Origin: a virus
Lineage: Duplodnaviria; Heunggongvirae; Uroviricota; Caudoviricetes
Length of the DNA: 5,558 nucleotides
Virus record (IMG/VR): IMGVR_UViG_2671180921_000028
Coordinates: 1-5,558 of that record
Strand: one strand, 5' to 3'
Shown here: piece after piece, positions 1-5,558 of the stretch
Position numbering within the stretch: position 1 is the stretch's first letter
Layout of the letters: the number at the start of each line of letters is the position of its first letter
Notes under the pieces: model-generated
The model's database searches: none
Told to the model about the DNA's origin: nothing
What the model saw: the letters and a program-made list of their open reading frames with translations, nothing else
Position numbers and translations under genes: made by a program

Positions 1-489
1 ATGAAACAAATGTCACTAATTGAGATGGATGGTTTTCTGAAAGGTAAATGCATCCCACGAGATTTAAAGGTTAACGAAACAAACGCTGAATATCTGGTGC
101 GTAAATTTGCTGAAGCGGAGGCCAAGATTTCGGCTCTGTCCGAAGACCACCAGAAAGCGATTGAGTCAATTAAGCAGGCTGATTCGGCTGTTAAGTTGGC
201 ACACGAGAAGTTTTCAGCGCTGGCGGCGGAGAATGCTGGGCTGAAACACGCAATGGCTGTAACCCTTGAGCATGTGTCGGTCACGGATGCAGGGCAGGCA
301 GGAGTTGCTGCAATGATTATCAATGATGCCCTGTACCACAGCGAAACCCCAGCCACCGACGCTTTCCTGGCTGAAGTGCGTGCGCAGGGGGTGGAGATGA
401 TGCGCGAACATCCATCAATCAAACTTTGCTCTTTGACGCACATATGTGACGAGTTCGCCGCCCAGCTTCGCAAAGGAGGCAACCAGTGA
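1..489 (+). CDS. Hypothetical prophage early-region protein, coiled-coil rich; may be 5'-truncated by the window edge
   Basis: 162-aa ORF from the track. Its stop TGA (487-489) overlaps the GTG start of the next ORF (GTGA), and the downstream RBS GGAGG lies inside its 3' end. No family recognised. Confidence 0.5.
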   Translation: MKQMSLIEMDGFLKGKCIPRDLKVNETNAEYLVRKFAEAEAKISALSEDHQKAIESIKQADSAVKLAHEKFSALAAENAGLKHAMAVTLEHVSVTDAGQAGVAAMIINDALYHSETPATDAFLAEVRAQGVEMMREHPSIKLCSLTHICDEFAAQLRKGGNQ

Positions 490-761
490 GTGAGTCAAAA
501 TGCCAAATTAATGGCAATAAGATAGAACCGTGCGCGGCGTTGACGCAATCCTTGGAGCATGACGCTGAATACACGACGCGAAAAGGTCTGCTGAAATACA
601 AAATCTATAACCATGCATTAATTCATTCACAAGACCTGATCATGCTGCGATCTGGTGAATTTTCTAAATCGCCGATTCGAGTTTCATTTTGCCCGTTCTG
701 TGGTGAAAGTCTGAAAACGTGGGAAGCGGAGGCAACCAGTGAGTGGAAAAAGAATGACTAA
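486..761 (+). CDS. Small Cys4 (zinc-ribbon-like) hypothetical protein
   Basis: 91-aa ORF with GTG start at 486 preceded by GGAGG (475-479, spacing 6). Four Cys arranged C-x9-C ... C-x2-C (CPFCGE). No earlier in-frame ATG. Confidence 0.5.
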   Translation: MSESKCQINGNKIEPCAALTQSLEHDAEYTTRKGLLKYKIYNHALIHSQDLIMLRSGEFSKSPIRVSFCPFCGESLKTWEAEATSEWKKND

Positions 762-963
762 CAGGGAGCTTGTCGATGCCGCGATTAAGCTTGCTGGTGA
801 TTTTTATTCAATGATGGGGTACGCGCATCGCCCTGGATTCAAATATTGGGAATCACCGCATCCGCAAGAGCAACTGGTATTTCAAATGGCCTGCCGTGCT
901 TTTGAGGTTATTCGCGGTTCTGATGTGATGGACGCCGTTGCCGACTTGGAGGATGAAGAGTGA
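739..963 (+). CDS. Small acidic hypothetical phage protein
   Basis: 74-aa ORF with GTG start at 739 preceded by GGAGG (728-732) within the same 18-bp junction sequence as at 475-492. Alternative ATG at 754 has a weaker RBS. Stop TGA 961-963 overlaps the next GTG start. Confidence 0.45.
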   Translation: MSGKRMTNRELVDAAIKLAGDFYSMMGYAHRPGFKYWESPHPQEQLVFQMACRAFEVIRGSDVMDAVADLEDEE

Positions 964-1391
964 ACAAGATTGACTATCAGGCACTGCGTGAGGCGGCAGT
1001 AGCAATTGAAACAGTAGCAATTGAAACAGTAGCAACACCTCAAAAATTGCTGGCATTTCGTATGAAAGTCACACCTCAGGTTGTGCTGGCTCTACTGGAT
1101 GAACGGGAAAGAAACCAGCAATACATCAAACGACGCGACCAGGAGAACGAGGAGATTGCGCTTACGGTTGGGAAGCTGCGTGTTGAGCTTGAGGCAGAAA
1201 AACAGCGGGCAAAGGATCTATTTATGGAAAATGCTCGGCTTAAGTCAGGTGTAGCCGGTCTGATACACCTCGGTATTCGATATGCAGATGTTGAGGTCAT
1301 GAGAATTGCTGGAGATGCCCAGCTTTCTACCCCATTCACTGACAGCATCATAAACAGCATTGCAACAGGCATTCGCATCAAAGGAGAGTGA
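960..1391 (+). CDS. Ead/Ea22-like coiled-coil protein (putative)
   Basis: 143-aa ORF with GTG start overlapping the upstream stop. N-terminal DYQALREAA motif and a central charged coiled-coil (LRVELEAEKQRAKDL) resemble the lambdoid Ea22-like family as recalled from memory. Contains the in-frame tandem repeat. Confidence 0.45.
   Translation: MNKIDYQALREAAVAIETVAIETVATPQKLLAFRMKVTPQVVLALLDERERNQQYIKRRDQENEEIALTVGKLRVELEAEKQRAKDLFMENARLKSGVAGLIHLGIRYADVEVMRIAGDAQLSTPFTDSIINSIATGIRIKGE
998..1038 (+). repeat. In-frame 15-bp tandem repeat (cagtagcaattgaaa x2 plus an 11-nt partial copy) encoding VAIET-VAIET-VAT
   Basis: Two exact 15-nt units at 998-1012 and 1013-1027, then a partial unit at 1028-1038, all inside the 960-1391 CDS. 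Confidence 0.85.
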
Positions 1392-1392
1392 G

Positions 1393-2148
1393 ATGATTCA
1401 CTATCACGGTGGGCCTATTACTCCTGATACGTGCGCAATGAGAGCATGGAAAGGGCGACATGCGTTTATCAGTTTTGCGCATTCAGGCCAGATCAATCTC
1501 GCGGCTGAATACTGTCAGTCGTTCGCGCTGGACAACGGTGCATTCACCGCCTGGAAAGCAACTGGCAAAAACAAAATCGACTGGAGCGATTACTACGAGT
1601 TTGTTGCTCGCTGGAAGAATCACCCAGGATTCGATTTTGCCATTATCCCGGATGTTATTGATGGCGGAGAGGAGGAAAATGATGCGCTTCTGAATGAGTG
1701 GCCTCACGGAAAACTAGTTGGCGTTCCAGTGTGGCACATGAATGAAAGTGACGAGCGATTTATTCATTTGTGCAATGAGTTTCCGCGAGTGGCTATCGGT
1801 AGTTGTGGCGACTATGACGTAAAGCGCCCAACTCTTGCGGTAGCCAGAATGAAAGACCTGATTCGTCACATTGTTGATGAGCATGGTCAGCCGGTTACGA
1901 AACTACATGGATTGCGCATGTTAAATCCGCTGATATTCACAAAATTACCCTTAGCCAGCGCAGATAGTACGAACGTCGCTCGAAACATCGGTATTGATAA
2001 AGCCTGGTCTGGGGCTTGTGCACCTGCAAGTAAAGAGACACGCGCAGCATTAATGGTAGAACGGATTGAGGCACACAATAGCCCTGGTTCTCTTGCGTAT
2101 TGTGAACAACGCGACCGCTTTGAAATGCAATTGCAACTGGCAGTTTAA
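1393..2148 (+). CDS. tRNA-guanine transglycosylase (TGT)-fold protein, DpdA-like putative DNA 7-deazaguanine transglycosylase
   Basis: ATG at 1393 with AAGGAG (1381-1386, spacing 6), immediately after the upstream stop (1389-1391); preferred over the TTG at 1360. Four motifs match bacterial TGT in the same order: LDNGAF (D47) vs TDSGGFQ, FAIIPD (D87) vs IVMIFDE, AIGSCGD vs YAVGGLA, and ADSTNVARNIG (D191) vs FDCVMPTRNARNG. The C-terminal CxCxxC...H zinc subdomain is absent. Alignment done by eye from memory. Confidence 0.5.
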   Translation: MIHYHGGPITPDTCAMRAWKGRHAFISFAHSGQINLAAEYCQSFALDNGAFTAWKATGKNKIDWSDYYEFVARWKNHPGFDFAIIPDVIDGGEEENDALLNEWPHGKLVGVPVWHMNESDERFIHLCNEFPRVAIGSCGDYDVKRPTLAVARMKDLIRHIVDEHGQPVTKLHGLRMLNPLIFTKLPLASADSTNVARNIGIDKAWSGACAPASKETRAALMVERIEAHNSPGSLAYCEQRDRFEMQLQLAV

Positions 2149-2158
2149 GGACTAACAA

Positions 2159-2722
2159 ATGACCACTATAACCAAAGAGCGACTACTGACAATCAAGCAG
2201 TGGCGCGAAACATACGGACCTGGTAGCAACGTTGTACTGCCAGCAGAAGAAGCGGAAGAACTGGCACGGATTGCGTTAGCCTCACTGGAAGTCGAGCCTG
2301 TAAGCCAAACTTACAACTTGCCAGAATTAATCGAAGGCATGGAAGTTTCCATTGATGTAAGTACTTGTGATGCTGATTTAGGTAATCGCTATTTCGGCAC
2401 CGTCACCGAGGCGTTAGAACTTGATACTGCCAAGAATGGTTACATCCTCCTGGTTCAGGACGCAGAGCCAAACTTCGATATAAATGGCAACTCTCCGGTA
2501 ACTCCGGATGGTTGGATAAGCTGTAGTGAGCGAATGCCAAACGATAAACAGTATGTTTGGTGTTGGGGGAAGTCTTACGGCTGGACTGAGTGCGATACCT
2601 TCGAAGGGTATTACGATTGGTCGAGAAACAAATGGTGGGCAATTACTGACGATGGGGAAGAACCGGCATCGAAAGTAACCCACTGGATGACGCTACCGGA
2701 GCCACCGCAGGAGGTGAAGTGA
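2159..2722 (+). CDS. DUF551-domain phage protein
   Basis: 187-aa ORF with ATG 2159 and AAGGA 7 nt upstream. The Trp-rich C-terminus (WISCSERMP ... KVTHWMTLPEPP) is typical of DUF551 proteins in lambdoid early regions. Confidence 0.65.
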   Translation: MTTITKERLLTIKQWRETYGPGSNVVLPAEEAEELARIALASLEVEPVSQTYNLPELIEGMEVSIDVSTCDADLGNRYFGTVTEALELDTAKNGYILLVQDAEPNFDINGNSPVTPDGWISCSERMPNDKQYVWCWGKSYGWTECDTFEGYYDWSRNKWWAITDDGEEPASKVTHWMTLPEPPQEVK

Positions 2723-3006
2723 TGGACTCCTTCGCGAAATATACGATTATTGACTGGGTAGCCTTCCTTCAGTTTTTGCTCATCTGGTTTTATATGGCTT
2801 ACAGGAGTGGACAGTGGATTGTCAGTGTAGCCTGTAGCAAGGGATGGCGTTGGTGGAACCGAAAGAATAAAAAAGCGCTGGCCTTGGATTCGTTTTACGA
2901 AGCATTCAATCTTAACAGCCTTCAGCCTGGTTCTGTCGTTGTAGTCACCACTCAAAGCGGCATGACGATACAAATTCACAAGCCAAAGGAGGAAGGTCGT
3001 GGCTAA
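2722..3006 (+). CDS. Small putative single-pass membrane protein
   Basis: ATG 2722 (or GTG 2719) with GGAGG at 2710-2714, overlapping the upstream stop (2720-2722). Hydrophobic N-terminal segment YTIIDWVAFLQFLLIWFYMAY followed by a basic stretch. Confidence 0.5.
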   Translation: MDSFAKYTIIDWVAFLQFLLIWFYMAYRSGQWIVSVACSKGWRWWNRKNKKALALDSFYEAFNLNSLQPGSVVVVTTQSGMTIQIHKPKEEGRG

Positions 3007-3283
3007 CCTGCAACTTGCCGTTAAAGGTGAATACTTCGATGCCATGATTCGAGGAGAGAAAACGGAAGAGTATCGCCTGTGTAATGACTACTGGAATAAG
3101 CGAATTATGTTCCGGGAGTATGACCGCCTGATTATCACAAAGGGATATCCTAAGCGTGACGATTCCAGCCGCAGAATTGACGTTCCGTATGGCGGATATG
3201 AAATCAAGACAATCACACACCCGCACTTCGGCGATAAACCGGTAAAGGTTTACGCGATAAAGGTAAATATCGGCAATGAATAA
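2999..3283 (+). CDS. ASCH-like (PUA-fold, DUF3850/YqfB-like) protein
   Basis: GTG start 2999 with AAGGAGG (2986-2992), overlapping the upstream stop. N-terminal KGEYFDAMIRGEKTEEYR matches the ASCH signature pattern (F..a..G.KT.e.R) recalled from YqfB and DUF3850 proteins. Confidence 0.5.
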   Translation: MANLQLAVKGEYFDAMIRGEKTEEYRLCNDYWNKRIMFREYDRLIITKGYPKRDDSSRRIDVPYGGYEIKTITHPHFGDKPVKVYAIKVNIGNE

Positions 3284-3287
3284 CAAT

Positions 3288-3342
3288 CCTCGCACTCGCG
3301 GGGATTTCTTTTATCTGAACTCGCTACGGCGAGTTTTGTTTT
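3288..3342 (+). terminator. Tandem rho-independent terminator hairpins closing the accessory operon
   Basis: Hairpin 1: CCTCGC-actc-GCGGGG (3288-3303, one G-U pair) followed by ATTTCTTTT. Hairpin 2: AACTCGC-tacg-GCGAGTT (3318-3335) followed by TTTGTTTT. Confidence 0.6.
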
Positions 3343-3355
3343 ATGGAGATGATAA

Positions 3356-3523
3356 ATGCACTTCCGAGTCACAGGTGAATGGAATGGAGAACCATTCAAC
3401 AGAGTTATCGAAGCAGAGGACATCAACGACTGCTATGACCACTGGATGCTATGGGCGCAGATAGCACATGCAGACATAACCAATATTCGAATTGAAGAAC
3501 TGAAAGAACACCAAGCCGCCTGA
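3356..3523 (+). CDS. Unlisted small ORF (55 aa, MHFRVTGEWNGEPFNRVIEAEDINDCYDHWMLWAQIAHADITNIRIEELKEHQAA)
   Basis: ATG 3356 with GGAG (3345-3348, spacing 7), stop TGA 3521-3523. Below the track length cut-off. Sits between the terminators and torI. No family recognised. Confidence 0.4.
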   Translation: MHFRVTGEWNGEPFNRVIEAEDINDCYDHWMLWAQIAHADITNIRIEELKEHQAA

Positions 3524-3535
3524 TGGTGGTTTTTT
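3516..3535 (+). terminator. Weak putative intrinsic terminator
   Basis: CCGCC-tgat-GGTGG (5 bp stem with one G-U pair) followed by TTTTTTATT. Overlaps the stop codon of the 55-aa ORF. Confidence 0.3.
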
Positions 3536-3545
3536 ATTGCCTGAT

Positions 3546-3561
3546 TTGCAGGTTCGATTCC
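3546..3561 (+). other. tRNA-like fragment (T-stem/T-loop, TTGCAGGTTCGATTCC) just upstream of torI
   Basis: Contains the canonical T-arm motif GGTTCGATTCC. From memory it is identical to the argW segment immediately 5' of the att core. No acceptor or anticodon arms are present, so it is not a tRNA gene. Confidence 0.5.
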
Positions 3562-3580
3562 CTATTCGGAGATAGCACTC

Positions 3581-3781
3581 ATGCAACACGAACTACAGCC
3601 TGATTCACTGGTTGATTTGAAATTCATCATGGCCGATACTGGCTTCGGTAAAACCTTCATCTATGACCGGATTAAGTCCGGGGACCTGCCTAAAGCCAAA
3701 GTTATCCACGGGCGAGCAAGATGGTTATATCGTGACCATTGTGAATTCAAAAATAAGCTCTTAAGCCGCGCCAATGGGTAA
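3581..3781 (+). CDS. torI: TorI, excisionase-like recombination directionality factor and Tor response-regulator inhibitor
   Basis: 66-aa ORF recognised as E. coli TorI/AlpA-Xis-type winged-helix protein, with GGAG RBS at 3568-3571. Lies at the att-proximal end of the prophage, as in KplE1. Confidence 0.85.
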   Translation: MQHELQPDSLVDLKFIMADTGFGKTFIYDRIKSGDLPKAKVIHGRARWLYRDHCEFKNKLLSRANG

Positions 3782-3797
3782 AATAGCGGGTAAAATA
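3776..3797 (+). repeat. Direct repeat GGGTAAAATA-gc-GGGTAAAATA overlapping the torI stop codon
   Basis: Two exact 10-nt copies at 3776-3785 and 3788-3797, followed by an A/T-rich tract. Candidate protein-binding sites in the attR arm. Confidence 0.6.
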
Positions 3798-3853
3798 TTT
3801 TTCACATCTAAAAAACACCATTCCAATCAATCCCCTGCCGCTTCAAGTAGATG

Positions 3854-3869
3854 CCTGCAGGGGACACCA
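3854..3869 (+). other. attR core: 16-nt copy of the 3' end of tRNA-Arg(CCU) argW (CCTGCAGGGGACACCA)
   Basis: Matches the 3' T-stem, acceptor 3' strand, discriminator and CCA of argW as recalled. Upstream sequence diverges from the tRNA. Flanked by the inverted repeat CCCCTGC (3832-3838) / GCAGGGG (3857-3863). Confidence 0.7.
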
Positions 3870-4257
3870 GATACCCTTCAAACGAAATCTACCTTCACCC
3901 CGTAAAAGATGGGTTTGGCAGCACACTTGCCTTATATCTACTCATTTTTACTGCAACAGGTTGAAATCTCAGCACTGTCAGAAAGCGCTGATGACTAAAC
4001 AGCCCTGGGCCGGGCGATGTAACCATCACACAGAATCCTGATAGCGAAATATGGCGTGACTCGATACTTCACTCCGCAATGCATTCCTTGATGAATTCGC
4101 AGGACCGTGATACACGGGACAGGTCACTGAATGACGACAATGTCCTGGAAATCAGCGAACCGCGCATCTGAAGTACATTTGAGCGACTGTACCAGAACAT
4201 GAATGAGGCGTTTGGATTAGGCGATTATTAGCAGGGCTAAGCATTTTACTATTATTA

Positions 4258-4301
4258 TTTTCCGGTTGAGGGATATAGAGCTATCGACAACAACCGGAAA
4301 A
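4258..4301. repeat. Perfect 11-bp inverted repeat (TTTTCCGGTTG ... CAACCGGAAAA) with a 22-nt loop, just 3' of cscB
   Basis: Arms at 4258-4268 and 4291-4301. Lies 10-50 nt beyond the cscB stop on the minus strand. No clean U-run on either strand, so it is not a canonical intrinsic terminator. Confidence 0.5.
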
Positions 4302-4310
4302 AGTTTACGT

Positions 4311-5558
4311 CTATATTGCTGAAGGTACAGGCGTTTCCATAACTATTTGCTCGCGTTTTTTACTCAAGAAGAAAATGCCAAATAGCAACATCAGGCAGAC
4401 AATACCCGAAATTGCGAAGAAAACTGTCTGGTAGCCTGCGTGGTCAAAGAGTATCCCAGTCGGCGTTGAAAGCAGCACAATCCCAAGCGAACTGGCAATT
4501 TGAAAACCAATCAGAAAGATCGTCGACGACAGGCGCTTATCAAAGTTTGCCACGCTGTATTTGAAGACGGATATGACACAAAGTGGAACCTCAATGGCAT
4601 GTAACAACTTCACTAATGAAATAATCCAGGGGTTAACGAACAGCGCGCAGGAAAGGATACGCAACGCCATAATCACAACTCCGATAAGTAATGCATTTTT
4701 TGGCCCTACCCGATTCACAAAGAAAGGAATAATCGCCATGCACAGCGCTTCGAGTACCACCTGGAATGAGTTGAGATAACCATACAGGCGCGTTCCTACA
4801 TCGTGTGATTCGAATAAACCTGCATAAAAGACAGGAAAAAGTTGTTGATCAAAAATGTTATAGAAAGACCACGTCCCCACAATAAATATGACGAAAACCC
4901 AGAAGTTTCGATCCTTGAAAACTGCGATAAAATCCTCTTTTTTTACCCCTCCCGCATCTGCCGCTACGCACTGGTGATCCTTATCTTTAAAACGCATGTT
5001 GATCATCATAAATACAGCGCCAAATAGCGAGACCAACCAGAAGTTGATATGGGGACTGATACTAAAAAATATGCCGGCAAAGAACGCGCCAATAGCATAG
5101 CCAAAAGATCCCCAGGCGCGCGCTGTTCCATATTCGAAATGAAAATTTCGCGCCATTTTTTCGGTGAAGCTATCAAGCAAACCGCATCCCGCCAGATACC
5201 CCAAGCCAAAAAATAGCGCCCCCAGAATTAGACCTACAGAAAAATTGCTTTGCAGTAACGGTTCATAAACGTAAATCATAAACGGTCCGGTCAAGACCAG
5301 GATGAAACTCATACACCAGATGAGCGGTTTCTTCAGACCGAGTTTATCCTGAACGATGCCGTAGAACATCATAAATAGAATGCTGGTAAACTGGTTGACC
5401 GAATAAAGTGTACCTAATTCCGTCCCTGTCAACCCTAGATGTCCTTTCAGCCAAATAGCGTATAACGACCACCACAGCGACCAGGAAATAAAAAAGAGAA
5501 ATGAGTAACTGGATGCAAAACGATAGTACGCATTTCTGAATGGAATATTCAGTGCCAT
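4311..5558 (-). CDS. cscB: Sucrose:H+ symporter CscB (oligosaccharide:H+ symporter family of MFS)
   Basis: 415-aa ORF with N-terminus MALNIPFRNAYYRFASSYSFLFF, recognised as CscB. Clear LacY-family motifs (DKLGLKK, FEYGTARAWG, YNIFDQQ, NRVGPKNALL, FKYSVANFDKR). Start codon is the last 3 nt of the window; stop TAG at 4311-4313. Confidence 0.9.
   Translation of the reverse strand: MALNIPFRNAYYRFASSYSFLFFISWSLWWSLYAIWLKGHLGLTGTELGTLYSVNQFTSILFMMFYGIVQDKLGLKKPLIWCMSFILVLTGPFMIYVYEPLLQSNFSVGLILGALFFGLGYLAGCGLLDSFTEKMARNFHFEYGTARAWGSFGYAIGAFFAGIFFSISPHINFWLVSLFGAVFMMINMRFKDKDHQCVAADAGGVKKEDFIAVFKDRNFWVFVIFIVGTWSFYNIFDQQLFPVFYAGLFESHDVGTRLYGYLNSFQVVLEALCMAIIPFFVNRVGPKNALLIGVVIMALRILSCALFVNPWIISLVKLLHAIEVPLCVISVFKYSVANFDKRLSSTIFLIGFQIASSLGIVLLSTPTGILFDHAGYQTVFFAISGIVCLMLLFGIFFLSKKREQIVMETPVPSAI

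Follow-up and report, generated by a model that had tools for sequence, protein, structure and literature searches.

How an identical 18-nucleotide sequence comes to stand at two consecutive gene boundaries, in front of two unrelated small genes, is the question raised by this stretch of phage DNA (5,558 nt, referred to here as the window). The repeated sequence, GGAGGCAACCAGTGAGTG, is named J, and its core is GGAGGCAACCAGTGA. The initial annotation had regarded it as a junction cassette which either serves as a linker for module shuffling between phages or goes back to a duplicated gene start. The window represents the early-left ("ea") operon of a HK620/P22-like prophage: its gene order matches the hkaH-to-hkaC arm of HK620, and HK620 itself carries J with one mismatch at the hkaH/hkaG boundary. 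Genes for recombination (a Sak4-like annealing protein, SSB and an anti-RecBCD protein) lie just upstream in relatives.

Architecture of the repeated junction

Three genes meet at the two copies of J (Table 1). Pfam and NCBIfam provide no names for them, and PHROGs only families of unknown function. The first, an eae-like gene, is internally mosaic and ends in RKGGNQ followed by the stop, its final 15 nt being the J core read in frame 1. The two genes that start at the repeats encode, as had been claimed, unrelated small proteins, between which BLASTP gives no alignment.

Table 1. Features at the repeated junction (positions in the window)
Feature	Position	Strand	Remarks
eae-like gene	1..489	+	PHROGs 614, 14548, 492, 368; Eae / eae-like in relatives' annotation
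Conserved eae-family gene tail (..QLRK), CAGCTTCGCAAA	463..474	+	commonest 12 nt upstream of J
J copy 1	475..492	+	SD GGAGG 475-479, spacer CAACCA 480-485, GTG 486-488 of the Zn-ribbon gene
253-bp unit (J + Zn gene body)	475..727	+	present in some relatives, absent in others
Zn-ribbon-type small gene	486..761	+	phrog_4030; cassette between the two J copies
J copy 2	728..745	+	SD 728-732, GTG 739-741
Small gene, phrog_4132 (ORF739)	739..963	+	start GTG 739 (J) or in-frame ATG 754

That the 18-mer is repeated at two consecutive boundaries is borne out by two exact matches on the + strand with a spacing of 253 nt. There is no third site in the window, not even when up to three mismatches are allowed, and repeat analysis of the window ends the copy-to-copy identity at 18 nt. 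None of 200 dinucleotide-preserving shuffles of the window contained the match, and a sequence of 5.5 kb is estimated to contain some exact 18-nt repeat by chance with a probability of about 2e-4. In both copies GGAGG is followed by the 6-nt spacer CAACCA and then by GTG, a distance between SD and start within the 5-9 nt of coupled starts. About 10 nt of J (SD, GTG and TGA) would be kept for translation alone.

The two copies are embedded differently in their upstream genes. At copy 1 the TGA at 487-489, which ends the eae-like gene, overlaps the GTG in a GTGA (486-489). Copy 2 is situated inside the 3' end of the Zn-ribbon ORF, where it is read in frame 2 as GAG GCA ACC AGT GAG TGG (E A T S E W), and this ORF continues to a TAA at 759-761, 20 nt past GTG 739, where it overlaps ATG 754 (ATGACTAA); the C-terminal tail EATSEWKKND of its product is translated junction sequence. 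GTG 739 opens the third ORF, whose own 3' end (GGAGGATGAAGAGTGA) supplies the SD and the GTGA start for the gene at 960. GTGA/ATGA-type junctions of like build are found elsewhere in the operon, at 960, 1393, 2722 and 2999.

Both small proteins are predicted to begin with MS-, in agreement with the initial annotation, in which J was also taken to provide ribosome-binding site, spacer and GTG start to both genes. For the ORF at 486 this is supported, as its homologues start there in GenBank and PGAP annotation alike; for the ORF at 739 it is plausible and less certain, with the J GTG used in GenBank phage records while PGAP takes the in-frame ATG equivalent to 754. The second gene could therefore start at either codon. 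The J GTG is also annotated as the start of Zn, ead-like and P7 upf87.4/87.6 genes, and it is predicted to be the start codon really used.

No other kind of signal was detected at the repeats. The + strand from 1 to 3280, J included, holds no promoter-like or terminator-like sites; the vicinity of J gives no Rfam match at E <= 1, no tRNA was found at the locus, and neither an inverted repeat or dyad symmetry at or around J nor a conserved hairpin is present. The two copies share no secondary structure, show no significant one and fold differently: in copy 1 (z = -2.2) a weak pairing of GCUUC with GAGGC might hide the SD, and for copy 2 z is 0.04.

The claimed length of the unit stood only in part. 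In the window two copies match at 18 of 18 positions, while the unit conserved among relatives comprises only 15-16 nt, GGAGGCAACCAGTGA(G). Position 17 of J, a T at 744, is seen only in this window; before every ORF739 homologue examined elsewhere (44 viral contigs; 7 phages) this position is a C, the sequence preceding the gene in relatives being GGAGGCAACCAGTGAGcG, and none of 5,426 E. coli genomes contains a 35-mer with the T form. Because this T is unique to the window, the 18/18 identity owes 2 nt to it.

Recurrence of J at gene boundaries

J is clearly neither unique to this genome nor detached from gene boundaries in its relatives, which were the observations that would have spoken against a linker. 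A search of related viral contigs for the 18-mer at other boundaries returned about 330 occurrences of J or of a variant with at most one mismatch, most of them at gene boundaries; since the loci were gathered via J or J-adjacent anchors, this count and those that follow are not a population sample. The exact 18-mer is present in 73 viral contigs, about 70 of which share the same phage context. By comparison, 596 Gb of species-representative genomes, scanned as a background calibration and not as a distribution of J, contain 20 exact matches where about 17 are expected at random, all of them in unrelated high-GC taxa. Among deposited genomes, 256 phages contain 80% or more of a 30-nt probe for J, and J was found in HK620/P22-like, other lambdoid and P1/P7-like phages, with HK620, Sf6, Stx phages and P7 among them.

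The association with translation is close on both sides of J. Downstream, the GTG is kept in register with an open ORF at 335 of 337 J cores; these ORFs have a median length of 114 aa, belong to 12 families, each of them in frame with the GTG of J, and only three are shorter than 30 aa. On the upstream side, 312 of 324 cases show an ORF of 50 aa or more whose end falls within J or shortly behind it; the stop is inside J in 190 of the roughly 330 occurrences in relatives. The upstream genes read J either in frame 1, ending in KGGNQ before the stop (186 cases), or in frame 2, through EATSE (126 cases). Frames were assigned by ORF length per frame and then validated against PHROGs, by which 10 upstream families were confirmed as distinct, with a DNA methyltransferase and a Lar-like protein among them. 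Because the upstream genes use two frames and belong to at least 10 unrelated families, J is conserved at the DNA level rather than at the protein level. Evidence of shared ancestry comes only from the CAACCA spacer and the flanking bases, as SD, GTG and TGA would be conserved for translation in any case.

Searches started from the genes of the window lead back to the same junction. An anchor inside the 5' end of the Zn gene retrieved 62 viral contigs, and in all 62 J or a variant with at most two mismatches lies ahead of it. The ORF739 anchor has a J-type 5' end in 45 of 88 contigs, behind at least seven different upstream ends, and an alternative 5' end other than J in about 38 of the 88. 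The anchor at the 3' end of eae is followed by the exact J core in 75 of 151 matches, with variants besides. Between one and four J cores are found per locus, and single genes with J on both sides belong to at least three families (Zn, phrog_1578 and phrog_3451). The Zn gene is bounded by J-like copies in P7 as well, and in 44 loci with a J-J spacing of 253 or 256 nt. The tail of its product differs according to the downstream partner and terminates as EATSE, EATSEQN or EATSERKKND.

Probable exchange at J and competing explanations

Comparison of the flanks indicates how far homology extends at these junctions. The 19,635 pairs of contexts with no relationship on either flank share an identity block of 18 nt in the median (IQR 16-22); J is an identity island of 15-22 nt between otherwise unrelated flanks, and 94% of the right-hand breakpoints lie no more than 5 nt from the core. 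Left breakpoints extend over 6-25 nt in eae contexts, where the shared homology upstream of copy 1 is stretched to about 30 nt by CAGCTTCGCAAA, which stands directly 5' of J in 72 of 215 unique contexts. In total, J joins 38 to about 40 left classes to 27 to about 29 right classes in 111-113 combinations. Complete linkage would give 38 combinations and free association about 152, while 111 are observed; the association is not fully random, so that linkage or selection still shapes which combinations exist. For 62 pairs of left classes all four combinations are present, and the left and right classes of the window itself have 8-11 partners each.

The window bears the same marks. When it is aligned with relatives by BLAST, the ends of the aligned pieces cluster at 470-499 and 720-754. 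Contig L208, about nine other contigs and E. coli CE10 combine a window-like eae 3' end with ORF739 and carry a single J in between; the 70 nt to the left are 96% identical to the left flank of copy 1 and the 70 nt to the right 99% identical to the right flank of copy 2. These relatives thus differ from the window by exactly one unit of J plus gene, with flanks that are about 95-99% identical. The unit can equally be placed at 493-745, its position being ambiguous within the repeat. A switch of partner is seen against E. coli STEC383, whose 20-nt bins match the window at 19-20 of 20 positions as far as J copy 2 and at 2-8 of 20 beyond it, while another relative (L410) is identical at 19-20 of 20 from J onward. 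The proposal of a linker for module shuffling is strongly supported by the roughly 330 boundary occurrences, the reassorted flanks, the gain or loss of J together with a gene and the switch of partner in J.

Very probably, J is a portable and conserved junction between genes, which both signals translation initiation and coupling and serves as the site of a crossover-driven exchange of genes. J consists of a consensus SD (GGAGG, usually with an A before it), a 6-nt spacer and a GTG start, which in the commonest context overlaps the upstream TGA as GTGA, and by this arrangement each small gene may be initiated beside the end of the preceding one in a tightly packed polycistron devoid of internal promoters. 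The stretch of 15-22 nt (behind eae-type genes up to about 30 nt) recurs between otherwise unrelated genes, and crossovers between co-resident phages or prophages would fall in J because it is the only homology available. Each such crossover would regenerate a working stop, SD and start, and therefore the recombinants would be viable and J would spread with them. The window can be read as a recombinant of this kind, with eae, J and the Zn gene through copy 2 as in STEC383, and ORF739 from copy 2 as in CE10 and others, and the direct repeats would make the 253-bp cassette deletable. The comparisons support the view that J is where small early genes are exchanged, acquired and lost by phages.

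The combinatorial junctions, the identity island, the frame-independent conservation, the clean gain or loss of 253 bp and the change of partner within J can be read directly from the aligned genomes. The exchange would be homology-driven, by phage annealing proteins of the Sak4/Erf/Red type or by RecA, or by slippage in the case of deletions. RecA requires a minimal length for efficient pairing that is longer than the 15-18 nt of J. The minimum for Red-beta recombination is quoted as about 30 bp (PMC3945230), and RecET-type recombination at 5-13 bp reaches only about 1e-8 (PMC2327257). Because J falls below the minimum of about 30 bp, events at J would be rare unless the longer homology of eae-type genes is used. 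Phage Rad52-like recombinases do work on short or diverged homologies (PMC3945230), and short conserved flanking sequences are an accepted route of module exchange in lambdoid phages (PMC2327257, PMC3233612).

A more far-reaching version of this idea, in which J is a selected mobile cassette for translational coupling and the ea region an integrase-free array, with annealing-driven excision of J-flanked genes and their capture across phage groups, is rather doubtful. If it were true, copies of J would be the preferred annealing targets, during replication, of the Sak4/Erf/Red-type proteins encoded just upstream, the Zn-ribbon, phrog_1578 and phrog_3451 genes would be excised, perhaps as minicircles like those of the T4-type PeSLs, and capture would take place across P22-like, lambda-like, Stx and P1/P7-like phages. 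On this view the T at position 17 of J, private to the window, could be the footprint of a gene conversion between the two copies.

A different origin of the joints is offered by the model attributed to Juhala and Hendrix, which reportedly holds that joints arise independently of homology and that selection keeps those at gene boundaries. Applied to J, it would mean that the sequence is kept only as a good translation signal and as the C-terminus of eae, with illegitimate joints of which those at boundaries were selected. About 10 of the 15 core bases are indeed SD, start or stop, and other junctions of the operon change their downstream partner with no shared island, as at the 3' end of ORF739, where one left class is joined to 10 right classes; illegitimate joining is also still a live alternative in the literature (PMC3233612, PMC3945230). 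However, it would not rebuild the identical 6-nt spacer and edges every time, and the same J follows no fewer than 10 unrelated upstream families, which read it in two frames. Many independent joints also have the spacer in common to a degree that phylogeny does not account for. As the breakpoints moreover coincide with the edges of J, and the indel in relatives amounts to exactly one repeat plus the intervening DNA, this explanation is unlikely.

It is considerably less probable that J is the recognition site of a dedicated system (integron-like, a nuclease or homing target, or a regulator site) and the ea region an active cassette array. The single genes of at least three families with J on both sides and the up to four cores per locus would fit such a site, and the start-associated repeats of Cluster K mycobacteriophages, whose binding partners are not known, are analogous (PMC3203893). 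Against this, J has none of the dyad symmetry, conserved hairpin or Rfam match looked for above, and no conserved recombinase gene accompanies it, the neighbours in the window and in relatives being ea genes and the recombination module. The sole integrase type in these phages (IntS-type) acts on an unrelated attP, and the register of J with stop and start codons is accounted for by translation.

The second option of the initial annotation, a duplicated gene start, was not borne out. A local tandem duplication in this genome followed by divergence could explain two identical 18-mers 253 nt apart, both before small MS- ORFs, but the flanks of the two copies are only 20-24% identical, which is the random level, and the two downstream proteins have no similarity detectable by BLASTP. 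Each copy also occurs separately with its own gene in many other phages, and P7 has the same Zn gene between J-like copies, which makes a duplication here hardly credible. A chance likeness of two strong ribosome-binding sites, which both contain the generic elements GGAGG and GTG, has a negligible probability given the result of the shuffles, the identity of spacer and flanking bases as well, and the recurrence of the motif in one genomic context against chance level in unrelated genomes.

Relation to known junctions and significance

Conserved boundary ("linker") sequences between lambdoid modules are said to go back to the modular theory of Susskind and Botstein (1978) and to the HK620 genome of Clark et al. 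(2001). Like these linkers, J is short and conserved at the boundaries of otherwise unrelated genes, is found in the same phage group and has reassorted flanks; it differs from them in comprising only 15-22 nt, in including SD, start and stop, and in being read by upstream genes in two frames. The linker model is described in PMC2327257 and PMC3233612. Neither a match to the literal J core in the searched full-text literature, outside which the paper of Clark et al. falls, nor anything relevant to this junction by keyword was found. J is a clean example of the known linker model of phage mosaicism and not a new kind of element.

Other systems resemble J in single respects. As a coupled ATGA/GTGA junction, copy 1 is a textbook case: the upstream gene contains the SD at its end, the spacer has 6 nt, and stop and start overlap as GTGA. 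Copy 2 is atypical, with a different coupling geometry because its upstream stop comes 20 nt after the GTG. Coupled junctions ordinarily belong to one pair of genes, while J is common to about 40 upstream and 29 downstream classes. In the PeSL cassettes of T4-type phages described by Arbiol et al. (2010), non-essential ORFs of hyperplastic regions lie between small repeated expression signals, and single genes are inserted, deleted or replaced by recombination between these signals (PMC2839356). A PeSL combines a promoter with a stem-loop terminator and is longer and structured, in contrast to J, which is a signal for translation and lacks promoter, terminator and structure; minicircles, which were shown physically for PeSLs (PMC2839356), are not known for J.

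The SAS of Cluster K mycobacteriophages described by Pope et al. (2011) is an asymmetric repeat of about 13 bp with an SD core that lies a few nt upstream of the starts of many unrelated non-structural genes, sometimes includes the upstream stop and has one orientation only (PMC3203893). J, from enterobacterial phages, does not match the SAS consensus GGGATAGGAGCCC; the two are alike only in where they lie and in their SD content. In the literature SAS figure as signals for translation or binding rather than as mosaic joints (PMC3203893), with about 10-20 sites per genome compared with the 1-4 copies of J per locus. Integron attC sites likewise bound promoter-less single genes that are gained or lost as units, but they are imperfect inverted repeats served by an integron integrase, while J has neither symmetry nor an associated recombinase.

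Whether the mosaicism of temperate phages results from homologous exchange at short boundaries or from illegitimate joining and selection remains under debate (PMC3945230, PMC3233612). For the model of homologous exchange J provides a natural case of unusual clarity, as it combines a defined island of 15-22 nt with more than 100 combinations of flanks, frame-independent conservation and cassette footprints in well-studied phages. It also represents a concrete substrate for measuring the shortest homology that phage recombinases can use. As the conceptual picture is left unchanged by J, its importance is moderate. For annotation, the J GTG is a recurrent start which gene callers handle inconsistently, and the C-terminal tails of upstream proteins (EATSE and its extensions) are by-products of the junction and not conserved domains.

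The repeated junction and the genes it joins

The 18-mer GGAGGCAACCAGTGAGTG (J: SD, 6-nt spacer and GTG) has two exact + strand occurrences in the window, and no further match was found there at up to 3 mismatches. It extends at neither side, the copies are spaced 253 nt apart, and none of 200 dinucleotide-preserving shuffles matched it. The repeat at two gene boundaries reported in the initial annotation is therefore real and non-random, and the products of ORF 486-761 (the Zn-ribbon gene) and ORF 739-963 (ORF739) are, as it also stated, unrelated small proteins. The Zn-ribbon gene reads copy 2 in a different frame, as GAG GCA ACC AGT GAG TGG, and continues to a TAA at 759-761.

Positions of the junction copies and other features in the window
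Feature	Position	Strand	Remark
eae-like gene	1-489		
J, copy 1	475-492	+	TGA stop 487-489 of ORF 1-489 overlaps GTG 486 of ORF 486-761
Zn-ribbon gene	486-761		phrog_4030
J, copy 2	728-745	+	inside 3' end of ORF 486-761; GTG 739 opens ORF 739-963
ORF739	739-963		phrog_4132; in-frame ATG at 754
Tandem duplication	997-1026		in Ead/Ea22-like gene
Queuine-tRNA-ribosyltransferase-like gene	1393-2148		251 aa
Homology to HK620 P-int / xis / attP region	3505-3868		
CCTGCAGGGGACACCA	3853-3868		counterpart of HK620 attP core
Host DNA	3869-5558		beyond end of HK620 attP homology
LacY-family oligosaccharide MFS permease	4311-5558	minus	host DNA

Among 337 J cores counted at ≤1 mismatch, the GTG lies at core positions 12-14 in 335, and the ORFs it opens have a median length of 114 aa (only 3 are shorter than 30 aa) and belong to 12 families. 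Upstream, an ORF of 50 aa or more terminates in or just past J in 312 of 324 cases; 186 of these ORFs read J in frame 1 (..KGGNQ-stop, the eae type) and 126 read it in frame 2 (..EATSE..). Ten upstream families are distinct PHROGs: eae-like, 4030, 874, 3126, 630, 9799, 599 (Lar-like), 67 (DNA methyltransferase), 1578 and 3451; one further apparent family was an out-of-frame artefact. The frame-2 tail varies with the downstream partner, being EATSE-stop before the Zn-ribbon gene, EATSEQN-stop or ERN-stop before ead-like genes and EATSERKKND-stop before ORF739. This shows that J is conserved at the nucleotide and not at the protein level.

J would supply the SD, spacer and GTG start, and termination-reinitiation coupling probably takes place at the GTGA overlap, as is well established for overlapping stop/start junctions. 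At copy 1, GCUUC in the eae tail is predicted to pair with GAGGC of the SD (466-480, 5 bp with one G-U; z = -2.2 for the whole segment), which might conceivably form an SD-masking hairpin opened by the upstream ribosome; no hairpin of this type is predicted at copy 2.

Public start annotation of ORF739 homologues is inconsistent (window 739-756; L410 1769, L411 1653 and L074 3591 in relatives). In GenBank phage records the homologue begins at the J GTG (225 nt, 74 aa), while PGAP takes the later ATG (210 nt, 69 aa) and so bypasses J's strong SD and GTG. In the non-J allele, PGAP itself chose a start that precedes the conserved Met by five codons, and the PHROG profile alignment to ORF739 starts at residue 1. 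On balance, GTG 739 seems a more likely start than ATG 754.

Reassortment of unrelated genes around J

Across 213 unique contexts of 255 nt, the 19,635 pairs with both flanks unrelated are identical over a block of median length 18 nt (IQR 16-22); the left flank alone is common to 1,022 pairs, the right alone to 1,003, and both flanks to 238. Right-hand breakpoints lie ≤5 nt from the core in 94% of pairs and left-hand breakpoints 0-6 nt upstream in 74%, or farther upstream among eae alleles with a common CAGCTTCGCAAA. The 38 left and 27 right classes occur in 111 combinations, against 38 expected under complete linkage and 152 +/- 4 under free association, and all four combinations are present for 62 pairs of left classes. 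At two other junctions there is essentially one upstream gene each (1 left class at the ORF739 3' junction, 2 at the alternative Zn 3' junction); J is unusual in its attachment to many unrelated upstream genes.

Scans from anchors at the Zn 5' and 3' ends, ORF739 and the eae 3' end, which were not placed on J itself, identify a core of 15-16 nt as the conserved unit; positions 16-18 are part of the second codon of the following gene. J or a variant with ≤2 mismatches precedes the Zn-ribbon gene in 62/62 contigs, including the variant GGgGGCAACCAGTGAGTG of P1/P7-like contigs. In about 55 of 138 contigs its 3' end leads into GGAGGCAACCAGTGA and one of several genes; about 70 have another fixed junction there. 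Of 88 contigs with an ORF739 homologue, 45 show a J-type 5' end, attached to at least 7 different upstream ends, and about 38 a non-J one. After the eae 3' anchor, the J core stands in 75/151 matches, plus 1-mismatch variants, and a second junction allele, GGAGTGCAGTCATGA (..GVQS-stop, ATGA overlap), in 28; in all, about 35 contigs carry this allele behind the eae tail CAGCTTCGCAAA. Many different genes follow either linker, with GGAGTGCAGTCATGA joined to 23 right classes, which implies a hypervariable cargo position downstream of eae, served by at least two alternative linkers.

The exact 18-mer occurs once each in 73 IMG/VR contigs, about 70 of them in a like context. A scan of 596 Gb of genome contigs returned 20 matches, all in unrelated high-GC organisms, against about 17 expected by chance, and thus serves as a background calibration. 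A 30-nt J probe matched 256 deposited phages at ≥80% coverage, among them HK75, HK542, HK620 (hkaH/hkaG), Sf6, many Stx phages and P1-like phages. In phage P7 (2002-2272 of the compared locus) the same Zn-ribbon gene lies between the J-like copies GGgGaCAACCAGTGAGTG and GGAGGCAACCAGTGAata, an arrangement also found in L080, L090 and similar P1/P7-like viral contigs about 90-100 kb long. In these phage-plasmids an Ead-like gene of the C1-controlled 'hea' operon follows, so that J-linked modules are common to lambdoid and P1-like phages. One study reported an absence of recent mosaics between these two groups (PMC3945230).

With no other homology available between the flanks, crossovers would fall inside J, and since each would restore a working junction, J would spread with the recombinants. 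Likely agents would be phage annealing proteins encoded just upstream or RecA, with replication slippage for deletions; Sak4-like, SSB and anti-RecBCD genes lie directly upstream in HK620 and in E. coli CE10 and STEC383. The 15-18 nt of J are shorter than the approximately 30 bp cited for Red-beta (PMC3945230), and RecET acts on 5-13 bp at only about 1e-8 (PMC2327257), which would make events at J infrequent and apparent only on an evolutionary time scale. The shared homology reaches up to about 30 nt in eae contexts.

Homologous exchange between lambdoid phages at short conserved boundary sequences is attributed to Susskind & Botstein 1978 and Clark et al. 2001 where these are cited in PMC3233612 and PMC2327257, and the dispute with the illegitimate-recombination model is ongoing (PMC3945230). 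The linker concept is therefore already established, and J is a new, well-documented example; its core was not found as a literal string in searchable full-text literature, a search that leaves aside Clark et al. 2001. Functional analogues exist in T4-type phages (PeSL cassettes, PMC2839356) and in Cluster K mycobacteriophages (start-associated sequences, PMC3203893), but J belongs to neither: it has no promoter or terminator as a PeSL would, and differs from the start-associated sequences in sequence and host. It is not attC-like.

A 253-bp cassette and a partner switch in the window

BLAST pieces of relatives begin or stop at 470-499 and 720-754. In about ten viral contigs and E. coli CE10, a single J joins a window-like eae 3' end to ORF739; in one such contig (L208), identity to the left flank of copy 1 is 96% over the left 70 nt, and identity to the right flank of copy 2 is 99% over the right 70 nt. 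What these relatives lack is exactly 253 bp, one J plus the Zn-ribbon gene. STEC383 (eae-J-Zn-J-ead) matches the window at 19-20/20 per 20-nt bin up to copy 2 and at 2-8/20 afterwards, while L410 (DUF977-Zn-J-ORF739) matches at 19-20/20 from copy 2 on. The window is therefore probably a recombinant with its switch point inside copy 2. Together with the island of identity and the reassorted flanks, this supports the earlier proposal that the 18-mer may be a linker for module shuffling. No complete E. coli genome covers ≥80% of 349-999. J-J spacing is 253 or 256 nt in 44 loci, with up to 4 cores per locus, and at least two other genes (phrog_1578, phrog_3451) have J on both sides.

The copies are identical over 18 nt instead of 16 owing to a T at 744 (J position 17), where all relatives have C. 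The T form is missing from 44 viral contigs, from 7 phages and the other phage records searched, and from 5,426 complete E. coli genomes. The change from AGC to AGT is silent in ORF739 but puts W in place of R in the Zn protein's read-through tail. This T may have arisen by point mutation or by conversion of a short patch from copy 1.

Operon and prophage end

The window carries the distal early-left ("ea") operon of a prophage of the HK620-like (P22-like) kind. Downstream of ORF739 follow Ead/Ea22 (PF13935), the queuine-tRNA-ribosyltransferase-like gene (phrog_887), DUF551, DUF4752, phrog_625, phrog_676 and a TorI/excisionase-like gene. Junctions along the whole operon are of the SD and overlapping start/stop type; no promoter-like or terminator-like sites were found on the + strand of 1-3280, nor any Rfam or tRNA match near J. 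Identity to HK620 ends directly after CCTGCAGGGGACACCA, which is the end of the prophage. In HK620, attP separates xis from int, so the integrase gene should lie at the opposite end of the prophage. The permease in the adjoining host DNA presumably resembles the sucrose permease CscB.

The queuine-tRNA-ribosyltransferase-like gene matches the phrog_887 profile 'queuine tRNA-ribosyltransferase' at E 9e-102 and has no Pfam or NCBIfam match. A DpdA-like role in 7-deazaguanine DNA modification is a candidate function for this ea-region gene, and the window contains no preQ0-synthesis partner genes. In the Ead/Ea22-like gene, CAGTAGCAATTGAAA forms a perfect 15-bp tandem duplication that is in frame and repeats five residues. 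The ends of relatives' BLAST pieces pile up at 990-1000, so that the duplication site is also a mosaic breakpoint.

Follow-up and report, generated by a model that had tools for sequence, protein, structure and literature searches.

A singleton DpdA-type gene in the accessory region of an Escherichia coli prophage encodes a putative minimal TGT-fold enzyme

A DpdA-type gene at the right end of a prophage

The window, meaning the whole 5,558-nucleotide stretch of DNA analyzed here, is the right end of an Escherichia coli prophage adjoining cscB. Its positions 1-3283 are occupied on the + strand by a packed, co-directional string of accessory (ea-type) genes, delineated from their open reading frames and junctions, in which successive genes overlap at their start and stop codons or are separated by 1-11 nt. 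This string includes a singleton DpdA-type gene of the TGT fold (1393-2148, + strand; 251 aa), an intact ORF of 251 codons whose stop codon ends at 2148. Its ATG at 1393 is found one base past the TGA (1389-1391) of the Ead/Ea22-like gene upstream and 6 nt after a Shine-Dalgarno sequence, AGGAG, read from the sequence at 1382-1386 of the same strand. Since homologues from many genera begin at the same MIHYHG, this ATG and not the in-frame TTG at 1360 was retained as the start. The coordinates and the length proposed by an earlier reading made from the letters alone (hereafter, the sequence-only reading) are thus right, given the AGGAG and the conserved MIHYHG.

Several other features of the window can be recognized. 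The Ead/Ea22-like gene carries at 997-1035 a perfect 15-bp tandem repeat of 2.6 copies, CAGTAGCAATTGAAA, which duplicates AIETV in frame. A 91-aa ORF at 486-761 belongs to PHROG 4030, has a C-terminal CPFCG motif and weakly matches DUF6980; its product is possibly a small zinc-ribbon protein. An ASCH-like gene (2999-3283; PHROG 625, with a Pfam ASCH match at E=0.026 only) is located two genes downstream of the DpdA-like one. The right end of the prophage is marked by a TorI-type excisionase gene (3581-3781, + strand), which matches the PHROG 66 excisionase and whose syntenic counterpart in E. coli EF5-18-41 is annotated torI. The window has this excisionase but no integrase, which is presumably located at the other end of the prophage. 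The 529 bp that extend from the TorI-type excisionase gene to cscB (3782-4310) are conserved in 3483 of 5426 E. coli genomes and therefore contain the prophage/chromosome junction; neither a tRNA nor an Rfam element was detected in this segment or elsewhere in the window.

On the + strand of the window, no promoter-like site was found before 4228, and the first terminator-like hairpins are situated at 3285 and 3317. The order in E. coli EF5-18-41 is ral-kil-rad52-type recombinase-ssb-exonuclease-anti-RecBCD (abc2)-ea22-DpdA-type gene-DUF551-eag-torI, followed by cscB. The homologue of HK106 lies between the recombination genes and xis/int, and that of SPN3UB after the replication genes. Taken together, the lack of an own promoter, the tight coupling to adjacent genes and the operon order with ral and the anti-RecBCD gene indicate an early lytic gene placed in a mosaic accessory region. 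A separately promoted moron expressed in lysogeny was also considered and was ruled out by the lack of a promoter-like site together with the tight coupling to the neighbors.

The gene is present in 204 of the 5426 complete E. coli genomes (about 4%), with at least 95% identity in all but one, and close relatives occur in phages of Salmonella, Shigella, Klebsiella, Vibrio and others. At the DNA level, the copy of this gene in a complete E. coli genome that is closest to that of the window is 99.6% identical. A single location in a complete E. coli genome accounts for at most 63% of the 5.5-kb window, and each piece of the window is common; its combination of accessory genes is a new mosaic. 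The allele of the window is also distinguished by private substitutions. Position 209 (2017-2019, + strand) is Cys; 146 of 149 homologues have Tyr there, as do all the close copies examined from E. coli and IMG/VR. T57 and V109 are private as well, the other copies having Ala. In the structural model described below, position 209 falls within a loop of lower confidence, at some distance from the strand ends. A separate IMG/VR copy (locus L014, 2545-3297) is interrupted by a premature stop, W54*, so the gene is occasionally lost.

Relationship to phage DpdA proteins

In every E. coli genome listed, RefSeq labels the gene "hypothetical protein", and comparison of the protein with Pfam and NCBIfam gave no relevant match, which amounts to an annotation gap. 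The Pfam TGT profile PF01702, which the sequence-only reading had proposed as a check, matched neither the protein nor any of 58 homologues; it is equally negative for CAjan DpdA, an experimentally validated DNA transglycosylase that has no Pfam match at all. Similarly, searches of all PDB sequences by phmmer and by hmmsearch with the family profile retrieved no TGT or DpdA, only chance GCN4 coiled coils, and the validated DpdA1 profile likewise finds nothing in the PDB. Because the validated CAjan DpdA and the DpdA1 profile are just as silent, the silence of Pfam and PDB is uninformative and does not count against a DpdA assignment.

More specific profiles, on the other hand, gave clear matches. 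The protein falls into PHROG 887, "queuine tRNA-ribosyltransferase", at E=9.3e-102, and the same PHROG takes CAjan DpdA (8e-96), HK106 gp29 (9e-102) and 7-11 gp032 (7e-74). Two alignments were built, namely a family alignment of 58 sequences, reaching down to 31% identity and assembled from word-indexed and exhaustive HMMER searches, and a second one of 149 closer homologues; out of 1.84 billion cluster representatives, the exhaustive HMMER search returned 808 at E<=1e-3. When the 58-sequence profile was compared by hhalign with CAjan DpdA, the two aligned over residues 22-197 with 98.9% probability (E=1.3e-17), and with a 28-sequence DpdA1 profile of the CAjan/9g/iggy type over residues 22-199 with 99.05% probability (E=2.1e-18). 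The DpdA proteins of 9g and iggy belong to the group represented by this profile, since they are 69% and 72% identical to CAjan DpdA. A weak match exists, in turn, between CAjan DpdA and the PADLOC model of bacterial DpdA (residues 147-209 against positions 200-259, E=1.3e-3), and these model positions include the GG pocket and the D256 nucleophile of the bacterial enzyme, bDpdA. The protein of the window matches no PADLOC defence-system model, that of DpdA included, and comparison of the family profile with the single Tgt sequence of E. coli by hhalign was without result (0.7% probability). Judged by these profile comparisons, the protein belongs with the phage DpdA branch of the tRNA-guanine transglycosylase superfamily and the resemblance is not due to chance. 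The DpdA-like, TGT-fold assignment made by the sequence-only reading is thereby borne out, both by PHROG 887 and by the significant hhalign matches to CAjan DpdA and to the validated DpdA1 group.

Predicted structure and conserved active-site residues

The AlphaFold2 model obtained with the 149-sequence alignment (pLDDT 89.1, pTM 0.87) is an eight-stranded β/α barrel without any extra domain. Foldseek comparison of this model with the PDB yielded generic TIM barrels only, none at E<=1e-3. Comparison with BFVD gave 27 matches at E<=1e-3, including one protein of Vibrio phage nt-1; the named ones are nearly all phage "queuine tRNA-ribosyltransferase". The predicted fold is that of the TGT superfamily, a (β/α)8 barrel closest to TGT/DpdA structures. 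D47, H172, S189, D191 and S192 are invariant among the 58 homologues, D47 and D191 being also invariant in the 149 closer ones, and D87, H115 and G136 are at least 96% conserved. In the model, D47, D87, H115, G136 and D191 are positioned where strands 3, 4, 5, 6 and 8, respectively, end on the C-terminal side, or immediately beyond, and H172 inside strand 7. The conserved residues are thus predicted to line the catalytic face of the TIM barrel.

The motif D47-N-G-A-F51 (1531-1545, + strand) is located at the C-terminal end of strand 3 (model strand E43-47), with the D47 codon at 1531-1533, within LDNGAF. D47 is conserved in 58/58 homologues, position 51 is Phe or Tyr in 56 of them, and the motif aligns to LDSGAF of CAjan DpdA (D63-S-G-A-F67 of DpdA1). 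D47 would serve as the general acid/base and F51 as the aromatic residue that stacks on the base. The corresponding pair of bDpdA, D95/F99, has the same spacing and precedes the strand 3/helix 3 insertion of that enzyme (PMC10164549). At the opposite end of the barrel sequence, D191 (1963-1965, + strand) is found in S-A-D-S-T (SADSTN) at the end of strand 8 (model strand E189-192). It is conserved in 58/58 and 149/149 homologues, aligns to the invariant D206 of DpdA1 and is the putative catalytic nucleophile. In Salmonella DpdA, the nucleophile D256 opens the strand 8/helix 8 insertion, and mutation of either D95 or D256 of bDpdA abolishes guanine exchange (PMC10164549). Both Asp residues are precisely where the sequence-only reading had put them, in LDNGAF and ADSTN, and the pair maps to active-site positions, that is, to the ends of strands 3 and 8 in the model and to D63 and D206 of DpdA1 by profile alignment.

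The remaining elements of the pocket are assigned with varying ease. After strand 4, the segment D87-V-I-D90 (1651-1662, + strand) provides a candidate base-recognition Asp, which elsewhere also follows strand 4 (D156 of TGT, D130 of bDpdA). D87 is conserved in 57 of 58 homologues and D90 in 32; since hhalign pairs D105 of DpdA1 with D90 and not with D87, the equivalence of the base-binding Asp is ambiguous. The motif H115-x-x-E118 (1735-1746, + strand), at the end of strand 5, aligns to the invariant H132 and E135 of DpdA1 (H115 in 57/58 and E118 in 55/58 homologues). G136 (1798-1800, + strand; 56/58), at the end of strand 6, is the counterpart of the DpdA/TGT GG pocket and aligns to G153/G154 of CAjan, within the stretch that matches positions 200-259 of the bDpdA HMM. 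Finally, H172 in KLHGLR of strand 7 (1906-1908, + strand; 58/58) aligns to the invariant H187 of DpdA1. By analogy with the Asp/His pair D248/H226 of Cap10, which has a spacing similar to that of D191/H172, H172 is likely the hydrogen-bond partner of the nucleophile D191, a role that we infer.

D191 is followed by just 60 residues, in which the conservation of any Cys or His column is 54% at most. With so short a C-terminal segment and no conserved Cys/His set, the protein has no zinc subdomain, in agreement with what the sequence-only reading had claimed. The C-terminal part of DpdA1, about 100 residues, is also unmatched, the hhalign alignment ending near residue 199.

Gene neighborhood in related loci

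With the FolE, QueD, QueC, QueE and YhhQ proteins of CAjan as tblastn queries, nothing was found in the window or in the other loci covered, among them 80 IMG/VR loci flanked by up to 7 kb. Together with Pfam/NCBIfam scans of the window, this supports the earlier statement that it contains no que/folE partner. The sole recurrent same-strand neighbor family is the Ead/Ea22/DUF551 mosaic, present in 42 of 83 loci; as this mosaic is promiscuous, a conserved partner gene was considered and rejected. Neither a ParB-like protein nor a Cap9/QueC-like, CD-NTase or effector gene was identified in the window or among the recurrent neighbors of related loci. In several mycobacteriophages (e.g., Eaglehorse and Quesadilla), the DpdA-like gene 2 adjoins gene 1, a "ParB-like nuclease domain protein". 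This pairing is reminiscent of the bacterial DpdA/DpdB (ParB-like ATPase) and is absent beside the enterobacterial singletons.

DNA methyltransferases are found beside some homologues. A family of 684-aa C5-cytosine methyltransferases flanks the gene in 9 loci (e.g., L042, 4555-6609), and a DPPW-motif, MT-A70-type methyltransferase family flanks it in 9 loci (e.g., L074, 7716-8417), mostly as the immediate next gene. After the homologue of Pseudomonas phage Epa33, a C5-cytosine DNA methyltransferase comes first and an ASCH-annotated gene next (L006, 11267-11938). These ASCH-like and methyltransferase neighbors may reflect a loose DNA/RNA-modification neighborhood, or may be there by chance.

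Discussion

DpdA genes of phages have previously been catalogued by Hutinet et al. (2019), who sorted 182 viruses by their DpdA and que content (PMC6884629). The DpdA column of their Supplementary Data 1 contains SPN3UB (YP_007011024), SfI, HK106, BTP1, SEN1 and 7-11; the "third group", with DpdA but no preQ0 genes, includes 7-11, and the rows of SPN3UB, SfI and HK106 hold a DpdA entry alone (PMC6884629). According to the same study, the singleton DpdAs of γ-proteobacterial phages group separately, by host clade, and may be functionally divergent (PMC6884629). Functional studies of singleton DpdAs were found in the literature only for phages 7-11 and Orion. DNA of phage 7-11, grown on a Q-competent host, contained 50 dADG per 10^6 nucleotides, or 0.02% of G; the modification was dADG and not dPreQ0, and 7-11 is the sole singleton tested by LC-MS with a Q-competent host (PMC6884629). 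DNA of Orion, whose host is without the pathway, contained no dADG (PMC6884629). In addition, the plasmid DNA of E. coli expressing only the DpdA of 9g acquired dPreQ0, at 0.03-0.3% of G, from host preQ0 (PMC6884629). Later work described DpdA3, DpdA4 and the target motifs for CAjan and iggy; none of its tests dealt with singletons.

We give somewhat better than even chances to the view that the gene of the window encodes a DpdA-type DNA-guanine transglycosylase inserting host preQ0 into phage DNA; by analogy with the characterized enzymes, we infer the substrate, the base, the extent of modification and the protection. The interpretation put forward by the sequence-only reading is thus supported, and the specialist literature on this family had already arrived at it. 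Such a minimal phage DpdA, a bare TIM barrel of 251 aa, would be transcribed with the delayed-early left operon on induction or infection. D191 would attack C1' of a target deoxyguanosine in double-stranded DNA, and D47 would protonate the leaving guanine, giving a covalent enzyme-DNA intermediate. This intermediate would then be resolved by a free 7-deazaguanine base, most likely preQ0 supplied by the FolE/QueD/QueE/QueC pathway of the host. The product would be dPreQ0, or dADG after hydration, at some guanines of the phage DNA, and these modified guanines could blunt restriction enzymes that read guanine N7. The use of host preQ0 is feasible, since 9g DpdA alone inserted dPreQ0 in E. coli and the DpdA-only phage 7-11 carried dADG. 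The context also counts for DNA modification, in that the gene is part of an early-left operon with ral and anti-RecBCD genes and methyltransferases are found beside its homologues.

Some observations would speak against this reading. The only comparable singleton tested, that of 7-11 (36% identical), had merely 0.02% of G modified. The protein is devoid of both the large strand 8/helix 8 insertion and the C-terminal part of DpdA1 of about 100 residues; in bDpdA, this insertion holds the zinc site and, in a SAXS model, runs alongside the DNA (PMC10164549). Furthermore, Y209C at a 98%-conserved position and the ambiguous equivalence of D87 as base-binding residue could both weigh against it. 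A minority possibility is that the zinc-less singleton DpdAs form a distinct TGT-fold class and are not self-protective preQ0 inserters. They could, for instance, perform base exchange or excision on host or competitor nucleic acid, or handle a protein-linked deazaguanine in the manner of Cap10, and a distinct class of either kind would explain the trace of dADG in the virion DNA of the tested member.

A change of substrate, with the TGT active site retained, is an unlikely alternative. The singleton branch could exchange or remove RNA bases, for instance in host tRNA, where this would alter Q status and translation, or it could insert a different base such as preQ1, queuine or CDG. The apartness of the singleton DpdAs by host clade and their possible divergence (PMC6884629) fit with such a switch, as do the C-terminal third unrelated to DpdA1, the near-trace level of modification in 7-11 and the idea that DpdA3 uses other bases. 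However, the zinc subdomain and the extra domains by which TGT and ArcTGT hold tRNA are missing here, the closest sequence relatives of known function act on DNA, and DNA methyltransferases are recurrent neighbors. It is decidedly improbable that the target is other DNA, the enzyme removing or swapping the 7-deazaguanines of superinfecting Queuovirinae-type phages or mimicking Dpd-type marks of the host to evade Dpd restriction. Coliphages with 7-deazaguanines exist (9g, CAjan), glycosylases targeting them are a known defence, and the modification levels of bDpdA and 7-11 are similarly low; yet the gene, with no promoter of its own, is placed inside a lytic early operon and is not a lysogeny-expressed moron, and the known anti-deazaguanine glycosylases have other folds.

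The absence of a zinc site in Cap10 and its pair D248/H226, spaced like D191/H172, raise the idea that the protein binds or transfers a protein-linked 7-deazaguanine, perhaps as a phage counter-measure intercepting an NDG-modified cyclase. This seems highly improbable, as no Cap9/QueC-like or CD-NTase gene occurs in the window or in related loci and no PADLOC defence-system model is matched. It is also improbable that the gene is weakened or inactive cargo, disabled in this particular prophage by Y209C or by prophage decay even if the family is active. The replacement by Cys of the Tyr found in 146/149 homologues and in all close copies checked would agree with such a loss, and so would the W54* stop in one IMG/VR copy and the heavy mosaicism, with at most 63% of the window matched by any complete E. 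coli genome. Against it, the ORF is intact and keeps all catalytic positions, about 200 complete E. coli genomes have an intact copy with at least 95% identity, and position 209 is part of a loop that is modelled with lower confidence and is not near the strand ends.

If the preferred reading, insertion of host preQ0 into phage DNA, is true, many temperate phages of gut pathogens would possess a cheap, one-gene anti-restriction mark that is invisible to standard sequencing. Such a mark would bear on phage typing, transduction barriers and deazaguanine-sensing defences.

Comparison with known systems

With bacterial Tgt (PF01702), the protein has no Pfam/HMM match and, for E. coli Tgt, no hhalign alignment. 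The bacterial DpdA of the Dpd system (PDB 7UI4) resembles the protein of the window in that strands 3 and 8 end with the two catalytic Asp residues; the two proteins are only 14% identical, and the phage protein differs by the lack of a zinc site, of Ins8, of a ParB-like DpdB partner and of a PADLOC match. Cap10 of type IV CBASS (PDB 9NTN) likewise has no zinc site and uses an Asp/His catalytic pair. It binds, however, a protein-linked base and belongs to an operon with Cap9, a CD-NTase with a glycine-rich N-terminus and an effector, none of which is found near the gene of the window.

A closer similarity is observed with DpdA1 of the Queuovirinae phages 9g, CAjan and iggy, validated DNA preQ0 transglycosylases of the same PHROG with about 23% identity. 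The shared motifs are D-x-G-A-F, H-x-x-E, the Gly at strand 6, K-(L/V)-H-G and (A/C)-D-S-(T/S), whereas the protein of the window is about 55 residues shorter and its C-terminal part is unrelated. The genetic settings also differ, DpdA1 being linked to folE-queDEC in virulent phages and the gene of the window being unlinked, in temperate phages.

The singleton DpdAs of the third group are the nearest known relatives, the protein being 92% identical to that of SPN3UB, 67% to that of SfI and 36% to those of HK106 and 7-11. The absence of any que gene and the location in the accessory region of temperate phages are common features, and nothing different in kind separates the gene of the window from this group. 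Based on sequence, it is an orthologue of the catalogued "DpdA-only" members, a class already known since 2019. Since the class was described then, the value of this locus is not in gene discovery; it concerns what singleton DpdAs actually do.

Follow-up and report, generated by a model that had tools for sequence, protein, structure and literature searches.

Three genes downstream of a DpdA-like gene in a P22-like E. coli prophage are probably independently shuffled accessory genes of the exo-xis region

The three tightly packed plus-strand genes at positions 2159 to 3283 of the window (the whole 5,558-nucleotide stretch of DNA analyzed here) are probably separate accessory genes that have been shuffled independently of one another in the mosaic exo-xis or "ea" region of a P22-like prophage, and that have no functional tie to the DpdA-like gene preceding them. 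Each is a real, conserved coding unit, and each of them, as well as several pieces of the DUF551 gene, is a separate recombination module whose spread among phages is particular to it. The ORF list places the genes exactly at these coordinates (Table 1), and their identification in a sequence-only reading as encoding a DUF551 protein, a small membrane protein and an ASCH-like protein is borne out by Pfam (DUF551 and DUF4752), by phrog_625 and by the fold of the third product.

Table 1. Positions of features in the window
Feature	Position	Strand	Evidence or remark
Ead/Ea22-like gene	960..1391	+	Pfam Ead_Ea22, E 6.8e-22; gene order as in BTP1
DpdA-like gene (singleton phage DNA-guanine transglycosylase homologue)	1393..2148 (ATG start)	+	phrog_887 "queuine tRNA-ribosyltransferase," E 2e-102
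Chimeric DUF551 ORF, 187 aa	2159..2722	+	Pfam DUF551 (PF04448), E 4e-16
DUF4752 gene, 94-95 aa	2722..3006 (ATG; alternative GTG at 2719)	+	Pfam DUF4752 (PF15944), E 3.9e-35
ASCH module boundary	2985..3006	+	Shine-Dalgarno GGAGG, GTG start, and TAA in ASCH codons 2-3 that ends the upstream gene
Minimal stand-alone ASCH (PUA-like) protein, 94 aa	2999..3283 (GTG start)	+	motif G19-x-K21-x-x-E24-x-R26
Two tandem terminator-like hairpins, T-rich tails	3285..3346	+	intergenic spacer 3' of ASCH
Conserved small gene, 55 aa	3356..3523	+	phrog_676, E 1e-39
Terminator-like hairpin	3513-3532	+	directly after the 55-aa phrog_676 gene
TorI excisionase (recombination directionality factor)	3581..3781	+	100% identical to K-12 CPS-53/KplE1 TorI
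Stretch in common with K-12 CPS-53 (its right end), reaching the argW-fragment (pawZ) attR	3531..3869	+	blastn, 97.3% identity, NC_000913.3 2476260-2476598
Oligosaccharide MFS transporter gene (chromosomal; flanks the prophage)	4311..5558	-	RefSeq annotation under matches, ORF list

This KplE1/CPS-53-type prophage is integrated at argW in E. coli and ends near position 3869. The three genes lie at this end, just upstream of the TorI excisionase, in a mosaic exo-xis/ea stretch, the final portion of the early-left operon ahead of that gene. An Ead/Ea22-like gene, which marks this accessory region, stands on one side of them and torI (xis) on the other, both on the same strand, and the maps of BTP1 and HK106 agree with this placement. 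The closest known systems are the exo-xis regions of lambdoid and P22-like phages (ea22-orf61-orf63-orf60a-orf73 in lambda; eaA-eaE in P22 and BTP1), which are placed alike, with the recombination genes on one side and xis/int on the other, and likewise combine an Ead/Ea22-like gene, small, packed genes on one strand, extreme mosaicism and the portable DUF551 domain (PMC10834534). Genes of this region are early, pL-driven, nonessential and mosaic (PMC10834534, PMC4776307). The present set (DpdA-like, chimeric DUF551, DUF4752 and ASCH) nevertheless differs from the conserved lambda cassette, and its exact combination was found in 0 of 5,426 complete E. coli genomes. If lambda and P22 are a guide, infection or induction would bring cotranscription of these genes with the rest of the operon, driven by the early-left promoter and subject to antitermination; each may act alone as a nonessential host-takeover or fitness factor, a role and timing that we infer.

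K-12 CPS-53/KplE1 (yfdS-yfdT-torI) shares the integration site and the TorI sequence, and its YfdS carries DUF551 (PMC4776307). At the DNA level, however, sharing is limited to TorI, attR and the spacer that immediately precedes torI, and the K-12 site is without the DpdA-like, DUF4752 and ASCH genes. We considered YfdS and YfdT as orthologues of window genes and rejected them; only short N-terminal modules are alike. A PADLOC "mad1" match of TorI was taken to be HTH similarity.

The structure is mosaic. At least 80% of the window was present together in none of the 5,426 complete E. coli genomes, while pieces of it occurred in 4,928. The depth profile is stepwise, with breakpoints at gene boundaries and also inside the DUF551 ORF (steps at approximately 2150, 2300, 2480 to 2540 and 2700). 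This ORF is accordingly divisible into an N-terminal module (approximately 2159 to 2310), a rare middle, a widely shared 60-nucleotide joint (2480 to 2540) and the C-terminal DUF551 domain. The last is complete: residues 118 to 184 align with positions 1 to 68 of the 68-residue profile at 60 bits (gathering cutoff, 22), while residues 1 to 51 match separate PHROGs (3323 and 660). The protein would thus use a portable C-terminal domain that YfdS and an Ea22 variant also carry. Viral contigs displayed many different gene orders, and the same modules turned up in a nin-type region next to terminase and on a P1-like phage-plasmid. The fetched loci included no gap-free, full-length allele of this mosaic ORF, and the dN/dS test below covers the other two genes; a PDB sequence search with the DUF551 protein returned nothing meaningful. 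None of the three proteins had an NCBIfam match or a significant PADLOC match.

Given such a structure, it could be argued that one or more of the ORFs are what is left of a cryptic prophage and are decaying or no longer functional. CPS-53, which occupies this site in K-12, is cryptic; the chimeric DUF551 ORF has, by the depth profile, a rare C-terminal variant; and RefSeq labels some DUF551/DUF550 fragments at related loci as pseudogenes. We nevertheless regard decay as extremely improbable: all three ORFs are intact and have good ribosome-binding sites, their family matches are strong and full length, and purifying selection is evident for both ASCH (dN/dS of 0.07, 81 alleles) and DUF4752 (0.18, 19 alleles).

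The second gene encodes a DUF4752 protein that covers positions 2 to 84 of the 84-position profile at 120.2 bits (gathering threshold, 27). Residues 8 to 26 form a hydrophobic segment (Kyte-Doolittle, 19-residue window, 1.69) that is retained in homologues of 47 to 62% identity and is followed, at residues 28 to 52, by a stretch with seven K/R and no D/E. The AlphaFold model, which is of low confidence (mean pLDDT of 65), has a helix at residues 9 to 45. One helix of about 20 residues, flanking positive charge and conservation are what is expected in silico of a single-pass inner-membrane protein, and we predict such a protein with its N terminus out, its C terminus in and a small C-terminal domain. 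It would be anchored in the inner membrane through the one N-terminal helix, leaving the small domain in the cytoplasm. With regard to the kil or exclusion role suggested in the sequence-only reading, homology to Kil, SieB, Cor or other exclusion proteins was sought, and no functional match was found in Pfam, NCBIfam or PHROG; PADLOC gave only a nonsignificant match to KwaA (E = 0.013). WD40 matches in the PDB sequence search were dismissed, as they contained no individually significant stretch. DUF4752 is also encoded by the known phages ST104 and HK106, and our literature search found no paper on it. The genes annotated as kil in BTP1 and HK106 are found at another place in the operon.

The third gene encodes a small protein whose ASCH, or PUA-like, fold had been named beforehand as the point to check, and this fold is confirmed. 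The gathering threshold of Pfam ASCH (PF04266) was missed (15.7 versus 21.2 bits; E = 0.026), while phrog_625 was matched at an E value of 1e-50, and close homologues carry the RefSeq name "ASCH domain-containing protein." Of 120 relatives, only 11 matched Pfam ASCH at an E value of <0.01, and 3 matched the related DUF3850; the phage protein belongs to a divergent subfamily that the Pfam model covers poorly. The sequence GxKxxExR was reportedly described by Iyer et al. in 2006 as the conserved ASCH octapeptide. G19, K21, E24 and R26, which make up this motif in the phage protein, are invariant in 37 close homologues; among the 120 relatives, at 39 to 77% identity, K21 remains invariant and the other three are at least 90% conserved. 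A conservative octapeptide in the ASCH domain has likewise been noted elsewhere (PMC9599836). Together with W32, R35, Y50 and H74, the invariant K21 and near-invariant E24 and R26 may form a cleft in which the protein would bind RNA, DNA or a nucleoside ligand.

A point of comparison is E. coli YqfB, a characterized small ASCH enzyme that acts as an N4-acetylcytidine amidohydrolase and whose catalytic residues are Lys21, Thr24, Arg26 and Glu74 (PMC9599836). When residues 12 to 26 of the two proteins are set against each other by hhalign, K21 and R26 are kept, but the catalytic Thr24, which serves YqfB as nucleophile, is replaced by the invariant Glu24 of the canonical motif. A counterpart of Glu74 cannot be assigned, and the two sequences are barely alike overall (hhalign probability, 0.1%). 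The analogy with YqfB drawn in the sequence-only reading is thus not upheld at the catalytic position, and the phage protein does not appear to be a YqfB-type amidohydrolase. The minimal stand-alone ASCH proteins of Enterococcus faecalis (NP_814290, "activating signal cointegrator"; PDB 3iuw) and Pyrococcus horikoshii (PH0355; PDB 2z0t) are 15 to 19% identical to it and are themselves functionally uncharacterized. A search of Protein Data Bank sequences with the ASCH profile yielded nothing meaningful. Domain fusions were sought in ten longer relatives, and the only clear one was an Ead/Ea22-ASCH chimera, a mosaic fusion that offers no functional clue.

The family is widespread. At 50% identity it falls into about 1,277 clusters; it is present in 1,573 of the 5,426 complete E. 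coli genomes (29%) and includes members in the known phages 933W, HK022, ST104 and BTP1, with records from virulent Jersey-like Salmonella phages, Stx phages and Ralstonia phages. A profile scan of genome contigs with the 37-sequence alignment recovered 13 loci. The family is very common and strongly constrained, yet uncharacterized.

As the sequence-only reading had it, the ORFs are packed downstream of the DpdA-like gene with overlapping stop and start codons. Ten nucleotides separate the DpdA-like stop from the DUF551 ATG, the stop codon of DUF551 and the start codon of DUF4752 overlap (TGATG/GTGA), and the DUF4752 and ASCH genes share 8 nucleotides. What this packing does not sustain is the view that translational coupling signals a functional relationship. 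The GGAGG...GTGGCTAAC junction recurs in other genomes after DUF4752, EaA/DUF550 and MazG-like genes, and 55 alignments begin at positions 2990 to 2999. The ASCH module brings with it its own ribosome-binding site, its GTG start and a TAA stop for whichever gene happens to lie upstream, and the apparent coupling is therefore generic. The hairpin segment is conserved after ASCH in BTP1 and E. coli 23AR1217 and is common to 59 of 80 TorI-anchored loci. Because such junction sequences are recombination joints, packing and overlaps in the exo-xis/ea region are uninformative about function. All three families are already present in RefSeq annotation and in well-known phages, and the analysis is of small value as discovery; its main value is negative and cautionary, in that neither the packing of this region nor its stop/start overlaps are a sign of a functional unit.

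The upstream neighbor is a homologue of experimentally supported phage DpdA proteins. Its product is 36% identical to that of the DpdA-like gene of Salmonella phage 7-11 (tblastn, E = 5e-25) and matches DpdA of Pseudomonas phage Iggy (tblastn, E = 4e-4; PMC6884629, PMC10484667); there was no match in Pfam (including TGT), NCBIfam or PDB sequences. Hutinet et al. classed the 7-11 locus as a singleton DpdA, and phage 7-11, which has DpdA only, carries dADG, with no identified enzyme for converting preQ0 to ADG (PMC6884629). Records of DpdA-like genes come chiefly from Vibrio and Pseudomonas phages. Singleton genes of this type in E. coli prophages, found in 204 of the 5,426 complete genomes (3.8%), have no known product.

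The sequence-only reading saw in this arrangement a cassette in which the DpdA-like protein writes a modified base that the ASCH protein reads or erases as a deazaguanine, perhaps with the membrane protein as a further part, or else an anti-defense module. Published work bears out its general premise (PMC7641849, PMC9599836), namely that modified bases can be bound or processed by ASCH/PUA domains. In favor of the cassette, the genes are neighbors on one strand whose stops and starts overlap; BTP1 and 20 E. coli records pair the two within 2 kb; and phage 7-11, with dADG but only a DpdA, has no known enzyme for making it from preQ0. Co-occurrence across related prophages, on which the proposal depended, is absent, however. 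Among TorI-anchored viral contigs, DpdA-like and ASCH genes are independent (odds ratio of 1.04, P = 1, in samples that comprise the best 80 loci per scan, many of them near-identical E. coli isolates, and with statistics that ignore phylogeny). ASCH lies within 1.9 kb in only 20 of the 204 DpdA-positive E. coli records (about 10%), compared with its occurrence in 1,573 genomes, and the genes between the two vary from genome to genome. It is downstream in 7 of 65 DpdA-anchored loci. The background frequency of ASCH in the ea region is about 16%. Of 12 diverse DpdA-like phages, BTP1 alone has this ASCH family, and none of its members was found within 6 kb of the 7-11 DpdA-like gene. Conversely, a DpdA-like gene is present at none of the 12 ASCH loci from other species that were informative, ASCH is common in the virulent Jersey-like and Stx phages, and the two genes differ in host spectrum. 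Adjacency of the two genes is no commoner than expected by chance. With the coupling being a property of the ASCH module, we consider such a cassette very improbable and treat the DpdA-like gene as a context gene that belongs to no cassette with the genes downstream.

A broader version of this idea would have the ASCH protein work with nucleotide- or DNA-modifying genes of the ea region in general rather than with DpdA specifically, reading or trimming the noncanonical base or nucleotide of whichever module adjoins it. Nucleotide-related genes, such as those for a MazG-like dATP/dGTP pyrophosphohydrolase or EaA/DUF550, often lie upstream of ASCH; a SAM-dependent methyltransferase gene lies 2.5 kb upstream of it on the P1-like plasmid; and one BFVD structural neighbor is labeled "restriction alleviation protein." The distant Pseudomonas phage Epa33 has a block with a DpdA-like gene, a C5 methylase and, 2.5 kb from the DpdA-like gene, an ASCH-domain protein. 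However, the latter is unrelated, being of a different ASCH family that our family HMM missed; the gene upstream of ASCH is equally often DUF4752, DUF551 or a small ORF of no known function; and the ea region is so dense with nucleotide-related genes that chance proximity is to be expected. We therefore find general partnership unlikely. One speculative extension, for which we would give very long odds, is that the stand-alone ASCH family is a phage reader or hydrolase of noncanonical bases or nucleosides, serving whichever nucleotide-modifying module adjoins it, and that where it is paired with a singleton DpdA (as in the present prophage and BTP1) it tunes or processes the 7-deazaguanine in DNA, for example through the preQ0-to-ADG conversion of 7-11.

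Independently shuffled accessory genes remain our preferred explanation, and a facultative DpdA-like/ASCH interaction is possible within it, since about 10% of DpdA-like genes (that of BTP1 included) have ASCH within 2 kb and the Epa33 case exists. Salmonella phage BTP1, for which a literature search combined with the gene names gave nothing relevant, offers a tractable system for both the ASCH family and singleton DpdA. Its map reads erf-abc-...-ead-DpdA-eaA-ASCH-...-xis-int, and gp23 to gp21 are annotated as queuine tRNA-ribosyltransferase, EaA/DUF550 and ASCH domain protein. The order is like that of the present prophage (ead, DpdA-like, an intervening gene, ASCH and, further on, xis), the DpdA-like and ASCH proteins are 93% and 81% identical, respectively, to ours, and ASCH has the same 8-nucleotide overlap onto the gene upstream. 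In BTP1, however, that gene is eaA (DUF550), whereas in the present prophage DUF551 and DUF4752 stand between the DpdA-like gene and ASCH.

The three genes at 2159-3283 are independent, constrained coding modules, and they lie within the 'ea' or exo-xis accessory region of a P22-like prophage whose right end is the window. We place it there because the nearest phages across the ASCH-to-TorI part are P22-like podophages (phiv205-1, HF4s, Kapi1 and CUS-3), because the right end of the K-12 cryptic prophage CPS-53, up to the argW-fragment attR, matches window 3531-3869, and because the flank is chromosomal. From the Ead/Ea22-like gene through TorI, small genes follow one another in an unbroken series on one strand. 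In lambda and Stx phages, the stretch that separates the recombination genes from xis is called 'exo-xis', and its P22 counterpart 'ea'; it is expressed early from pL, is non-essential and mosaic, and modulates host physiology and the choice between lysis and lysogeny. DUF551 is described as a portable domain, occurring in an Ea22 variant as well as in CPS-53 YfdS (PMC10834534, PMC4776307). The closest published arrangement is that of Salmonella phage BTP1 (ead, a 'queuine tRNA-ribosyltransferase', eaA [DUF550], an ASCH protein, one more gene, xis and int). CPS-53 has in common with the window only TorI, attR and the spacer directly upstream of torI. The stretch is, in short, an ordinary and already annotated part of a mosaic prophage region.

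Features in and around the three-gene stretch (window coordinates)
Feature	Position	Strand	Basis or remark
Ead/Ea22-like gene	960-1391	+	Pfam E 7e-22
DpdA-like gene	1393-2148 (ATG start)	+	phrog_887
DUF551 protein gene	2159-2722	+	Pfam
DUF4752 protein gene	GTG 2719 or ATG 2722, to 3006	+	Pfam
ASCH-like protein gene, 94 aa	2999-3283 (GTG start)	+	phrog_625
Two tandem terminator-like hairpins, T-rich tails	3285-3346		directly 3' of ASCH
55-aa gene	3356-3523	+	
TorI excisionase gene	3581-3781	+	100% identical to CPS-53/KplE1 TorI
Oligosaccharide MFS transporter gene, chromosomal	beyond 3869	-	

A sequence-only reading had assigned a DUF551 protein, a small membrane protein and an ASCH-like protein to this stretch, and both its coordinates and its domain calls agree with the ORFs, Pfam and PHROG. 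DUF551 scores 60 bits against a Pfam cut-off of 22, and DUF4752 scores 120 bits against 27. The tight junctions it described are also present; in order, these are a 10-nt gap (DpdA-like/DUF551), TGATG/GTGA (DUF551/DUF4752) and an 8-nt overlap (DUF4752/ASCH). 'Small membrane protein' is a fair in silico label for the DUF4752 product, in which hydrophobic residues 8-26 (Kyte-Doolittle(19) = 1.69) are followed by seven K/R and zero acidic residues. This hydrophobic segment is retained in homologues down to 47% identity, and AlphaFold predicts a long helix (9-45) at low overall confidence (pLDDT 65). The gene is under purifying selection (dN/dS = 0.18; 19 alleles), and a literature search found no paper mentioning DUF4752.

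No promoter-like sites were found on the + strand between 960 and 3283. Besides the tandem hairpins after ASCH, a third terminator-like hairpin follows the 55-aa gene. The tandem pair is also kept in BTP1 and in E. coli 23AR1217, and the segment is common to 59 of 80 TorI-anchored loci; these hairpins could be terminators that are read through under antitermination, or they could be RNA-processing sites. During infection or induction, the genes would presumably be read through from the early-left promoter. TorI itself also matches the PADLOC model 'mad1' (mads_1; E 7.6e-14), which we take as shared helix-turn-helix similarity, and a defence role was set aside.

The adjacency had been read as a cassette pairing a DpdA-like writer with an ASCH reader or eraser, or as an anti-defence module. 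The observation itself is correct, but its interpretation as a functional cassette is not supported: across five independent samples, co-occurrence of DpdA-like and ASCH genes in related prophages does not rise above background. Among 5,426 complete E. coli genomes, 1,573 carry the ASCH gene and 204 the DpdA-like gene (labeled in RefSeq only as 'hypothetical protein'), and a composite query (DpdA, ASCH and random filler, joining pieces up to 1.9 kb apart) returned just 20 records with both. What lay between them varied: a MazG-like pyrophosphohydrolase, DUF551 plus DUF4752, DUF4752 alone, DUF551 alone, or eaa plus DUF551. In IMG/VR, ASCH was present in 7 of the 65 DpdA-anchored contigs having enough downstream sequence; conversely, a DpdA-like gene lay within 6 kb in 3 of the best 80 ASCH-anchored loci, and of the 76 whose upstream sequence spans 3 kb or more, none had one upstream on the same strand. 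When TorI was used as a neutral neighbour to anchor a 2x2 test, the table (1 / 5 / 10 / 52) gave an odds ratio of 1.04 (p = 1.0), and the ASCH background near TorI (11/68, 16%) was at least as high as the frequency of ASCH next to DpdA (about 10%). Twelve diverse phages whose DpdA-like gene shows 32-93% identity (BTP1, RothD, Athena1, SfI, D105, HK106, 7-11, SEN1, Epa33, Phc, PEAT2 and AH07) were searched with an ASCH-family HMM, which found a member only in BTP1. Similarly, an HMM of 13 DpdA-like proteins found no DpdA-like ORF within 8 kb at 13 other-species ASCH loci, one of which is a 435-bp contig without flanks. Hosts of the DpdA-like phages are mostly Vibrio, Salmonella and Pseudomonas; the ASCH phages include Stx phages (933W), HK022, Ralstonia phages and many virulent Jersey-like Salmonella phages.

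In Pseudomonas phage Epa33 (L249, 5001-8938), a C5 cytosine methylase and a small ORF come after the DpdA-like gene, and beyond them, 2.5 kb from the DpdA-like gene, lies a different and larger ASCH-domain protein (223 aa, ASCH/PmgT-like). The latter belongs to another ASCH family and goes undetected by the HMM of the window family.

The region is a textbook mosaic. In none of the 5,426 complete E. coli genomes does 80% of the window occur in one place, parts of it occur in 4,928, and the best match covers 63% of the 5.6 kb in 8 pieces. The per-position count of matching related loci changes in sharp steps at about 2150, 2300, 2480-2540, 2700, 2990 and 3280, and linkage to DpdA falls with distance (40, 24, 22, 13 and 12 of 50 DpdA-anchored loci in successive 50-nt steps). 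Even the single DUF551 ORF is chimeric, made up of an N-terminal module in common with other proteins (phrog_3323, phrog_660), a rare middle part and a rare C-terminal variant. Within it, the 60 nt at 2480-2540 (residues about 108-127, ...PVTPDGWISCSERMP...) are common to 34-46 of every 80 loci, while both flanks are rare; 83 alignments begin at 2480 and 95 stop at 2530. This resembles a joint favoured by recombination, placed where the DUF551 domain begins.

The ASCH module begins at its own Shine-Dalgarno sequence, and the string GGAGG-N6-GTGGCTAAC stands behind three unrelated genes, DUF4752, EaA/DUF550 and MazG-like (window 2985-3006 and comparison loci L241 6715-6732 and L269 3885-3902). 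The 8-nt overlap recurs in all three cases because a TAA within ASCH codons 2-3 serves as the stop of any upstream gene. The proposed translational coupling is therefore real as an overlap but is a property of the module joint, and it is no evidence of a specific partnership with the neighbours. The same modules also occur beside the terminase of another prophage, in a nin-type region. At that locus (L001, E. coli SCU-125, 4032-5724), the DpdA-like gene, a truncated DUF551, DUF4752 and ASCH lie in a prophage of a different kind, where they follow replication protein P and precede the terminase genes, not beside xis/int.

The PUA-type fold proposed for the ASCH-like protein holds. Its Pfam match is weak and sub-threshold (E 0.026); however, it matches phrog_625 at E 1e-50, and RefSeq calls its close homologues ASCH-domain proteins. 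The best Foldseek matches in the PDB to an AlphaFold model (37-homologue input, pLDDT 80) are all ASCH proteins (3iuw, PH0355, YqfB, ZmASCH and PF0470), with EVE and YTH domains ranking below, and the model also matches viral predicted structures in BFVD labeled ASCH, DUF3850 and activating signal cointegrator. The canonical octapeptide is G19-E-K21-T-E-E24-Y-R26; among 120 relatives (39-77% identity), K21 is invariant, G19, E24 and R26 are nearly so, and W32, R35, G49-Y50-P51, H74 and F77-G78 are also conserved. The gene is under purifying selection (dN/dS = 0.07; 81 alleles). The suggested analogy to YqfB fails: in the hhalign alignment, residues 12-26 pair with residues 12-26 of YqfB, and Thr24, the nucleophile among the YqfB catalytic residues (PMC9599836), is replaced here by an invariant Glu. 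Judged by this alignment, the window protein is not a YqfB-type enzyme.

Each gene would encode an accessory factor acting alone. By analogy to other ASCH proteins, our best guess is that the ASCH protein binds a ligand (RNA, DNA or a nucleoside) in the K21/E24/R26 cleft, with a chemistry that would differ from that of YqfB. The DUF4752 product may be an inner-membrane anchor with a small cytoplasmic domain, and the DUF551 protein may supply a portable interaction domain. What interest remains lies in the ASCH family, which is abundant (1,277 clusters at 50% identity), strongly conserved and uncharacterised, and in the singleton DpdA genes of E. coli prophages. ASCH matches also occur at 98 plasmid places in E. 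coli. One P1-like phage-plasmid (L268, E. coli plasmid p96_1414B-1, 97 kb, with phd/doc and an S24 peptidase) carries an ea-type block in the order ead/Ea22, SAM methyltransferase, ead/Ea22, DUF551, small ORF and ASCH. A 168-aa viral 'Restriction alleviation protein' (BFVD A0A8S5UN54) aligns with the ASCH model across 93 columns (TM 0.73, 27% identity) and may be an ASCH fusion.

The upstream gene is DpdA-like by homology. It matches phrog_887 at E 2e-102 and, by tblastn, the Salmonella phage 7-11 locus (36% identity, E 5e-25) and the Pseudomonas phage Iggy DpdA, a protein that has been studied by experiment (E 4e-4); there was no match in Pfam, NCBIfam or PDB sequences. The window holds no preQ0 pathway genes beside it. 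Hutinet et al. described this very class, namely phages with DpdA alone, without the preQ0 pathway; these singletons group by clade of bacterial host, with the gamma-Proteobacteria as one cluster, and dADG makes up only about 0.02% in phage 7-11 DNA (PMC6884629). In Pectobacterium phage PEAT2, the DpdA-like homologue adjoins an ORF with a YhhQ domain (preQ0 transporter-like).

Follow-up and report, generated by a model that had tools for sequence, protein, structure and literature searches.

Does a short reading frame that lies directly upstream of an excision gene, with predicted terminators on both sides, take part in excision? The question arises in a 5,558-nt stretch of a tailed-phage record (IMG/VR IMGVR_UViG_2671180921_000028, positions 1 to 5,558; hereafter the window), in which an ORF at 3356..3523 on the + strand (ATG to TGA, 55 aa, 6.6 kDa) precedes torI, the gene for the recombination directionality factor (RDF) of KplE1/HK620-type argW prophages. 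The original prediction described this ORF as unlisted, as having a good ribosome-binding site and as insulated between a double terminator and a weaker hairpin, and proposed that it regulates torI or excision.

The ORF is preceded by a Shine-Dalgarno sequence, GGAG (3345..3348, + strand), 7 nt 5' of the ATG, in agreement with that description, and almost all of 69 distinct upstream variants retain the GGAG. Its product is identical to phage lambda lambdap35 (NP_597778, encoded by orf55 at NC_001416 complement 29118..29285) at 52 of 55 residues (95%) and matches PHROG 676 with an E-value of 1.1e-39 over residues 1-55 of a 55-position profile. By sequence similarity, the ORF is an intact member of the phage lambda orf55 family. 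It is thus already known, being a lambda early gene catalogued ever since the lambda sequence was analysed, and an ordinary feature: the lambda exo-xis region has seven ORFs (PMC3824215), the last of which, directly before xis, is orf55, and the gene is also discussed in two other papers (PMC8614690, PMC9239242). Like family members in lambdoid or P22-like phages, it lies in the early-left operon and is co-oriented with recombination and accessory genes. The term "unlisted" was correct for the ORF track used in the original prediction only, whereas RefSeq/PGAP annotates the frame, as a hypothetical protein, in thousands of records. Searches with the 55-aa product gave no family match in Pfam (E ≤ 1), NCBIfam or PADLOC, a PDB sequence-profile search returned just an 11-residue chance match to nitrite reductase, and a full-text literature search with the peptide sequence gave no match.

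We surveyed 5,426 complete E. coli genomes for the 248-nt orf55 region (at least 90% identity and at least 80% coverage) and found it in 2,181 of them (about 40%), in up to 8 places per genome. The region was also present in 87 phage records, including lambda, 434, HK022, HK106, HK140, HK630, Stx phages and Kapi1. Additional matches occurred in assemblies labelled Shewanella, Pseudomonas, Bradyrhizobium, Kitasatospora, Oceanobacillus and others, on contigs that were either ~48.4 kb or very short and had low coverage; these matches were 95% identical to the query, which is lambda's own identity, and almost certainly represent contamination with lambda control DNA. A genome-contig scan for orf55 relatives yielded mostly such contamination and was useless for assessing diversity.

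Three hairpins followed by T tracts surround the gene on the + strand. H1 (3285..3316, hairpin 3285-3306, 9 pairs, loop ACTC, T tract TTTCTTTTAT) starts 2 nt past the stop codon of the preceding gene and is followed immediately by H2 (3317..3346, hairpin 3317-3336, 8 pairs, loop TACG, T tract TTTTGTTTTAT); H3 (3513..3538, hairpin 3513-3532, 8 pairs) closes the unit. Their stems of 8-9 pairs are the longest among 13 terminator-like sites in the window, and a terminator scan found no + strand terminator-like site in the 3.2 kb of + strand genes 5' of H1. Predicted RNA folds were -13.1 kcal/mol for H1 (z -5.5 against shuffled sequences), -11.9 for H2 (z -4.1) and -11.1 for H3 (z -2.6), so that the ORF does lie between two upstream hairpins and a weaker downstream one, as had been claimed. 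The weakness of H3 includes a C-to-T change (G-C to G.U) found in the window and in only this 1 of about 170 copies; the consensus H3 folds at -13.0 kcal/mol. All three sites combine a G+C-rich stem-loop with a U tract directly behind it in the transcribed strand and are predicted intrinsic terminators. The orf55 TGA (3521-3523) forms the loop of H3 and the last sense codons form its left arm, a geometry kept in nearly all orf55 copies. Most variants of H2 turn a U-A pair into U.G, and one carries a double compensatory change; in other contexts different hairpins replace H1 in front of orf55. The hairpins correspond to the lambda terminators t3, t4 and t5 predicted by ARNold (Bloch et al. 2014, PMC4195576), from which they differ by 1-2 substitutions; t3-t5 are computational predictions, as are H1-H3 here. 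An H3-type site is also annotated as a rho-independent terminator in phage HK140. A search of the whole window against Rfam at a permissive threshold found no known RNA family, and two sub-threshold matches over H1-H2, to rsmX (E 0.48) and to a Leu leader on the - strand (E 0.74), were attributed to chance.

To estimate how often orf55 is intact, we used 120 IMG/VR loci fetched by the non-coding H1 sequence only, thereby avoiding selection for intact copies; this set replaced a protein-anchored viral set, which was dropped because it selects intact copies. Sequence of orf55 was present in 75 of the loci, with 67 intact copies, 3 disrupted copies (one frameshift and two nonsense changes) and 5 partial copies that keep just the 3' 52 nt with H3. 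The frameshifts or stops in homologues that were to be looked for are therefore rare, 67 of 70 full-length copies (96%) being intact. Across 50 distinct intact haplotypes, pN/pS was 0.27, the lowest of the + strand frames (codon-bootstrap 95% CI 0.11-0.63, with 0.18% of bootstraps at or above 1), showing that the ORF is conserved and under purifying selection. These two results identify orf55 as a real gene. One reverse frame also has a low pN/pS (0.29), and its wobble positions fall on those of the orf55 sense frame; antisense coding across orf55 was rejected, as this frame does not stay open throughout and extends into a non-conserved flank.

An exhaustive profile search of 1.84 billion representative proteins recovered 52 clusters in total. 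Full-length relatives have 51-57 aa and 40-56% identity; W9 and E19 are invariant in the distant ones, and T6, N10, F14, E21 and D25 are nearly invariant. The orf55 family is thus small, narrow and genuinely protein-coding. That the ORF is instead a chance or decaying frame between functional terminators, yielding no functional protein, is hardly credible: the 8 disrupted or partial copies among 75, together with many chimeric or truncated clusters, would fit such an origin, but they stand against the intactness and constraint described above, the preservation of length and motif in relatives with diverged nucleotide sequence, and a confident fold prediction. Two unusual proteins were seen in these searches. 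P0096 (141 aa) had the appearance of an orf55-torI fusion, orf55 and torI sharing one frame, and was rejected as a gene-calling artefact in which both in-frame TGA codons were read as Trp. P0099 (112 aa) corresponds to a natural deletion that joined the ASCH-like upstream gene to orf55 and removed H1 and H2.

The gene, its ribosome-binding site and its hairpins form a mosaic cassette of ~260 bp (3277..3535, + strand). About 95-99% of its nucleotides are identical in lambda and in many prophages of lambdoid or P22-like type. Starts of similarity cluster at 3277-3281 and ends at 3535-3543, both flanks diverge completely, and alignments with lambda and with a P22-like prophage at sbcB have no gaps between a point just 5' of H1 and the H3 T tract; the joints of the cassette fall in T tracts. 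The gene 3' of H3 may be lambda xis, torI or, in HK140, a xis of the AlpA type; elsewhere the site holds a short ORF with a P22-type xis behind it, or an unrelated accessory gene of 114 aa. An unrelated accessory gene comes next to the cassette in 24 loci. After the H1-H2-GGAG unit, genes other than orf55 are present in half of the H1-anchored loci, and at least eight unrelated genes take up this position. The double hairpin with its GGAG (3285-3348) appears as a portable boundary, and the genes found behind it in IMG/VR contigs include a Xis-like gene and a gene of the PHROG 887 family.

Overlapping + strand accessory genes fill positions 1-3283 of the window; the last gene of this tightly packed block (2999..3283, + strand) is ASCH-domain-like and matches PHROG 625. 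In relatives, the upstream genes on the same strand include ERF/Rad52, Abc anti-RecBCD and Ea22-like genes. The exact Orf55 protein of the window occurs in many argW prophages adjoining csc sucrose genes, in which the upstream neighbour varies (ASCH-like, lambda Ea8.5-like or theta-like) and the downstream order orf55-torI-attR is constant; 92 complete genomes cover at least 80% of positions 2700-4320, a segment extending from a DUF4752 gene through orf55 and torI to the end of cscB. The prophage end adjoins the csc sucrose-utilisation locus (4311-5558, - strand), not dsdC as in K-12; this locus encodes a 415-aa LacY-family permease, which in relatives is followed by a PfkB kinase gene and cscA. 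Two other features of the accessory block were observed. A 251-aa gene at 1393-2148 matches PHROG 887, "queuine tRNA-ribosyltransferase" (E 9e-102), with no Pfam or NCBIfam match, and its product may be a DNA/tRNA-guanine transglycosylase-like accessory protein of the early-left operon. A perfect 15-nt tandem repeat of 2.6 copies (CAGTAGCAATTGAAA; 997-1035) lies inside the Ea22-like ORF 960-1391 and encodes the peptide AVAIETVAIETVAT.

Downstream of the cassette, the next ORF (3581..3781, + strand) encodes a protein 100% identical to K-12 TorI, and orf55 is indeed directly upstream of torI. A 16-nt exact copy of the T-arm region of the tRNA gene argW (TTGCAGGTTCGATTCC; 3546..3561, + strand) lies on the 5' side of the torI ATG at a distance of 35 nt; it is part of the recombination module of torI and not of the orf55 cassette. 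The attR core (CCTGCAGGGGACACCA; 3854..3869, + strand), which equals the last 16 nt of argW, begins 73 nt past the torI stop and marks the prophage end, with the csc genes beyond it on the - strand. The 3' half of the tRNA-Arg gene argW is thus split around torI. In argW itself the two pieces share CC, and the layout looks like the insertion of a 292-nt torI segment into 30 nt of argW-derived sequence in the phage att region. Of 41 torI loci, 40 contained the upstream argW piece, K-12 and phage Kapi1 among them.

In the copies examined, torI was always preceded by a hairpin and a T tract, either H3 or another one behind a xis-remnant ORF. In torI loci that lack orf55, a short ORF lies upstream whose 3' end encodes an excisionase-type HTH fragment (MESHSLTLDEACAFLQISRPT...; a sub-threshold HTH_17 match, E 0.001) and which has its own hairpin (CCGCATCAATGCGG) and T tract; K-12 ypdJ is a degenerate version of this ORF (L002, 4095-4235). 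A terminator before every examined torI copy fits the published view that excision of KplE1-type prophages is controlled via expression of the RDF gene (PMC2951348).

The closest known arrangements place the window locus in context. Compared with lambda, the RBS, the two upstream hairpins and one downstream hairpin, and the position as last gene before an RDF gene are the same; however, the window has torI downstream where lambda has xis, an ASCH-like gene upstream where lambda has ea8.5, and one weakening substitution in H3. Kapi1, a functional P22-like phage that integrates at argW, has the same order of orf55 homologue (96% identity), 201-nt excisionase gene and att site (Kapi1_002 and Kapi1_001, MT813197), although its upstream accessory genes differ from those of the window. 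The orf55-torI-att arrangement is therefore already present in an annotated functional phage. In K-12, ypdJ (b4545) occupies the same site directly upstream of torI, between yfdT and torI in KplE1/CPS-53, and the sequence shared with the window begins at the T tract before the argW-like 16-mer. However, ypdJ is unrelated in sequence to orf55, ypdJ-type ORFs end in the HTH fragment mentioned above, and the hairpin after them is degenerate in K-12. The suggestion that small excision-control or remnant genes reside at this site is borne out for K-12, which has a remnant there.

These contexts bear on the original proposal that Orf55 regulates torI in trans or works together with the excision machinery (Int/RDF), which we now regard as very unlikely. 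It is true that E. coli phages, including the functional phages lambda, HK140 and Kapi1, show orf55 next to an RDF gene in four different contexts. However, the downstream RDF families are mutually unrelated, which makes a specific protein partner unlikely, and the same cassette precedes other, unrelated genes. Family-wide linkage of orf55 to integrase or att was not found: the distant homologues (40-55% identity) are not next to RDF or integrase genes, and in Proteus phage Brookers, Morganella phage IME1369_01 and a Flyfo siphovirus the homologue is an early-left gene in the vicinity of kil, cIII and exonuclease genes, with neither a terminator after it nor an RDF gene nearby. Excision proteins of the Xis, TorI and AlpA types have a winged-helix or HTH domain for DNA binding and are usually basic. 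Orf55 is acidic (pI 4.7, net charge -7), gave no match to HTH families, and models as a Gp2-like beta-beta-alpha-beta fold. An acidic fold without a DNA-binding motif, together with the contexts of the homologues, argues against a dedicated regulator of torI or excision. Adjacency to torI is best explained by a cassette that occupies the variable, integrase-proximal end of the early-left operon.

How, then, would orf55 be expressed? No sigma70-like promoter site was found in positions 2900-4000, and a cII-type TTGC-N6-TTGC site, as at lambda pI, was ruled out, the window having TTGC-N5-TTGC. Only 9 nt separate the T tract of H2 from the orf55 ATG, and the GGAG overlaps the last bases of the tract. 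Because of this overlap and the lack of a promoter-like site, orf55 should be reached solely by read-through of H1 and H2. In this respect the locus may be compared with morons, the promoter-gene-terminator cassettes of lambdoid phages: orf55 is likewise a small accessory gene on an autonomous mosaic cassette ending in a terminator, but it lacks a promoter-like site of its own and has terminators upstream, so independent expression in the lysogen is not expected.

The N and gp24 proteins make the early-left transcript resistant to terminators in lambdoid and P22-like phages. The explanation that we consider probable overall is that orf55 is carried on a mosaic cassette, depends on antitermination and encodes a binder of a host protein rather than an excision regulator. 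By recombination at T tracts, the cassette would have come to lie in an argW prophage (KplE1/HK620/Kapi1-type), at that end of the early-left operon which is nearest the integrase gene. In the lysogen, H1-H3 would stop unmodified polymerase before it reaches torI. Transcription of orf55 would most likely occur just when N/gp24-type antiterminated early-left transcription passes H1 and H2 after induction or infection, giving a delayed-early timing on induction; this dependence on antiterminated read-through is what the lack of an own promoter most likely entails, and we infer it from the phage type because the antitermination genes lie outside the window. Terminators a few bp past a translated gene have been found to be almost fully repressed in vivo (PMC4824070), and by analogy ribosomes would be expected to mask H1 and H3. 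That would leave H2 as the effective barrier, with H3 working mostly on transcripts that are not translated.

Such masking also underlies a cis-acting alternative, close to the original idea, in which a ribosome that ends translation of orf55 in the H3 loop covers this hairpin and polymerase can continue into torI, while untranslated transcripts terminate, so that translation of the ORF tunes expression of torI or xis. The location of the TGA in the H3 loop, retained in nearly all copies, the in vivo repression of terminators just past translated genes, and the finding that, in most contexts from E. coli phages, the gene right after the cassette encodes an RDF are consistent with this scheme. 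However, transcripts at orf55 have already passed H1 and H2 and are for that reason probably antiterminated, in which case they would ignore H3, and no internal promoter-like site is available to supply others. The scheme also requires neither the observed constraint on the amino acid sequence (pN/pS 0.27) nor its preservation at 40-56% identity in phages without a following terminator or RDF gene, and in the 24 loci mentioned above the cassette is followed by an unrelated accessory gene. We therefore consider a cis-acting gate improbable and return to antiterminated expression of a protein that most likely binds a host protein.

The structural model provides a candidate for this host protein. 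AlphaFold2 predicted a beta-beta-alpha-beta fold for Orf55 (pLDDT 88.6; E2-9, E12-19, H23-37, E41-49), in which one helix packs on a three-stranded sheet. The top PDB match in a Foldseek search was T7 Gp2, an inhibitor of E. coli RNA polymerase, in complex with this enzyme (4lk0_M and 4llg_M,N; probability 0.99, TM 0.58-0.70, rmsd 2.0-2.5 Å), followed by the RNA polymerase epsilon subunit YkzG and then by p56, a uracil-DNA-glycosylase inhibitor, and the antitoxin Dmd, the last two being weaker than Gp2 (E 0.5-1.9). The matches to BFVD viral models also included several proteins annotated as RNA polymerase inhibitors. The structural matches are weak, neither library searched having given a Foldseek match at E ≤ 0.001. 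A Gp2-like structure has already been proposed for lambda Orf55 (PMC8614690) and was reproduced independently here.

The modelled Orf55 shares with Gp2 (PDB 2wnm, 4lk0, 4llg) the beta-beta-alpha-beta topology and a similar size (about 50-65 residues); both are early phage proteins, and five acidic residues and R58 of Gp2 align with acidic residues and R45 of Orf55. In contrast, no sequence or profile homology was detectable: hhalign of Orf55 against T7 Gp2 gave a probability of 1.9%, and Gp2 was absent from the Orf55 PDB profile search at E ≤ 10. Inhibitors of the Gp2 type bind the beta' jaw of RNA polymerase and inhibit open-complex formation. As cited in PMC8614690, Gp2 requires R56 and R58 on strand beta3 to bind this jaw; their equivalents in Orf55 are N43 and R45, and R45 is replaced by Q, V, E, H, N or D in other family members. 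Small proteins commonly adopt a beta-beta-alpha-beta fold. Since lambdoid phages rely on the RNA polymerase of the host, a full Gp2-like shut-off would be self-defeating. On the basis of the model, RNA polymerase, bound in the manner of T7 Gp2, would be the best single guess for a specific target of Orf55, though a tentative one. The fuller scheme, in which Orf55 would be the lambdoid counterpart of Gp2, docking on RNA polymerase (beta' jaw/sigma70 region 1.1) and re-tuning host transcription during induction, with its own translation through the H3 loop helping to set the flow of polymerase to the excision gene, is speculative and on balance doubtful. If true, it would imply a widespread prophage-encoded RNA polymerase modulator that is physically coupled to the RDF gate.

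The alternative that survives best is that Orf55 targets a different host function, either by blocking replication initiation ("Bin") or as a DNA-mimic or anti-defence inhibitor like p56; we view it as possible, to much the same tentative degree as RNA polymerase. In the passage that Gourse and co-workers devote to Sergueev et al. 2002, orf73, ea22, ea8.5 and orf55 are implicated in inhibiting host replication initiation, Bin having been mapped to the corresponding lambda segment orf73-ea22-ea8.5-orf55 (PMC9239242). The net charge of -7, the presence of p56 and Dmd among the fold matches, and the neighbouring accessory genes of relatives, which include anti-RecBCD and Lar restriction-alleviation genes, also speak for such a different target. 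On the other hand, that passage assigns Bin to the gene cluster, not to orf55, and Orf73 may explain it; the p56 and Dmd matches are weaker than those to Gp2, and searches of PADLOC and the other family collections listed above gave no match.

The gene orf55, its predicted terminators and the Gp2-like hypothesis are all already in the lambda literature, and as a discovery the locus matters little. What the window shows is that the orf55 cassette is a self-contained mosaic unit moving between unrelated recombination modules. As orf55 is very common in E. coli prophages, assigning it a function would annotate thousands of genes at once.

Follow-up and report, generated by a model that had tools for sequence, protein, structure and literature searches.

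An argW-identical box conserved upstream of torI at the right end of a KplE1/HK620/Sf6-type prophage

The torI excisionase gene of this prophage is preceded by a short box identical to part of the tRNA gene argW, and this box is very probably a conserved, selected cis element of the recombination module. Its derivation from argW is likely. The best explanation overall, to which we give a probability of about 0.35 from sequence comparison, is that the box is a captured half-site, the B arm of attB, kept as a protein-recognised site with the integrase as its likeliest reader. The box is unchanged across the relatives that carry it and therefore appears to be a functional control site.

The argW pieces and the right prophage junction

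The whole stretch of 5,558 nucleotides analysed here (the window) holds the right end of a KplE1/HK620/Sf6-type prophage that has argW as its integration site. The argW gene of the prophage-free strain NWU_3 (L005:1446-1520), GTCCTCTTAGTTAAATGGATATAACGAGCCCCTCCTAAGGGCTAATTGCAGGTTCGATTCCTGCAGGGGACACCA, was used as the reference. An earlier note had assigned two 16-nt pieces flanking torI to the 3' end of this tRNA gene, and exact alignment confirmed both: the upstream piece TTGCAGGTTCGATTCC is argW 46-61 and the downstream piece CCTGCAGGGGACACCA is argW 60-75 (Table 1). The pieces share two C's and jointly restore the final 30 nt of the tRNA, so that, as had been proposed, sequences that adjoin in argW flank torI here. 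The chance expectation for an exact argW 16-mer is 1.6e-4 per window, and 4.5e-6 in the ~325 nt around torI on the same strand. Within the window no further match to either 16-mer was found at up to three mismatches, each piece thus being single-copy. ARAGORN found no tRNA gene in the window and no detectable cloverleaf, and an Rfam search over 3300-4000 gave no significant match.

The downstream piece is the attR core, as the earlier note had expected. From 3854 on, no difference separates the window from the empty site in NWU_3, the aligned flank (3870-3949) included, and about 1,500 other genomes match window 3850-4000 at 97-99%, beside an intact tRNA-Arg. The first C of the piece, at 3854, is a minor allele; GATGCCTGCAGG is present in only 2 of about 130 loci, while most relatives have GATGTCTGCAGG. 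Downstream identity thus normally extends over 15 nt, and an overlap of two bases between the pieces is peculiar to this strain. The core CTGCAGGGGACACCA at 3855-3869 is exact and common to the argW 3' end; the published KplE1 core is CTGCAGGGGACACCAT (PMC2951348). Comparison of 35 loci showed that the phage-side core half-site (C) is TTCGATGTA or TTAGGTGTC in most relatives and is itself T-loop-like.

Table 1. Features around torI and the attR junction, in window coordinates
Feature	Position	Strand	Basis
55-aa ORF, last gene of the early-left module	3356-3523	+	ORF
Intrinsic-terminator-like hairpin and T run	3513-3535	+	terminator scan: 8 pairs, then TTTATTGCCT
Upstream argW-identical 16-mer	3546-3561	+	exact match, tRNA positions 46-61
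Family-conserved box GTTCGATTCCC	3552-3562	+	leader alignments
torI Shine-Dalgarno GGAG	3567-3570	+	read from sequence
torI, excisionase (recombination directionality factor), 66 aa	3581-3781	+	ORF
Two direct GGGTAAAA repeats, putative IntS arm-type sites of the P arm	3776-3783, 3788-3795	+	read from sequence
Phage-side core half-site (C) TCAAGTAGATGCC	3843-3855	+	comparison of 35 loci
Downstream argW-identical 16-mer, attR core	3854-3869	+	exact match
Inferred 7-bp overlap region TGCAGGG	3856-3862	+	inverted repeat GGTGTC-TGCAGGG-GACACC in relatives
Right half-site GACACCA	3863-3869	+	within attR core
Chromosomal flank of argW, strains with sucrose (csc) genes	3870-4310		NWU_3 identity over 3870-3949

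The torI product is 100% identical to proteins annotated as TorI, HkaC or gp18 in RefSeq genomes, HK620 and Sf6, and the gene lies immediately upstream of the attR junction, as in KplE1/HK620/Sf6-type attR. We infer from their sequence that the two GGGTAAAA repeats after torI are IntS arm-type sites of the P arm; they fit an arm-type-site motif with TAAA as its conserved part that has been described for P' sites (PMC2951348). In relatives with a different integrase type GGGTAAAA becomes GGGCATA. On the other side, the early-left module that ends with the 55-aa ORF is common to HK022, HK140 and Stx phages and lies outside the recombination module. Similarity to HK022 and HK140 spans 3300 to ~3539-3543 and then ends. 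The terminator-like hairpin is annotated in the HK022 and HK140 records, as tL4 in those of HK022. In KplE1 both the promoter and the leader of torI have been called uncharacterised (PMC2951348).

Distribution and conservation of the box

The upstream 16-mer covers the end of the variable region, the T-stem 5' strand, the T loop and CC of the tRNA. Its T-loop box, with the core GTTCGATT(C/T)CC, lies past the end of the early-left operon and ahead of the excisionase ribosome-binding site. The torI Shine-Dalgarno (SD) begins 6 nt past the CC that ends the 16-mer and 5 nt past the 11-nt box, and the CGGAGAT block around it is conserved across the leader alignments. The whole 16-mer is found at the equivalent place in HK620, Sf6, K-12 KplE1, CUS-3-type prophages (S88) and about 160 loci with an identical TorI, which does not support the earlier suggestion that it is a relic of a previous or tandem integration in this strain. 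In the HK620 genome the box is unique, with no additional copies. The earlier note had named, as a finding that would refute its reading, a 16-mer present in the attP arm of all relatives and unrelated to tRNA; the first part holds for all close relatives, but the piece, which lies on the phage side of the junction, is clearly tRNA-related. If captured, the box would be an ancient capture, since kept by selection.

Eight enterobacterial genera have the box core ahead of a TorI-family excisionase gene. The box is present in relatives from Salmonella, Citrobacter, Enterobacter, Edwardsiella, Serratia, Pantoea and Erwinia at excisionase identities down to 30%, and the core is retained where the excisionase is only 30-50% identical. 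Across this wider family conservation is limited to the final 10-13 nt of the 16-mer; the leading TTG is confined to the E. coli lineage. Initial scans of viral and metagenome data yielded nothing beyond loci with an identical TorI and contributed little diversity. An IMG/VR search with the pattern box plus SD plus ATG gave 120 hits, 47 of them before TorI-like genes. No TorI-like gene follows the other 73; in 51 of these the match falls within a tRNA gene called by ARAGORN, and 22 were not classified singly. Leaving those 22 aside, the pattern outside real tRNA genes was confined to the leaders of TorI-like genes. The carriers, which include P22-like podoviruses and Erwinia siphoviruses, are unrelated beyond the recombination module. 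The box has been tandemly duplicated three times independently, with periods of 16, 13 and 13 nt. It is dispensable, being missing in several lineages, either through a clean ~25-nt indel or where the excisionase gene is coupled directly to an upstream gene, and point variants occur sporadically within the E. coli population.

Among 24 representative lineages, and among 59 distinct leaders, GTTCGATT is invariant (pairwise identity 1.0). In the same 24 lineages identity is 0.41 over the 12 nt upstream and 0.44 over the spacer, and 0.80, 0.84 and 0.52 at codon positions 1, 2 and 3. The box follows neither the DNA specificity of the excisionase nor the arm-site type of the integrase. An excisionase operator was rejected: the P'-arm repeats change together with the recognition helix, GTTCG going with KTFIY and TTACC with KYFYSQ, and the box remains constant; excisionases with the KYFYSQ helix have TTACC-type repeats yet keep the GTTCGATTCC box. 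An integrase arm-type site was rejected likewise, the arm motif switching from GGGTAAAA to GGGCATA with the box unchanged. The relation between box and target tRNA was followed in one profile search and six distant excisionase contexts. All TorI-family loci recovered, at identities as low as 30%, have an argW-type core (TGCAGGGGAC and close variants) as their target, so the comparison holds no contrast between target tRNAs.

A small ORF through the box, reading V-R-F-P, was also rejected. Several lineages have no start codon for it, the residues before V are not conserved, and in Edwardsiella the frame is closed just upstream by a stop codon (TGA CAG GTT). In the same frame TAA, TGA or TAG follows in many lineages, and the variants TTC/TTT, CCN and CGA/AGA are synonymous.

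Candidate readers of the box

The position of the box within argW points to an integrase half-site. GTTCGATTCC corresponds to argW 52-61, and its end coincides with the left boundary inferred for the overlap region; tRNA identity usually stops at ...GATTCC, where the inferred overlap TGCAGGG (deduced from the GGTGTC/GACACC repeat) starts. The invariant stretch of ~10 nt next to the overlap edge has the size of one core half-site. The phage C half-site and the box have TT(C/A)GAT in common, and the same C-to-A variant recurs in both. In Serratia and Pantoea the tRNA identity extends 2 nt more (CCTG), and since these two lineages run past the edge, the boundary argument is inexact.

A captured half-site could have arisen and acted as follows. 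The piece of argW just left of the integrase cut, 10-16 nt that form the B arm of attB, would long ago have been joined to the excisionase leader through an integrase-made or illegitimate joint. Selection would afterwards have held it unchanged as a linear, protein-recognised site, to be read by the core-binding/catalytic part of an IntS-type integrase. The integrase is proposed as the likeliest partner because it is the sole factor common to these phages that already has to recognise this argW sequence; taken by itself, the pairing of integrase and box is less likely than not. An integrase tethered to the arm sites after torI and also seated on the box might loop or block the ~225 bp that hold torI. 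Excisionase expression would then be damped while integrase is present, or the attP/attR complex would gain an added contact. This comes close to a possibility raised in the earlier note, an extended att arm within which the excisionase gene would be embedded. The stronger form of this proposal, in which the box is a copy of the bacterial att half and integrase bound at the 5' edge of the excisionase gene represses torI and so sets the direction of recombination, would be a speculative extension and is on balance improbable. The essential C half-site is far more variable than the box, and integrase binding alone therefore does not obviously require invariance. Tyrosine recombinases usually bind a lone half-site weakly. 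We know of no control layer described for lambda-type or KplE1-type modules in which the integrase represses the excisionase.

The box might act instead in the torI mRNA leader, a reading we consider rather unlikely. It would pair with the SD (UUCC/GGAG, GGUU/AACC) and limit translation, or form part of a C-rich leader for Rho or an RNA-binding factor, and so keep torI silent in the lysogen. Most lineages have 4-7 nt between the box and the SD that follows it, C is abundant and G scarce in the leaders, and the box is absent where the excisionase gene is translationally coupled to an upstream gene. Work attributed to Menouni and colleagues in 2013 reportedly places torI expression under Rho-dependent termination. 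Predicted SD accessibility is low in most lineages, the Citrobacter-type hairpin is strong (-11.1 kcal/mol, z = -2.9), and 82.7% of cells in the box/SD helix are paired at register 0, against 33-62% with the partner slid. The helix, however, shows no covariation, and shuffle controls reach the observed values. RNAalifold predicted 0 pairs in both the short alignment and a long one with 90 nt of coding sequence added, and the fold z is near zero in the window (-0.43) and likewise in most lineages. Box positions C12 (over 90% conserved) and G13 (invariant) would stay unpaired despite their conservation. The outer-helix partner AAACC is absent in the E. coli and Midgardsormr lineages, where the box is still kept, and pair 18-28 is unpaired in 42 of the 59 sequences. 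An SD-sequestering hairpin was accordingly rejected as a conserved structure, its register being good but covariation lacking, most z values lying near 0 and RNAalifold returning nothing. A T-arm-like hairpin was rejected as well, with only 40.8% of cells pairing across the 59 leaders and the 52-62 pair broken in 23 sequences. Its outer stem seemed compensatory in Edwardsiella, Serratia and phiEt88.

Less likely again is a host DNA- or RNA-binding factor conserved in Enterobacterales, possibly a protein that handles the tRNA T loop. An invariant, linear element that is independent of excisionase and integrase arm specificity, has been duplicated repeatedly and recurs in carriers unrelated outside the recombination module would suit such a reader. 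The T-arm stem needed by T-loop enzymes is nevertheless absent (40.8% of cells pair), and by eye the box does not fit the IHF, Fis, CRP, FNR, TorR or sigma-54 consensus. To our knowledge there is no candidate host factor for it.

It is improbable that the box is a neutral, functionless relic of an ancient abnormal excision or tandem integration. Such an origin would account for tRNA sequence ending near the crossover point, for the persistence of the module where the box is lost and for the sporadic point variants in E. coli populations. Against neutrality, 8 of 8 positions are invariant across lineages in which the neighbouring non-coding sequence is randomised and identity at third codon positions is 52%, the captured tRNA segment has decayed on its left with the 10 nt at the boundary intact, and the box was duplicated three times independently.

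A cII-activated pI promoter, with cII on TTGC repeats overlapping the 16-mer and integrase transcription starting just before torI, is very unlikely. The HK620 record has a cII site at L003:2561-2573 and a "phage integration" promoter at 2560-2598, a homologous pI is marked in the Sf6 record, and TTGCCTGATTTGC is present at window 3537-3549. Lambda/P22-type cII sites are TTGC-N6-TTGC, but the spacing here is TTGC-N5-TTGC, and a consensus scan of 3300-3950 gave no sigma-70-like promoter. The TTGC repeats are missing from Salmonella, Edwardsiella, Erwinia and most other leaders that keep the box, and a pI promoter leaves the conserved GTTCGATTCC unexplained.

That the 16-mer serves as a second crossover site (att core) in integration or excision, as suggested by the earlier note and by the CUS-3 GenBank record (which runs from the argW copy of the 16-mer to this copy, both labelled att core, the two forming direct repeats around the whole prophage minus torI), can practically be dismissed: the S88 CUS-3-type prophage goes on beyond the end of that record through torI to a normal core, GATGTCTGCAGGGGACACCA, beside dsdC; the joint of argW, 16-mer and torI occurs in 0 of 5,426 complete E. 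coli genomes; the reciprocal joint is contiguous in none, its halves in the 13 genomes that have both being two pieces with torI in between (428 bp); the box is followed by CTATTCG against TGCAGGG in the overlap, so that, the sequence to the right differing between the copies, no overlap region is shared; and such an excision would strand the excisionase gene.

Relation to known systems and significance

The window closely resembles the argW module of KplE1 (CPS-53), HK620 and Sf6 (Panis, Mejean and Ansaldi 2007; Panis et al. 2010, PMC2951348; Clark 2001; Casjens 2004), with identical TorI, the same 15-16 nt core, the same GGGTAAAA repeats after torI and the same tRNA target. The gene order excisionase - att - integrase is also alike, and because of this order the excisionase and integrase genes lie at opposite ends of the prophage. 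The published KplE1 module spans torI to intS, and a tRNA-identical box upstream of torI is unmentioned there (PMC2951348). In the lambda intasome an integrase protomer bridges arm-type and core-type sites (summarised in PMC2951348). The hetero-bivalent Int of lambda-type attP, one protomer of which contacts an arm site and a core-type half-site, would thus be a precedent for the bridging proposed here. The putative extra half-site differs in that it would be an orphan, copying B rather than C or C' and having no adjacent overlap region. Between it and the arm sites lie ~225 bp, which include a whole gene.

Short exact tRNA fragments beside an integrated element are also left by serial or tandem integration. 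Those 3'-end repeats copy the segment right of the crossover (the identity block), whereas the box is the segment left of it, which is normally not phage-borne and is acquirable only through an abnormal joint. Abnormal excision of the lambda gal/bio type is a possible route by which a phage could gain the B arm of attB. In contrast to lambda gal/bio, the box is only 10-16 nt long, has torI between it and the core, and is fixed family-wide rather than borne by a defective transducing variant. The thrS operator and other leader tRNA mimics likewise place tRNA-like sequence just upstream of a ribosome-binding site. Mimics of the thrS type fold into a tRNA arm; the torI leaders, by contrast, do not conserve a T-arm stem and give support to no fold.

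Two annotations are affected by these comparisons. The "att core" in the CUS-3 record excludes torI and the true attR and should be corrected, and the cII/pI assignment in HK620 and Sf6 is not conserved among relatives. Were the box functionless, it would still be a molecular fossil of a rare kind, in which a phage carries the left side of attB as the record of an abnormal recombination precisely at the cut. Control of the excisionase decides whether a prophage stays or exits, and this group includes Sf6, HK620, CUS-3 and Kapi1, which carry O-antigen or capsule modification genes. An 11-nt element that is better conserved than the protein it precedes, and that copies the host target site, may therefore offer a handle on the control of torI.

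Right end of the prophage and its attachment core

The window covers the right end of a P22-like lambdoid prophage inserted in argW, the tRNA-Arg target gene, of an E. coli strain with sucrose genes. Its TorI excisionase is 100% identical to the protein annotated TorI/HkaC/gp18 in RefSeq genomes, HK620 and Sf6. On the chromosomal side (3870-5558) cscB, the LacY-family permease gene, occupies the place of K-12 dsdC-dsdX, and the same flank is known without the prophage, e.g. in strain NWU_3. The Ead/Ea22-like gene contains a perfect 15-nt tandem repeat, CAGTAGCAATTGAAA (2.6 copies), whose translation repeats the peptide AIETV. Overlapping the stop codon of the 55-codon gene (TGATG), an ATG at 3523 opens a frame of 26 codons ending at TGA 3601-3603; this frame spans the terminator tail, the box, the Shine-Dalgarno sequence (SD) and 23 nt at the start of torI, and could be either a coupling ORF or coincidental.

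Features of the window (upstream and downstream pieces are the two argW fragments)
Feature	Position	Strand	Remark
Early-left-operon genes (Ead/Ea22-like, DUF551, others)		+	
15-nt tandem repeat	997-1035		
55-codon gene	3356-3523	+	downstream of early-left-operon genes
Terminator-like hairpin	3513-3535		at end of 55-codon gene
TGATG overlap and 26-codon frame	3521-3603		
Upstream piece	3546-3561		argW positions 46-61
Box	3552-3562		family-conserved
torI	3581-3781	+	followed by prophage/chromosome junction
Downstream piece	3854-3869		argW positions 60-75
LacY-family sucrose permease	4311-5558	-	

As the earlier note expected, the downstream piece is an attR core, of the KplE1 family; beginning at 3854, window and empty site have identical sequences. 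The published KplE1 core is CTGCAGGGGACACCAT (PMC2951348). Position 3854 carries an extra C, a minor allele; in most relatives the sequence is GATGTCTGCAGG. The phage side of the core reads GATGCCTGCAGG in the window strain versus GATGTCTGCAGG in nearly all relatives, a variant that adds one base of argW identity. An inverted repeat, GGTGTC-TGCAGGG-GACACC, frames the core in relatives, and from it we infer that TGCAGGG is the putative 7-bp overlap region and that the top strand is cut directly 3' of ...GATTCC in the tRNA. By its testable defining features (torI directly before the junction, a core shared with the argW 3' end, an unoccupied-site sequence to the right), this locus counts as an ordinary member of the KplE1/HK620/Sf6 recombination module.

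A conserved tRNA-identical box ahead of torI

Both 16-mers lie where the earlier note placed them, each being unique in the window, which contains no other near match, and the argW sequence it relied on agrees with that of a prophage-free strain, used here as reference. Both match argW exactly; they adjoin in the tRNA, overlapping by 2 nt. By chance, 1.6e-4 exact matches to any argW 16-mer would be expected in the window, and ARAGORN found no tRNA gene in it. HK022, HK140 and Stx phages resemble the window across the 55-codon gene and terminator, up to ~3539-3543; resemblance to K-12 KplE1 begins at ~3531. The torI module therefore starts just ahead of the upstream piece.

The upstream piece is not peculiar to this strain. 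The identical 16-mer stands at equal distance from torI in HK620, Sf6, K-12, strain BS15R-A, the CUS-3-type prophage of S88 and nearly all of ~160 loci, viral and metagenomic, whose TorI is identical. The CUS-3 record (CP000711.1) is delimited by this 16-mer, TTGCAGGTTCGATTCC, labelled attL/attR core (compared loci, L-numbered here, L001:3247-3262 and L002:1-16), with the phage starting at the copy inside argW. This annotation appears to be a mis-delimitation, because in S88 (NC_011742.1, L392:860-1300) the CUS-3-type prophage runs on into torI and the true core beside dsdC; the CUS-3 GenBank record probably lacks the excisionase gene and attR.

Species genomes, IMG/VR and public assemblies supplied the TorI-family loci compared. 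In 177 of 223 loci, and in 78 distinct sequence contexts, the excisionase gene is preceded, usually 4-7 nt before its SD, by a box with the core GTTCGATT(C/T)CC; the box occurs in Escherichia, Salmonella, Citrobacter, Enterobacter, Edwardsiella, Serratia, Pantoea and Erwinia, and is kept even with excisionases only 30-40% identical to TorI. Mean pairwise identity over 24 representative lineages is 1.0 for GTTCGATT and 0.79 for the next three bases, against 0.41 for the 12 nt upstream, 0.44 for the spacer to the SD and 0.80, 0.84 and 0.52 for excisionase codon positions 1, 2 and 3. The conserved part is thus only the 10-11 nt beside the tRNA/non-tRNA boundary. To its left the T-stem 5' strand has drifted (CAGG, CAAG, CCTG, TCAG, GCG), so the 16-nt identity of E. 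coli is a family-wide 13-mer plus three lineage-specific bases. In IMG/VR, box-SD-ATG outside genuine tRNA genes was found before TorI-like genes (47 of 120 matches; ARAGORN placed a tRNA gene over 51 of the other 73, and the remaining 22 were not individually classified).

The box was tandemly duplicated at least three times independently (Erwinia Midgardsormr38 group, L299, L514). Some lineages lost it by a clean ~25-nt indel, terminator-GCCTGG|AGAT...; HK140 has the same joint ahead of an unrelated gene.

Directly ahead of the box, many relatives have about 17 initial codons of a different excisionase-like gene (..SLTLDEAC.FLKIS), with truncation points that differ (K-12 L007:2420-2500, L006:3590-3680, L011:1701-1760); ypdJ of K-12 seems to be such a truncated gene. 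The window has the HK022-type 55-codon gene and terminator in its place. The pattern suggests that the torI module repeatedly displaced an older xis. The attP form (torI-core-P' arm) occurs on three RefSeq replicons in E. coli assemblies, 30-39 kb in size (NZ_CP081786.1, NZ_CP081694.1, NZ_CP081778.1); they probably represent phage genomes, excised or circular, that were assembled as plasmids. Some attR sites adjoin the left arm of another, different integrase module, forming tandem elements at argW (L369 ~1400-1450, L036 ~1790-1850, L242/L378 downstream of the core); between its own arm-type repeats this arm has a motif, GGTTCGAT(T/A), that resembles the box.

Candidate readers of the box

The recombination module is the sole part common to box-carrying phages. 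In the attP right arms of L003, L008, L011, L012, L257, L263, L264 and L271, the recognition helix G-K-T-F-I-Y pairs with GTTCG-type and T-x-K-Y-F-Y-S-Q with TTACC-type direct repeats of the P' arm. Given this clean covariation, the repeats are the excisionase sites. GKTFIY-type proteins go with (A/G)GTTCG and KYFYSQ-type with (C/G)(A/G)TTACC; both classes have three repeats at ~10-bp spacing, abutting the -35 of the integrase promoter. Both keep the same box, which excludes the excisionase as reader. The integrase N-terminal (arm) domain is also out, since arm repeats shift from GGGTAAAA to GGGCATA and the box is unchanged. Two sequence-specific partners are therefore left, the integrase core-binding/catalytic part or a host factor. 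A small ORF through the box was rejected.

The best explanation, at a probability of about 0.3, is that the integrase reads the box. All these integrases use the same core and must therefore recognize GTTCGATTCC as the B half-site of attB, which is the box. The box has the size of one half-site, its end coincides with the inferred cut in most lineages, and it has TT(C/A)GAT in common with the phage C half-site, a recurrent C-to-A variant included. In this proposal every step past conservation and tRNA identity is inferred. The box would be a captured B arm kept as an orphan half-site, within what would amount to an extended P arm enclosing torI, and might serve integrase-dependent damping of torI or add an intasome contact. 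Against this, the box varies far less than the essential C site, binding to lone half-sites is usually weak, some lineages dispense with the box and the identity boundary is off by 2 nt in two lineages.

An RNA or leader mechanism acting through the box is possible though doubtful. A hairpin of the box with the SD/spacer is paired in 82.7% of cells; however, it lacks covariation, leaves two near-invariant bases unpaired and has one pair mostly mismatched. A T-arm-like hairpin is paired in only 40.8%, RNAalifold predicted no structure, and fold z-scores are ~0 for the window and most lineages. That a host factor reads the box is unlikely. A neutral relic is improbable, since it would not show conservation confined to the tRNA boundary beside drifted flanks. 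The spot is annotated in the HK620 record as a "phage integration" promoter and cII binding site, and in the Sf6 record as pI and part of a "boundary sequence"; a cII/pI promoter is highly improbable, as the annotation is based on TTGC repeats that have N5 spacing and are restricted to the E. coli lineage, and the box region has no promoter consensus match. The alternative crossover site proposed in the earlier note is barely conceivable: the overlap sequence is not shared, and neither the argW-16-mer-torI joint (0 of 5,426) nor a contiguous reciprocal joint was found among the complete E. coli genomes searched (n=5,426).

Bearing on excision control

The torI promoter has been termed uncharacterised (PMC2951348), and a conserved tRNA-identical box upstream of an excisionase gene was not found in the accessible literature. 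Integrated elements are commonly accompanied by tRNA fragments, but these copy the segment right of the crossover; the box, unusually, is a conserved copy of the left segment carried in the phage. The helix/repeat covariation predicts the specificity of two TorI subfamilies. The box is easy to test and is relevant to excision control in a widespread prophage family.

Follow-up and report, generated by a model that had tools for sequence, protein, structure and literature searches.

Predicted integrase arm-type sites and a core-complementary inverted repeat at the torI end of an argW-associated prophage of the KplE1/HK620/Sf6 family

The stretch of DNA analysed here, referred to as the window, comprises 5,558 nucleotides of a Caudoviricetes record (IMG/VR IMGVR_UViG_2671180921_000028, positions 1 to 5,558), and the features around its phage/host junction are collected in Table 1. 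The torI gene reads toward a tRNA-derived core and is the last gene of the prophage. Its product is 100% identical to the retrieved E. coli copies, K-12 TorI included, and RefSeq annotates torI on near-identical DNA in thousands of E. coli genomes. Between 3500 and 3869 the window shares 97–99% DNA identity with the phages HK620, Sf6, IME10, and Kapi1. This phage homology ends at 3869, the last base of the core, and from about 3850 on the window matches genomes with an unoccupied tRNA-Arg gene, where a tRNA-Arg feature is annotated. The gene cscB occupies 4311–5558 on the minus strand, and the csc sucrose locus is found downstream of the junction. In strains such as E. coli W, this locus has been described as an insertion that separates the variable argW region from dsdX (PMC3032704). 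The torI gene, the published core at the junction, and the csc flank together indicated that, as judged from its sequence, the window is the torI end (attR) of a prophage integrated in argW and a member of the KplE1/CPS-53/HK620/Sf6 family of recombination modules. An earlier note on this DNA had placed its repeats in an attR arm located between torI and the core, and the end of the phage homology, the match to the tRNA-derived core, and the identity of torI all supported that placement.

Table 1. Coordinates of the features at the torI end of the prophage (positions are those of the window).
Feature	Position	Strand	Description
torI, recombination directionality factor (excisionase)	3581–3781	+	66-aa ORF; RefSeq torI annotation on the same DNA
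Phage-derived part of attR (P arm and core)	3758–3869	+	Corresponds to the K-12 attR fragment used for in vitro excision
P1, distal arm-type IntS site (predicted)	3776–3785	+	GGGTAAAATA; overlaps the last torI codon and the stop codon
P2, proximal arm-type IntS site (predicted)	3788–3797	+	GGGTAAAATA; 12 bp from P1
IHF-like site (A6 tract, 3810–3815, and AATCAATCCCCTG, 3825–3837)	3810–3837	+	Consensus match
Inverted repeat, left arm	3831–3838	+	TCCCCTGC; phage DNA; overlaps the 3′ half of the IHF-like site
Core-proximal conserved block	3847–3853	+	GTAGATG; conserved T-GA-G columns immediately left of the core
Core, 3′ end of argW tRNA-Arg and crossover region	3855–3869	+	CTGCAGGGGACACCA; published core; phage att features
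Inverted repeat, right arm	3857–3864	+	GCAGGGGA; in the core, at the junction of the argW T-stem and acceptor 3′ strand
Host DNA downstream of argW (argW-csc intergenic)	3870–4310		Host-genome matches

The core of KplE1/CPS-53 was published as the 16-nt sequence CTGCAGGGGACACCAT (PMC2951348), and the features annotated as “attP core” in HK620 and Sf6 map onto 3855–3870 of the window. The 3′ end of argW, CTGCAGGGGACACCA with an optional final T, was looked for at the phage/host junction and was found there. The flank past the core is the csc sucrose locus here and dsdC in K-12, and therefore the 16th base of the core is G and not T. The conserved block next to the core reads TTCGATG in other genera and resembles the argW T-loop (TTCGATT), and it is a candidate core-type (C) contact of IntS. 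The base that separates this block from the core, position 3854, is a C (GATGCCTGCAGG), the same as in the tRNA; it is a T in nearly all other prophages and phages, and the C is common to just one other distinct arm sequence (L067). This C may have arisen by simple mutation, or it may be a trace that strand exchange or mismatch repair left behind where the crossover region has its left border.

The 10-mer GGGTAAAATA is present twice in a 12-bp register, and the torI stop codon (TAA, 3779–3781) falls within the first copy, both as the earlier note had described; the 3′ end of the gene reads GCC AAT GGG TAA. Exact tandem repeats of at least 10 nt at a spacing of 10–15 nt were counted in the window. 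Two were found, the other one being an unrelated 15-nt coding repeat near position 1000, while dinucleotide shuffles gave a mean of 0.02 and none of 300 reached two, which indicates that the tandem 10-mer is beyond chance. In the GenBank record of HK620, a repeat_region named “attP” maps to 3775–3797 of the window, and more attP repeats are annotated just upstream of int. When 1570 bp of HK620 were scanned for GGGTAAAA allowing up to one mismatch, 10 matches were obtained against 1.8 expected, a count reached by none of 200 shuffles. Six of these matches form two clusters. The two copies in the P arm are both direct and are located after hkaC/torI, and the four in the P′ arm, two direct and two inverted, end at the start codon of int. 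The same layout, with the motif on both arms, was observed in a Pantoea-clade locus and in another divergent phage-form locus (L223/L227 and L125). The arm-type sites of IntS published for the P′ arm all carry TAAA, and one of them, P′1, overlaps the −10 box (TAaAAa) of the intS promoter (PMC2951348). The P′ copies of GGGTAAAA in HK620 agree with that description, which deals with the P′ sites only and not with the torI-side pair (PMC2951348).

The integrase gene is located outside the window, and its domains were analysed in the IntS homologue of a phage-form locus (L043). This protein includes Arm-DNA-bind_3 (E=1.5e-25), Phage_int_M, and Phage_integrase, i.e., a heterobivalent architecture. 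The in vitro excision assays carried out with IntS, TorI, and IHF use a 135-bp K-12 attR and the primer attR-IHF2 (PMC3509656). This primer matches 3758–3777 of the window, and in the K-12 genome the two published primers delimit exactly 135 bp. The substrate begins 18 bp upstream of P1, and the interval 3776–3863, to which the earlier note referred, amounts to approximately the whole of its phage-derived part. Binding by the N-domain of the KplE1 integrase and loss of recombination upon mutation of the site have reportedly been described (Panis, 2007, in JBC, and Panis, 2010, in Virology).

Loci with TorI relatives were fetched from bacterial contigs, one genome per species, and from IMG/VR. 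The region from the torI stop codon through the core was represented by 106 distinct sequences, one of which (L050) was a spurious motif match that had no core. Genome-derived loci came from hosts such as Enterobacter, Serratia, Citrobacter, Dryocola, Pantoea, Tatumella, Rouxiella, Edwardsiella, and Arsenophonus. About 100 distinct arms, drawn from roughly a dozen named genera, keep the arrangement GGGTAAA-N5-GGGTAAA at the torI stop codon, and the GGGTAAA of P1 is nearly invariant, with a single exception (L009). The distance to TGCAGGGG is constant across the arms apart from rare 1-nt length changes (L004 and L096), and the DNA in between is heavily diverged despite the preservation of the GGGTAAA blocks.

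An overlapping ORF of 43 aa (3774–3905), which crosses both the torI stop codon and the att core and is the equivalent of hkaB in HK620 and gene 17 in Sf6, was considered as the cause of the indel-free spacing. It was discarded: the reading frame includes stop codons or lacks a start codon in many lineages, codon position 3 is the least variable, and there is no Pfam match. The broken ORF and the lack of a third-position excess indicate that the constraint is on the DNA or RNA itself rather than on a coding sequence, and the ORF of the hkaB/gene 17 type is probably a spurious annotation of the phage records and not a conserved gene. The near-absence of indels fits the fixed geometry of an intasome arm, and the near-invariance of the arm-site pair and of its distance to the core across roughly a dozen named Enterobacterales genera argues that this geometry is strict.

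The motif identity with the P′ sites, the GenBank annotation, and the conservation led us to assign the pair to IntS. The two copies of GGGTAAAATA are almost certainly the already-characterised IntS arm-type sites of attR. Of the proteins that the earlier note had proposed as ligands of this arm, the integrase is supported for the direct repeats, with a motif that is present on both arms of attP, is contained in the excision substrate, and is invariant across genera.

The same note had also suggested binding of the recombination directionality factor (RDF), and the direct repeats could then be TorI sites, at which the excisionase would bend attR or autoregulate its own gene. The GGGTAAAATA copies abut torI at a spacing of 12 bp, and direct repeats with a period of about one helical turn are the typical form of RDF sites (PMC7498355). 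However, the TorI sites have been defined as GTTCG, GATCG, or GTCCG boxes, and all five of them are on attL (PMC2951348), where TorI binds cooperatively (PMC3509656). A search of both strands detected none of these pentamers in 3758–3870. Furthermore, copies of GGGTAAAA in both orientations are found on the P′ arm, at the places reported for the IntS arm-type sites. We therefore regard the identification of the repeats as TorI sites as very improbable, and the suggestion that the RDF binds in this region was abandoned. A role in the control of integrase expression, which had also been raised, did not survive either. The intS promoter is located in attL, at the other end of the prophage (PMC2951348), and consequently the attR arm does not regulate int transcription in the prophage state.

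Between the arm sites and the core there is a plausible IHF-like site. Its AATCAATCCCCTG element matches WATCAANNNNTTR at 12 of 13 positions and an A6 tract is found 10 nt upstream; this is a single match and is not above chance in the window. Nonetheless, the CAA and the central T of the YTR in CAA-N4-YTR are at a fixed position and are among the most conserved columns of the spacer across genera. The name of the primer attR-IHF2 implies that there are IHF sites on attR, and the 2010 Virology paper reportedly describes attR as holding the only functional IHF site of the KplE1 system. The repeats had been listed as possible IHF sites; an IHF-like element does exist in the arm, at 3825–3837, but it is separate from the direct repeats.

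We consider it highly probable that the region is the P arm plus the core of an attR of the KplE1/CPS-53/HK620/Sf6 type in argW, and that the arm sites, the IHF bend, and their function in the intasome are as follows. The N-terminal arm-binding domain of IntS would bind both copies of GGGTAAAATA, and an IHF-type bend at the A-tract and AATCAATCCCCTG, between the arm sites and the core, would let the arm-bound IntS protomers reach CTGCAGGGGACACCA, where the catalytic domains would exchange strands with attL. TorI would act from its sites on attL and not from the attR arm. The arm sites would help assemble the intasome for excision and also, within attP, the one for integration, and they would have no role in the control of int transcription. 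The inverted repeat would be a second feature superimposed on this arrangement, with a right arm that is fixed by the tRNA and a left arm that consists of phage DNA and is still complementary to the right arm in most lineages.

This inverted repeat had been described in the earlier note as a 7-bp element that brackets the start of the core. The element is there, with a length of 8 bp instead of 7, and the stated location holds approximately, with the left arm ending 16 nt before 3855, the right arm inside the core, and a spacer of 18 nt (3839–3856). Five exact 8-bp inverted repeats with spacers of 3–30 nt were found in the window against 2.5 expected, and 14% of the shuffles reached five. Therefore, the inverted repeat on its own, and in the window alone, is not beyond chance, and the support for it comes from its conservation in relatives.

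The hairpin is the predicted local minimum-energy structure in almost every lineage, and in 30 of the 47 lineage representatives the 40 nt upstream show better pairing to the core than their shuffled versions do (p<0.02), among them a clade whose left arm is displaced by about 5 nt. RNAalifold analysis of 26 main-clade sequences gave a 7-pair helix in which two pairs show compensatory double changes; the compensatory changes are C-G to U-A in Edwardsiella phages and G-C to A-U in Rouxiella. The L239/L246 clade has its complementary left arm about 5 nt further left, and pairing persists. The stem of the Pantoea clade contains a bulge and gains a covarying extension, TGGTG/CACCA versus TGGCG/CGCCA. 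The strongest single example comes from an Edwardsiella-type phage in IMG/VR (L114/L115), where a 13-bp perfect inverted repeat (GTTCCCTGCATAC ... GTATGCAGGGAAC) with a 10-nt spacer forms a hairpin that reaches tRNA position 72 and leaves a GCCA tail. Pairing in the fixed register was observed in 73.9% of the cells as opposed to 34–58% when the register was slid. Covariation in the fixed register barely exceeded that of shuffles (27/500), the helix was not recovered when RNAalifold was run on all 47 representatives, and a comparison of the plus and minus duplexes revealed no consistent strand bias in pairing energy. Arsenophonus, L121/L122, and some of the Pantoea clade have a degenerate inverted repeat or none at all.

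We concluded that the inverted repeat is probably a selected element capable of forming a hairpin, which would act either as RNA in the 3′ untranslated region of torI or as DNA in the intasome. A competing explanation, to which we assign a low but appreciable probability, is that the repeat has no function of its own, its left arm being kept as IHF site or spacer and the complementarity being incidental. The count of 8-bp inverted repeats in the window, the failed consensus over all sequences, the weak covariation, and the lineages that have no repeat are all compatible with this explanation. However, IHF requires just CAA-N4-TTR and not the CCCC, and an incidental complementarity accounts poorly for two independent compensatory changes and for an arm that has been displaced and is still complementary.

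If the repeat is selected, it may act as an RNA hairpin in the 3′ untranslated region of torI that has as its 3′ arm the 3′ strand of the tRNA acceptor, no other G+C-rich sequence being constant at the end of the prophage, a possibility that we put forward tentatively. Such a hairpin would, regardless of the DNA beyond the core, define or protect the 3′ end of the torI mRNA, or in the phage state limit read-through into int; this function, too, is proposed with modest expectations. The stable local hairpin in nearly all lineages, the complementarity to the core that is significant in individual lineages, and the compensatory changes in two of them favour it, as do the U·G pairs seen in several lineages, with the U on the left arm. 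The shifted arm of L239/L246 and the covariation in the Pantoea clade fit pairing better than they fit a fixed protein site. In addition, RNA of the K-12 pseudo-tRNA pawZ was detected by SEC-seq and runs with high-molecular-weight complexes, unlike a real tRNA; this detection shows transcription across the core, nothing more. On the other hand, the hairpin has no U-tract, terminator call, or Rfam match, the plus strand has no consistent advantage in pairing energy, and the 111-nt region as a whole is not unusually structured (z = −1.2). As for the U·G pairs, a C-rich left arm would yield an excess of them in any case, C-to-T being the most frequent change.

Other ways in which an RNA structure could act here were discarded. 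The element does not have the form of an intrinsic terminator, in which a loop of 3–8 nt and a directly adjoining U-run are expected, as it has an 18-nt loop and the tail CACCAGAUACCC, which includes no U-tract; a terminator scan of 3300–4320 did not list it, and an Rfam scan of 3300–4300 gave sub-threshold noise only, with no family match. Mimicry of an RNase P substrate or tRNA minihelix was rejected as well: the CCA end is covered in the Pantoea clade and the stem stops short of it elsewhere.

A role at the DNA level, with the left arm as an extra inverted core-type half-site of IntS or as a cruciform-prone element, seems unlikely to us, and so does the corresponding function, in which the left arm helps position IntS beside the IHF bend in attP and attR. 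In its favour, a single protein domain that reads both arms would likewise make the left arm change together with the tRNA-determined right arm, the left arm is positioned between the IHF-like site and the core, the pairing shows no strand bias, and the z-score of the DNA hairpin is −3.7. However, the 18-bp spacer is outside the block of identity between attP and attB and therefore cannot hold the overlap region. Furthermore, arm position and stem continuity differ between clades, something that a fixed protein geometry would not tolerate. Likewise, argW is not known to include a matching inverted copy at that distance, which also counts against a role at the DNA level. A lambda-style C/C′ pair was specifically considered and rejected, with the right arm being tRNA core and the spacer being 18 bp long, against an overlap of 6–8 bp in such a pair, and almost wholly outside the identity block, which starts at 3855. 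A second TCCCCTG, located in the P′ arm of HK620, was considered as a shared protein site and was also rejected, as it is not conserved in other lineages.

Of these possibilities, the most likely reading of the inverted repeat would be that it forms a hairpin where the torI transcript ends. That the left arm has been kept complementary across genera so as to form a hairpin with the acceptor strand of the host tRNA as 3′ arm is a conjecture in which we place limited confidence. If it were true, the hairpin would provide the outward torI transcript with a defined, context-independent 3′ structure, or it would insulate the end of the prophage from transcription. In the literature accessible to us we found no description of an RNA-level element embedded in the att site of a KplE1-type module.

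Several other elements were observed in the window. The sequence TTGCAGGTTCGATTCC, at 3546–3561, is 20–35 nt upstream of the torI start codon and about 290 bp upstream of the core, and it is presumably a 16-nt exact copy of the T-arm of argW. It contains the TorI-box pentamer GTTCG, with the box GGTTCGATTCC at 3550–3560. Of 36 diverse lineages, about 21 conserve a box of the form GGTTCGATT(C/T)C at this position upstream of torI, and two have it in duplicate. From its sequence, the 3546–3561 element could be a TorI operator, by which PtorI would be autoregulated, or a relic of a longer tRNA-derived attP. HK620 has a cII site (TTGC-N6-TTGC) and a promoter, “pI”, annotated at the equivalent of these positions. 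A strong hairpin resembling an intrinsic terminator, AAGCCGCC-TGAT-GGTGGTTT followed by TTTATTGCC, is located at 3513–3532, just upstream of the torI leader, and an equivalent hairpin is present in several other genera. The implication is that torI has a short promoter region of its own. In the host DNA about 50 nt past the core, a weak terminator-like hairpin, GGCAGCACACTTGCC followed by TTATATC, is found at 3917–3931; it may be the native terminator of argW, in which case outward torI transcripts would end there too. An 11-bp perfect inverted repeat, TTTTCCGGTTG (4258–4268) and CAACCGGAAAA (4291–4301), lies just beyond the stop codon of the minus-strand gene cscB (4311) and is likely the hairpin at which cscB transcription ends. 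Finally, an in-frame 15-nt tandem repeat, CAGTAGCAATTGAAA, is repeated 2.6 times at 997–1035 and encodes VAIET-VAIET within a 143-aa ORF (960–1391).

The direct repeats and the overall architecture were already known: the module was mapped experimentally in K-12, and its annotation in HK620 dates from 2001. What the strain carries is an attR that looks intact and belongs to a well-studied module, which helps in the annotation of the prophage boundary and in the prediction of excision. Expression of the RDF has been proposed as the main control point in the KplE1 family (PMC2951348). If the core-complementary sequence were an RNA element that controls TorI, it would bear on the trigger of excision because of this proposed control.

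The window shows no departure from the KplE1/HK620/Sf6 family. The KplE1 (CPS-53) attR and the attP of HK620 and Sf6 (Panis et al., 2007, 2010; Clark et al., 2001) have the same TorI protein, P1–P2 sequence (GGGTAAAATAGCGGGTAAAATA), IHF-like box, inverted repeat, and core, and between 3770 and 3869 the window has only three differences from K-12 (3801, 3839, and 3854). The interior of the prophage has a fuller lambdoid/P22-like gene set, as opposed to the 10-kb KplE1 remnant. With respect to lambda, the inverted repeat resembles sib, where att hairpins act on int and xis transcripts in one DNA configuration only, in being an att hairpin downstream of a recombination gene. The resemblance is an analogy only, with no evidence here of RNase III processing or of a role of the RNA, and unlike in sib both arms remain on the attR side, so that the hairpin is present in the phage and prophage states alike. 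The attP and attR sites of lambda share with this module a heterobivalent integrase, arm-type repeats far from the core (P1 and P2 in lambda), an IHF bend site between the arm and the core (H1/H2 in lambda, predicted here), and an RDF that is required for excision. However, the Xis sites of lambda are on the P arm (attR) and int and xis are adjacent, whereas in the KplE1 family it is the int-proximal arm (attL) that carries the RDF sites, opposite ends of the prophage hold torI and int, and the int promoter is inside attL. The arm sites also differ from those of lambda in number and orientation: there are two plus four in this family, with an inverted pair among them.
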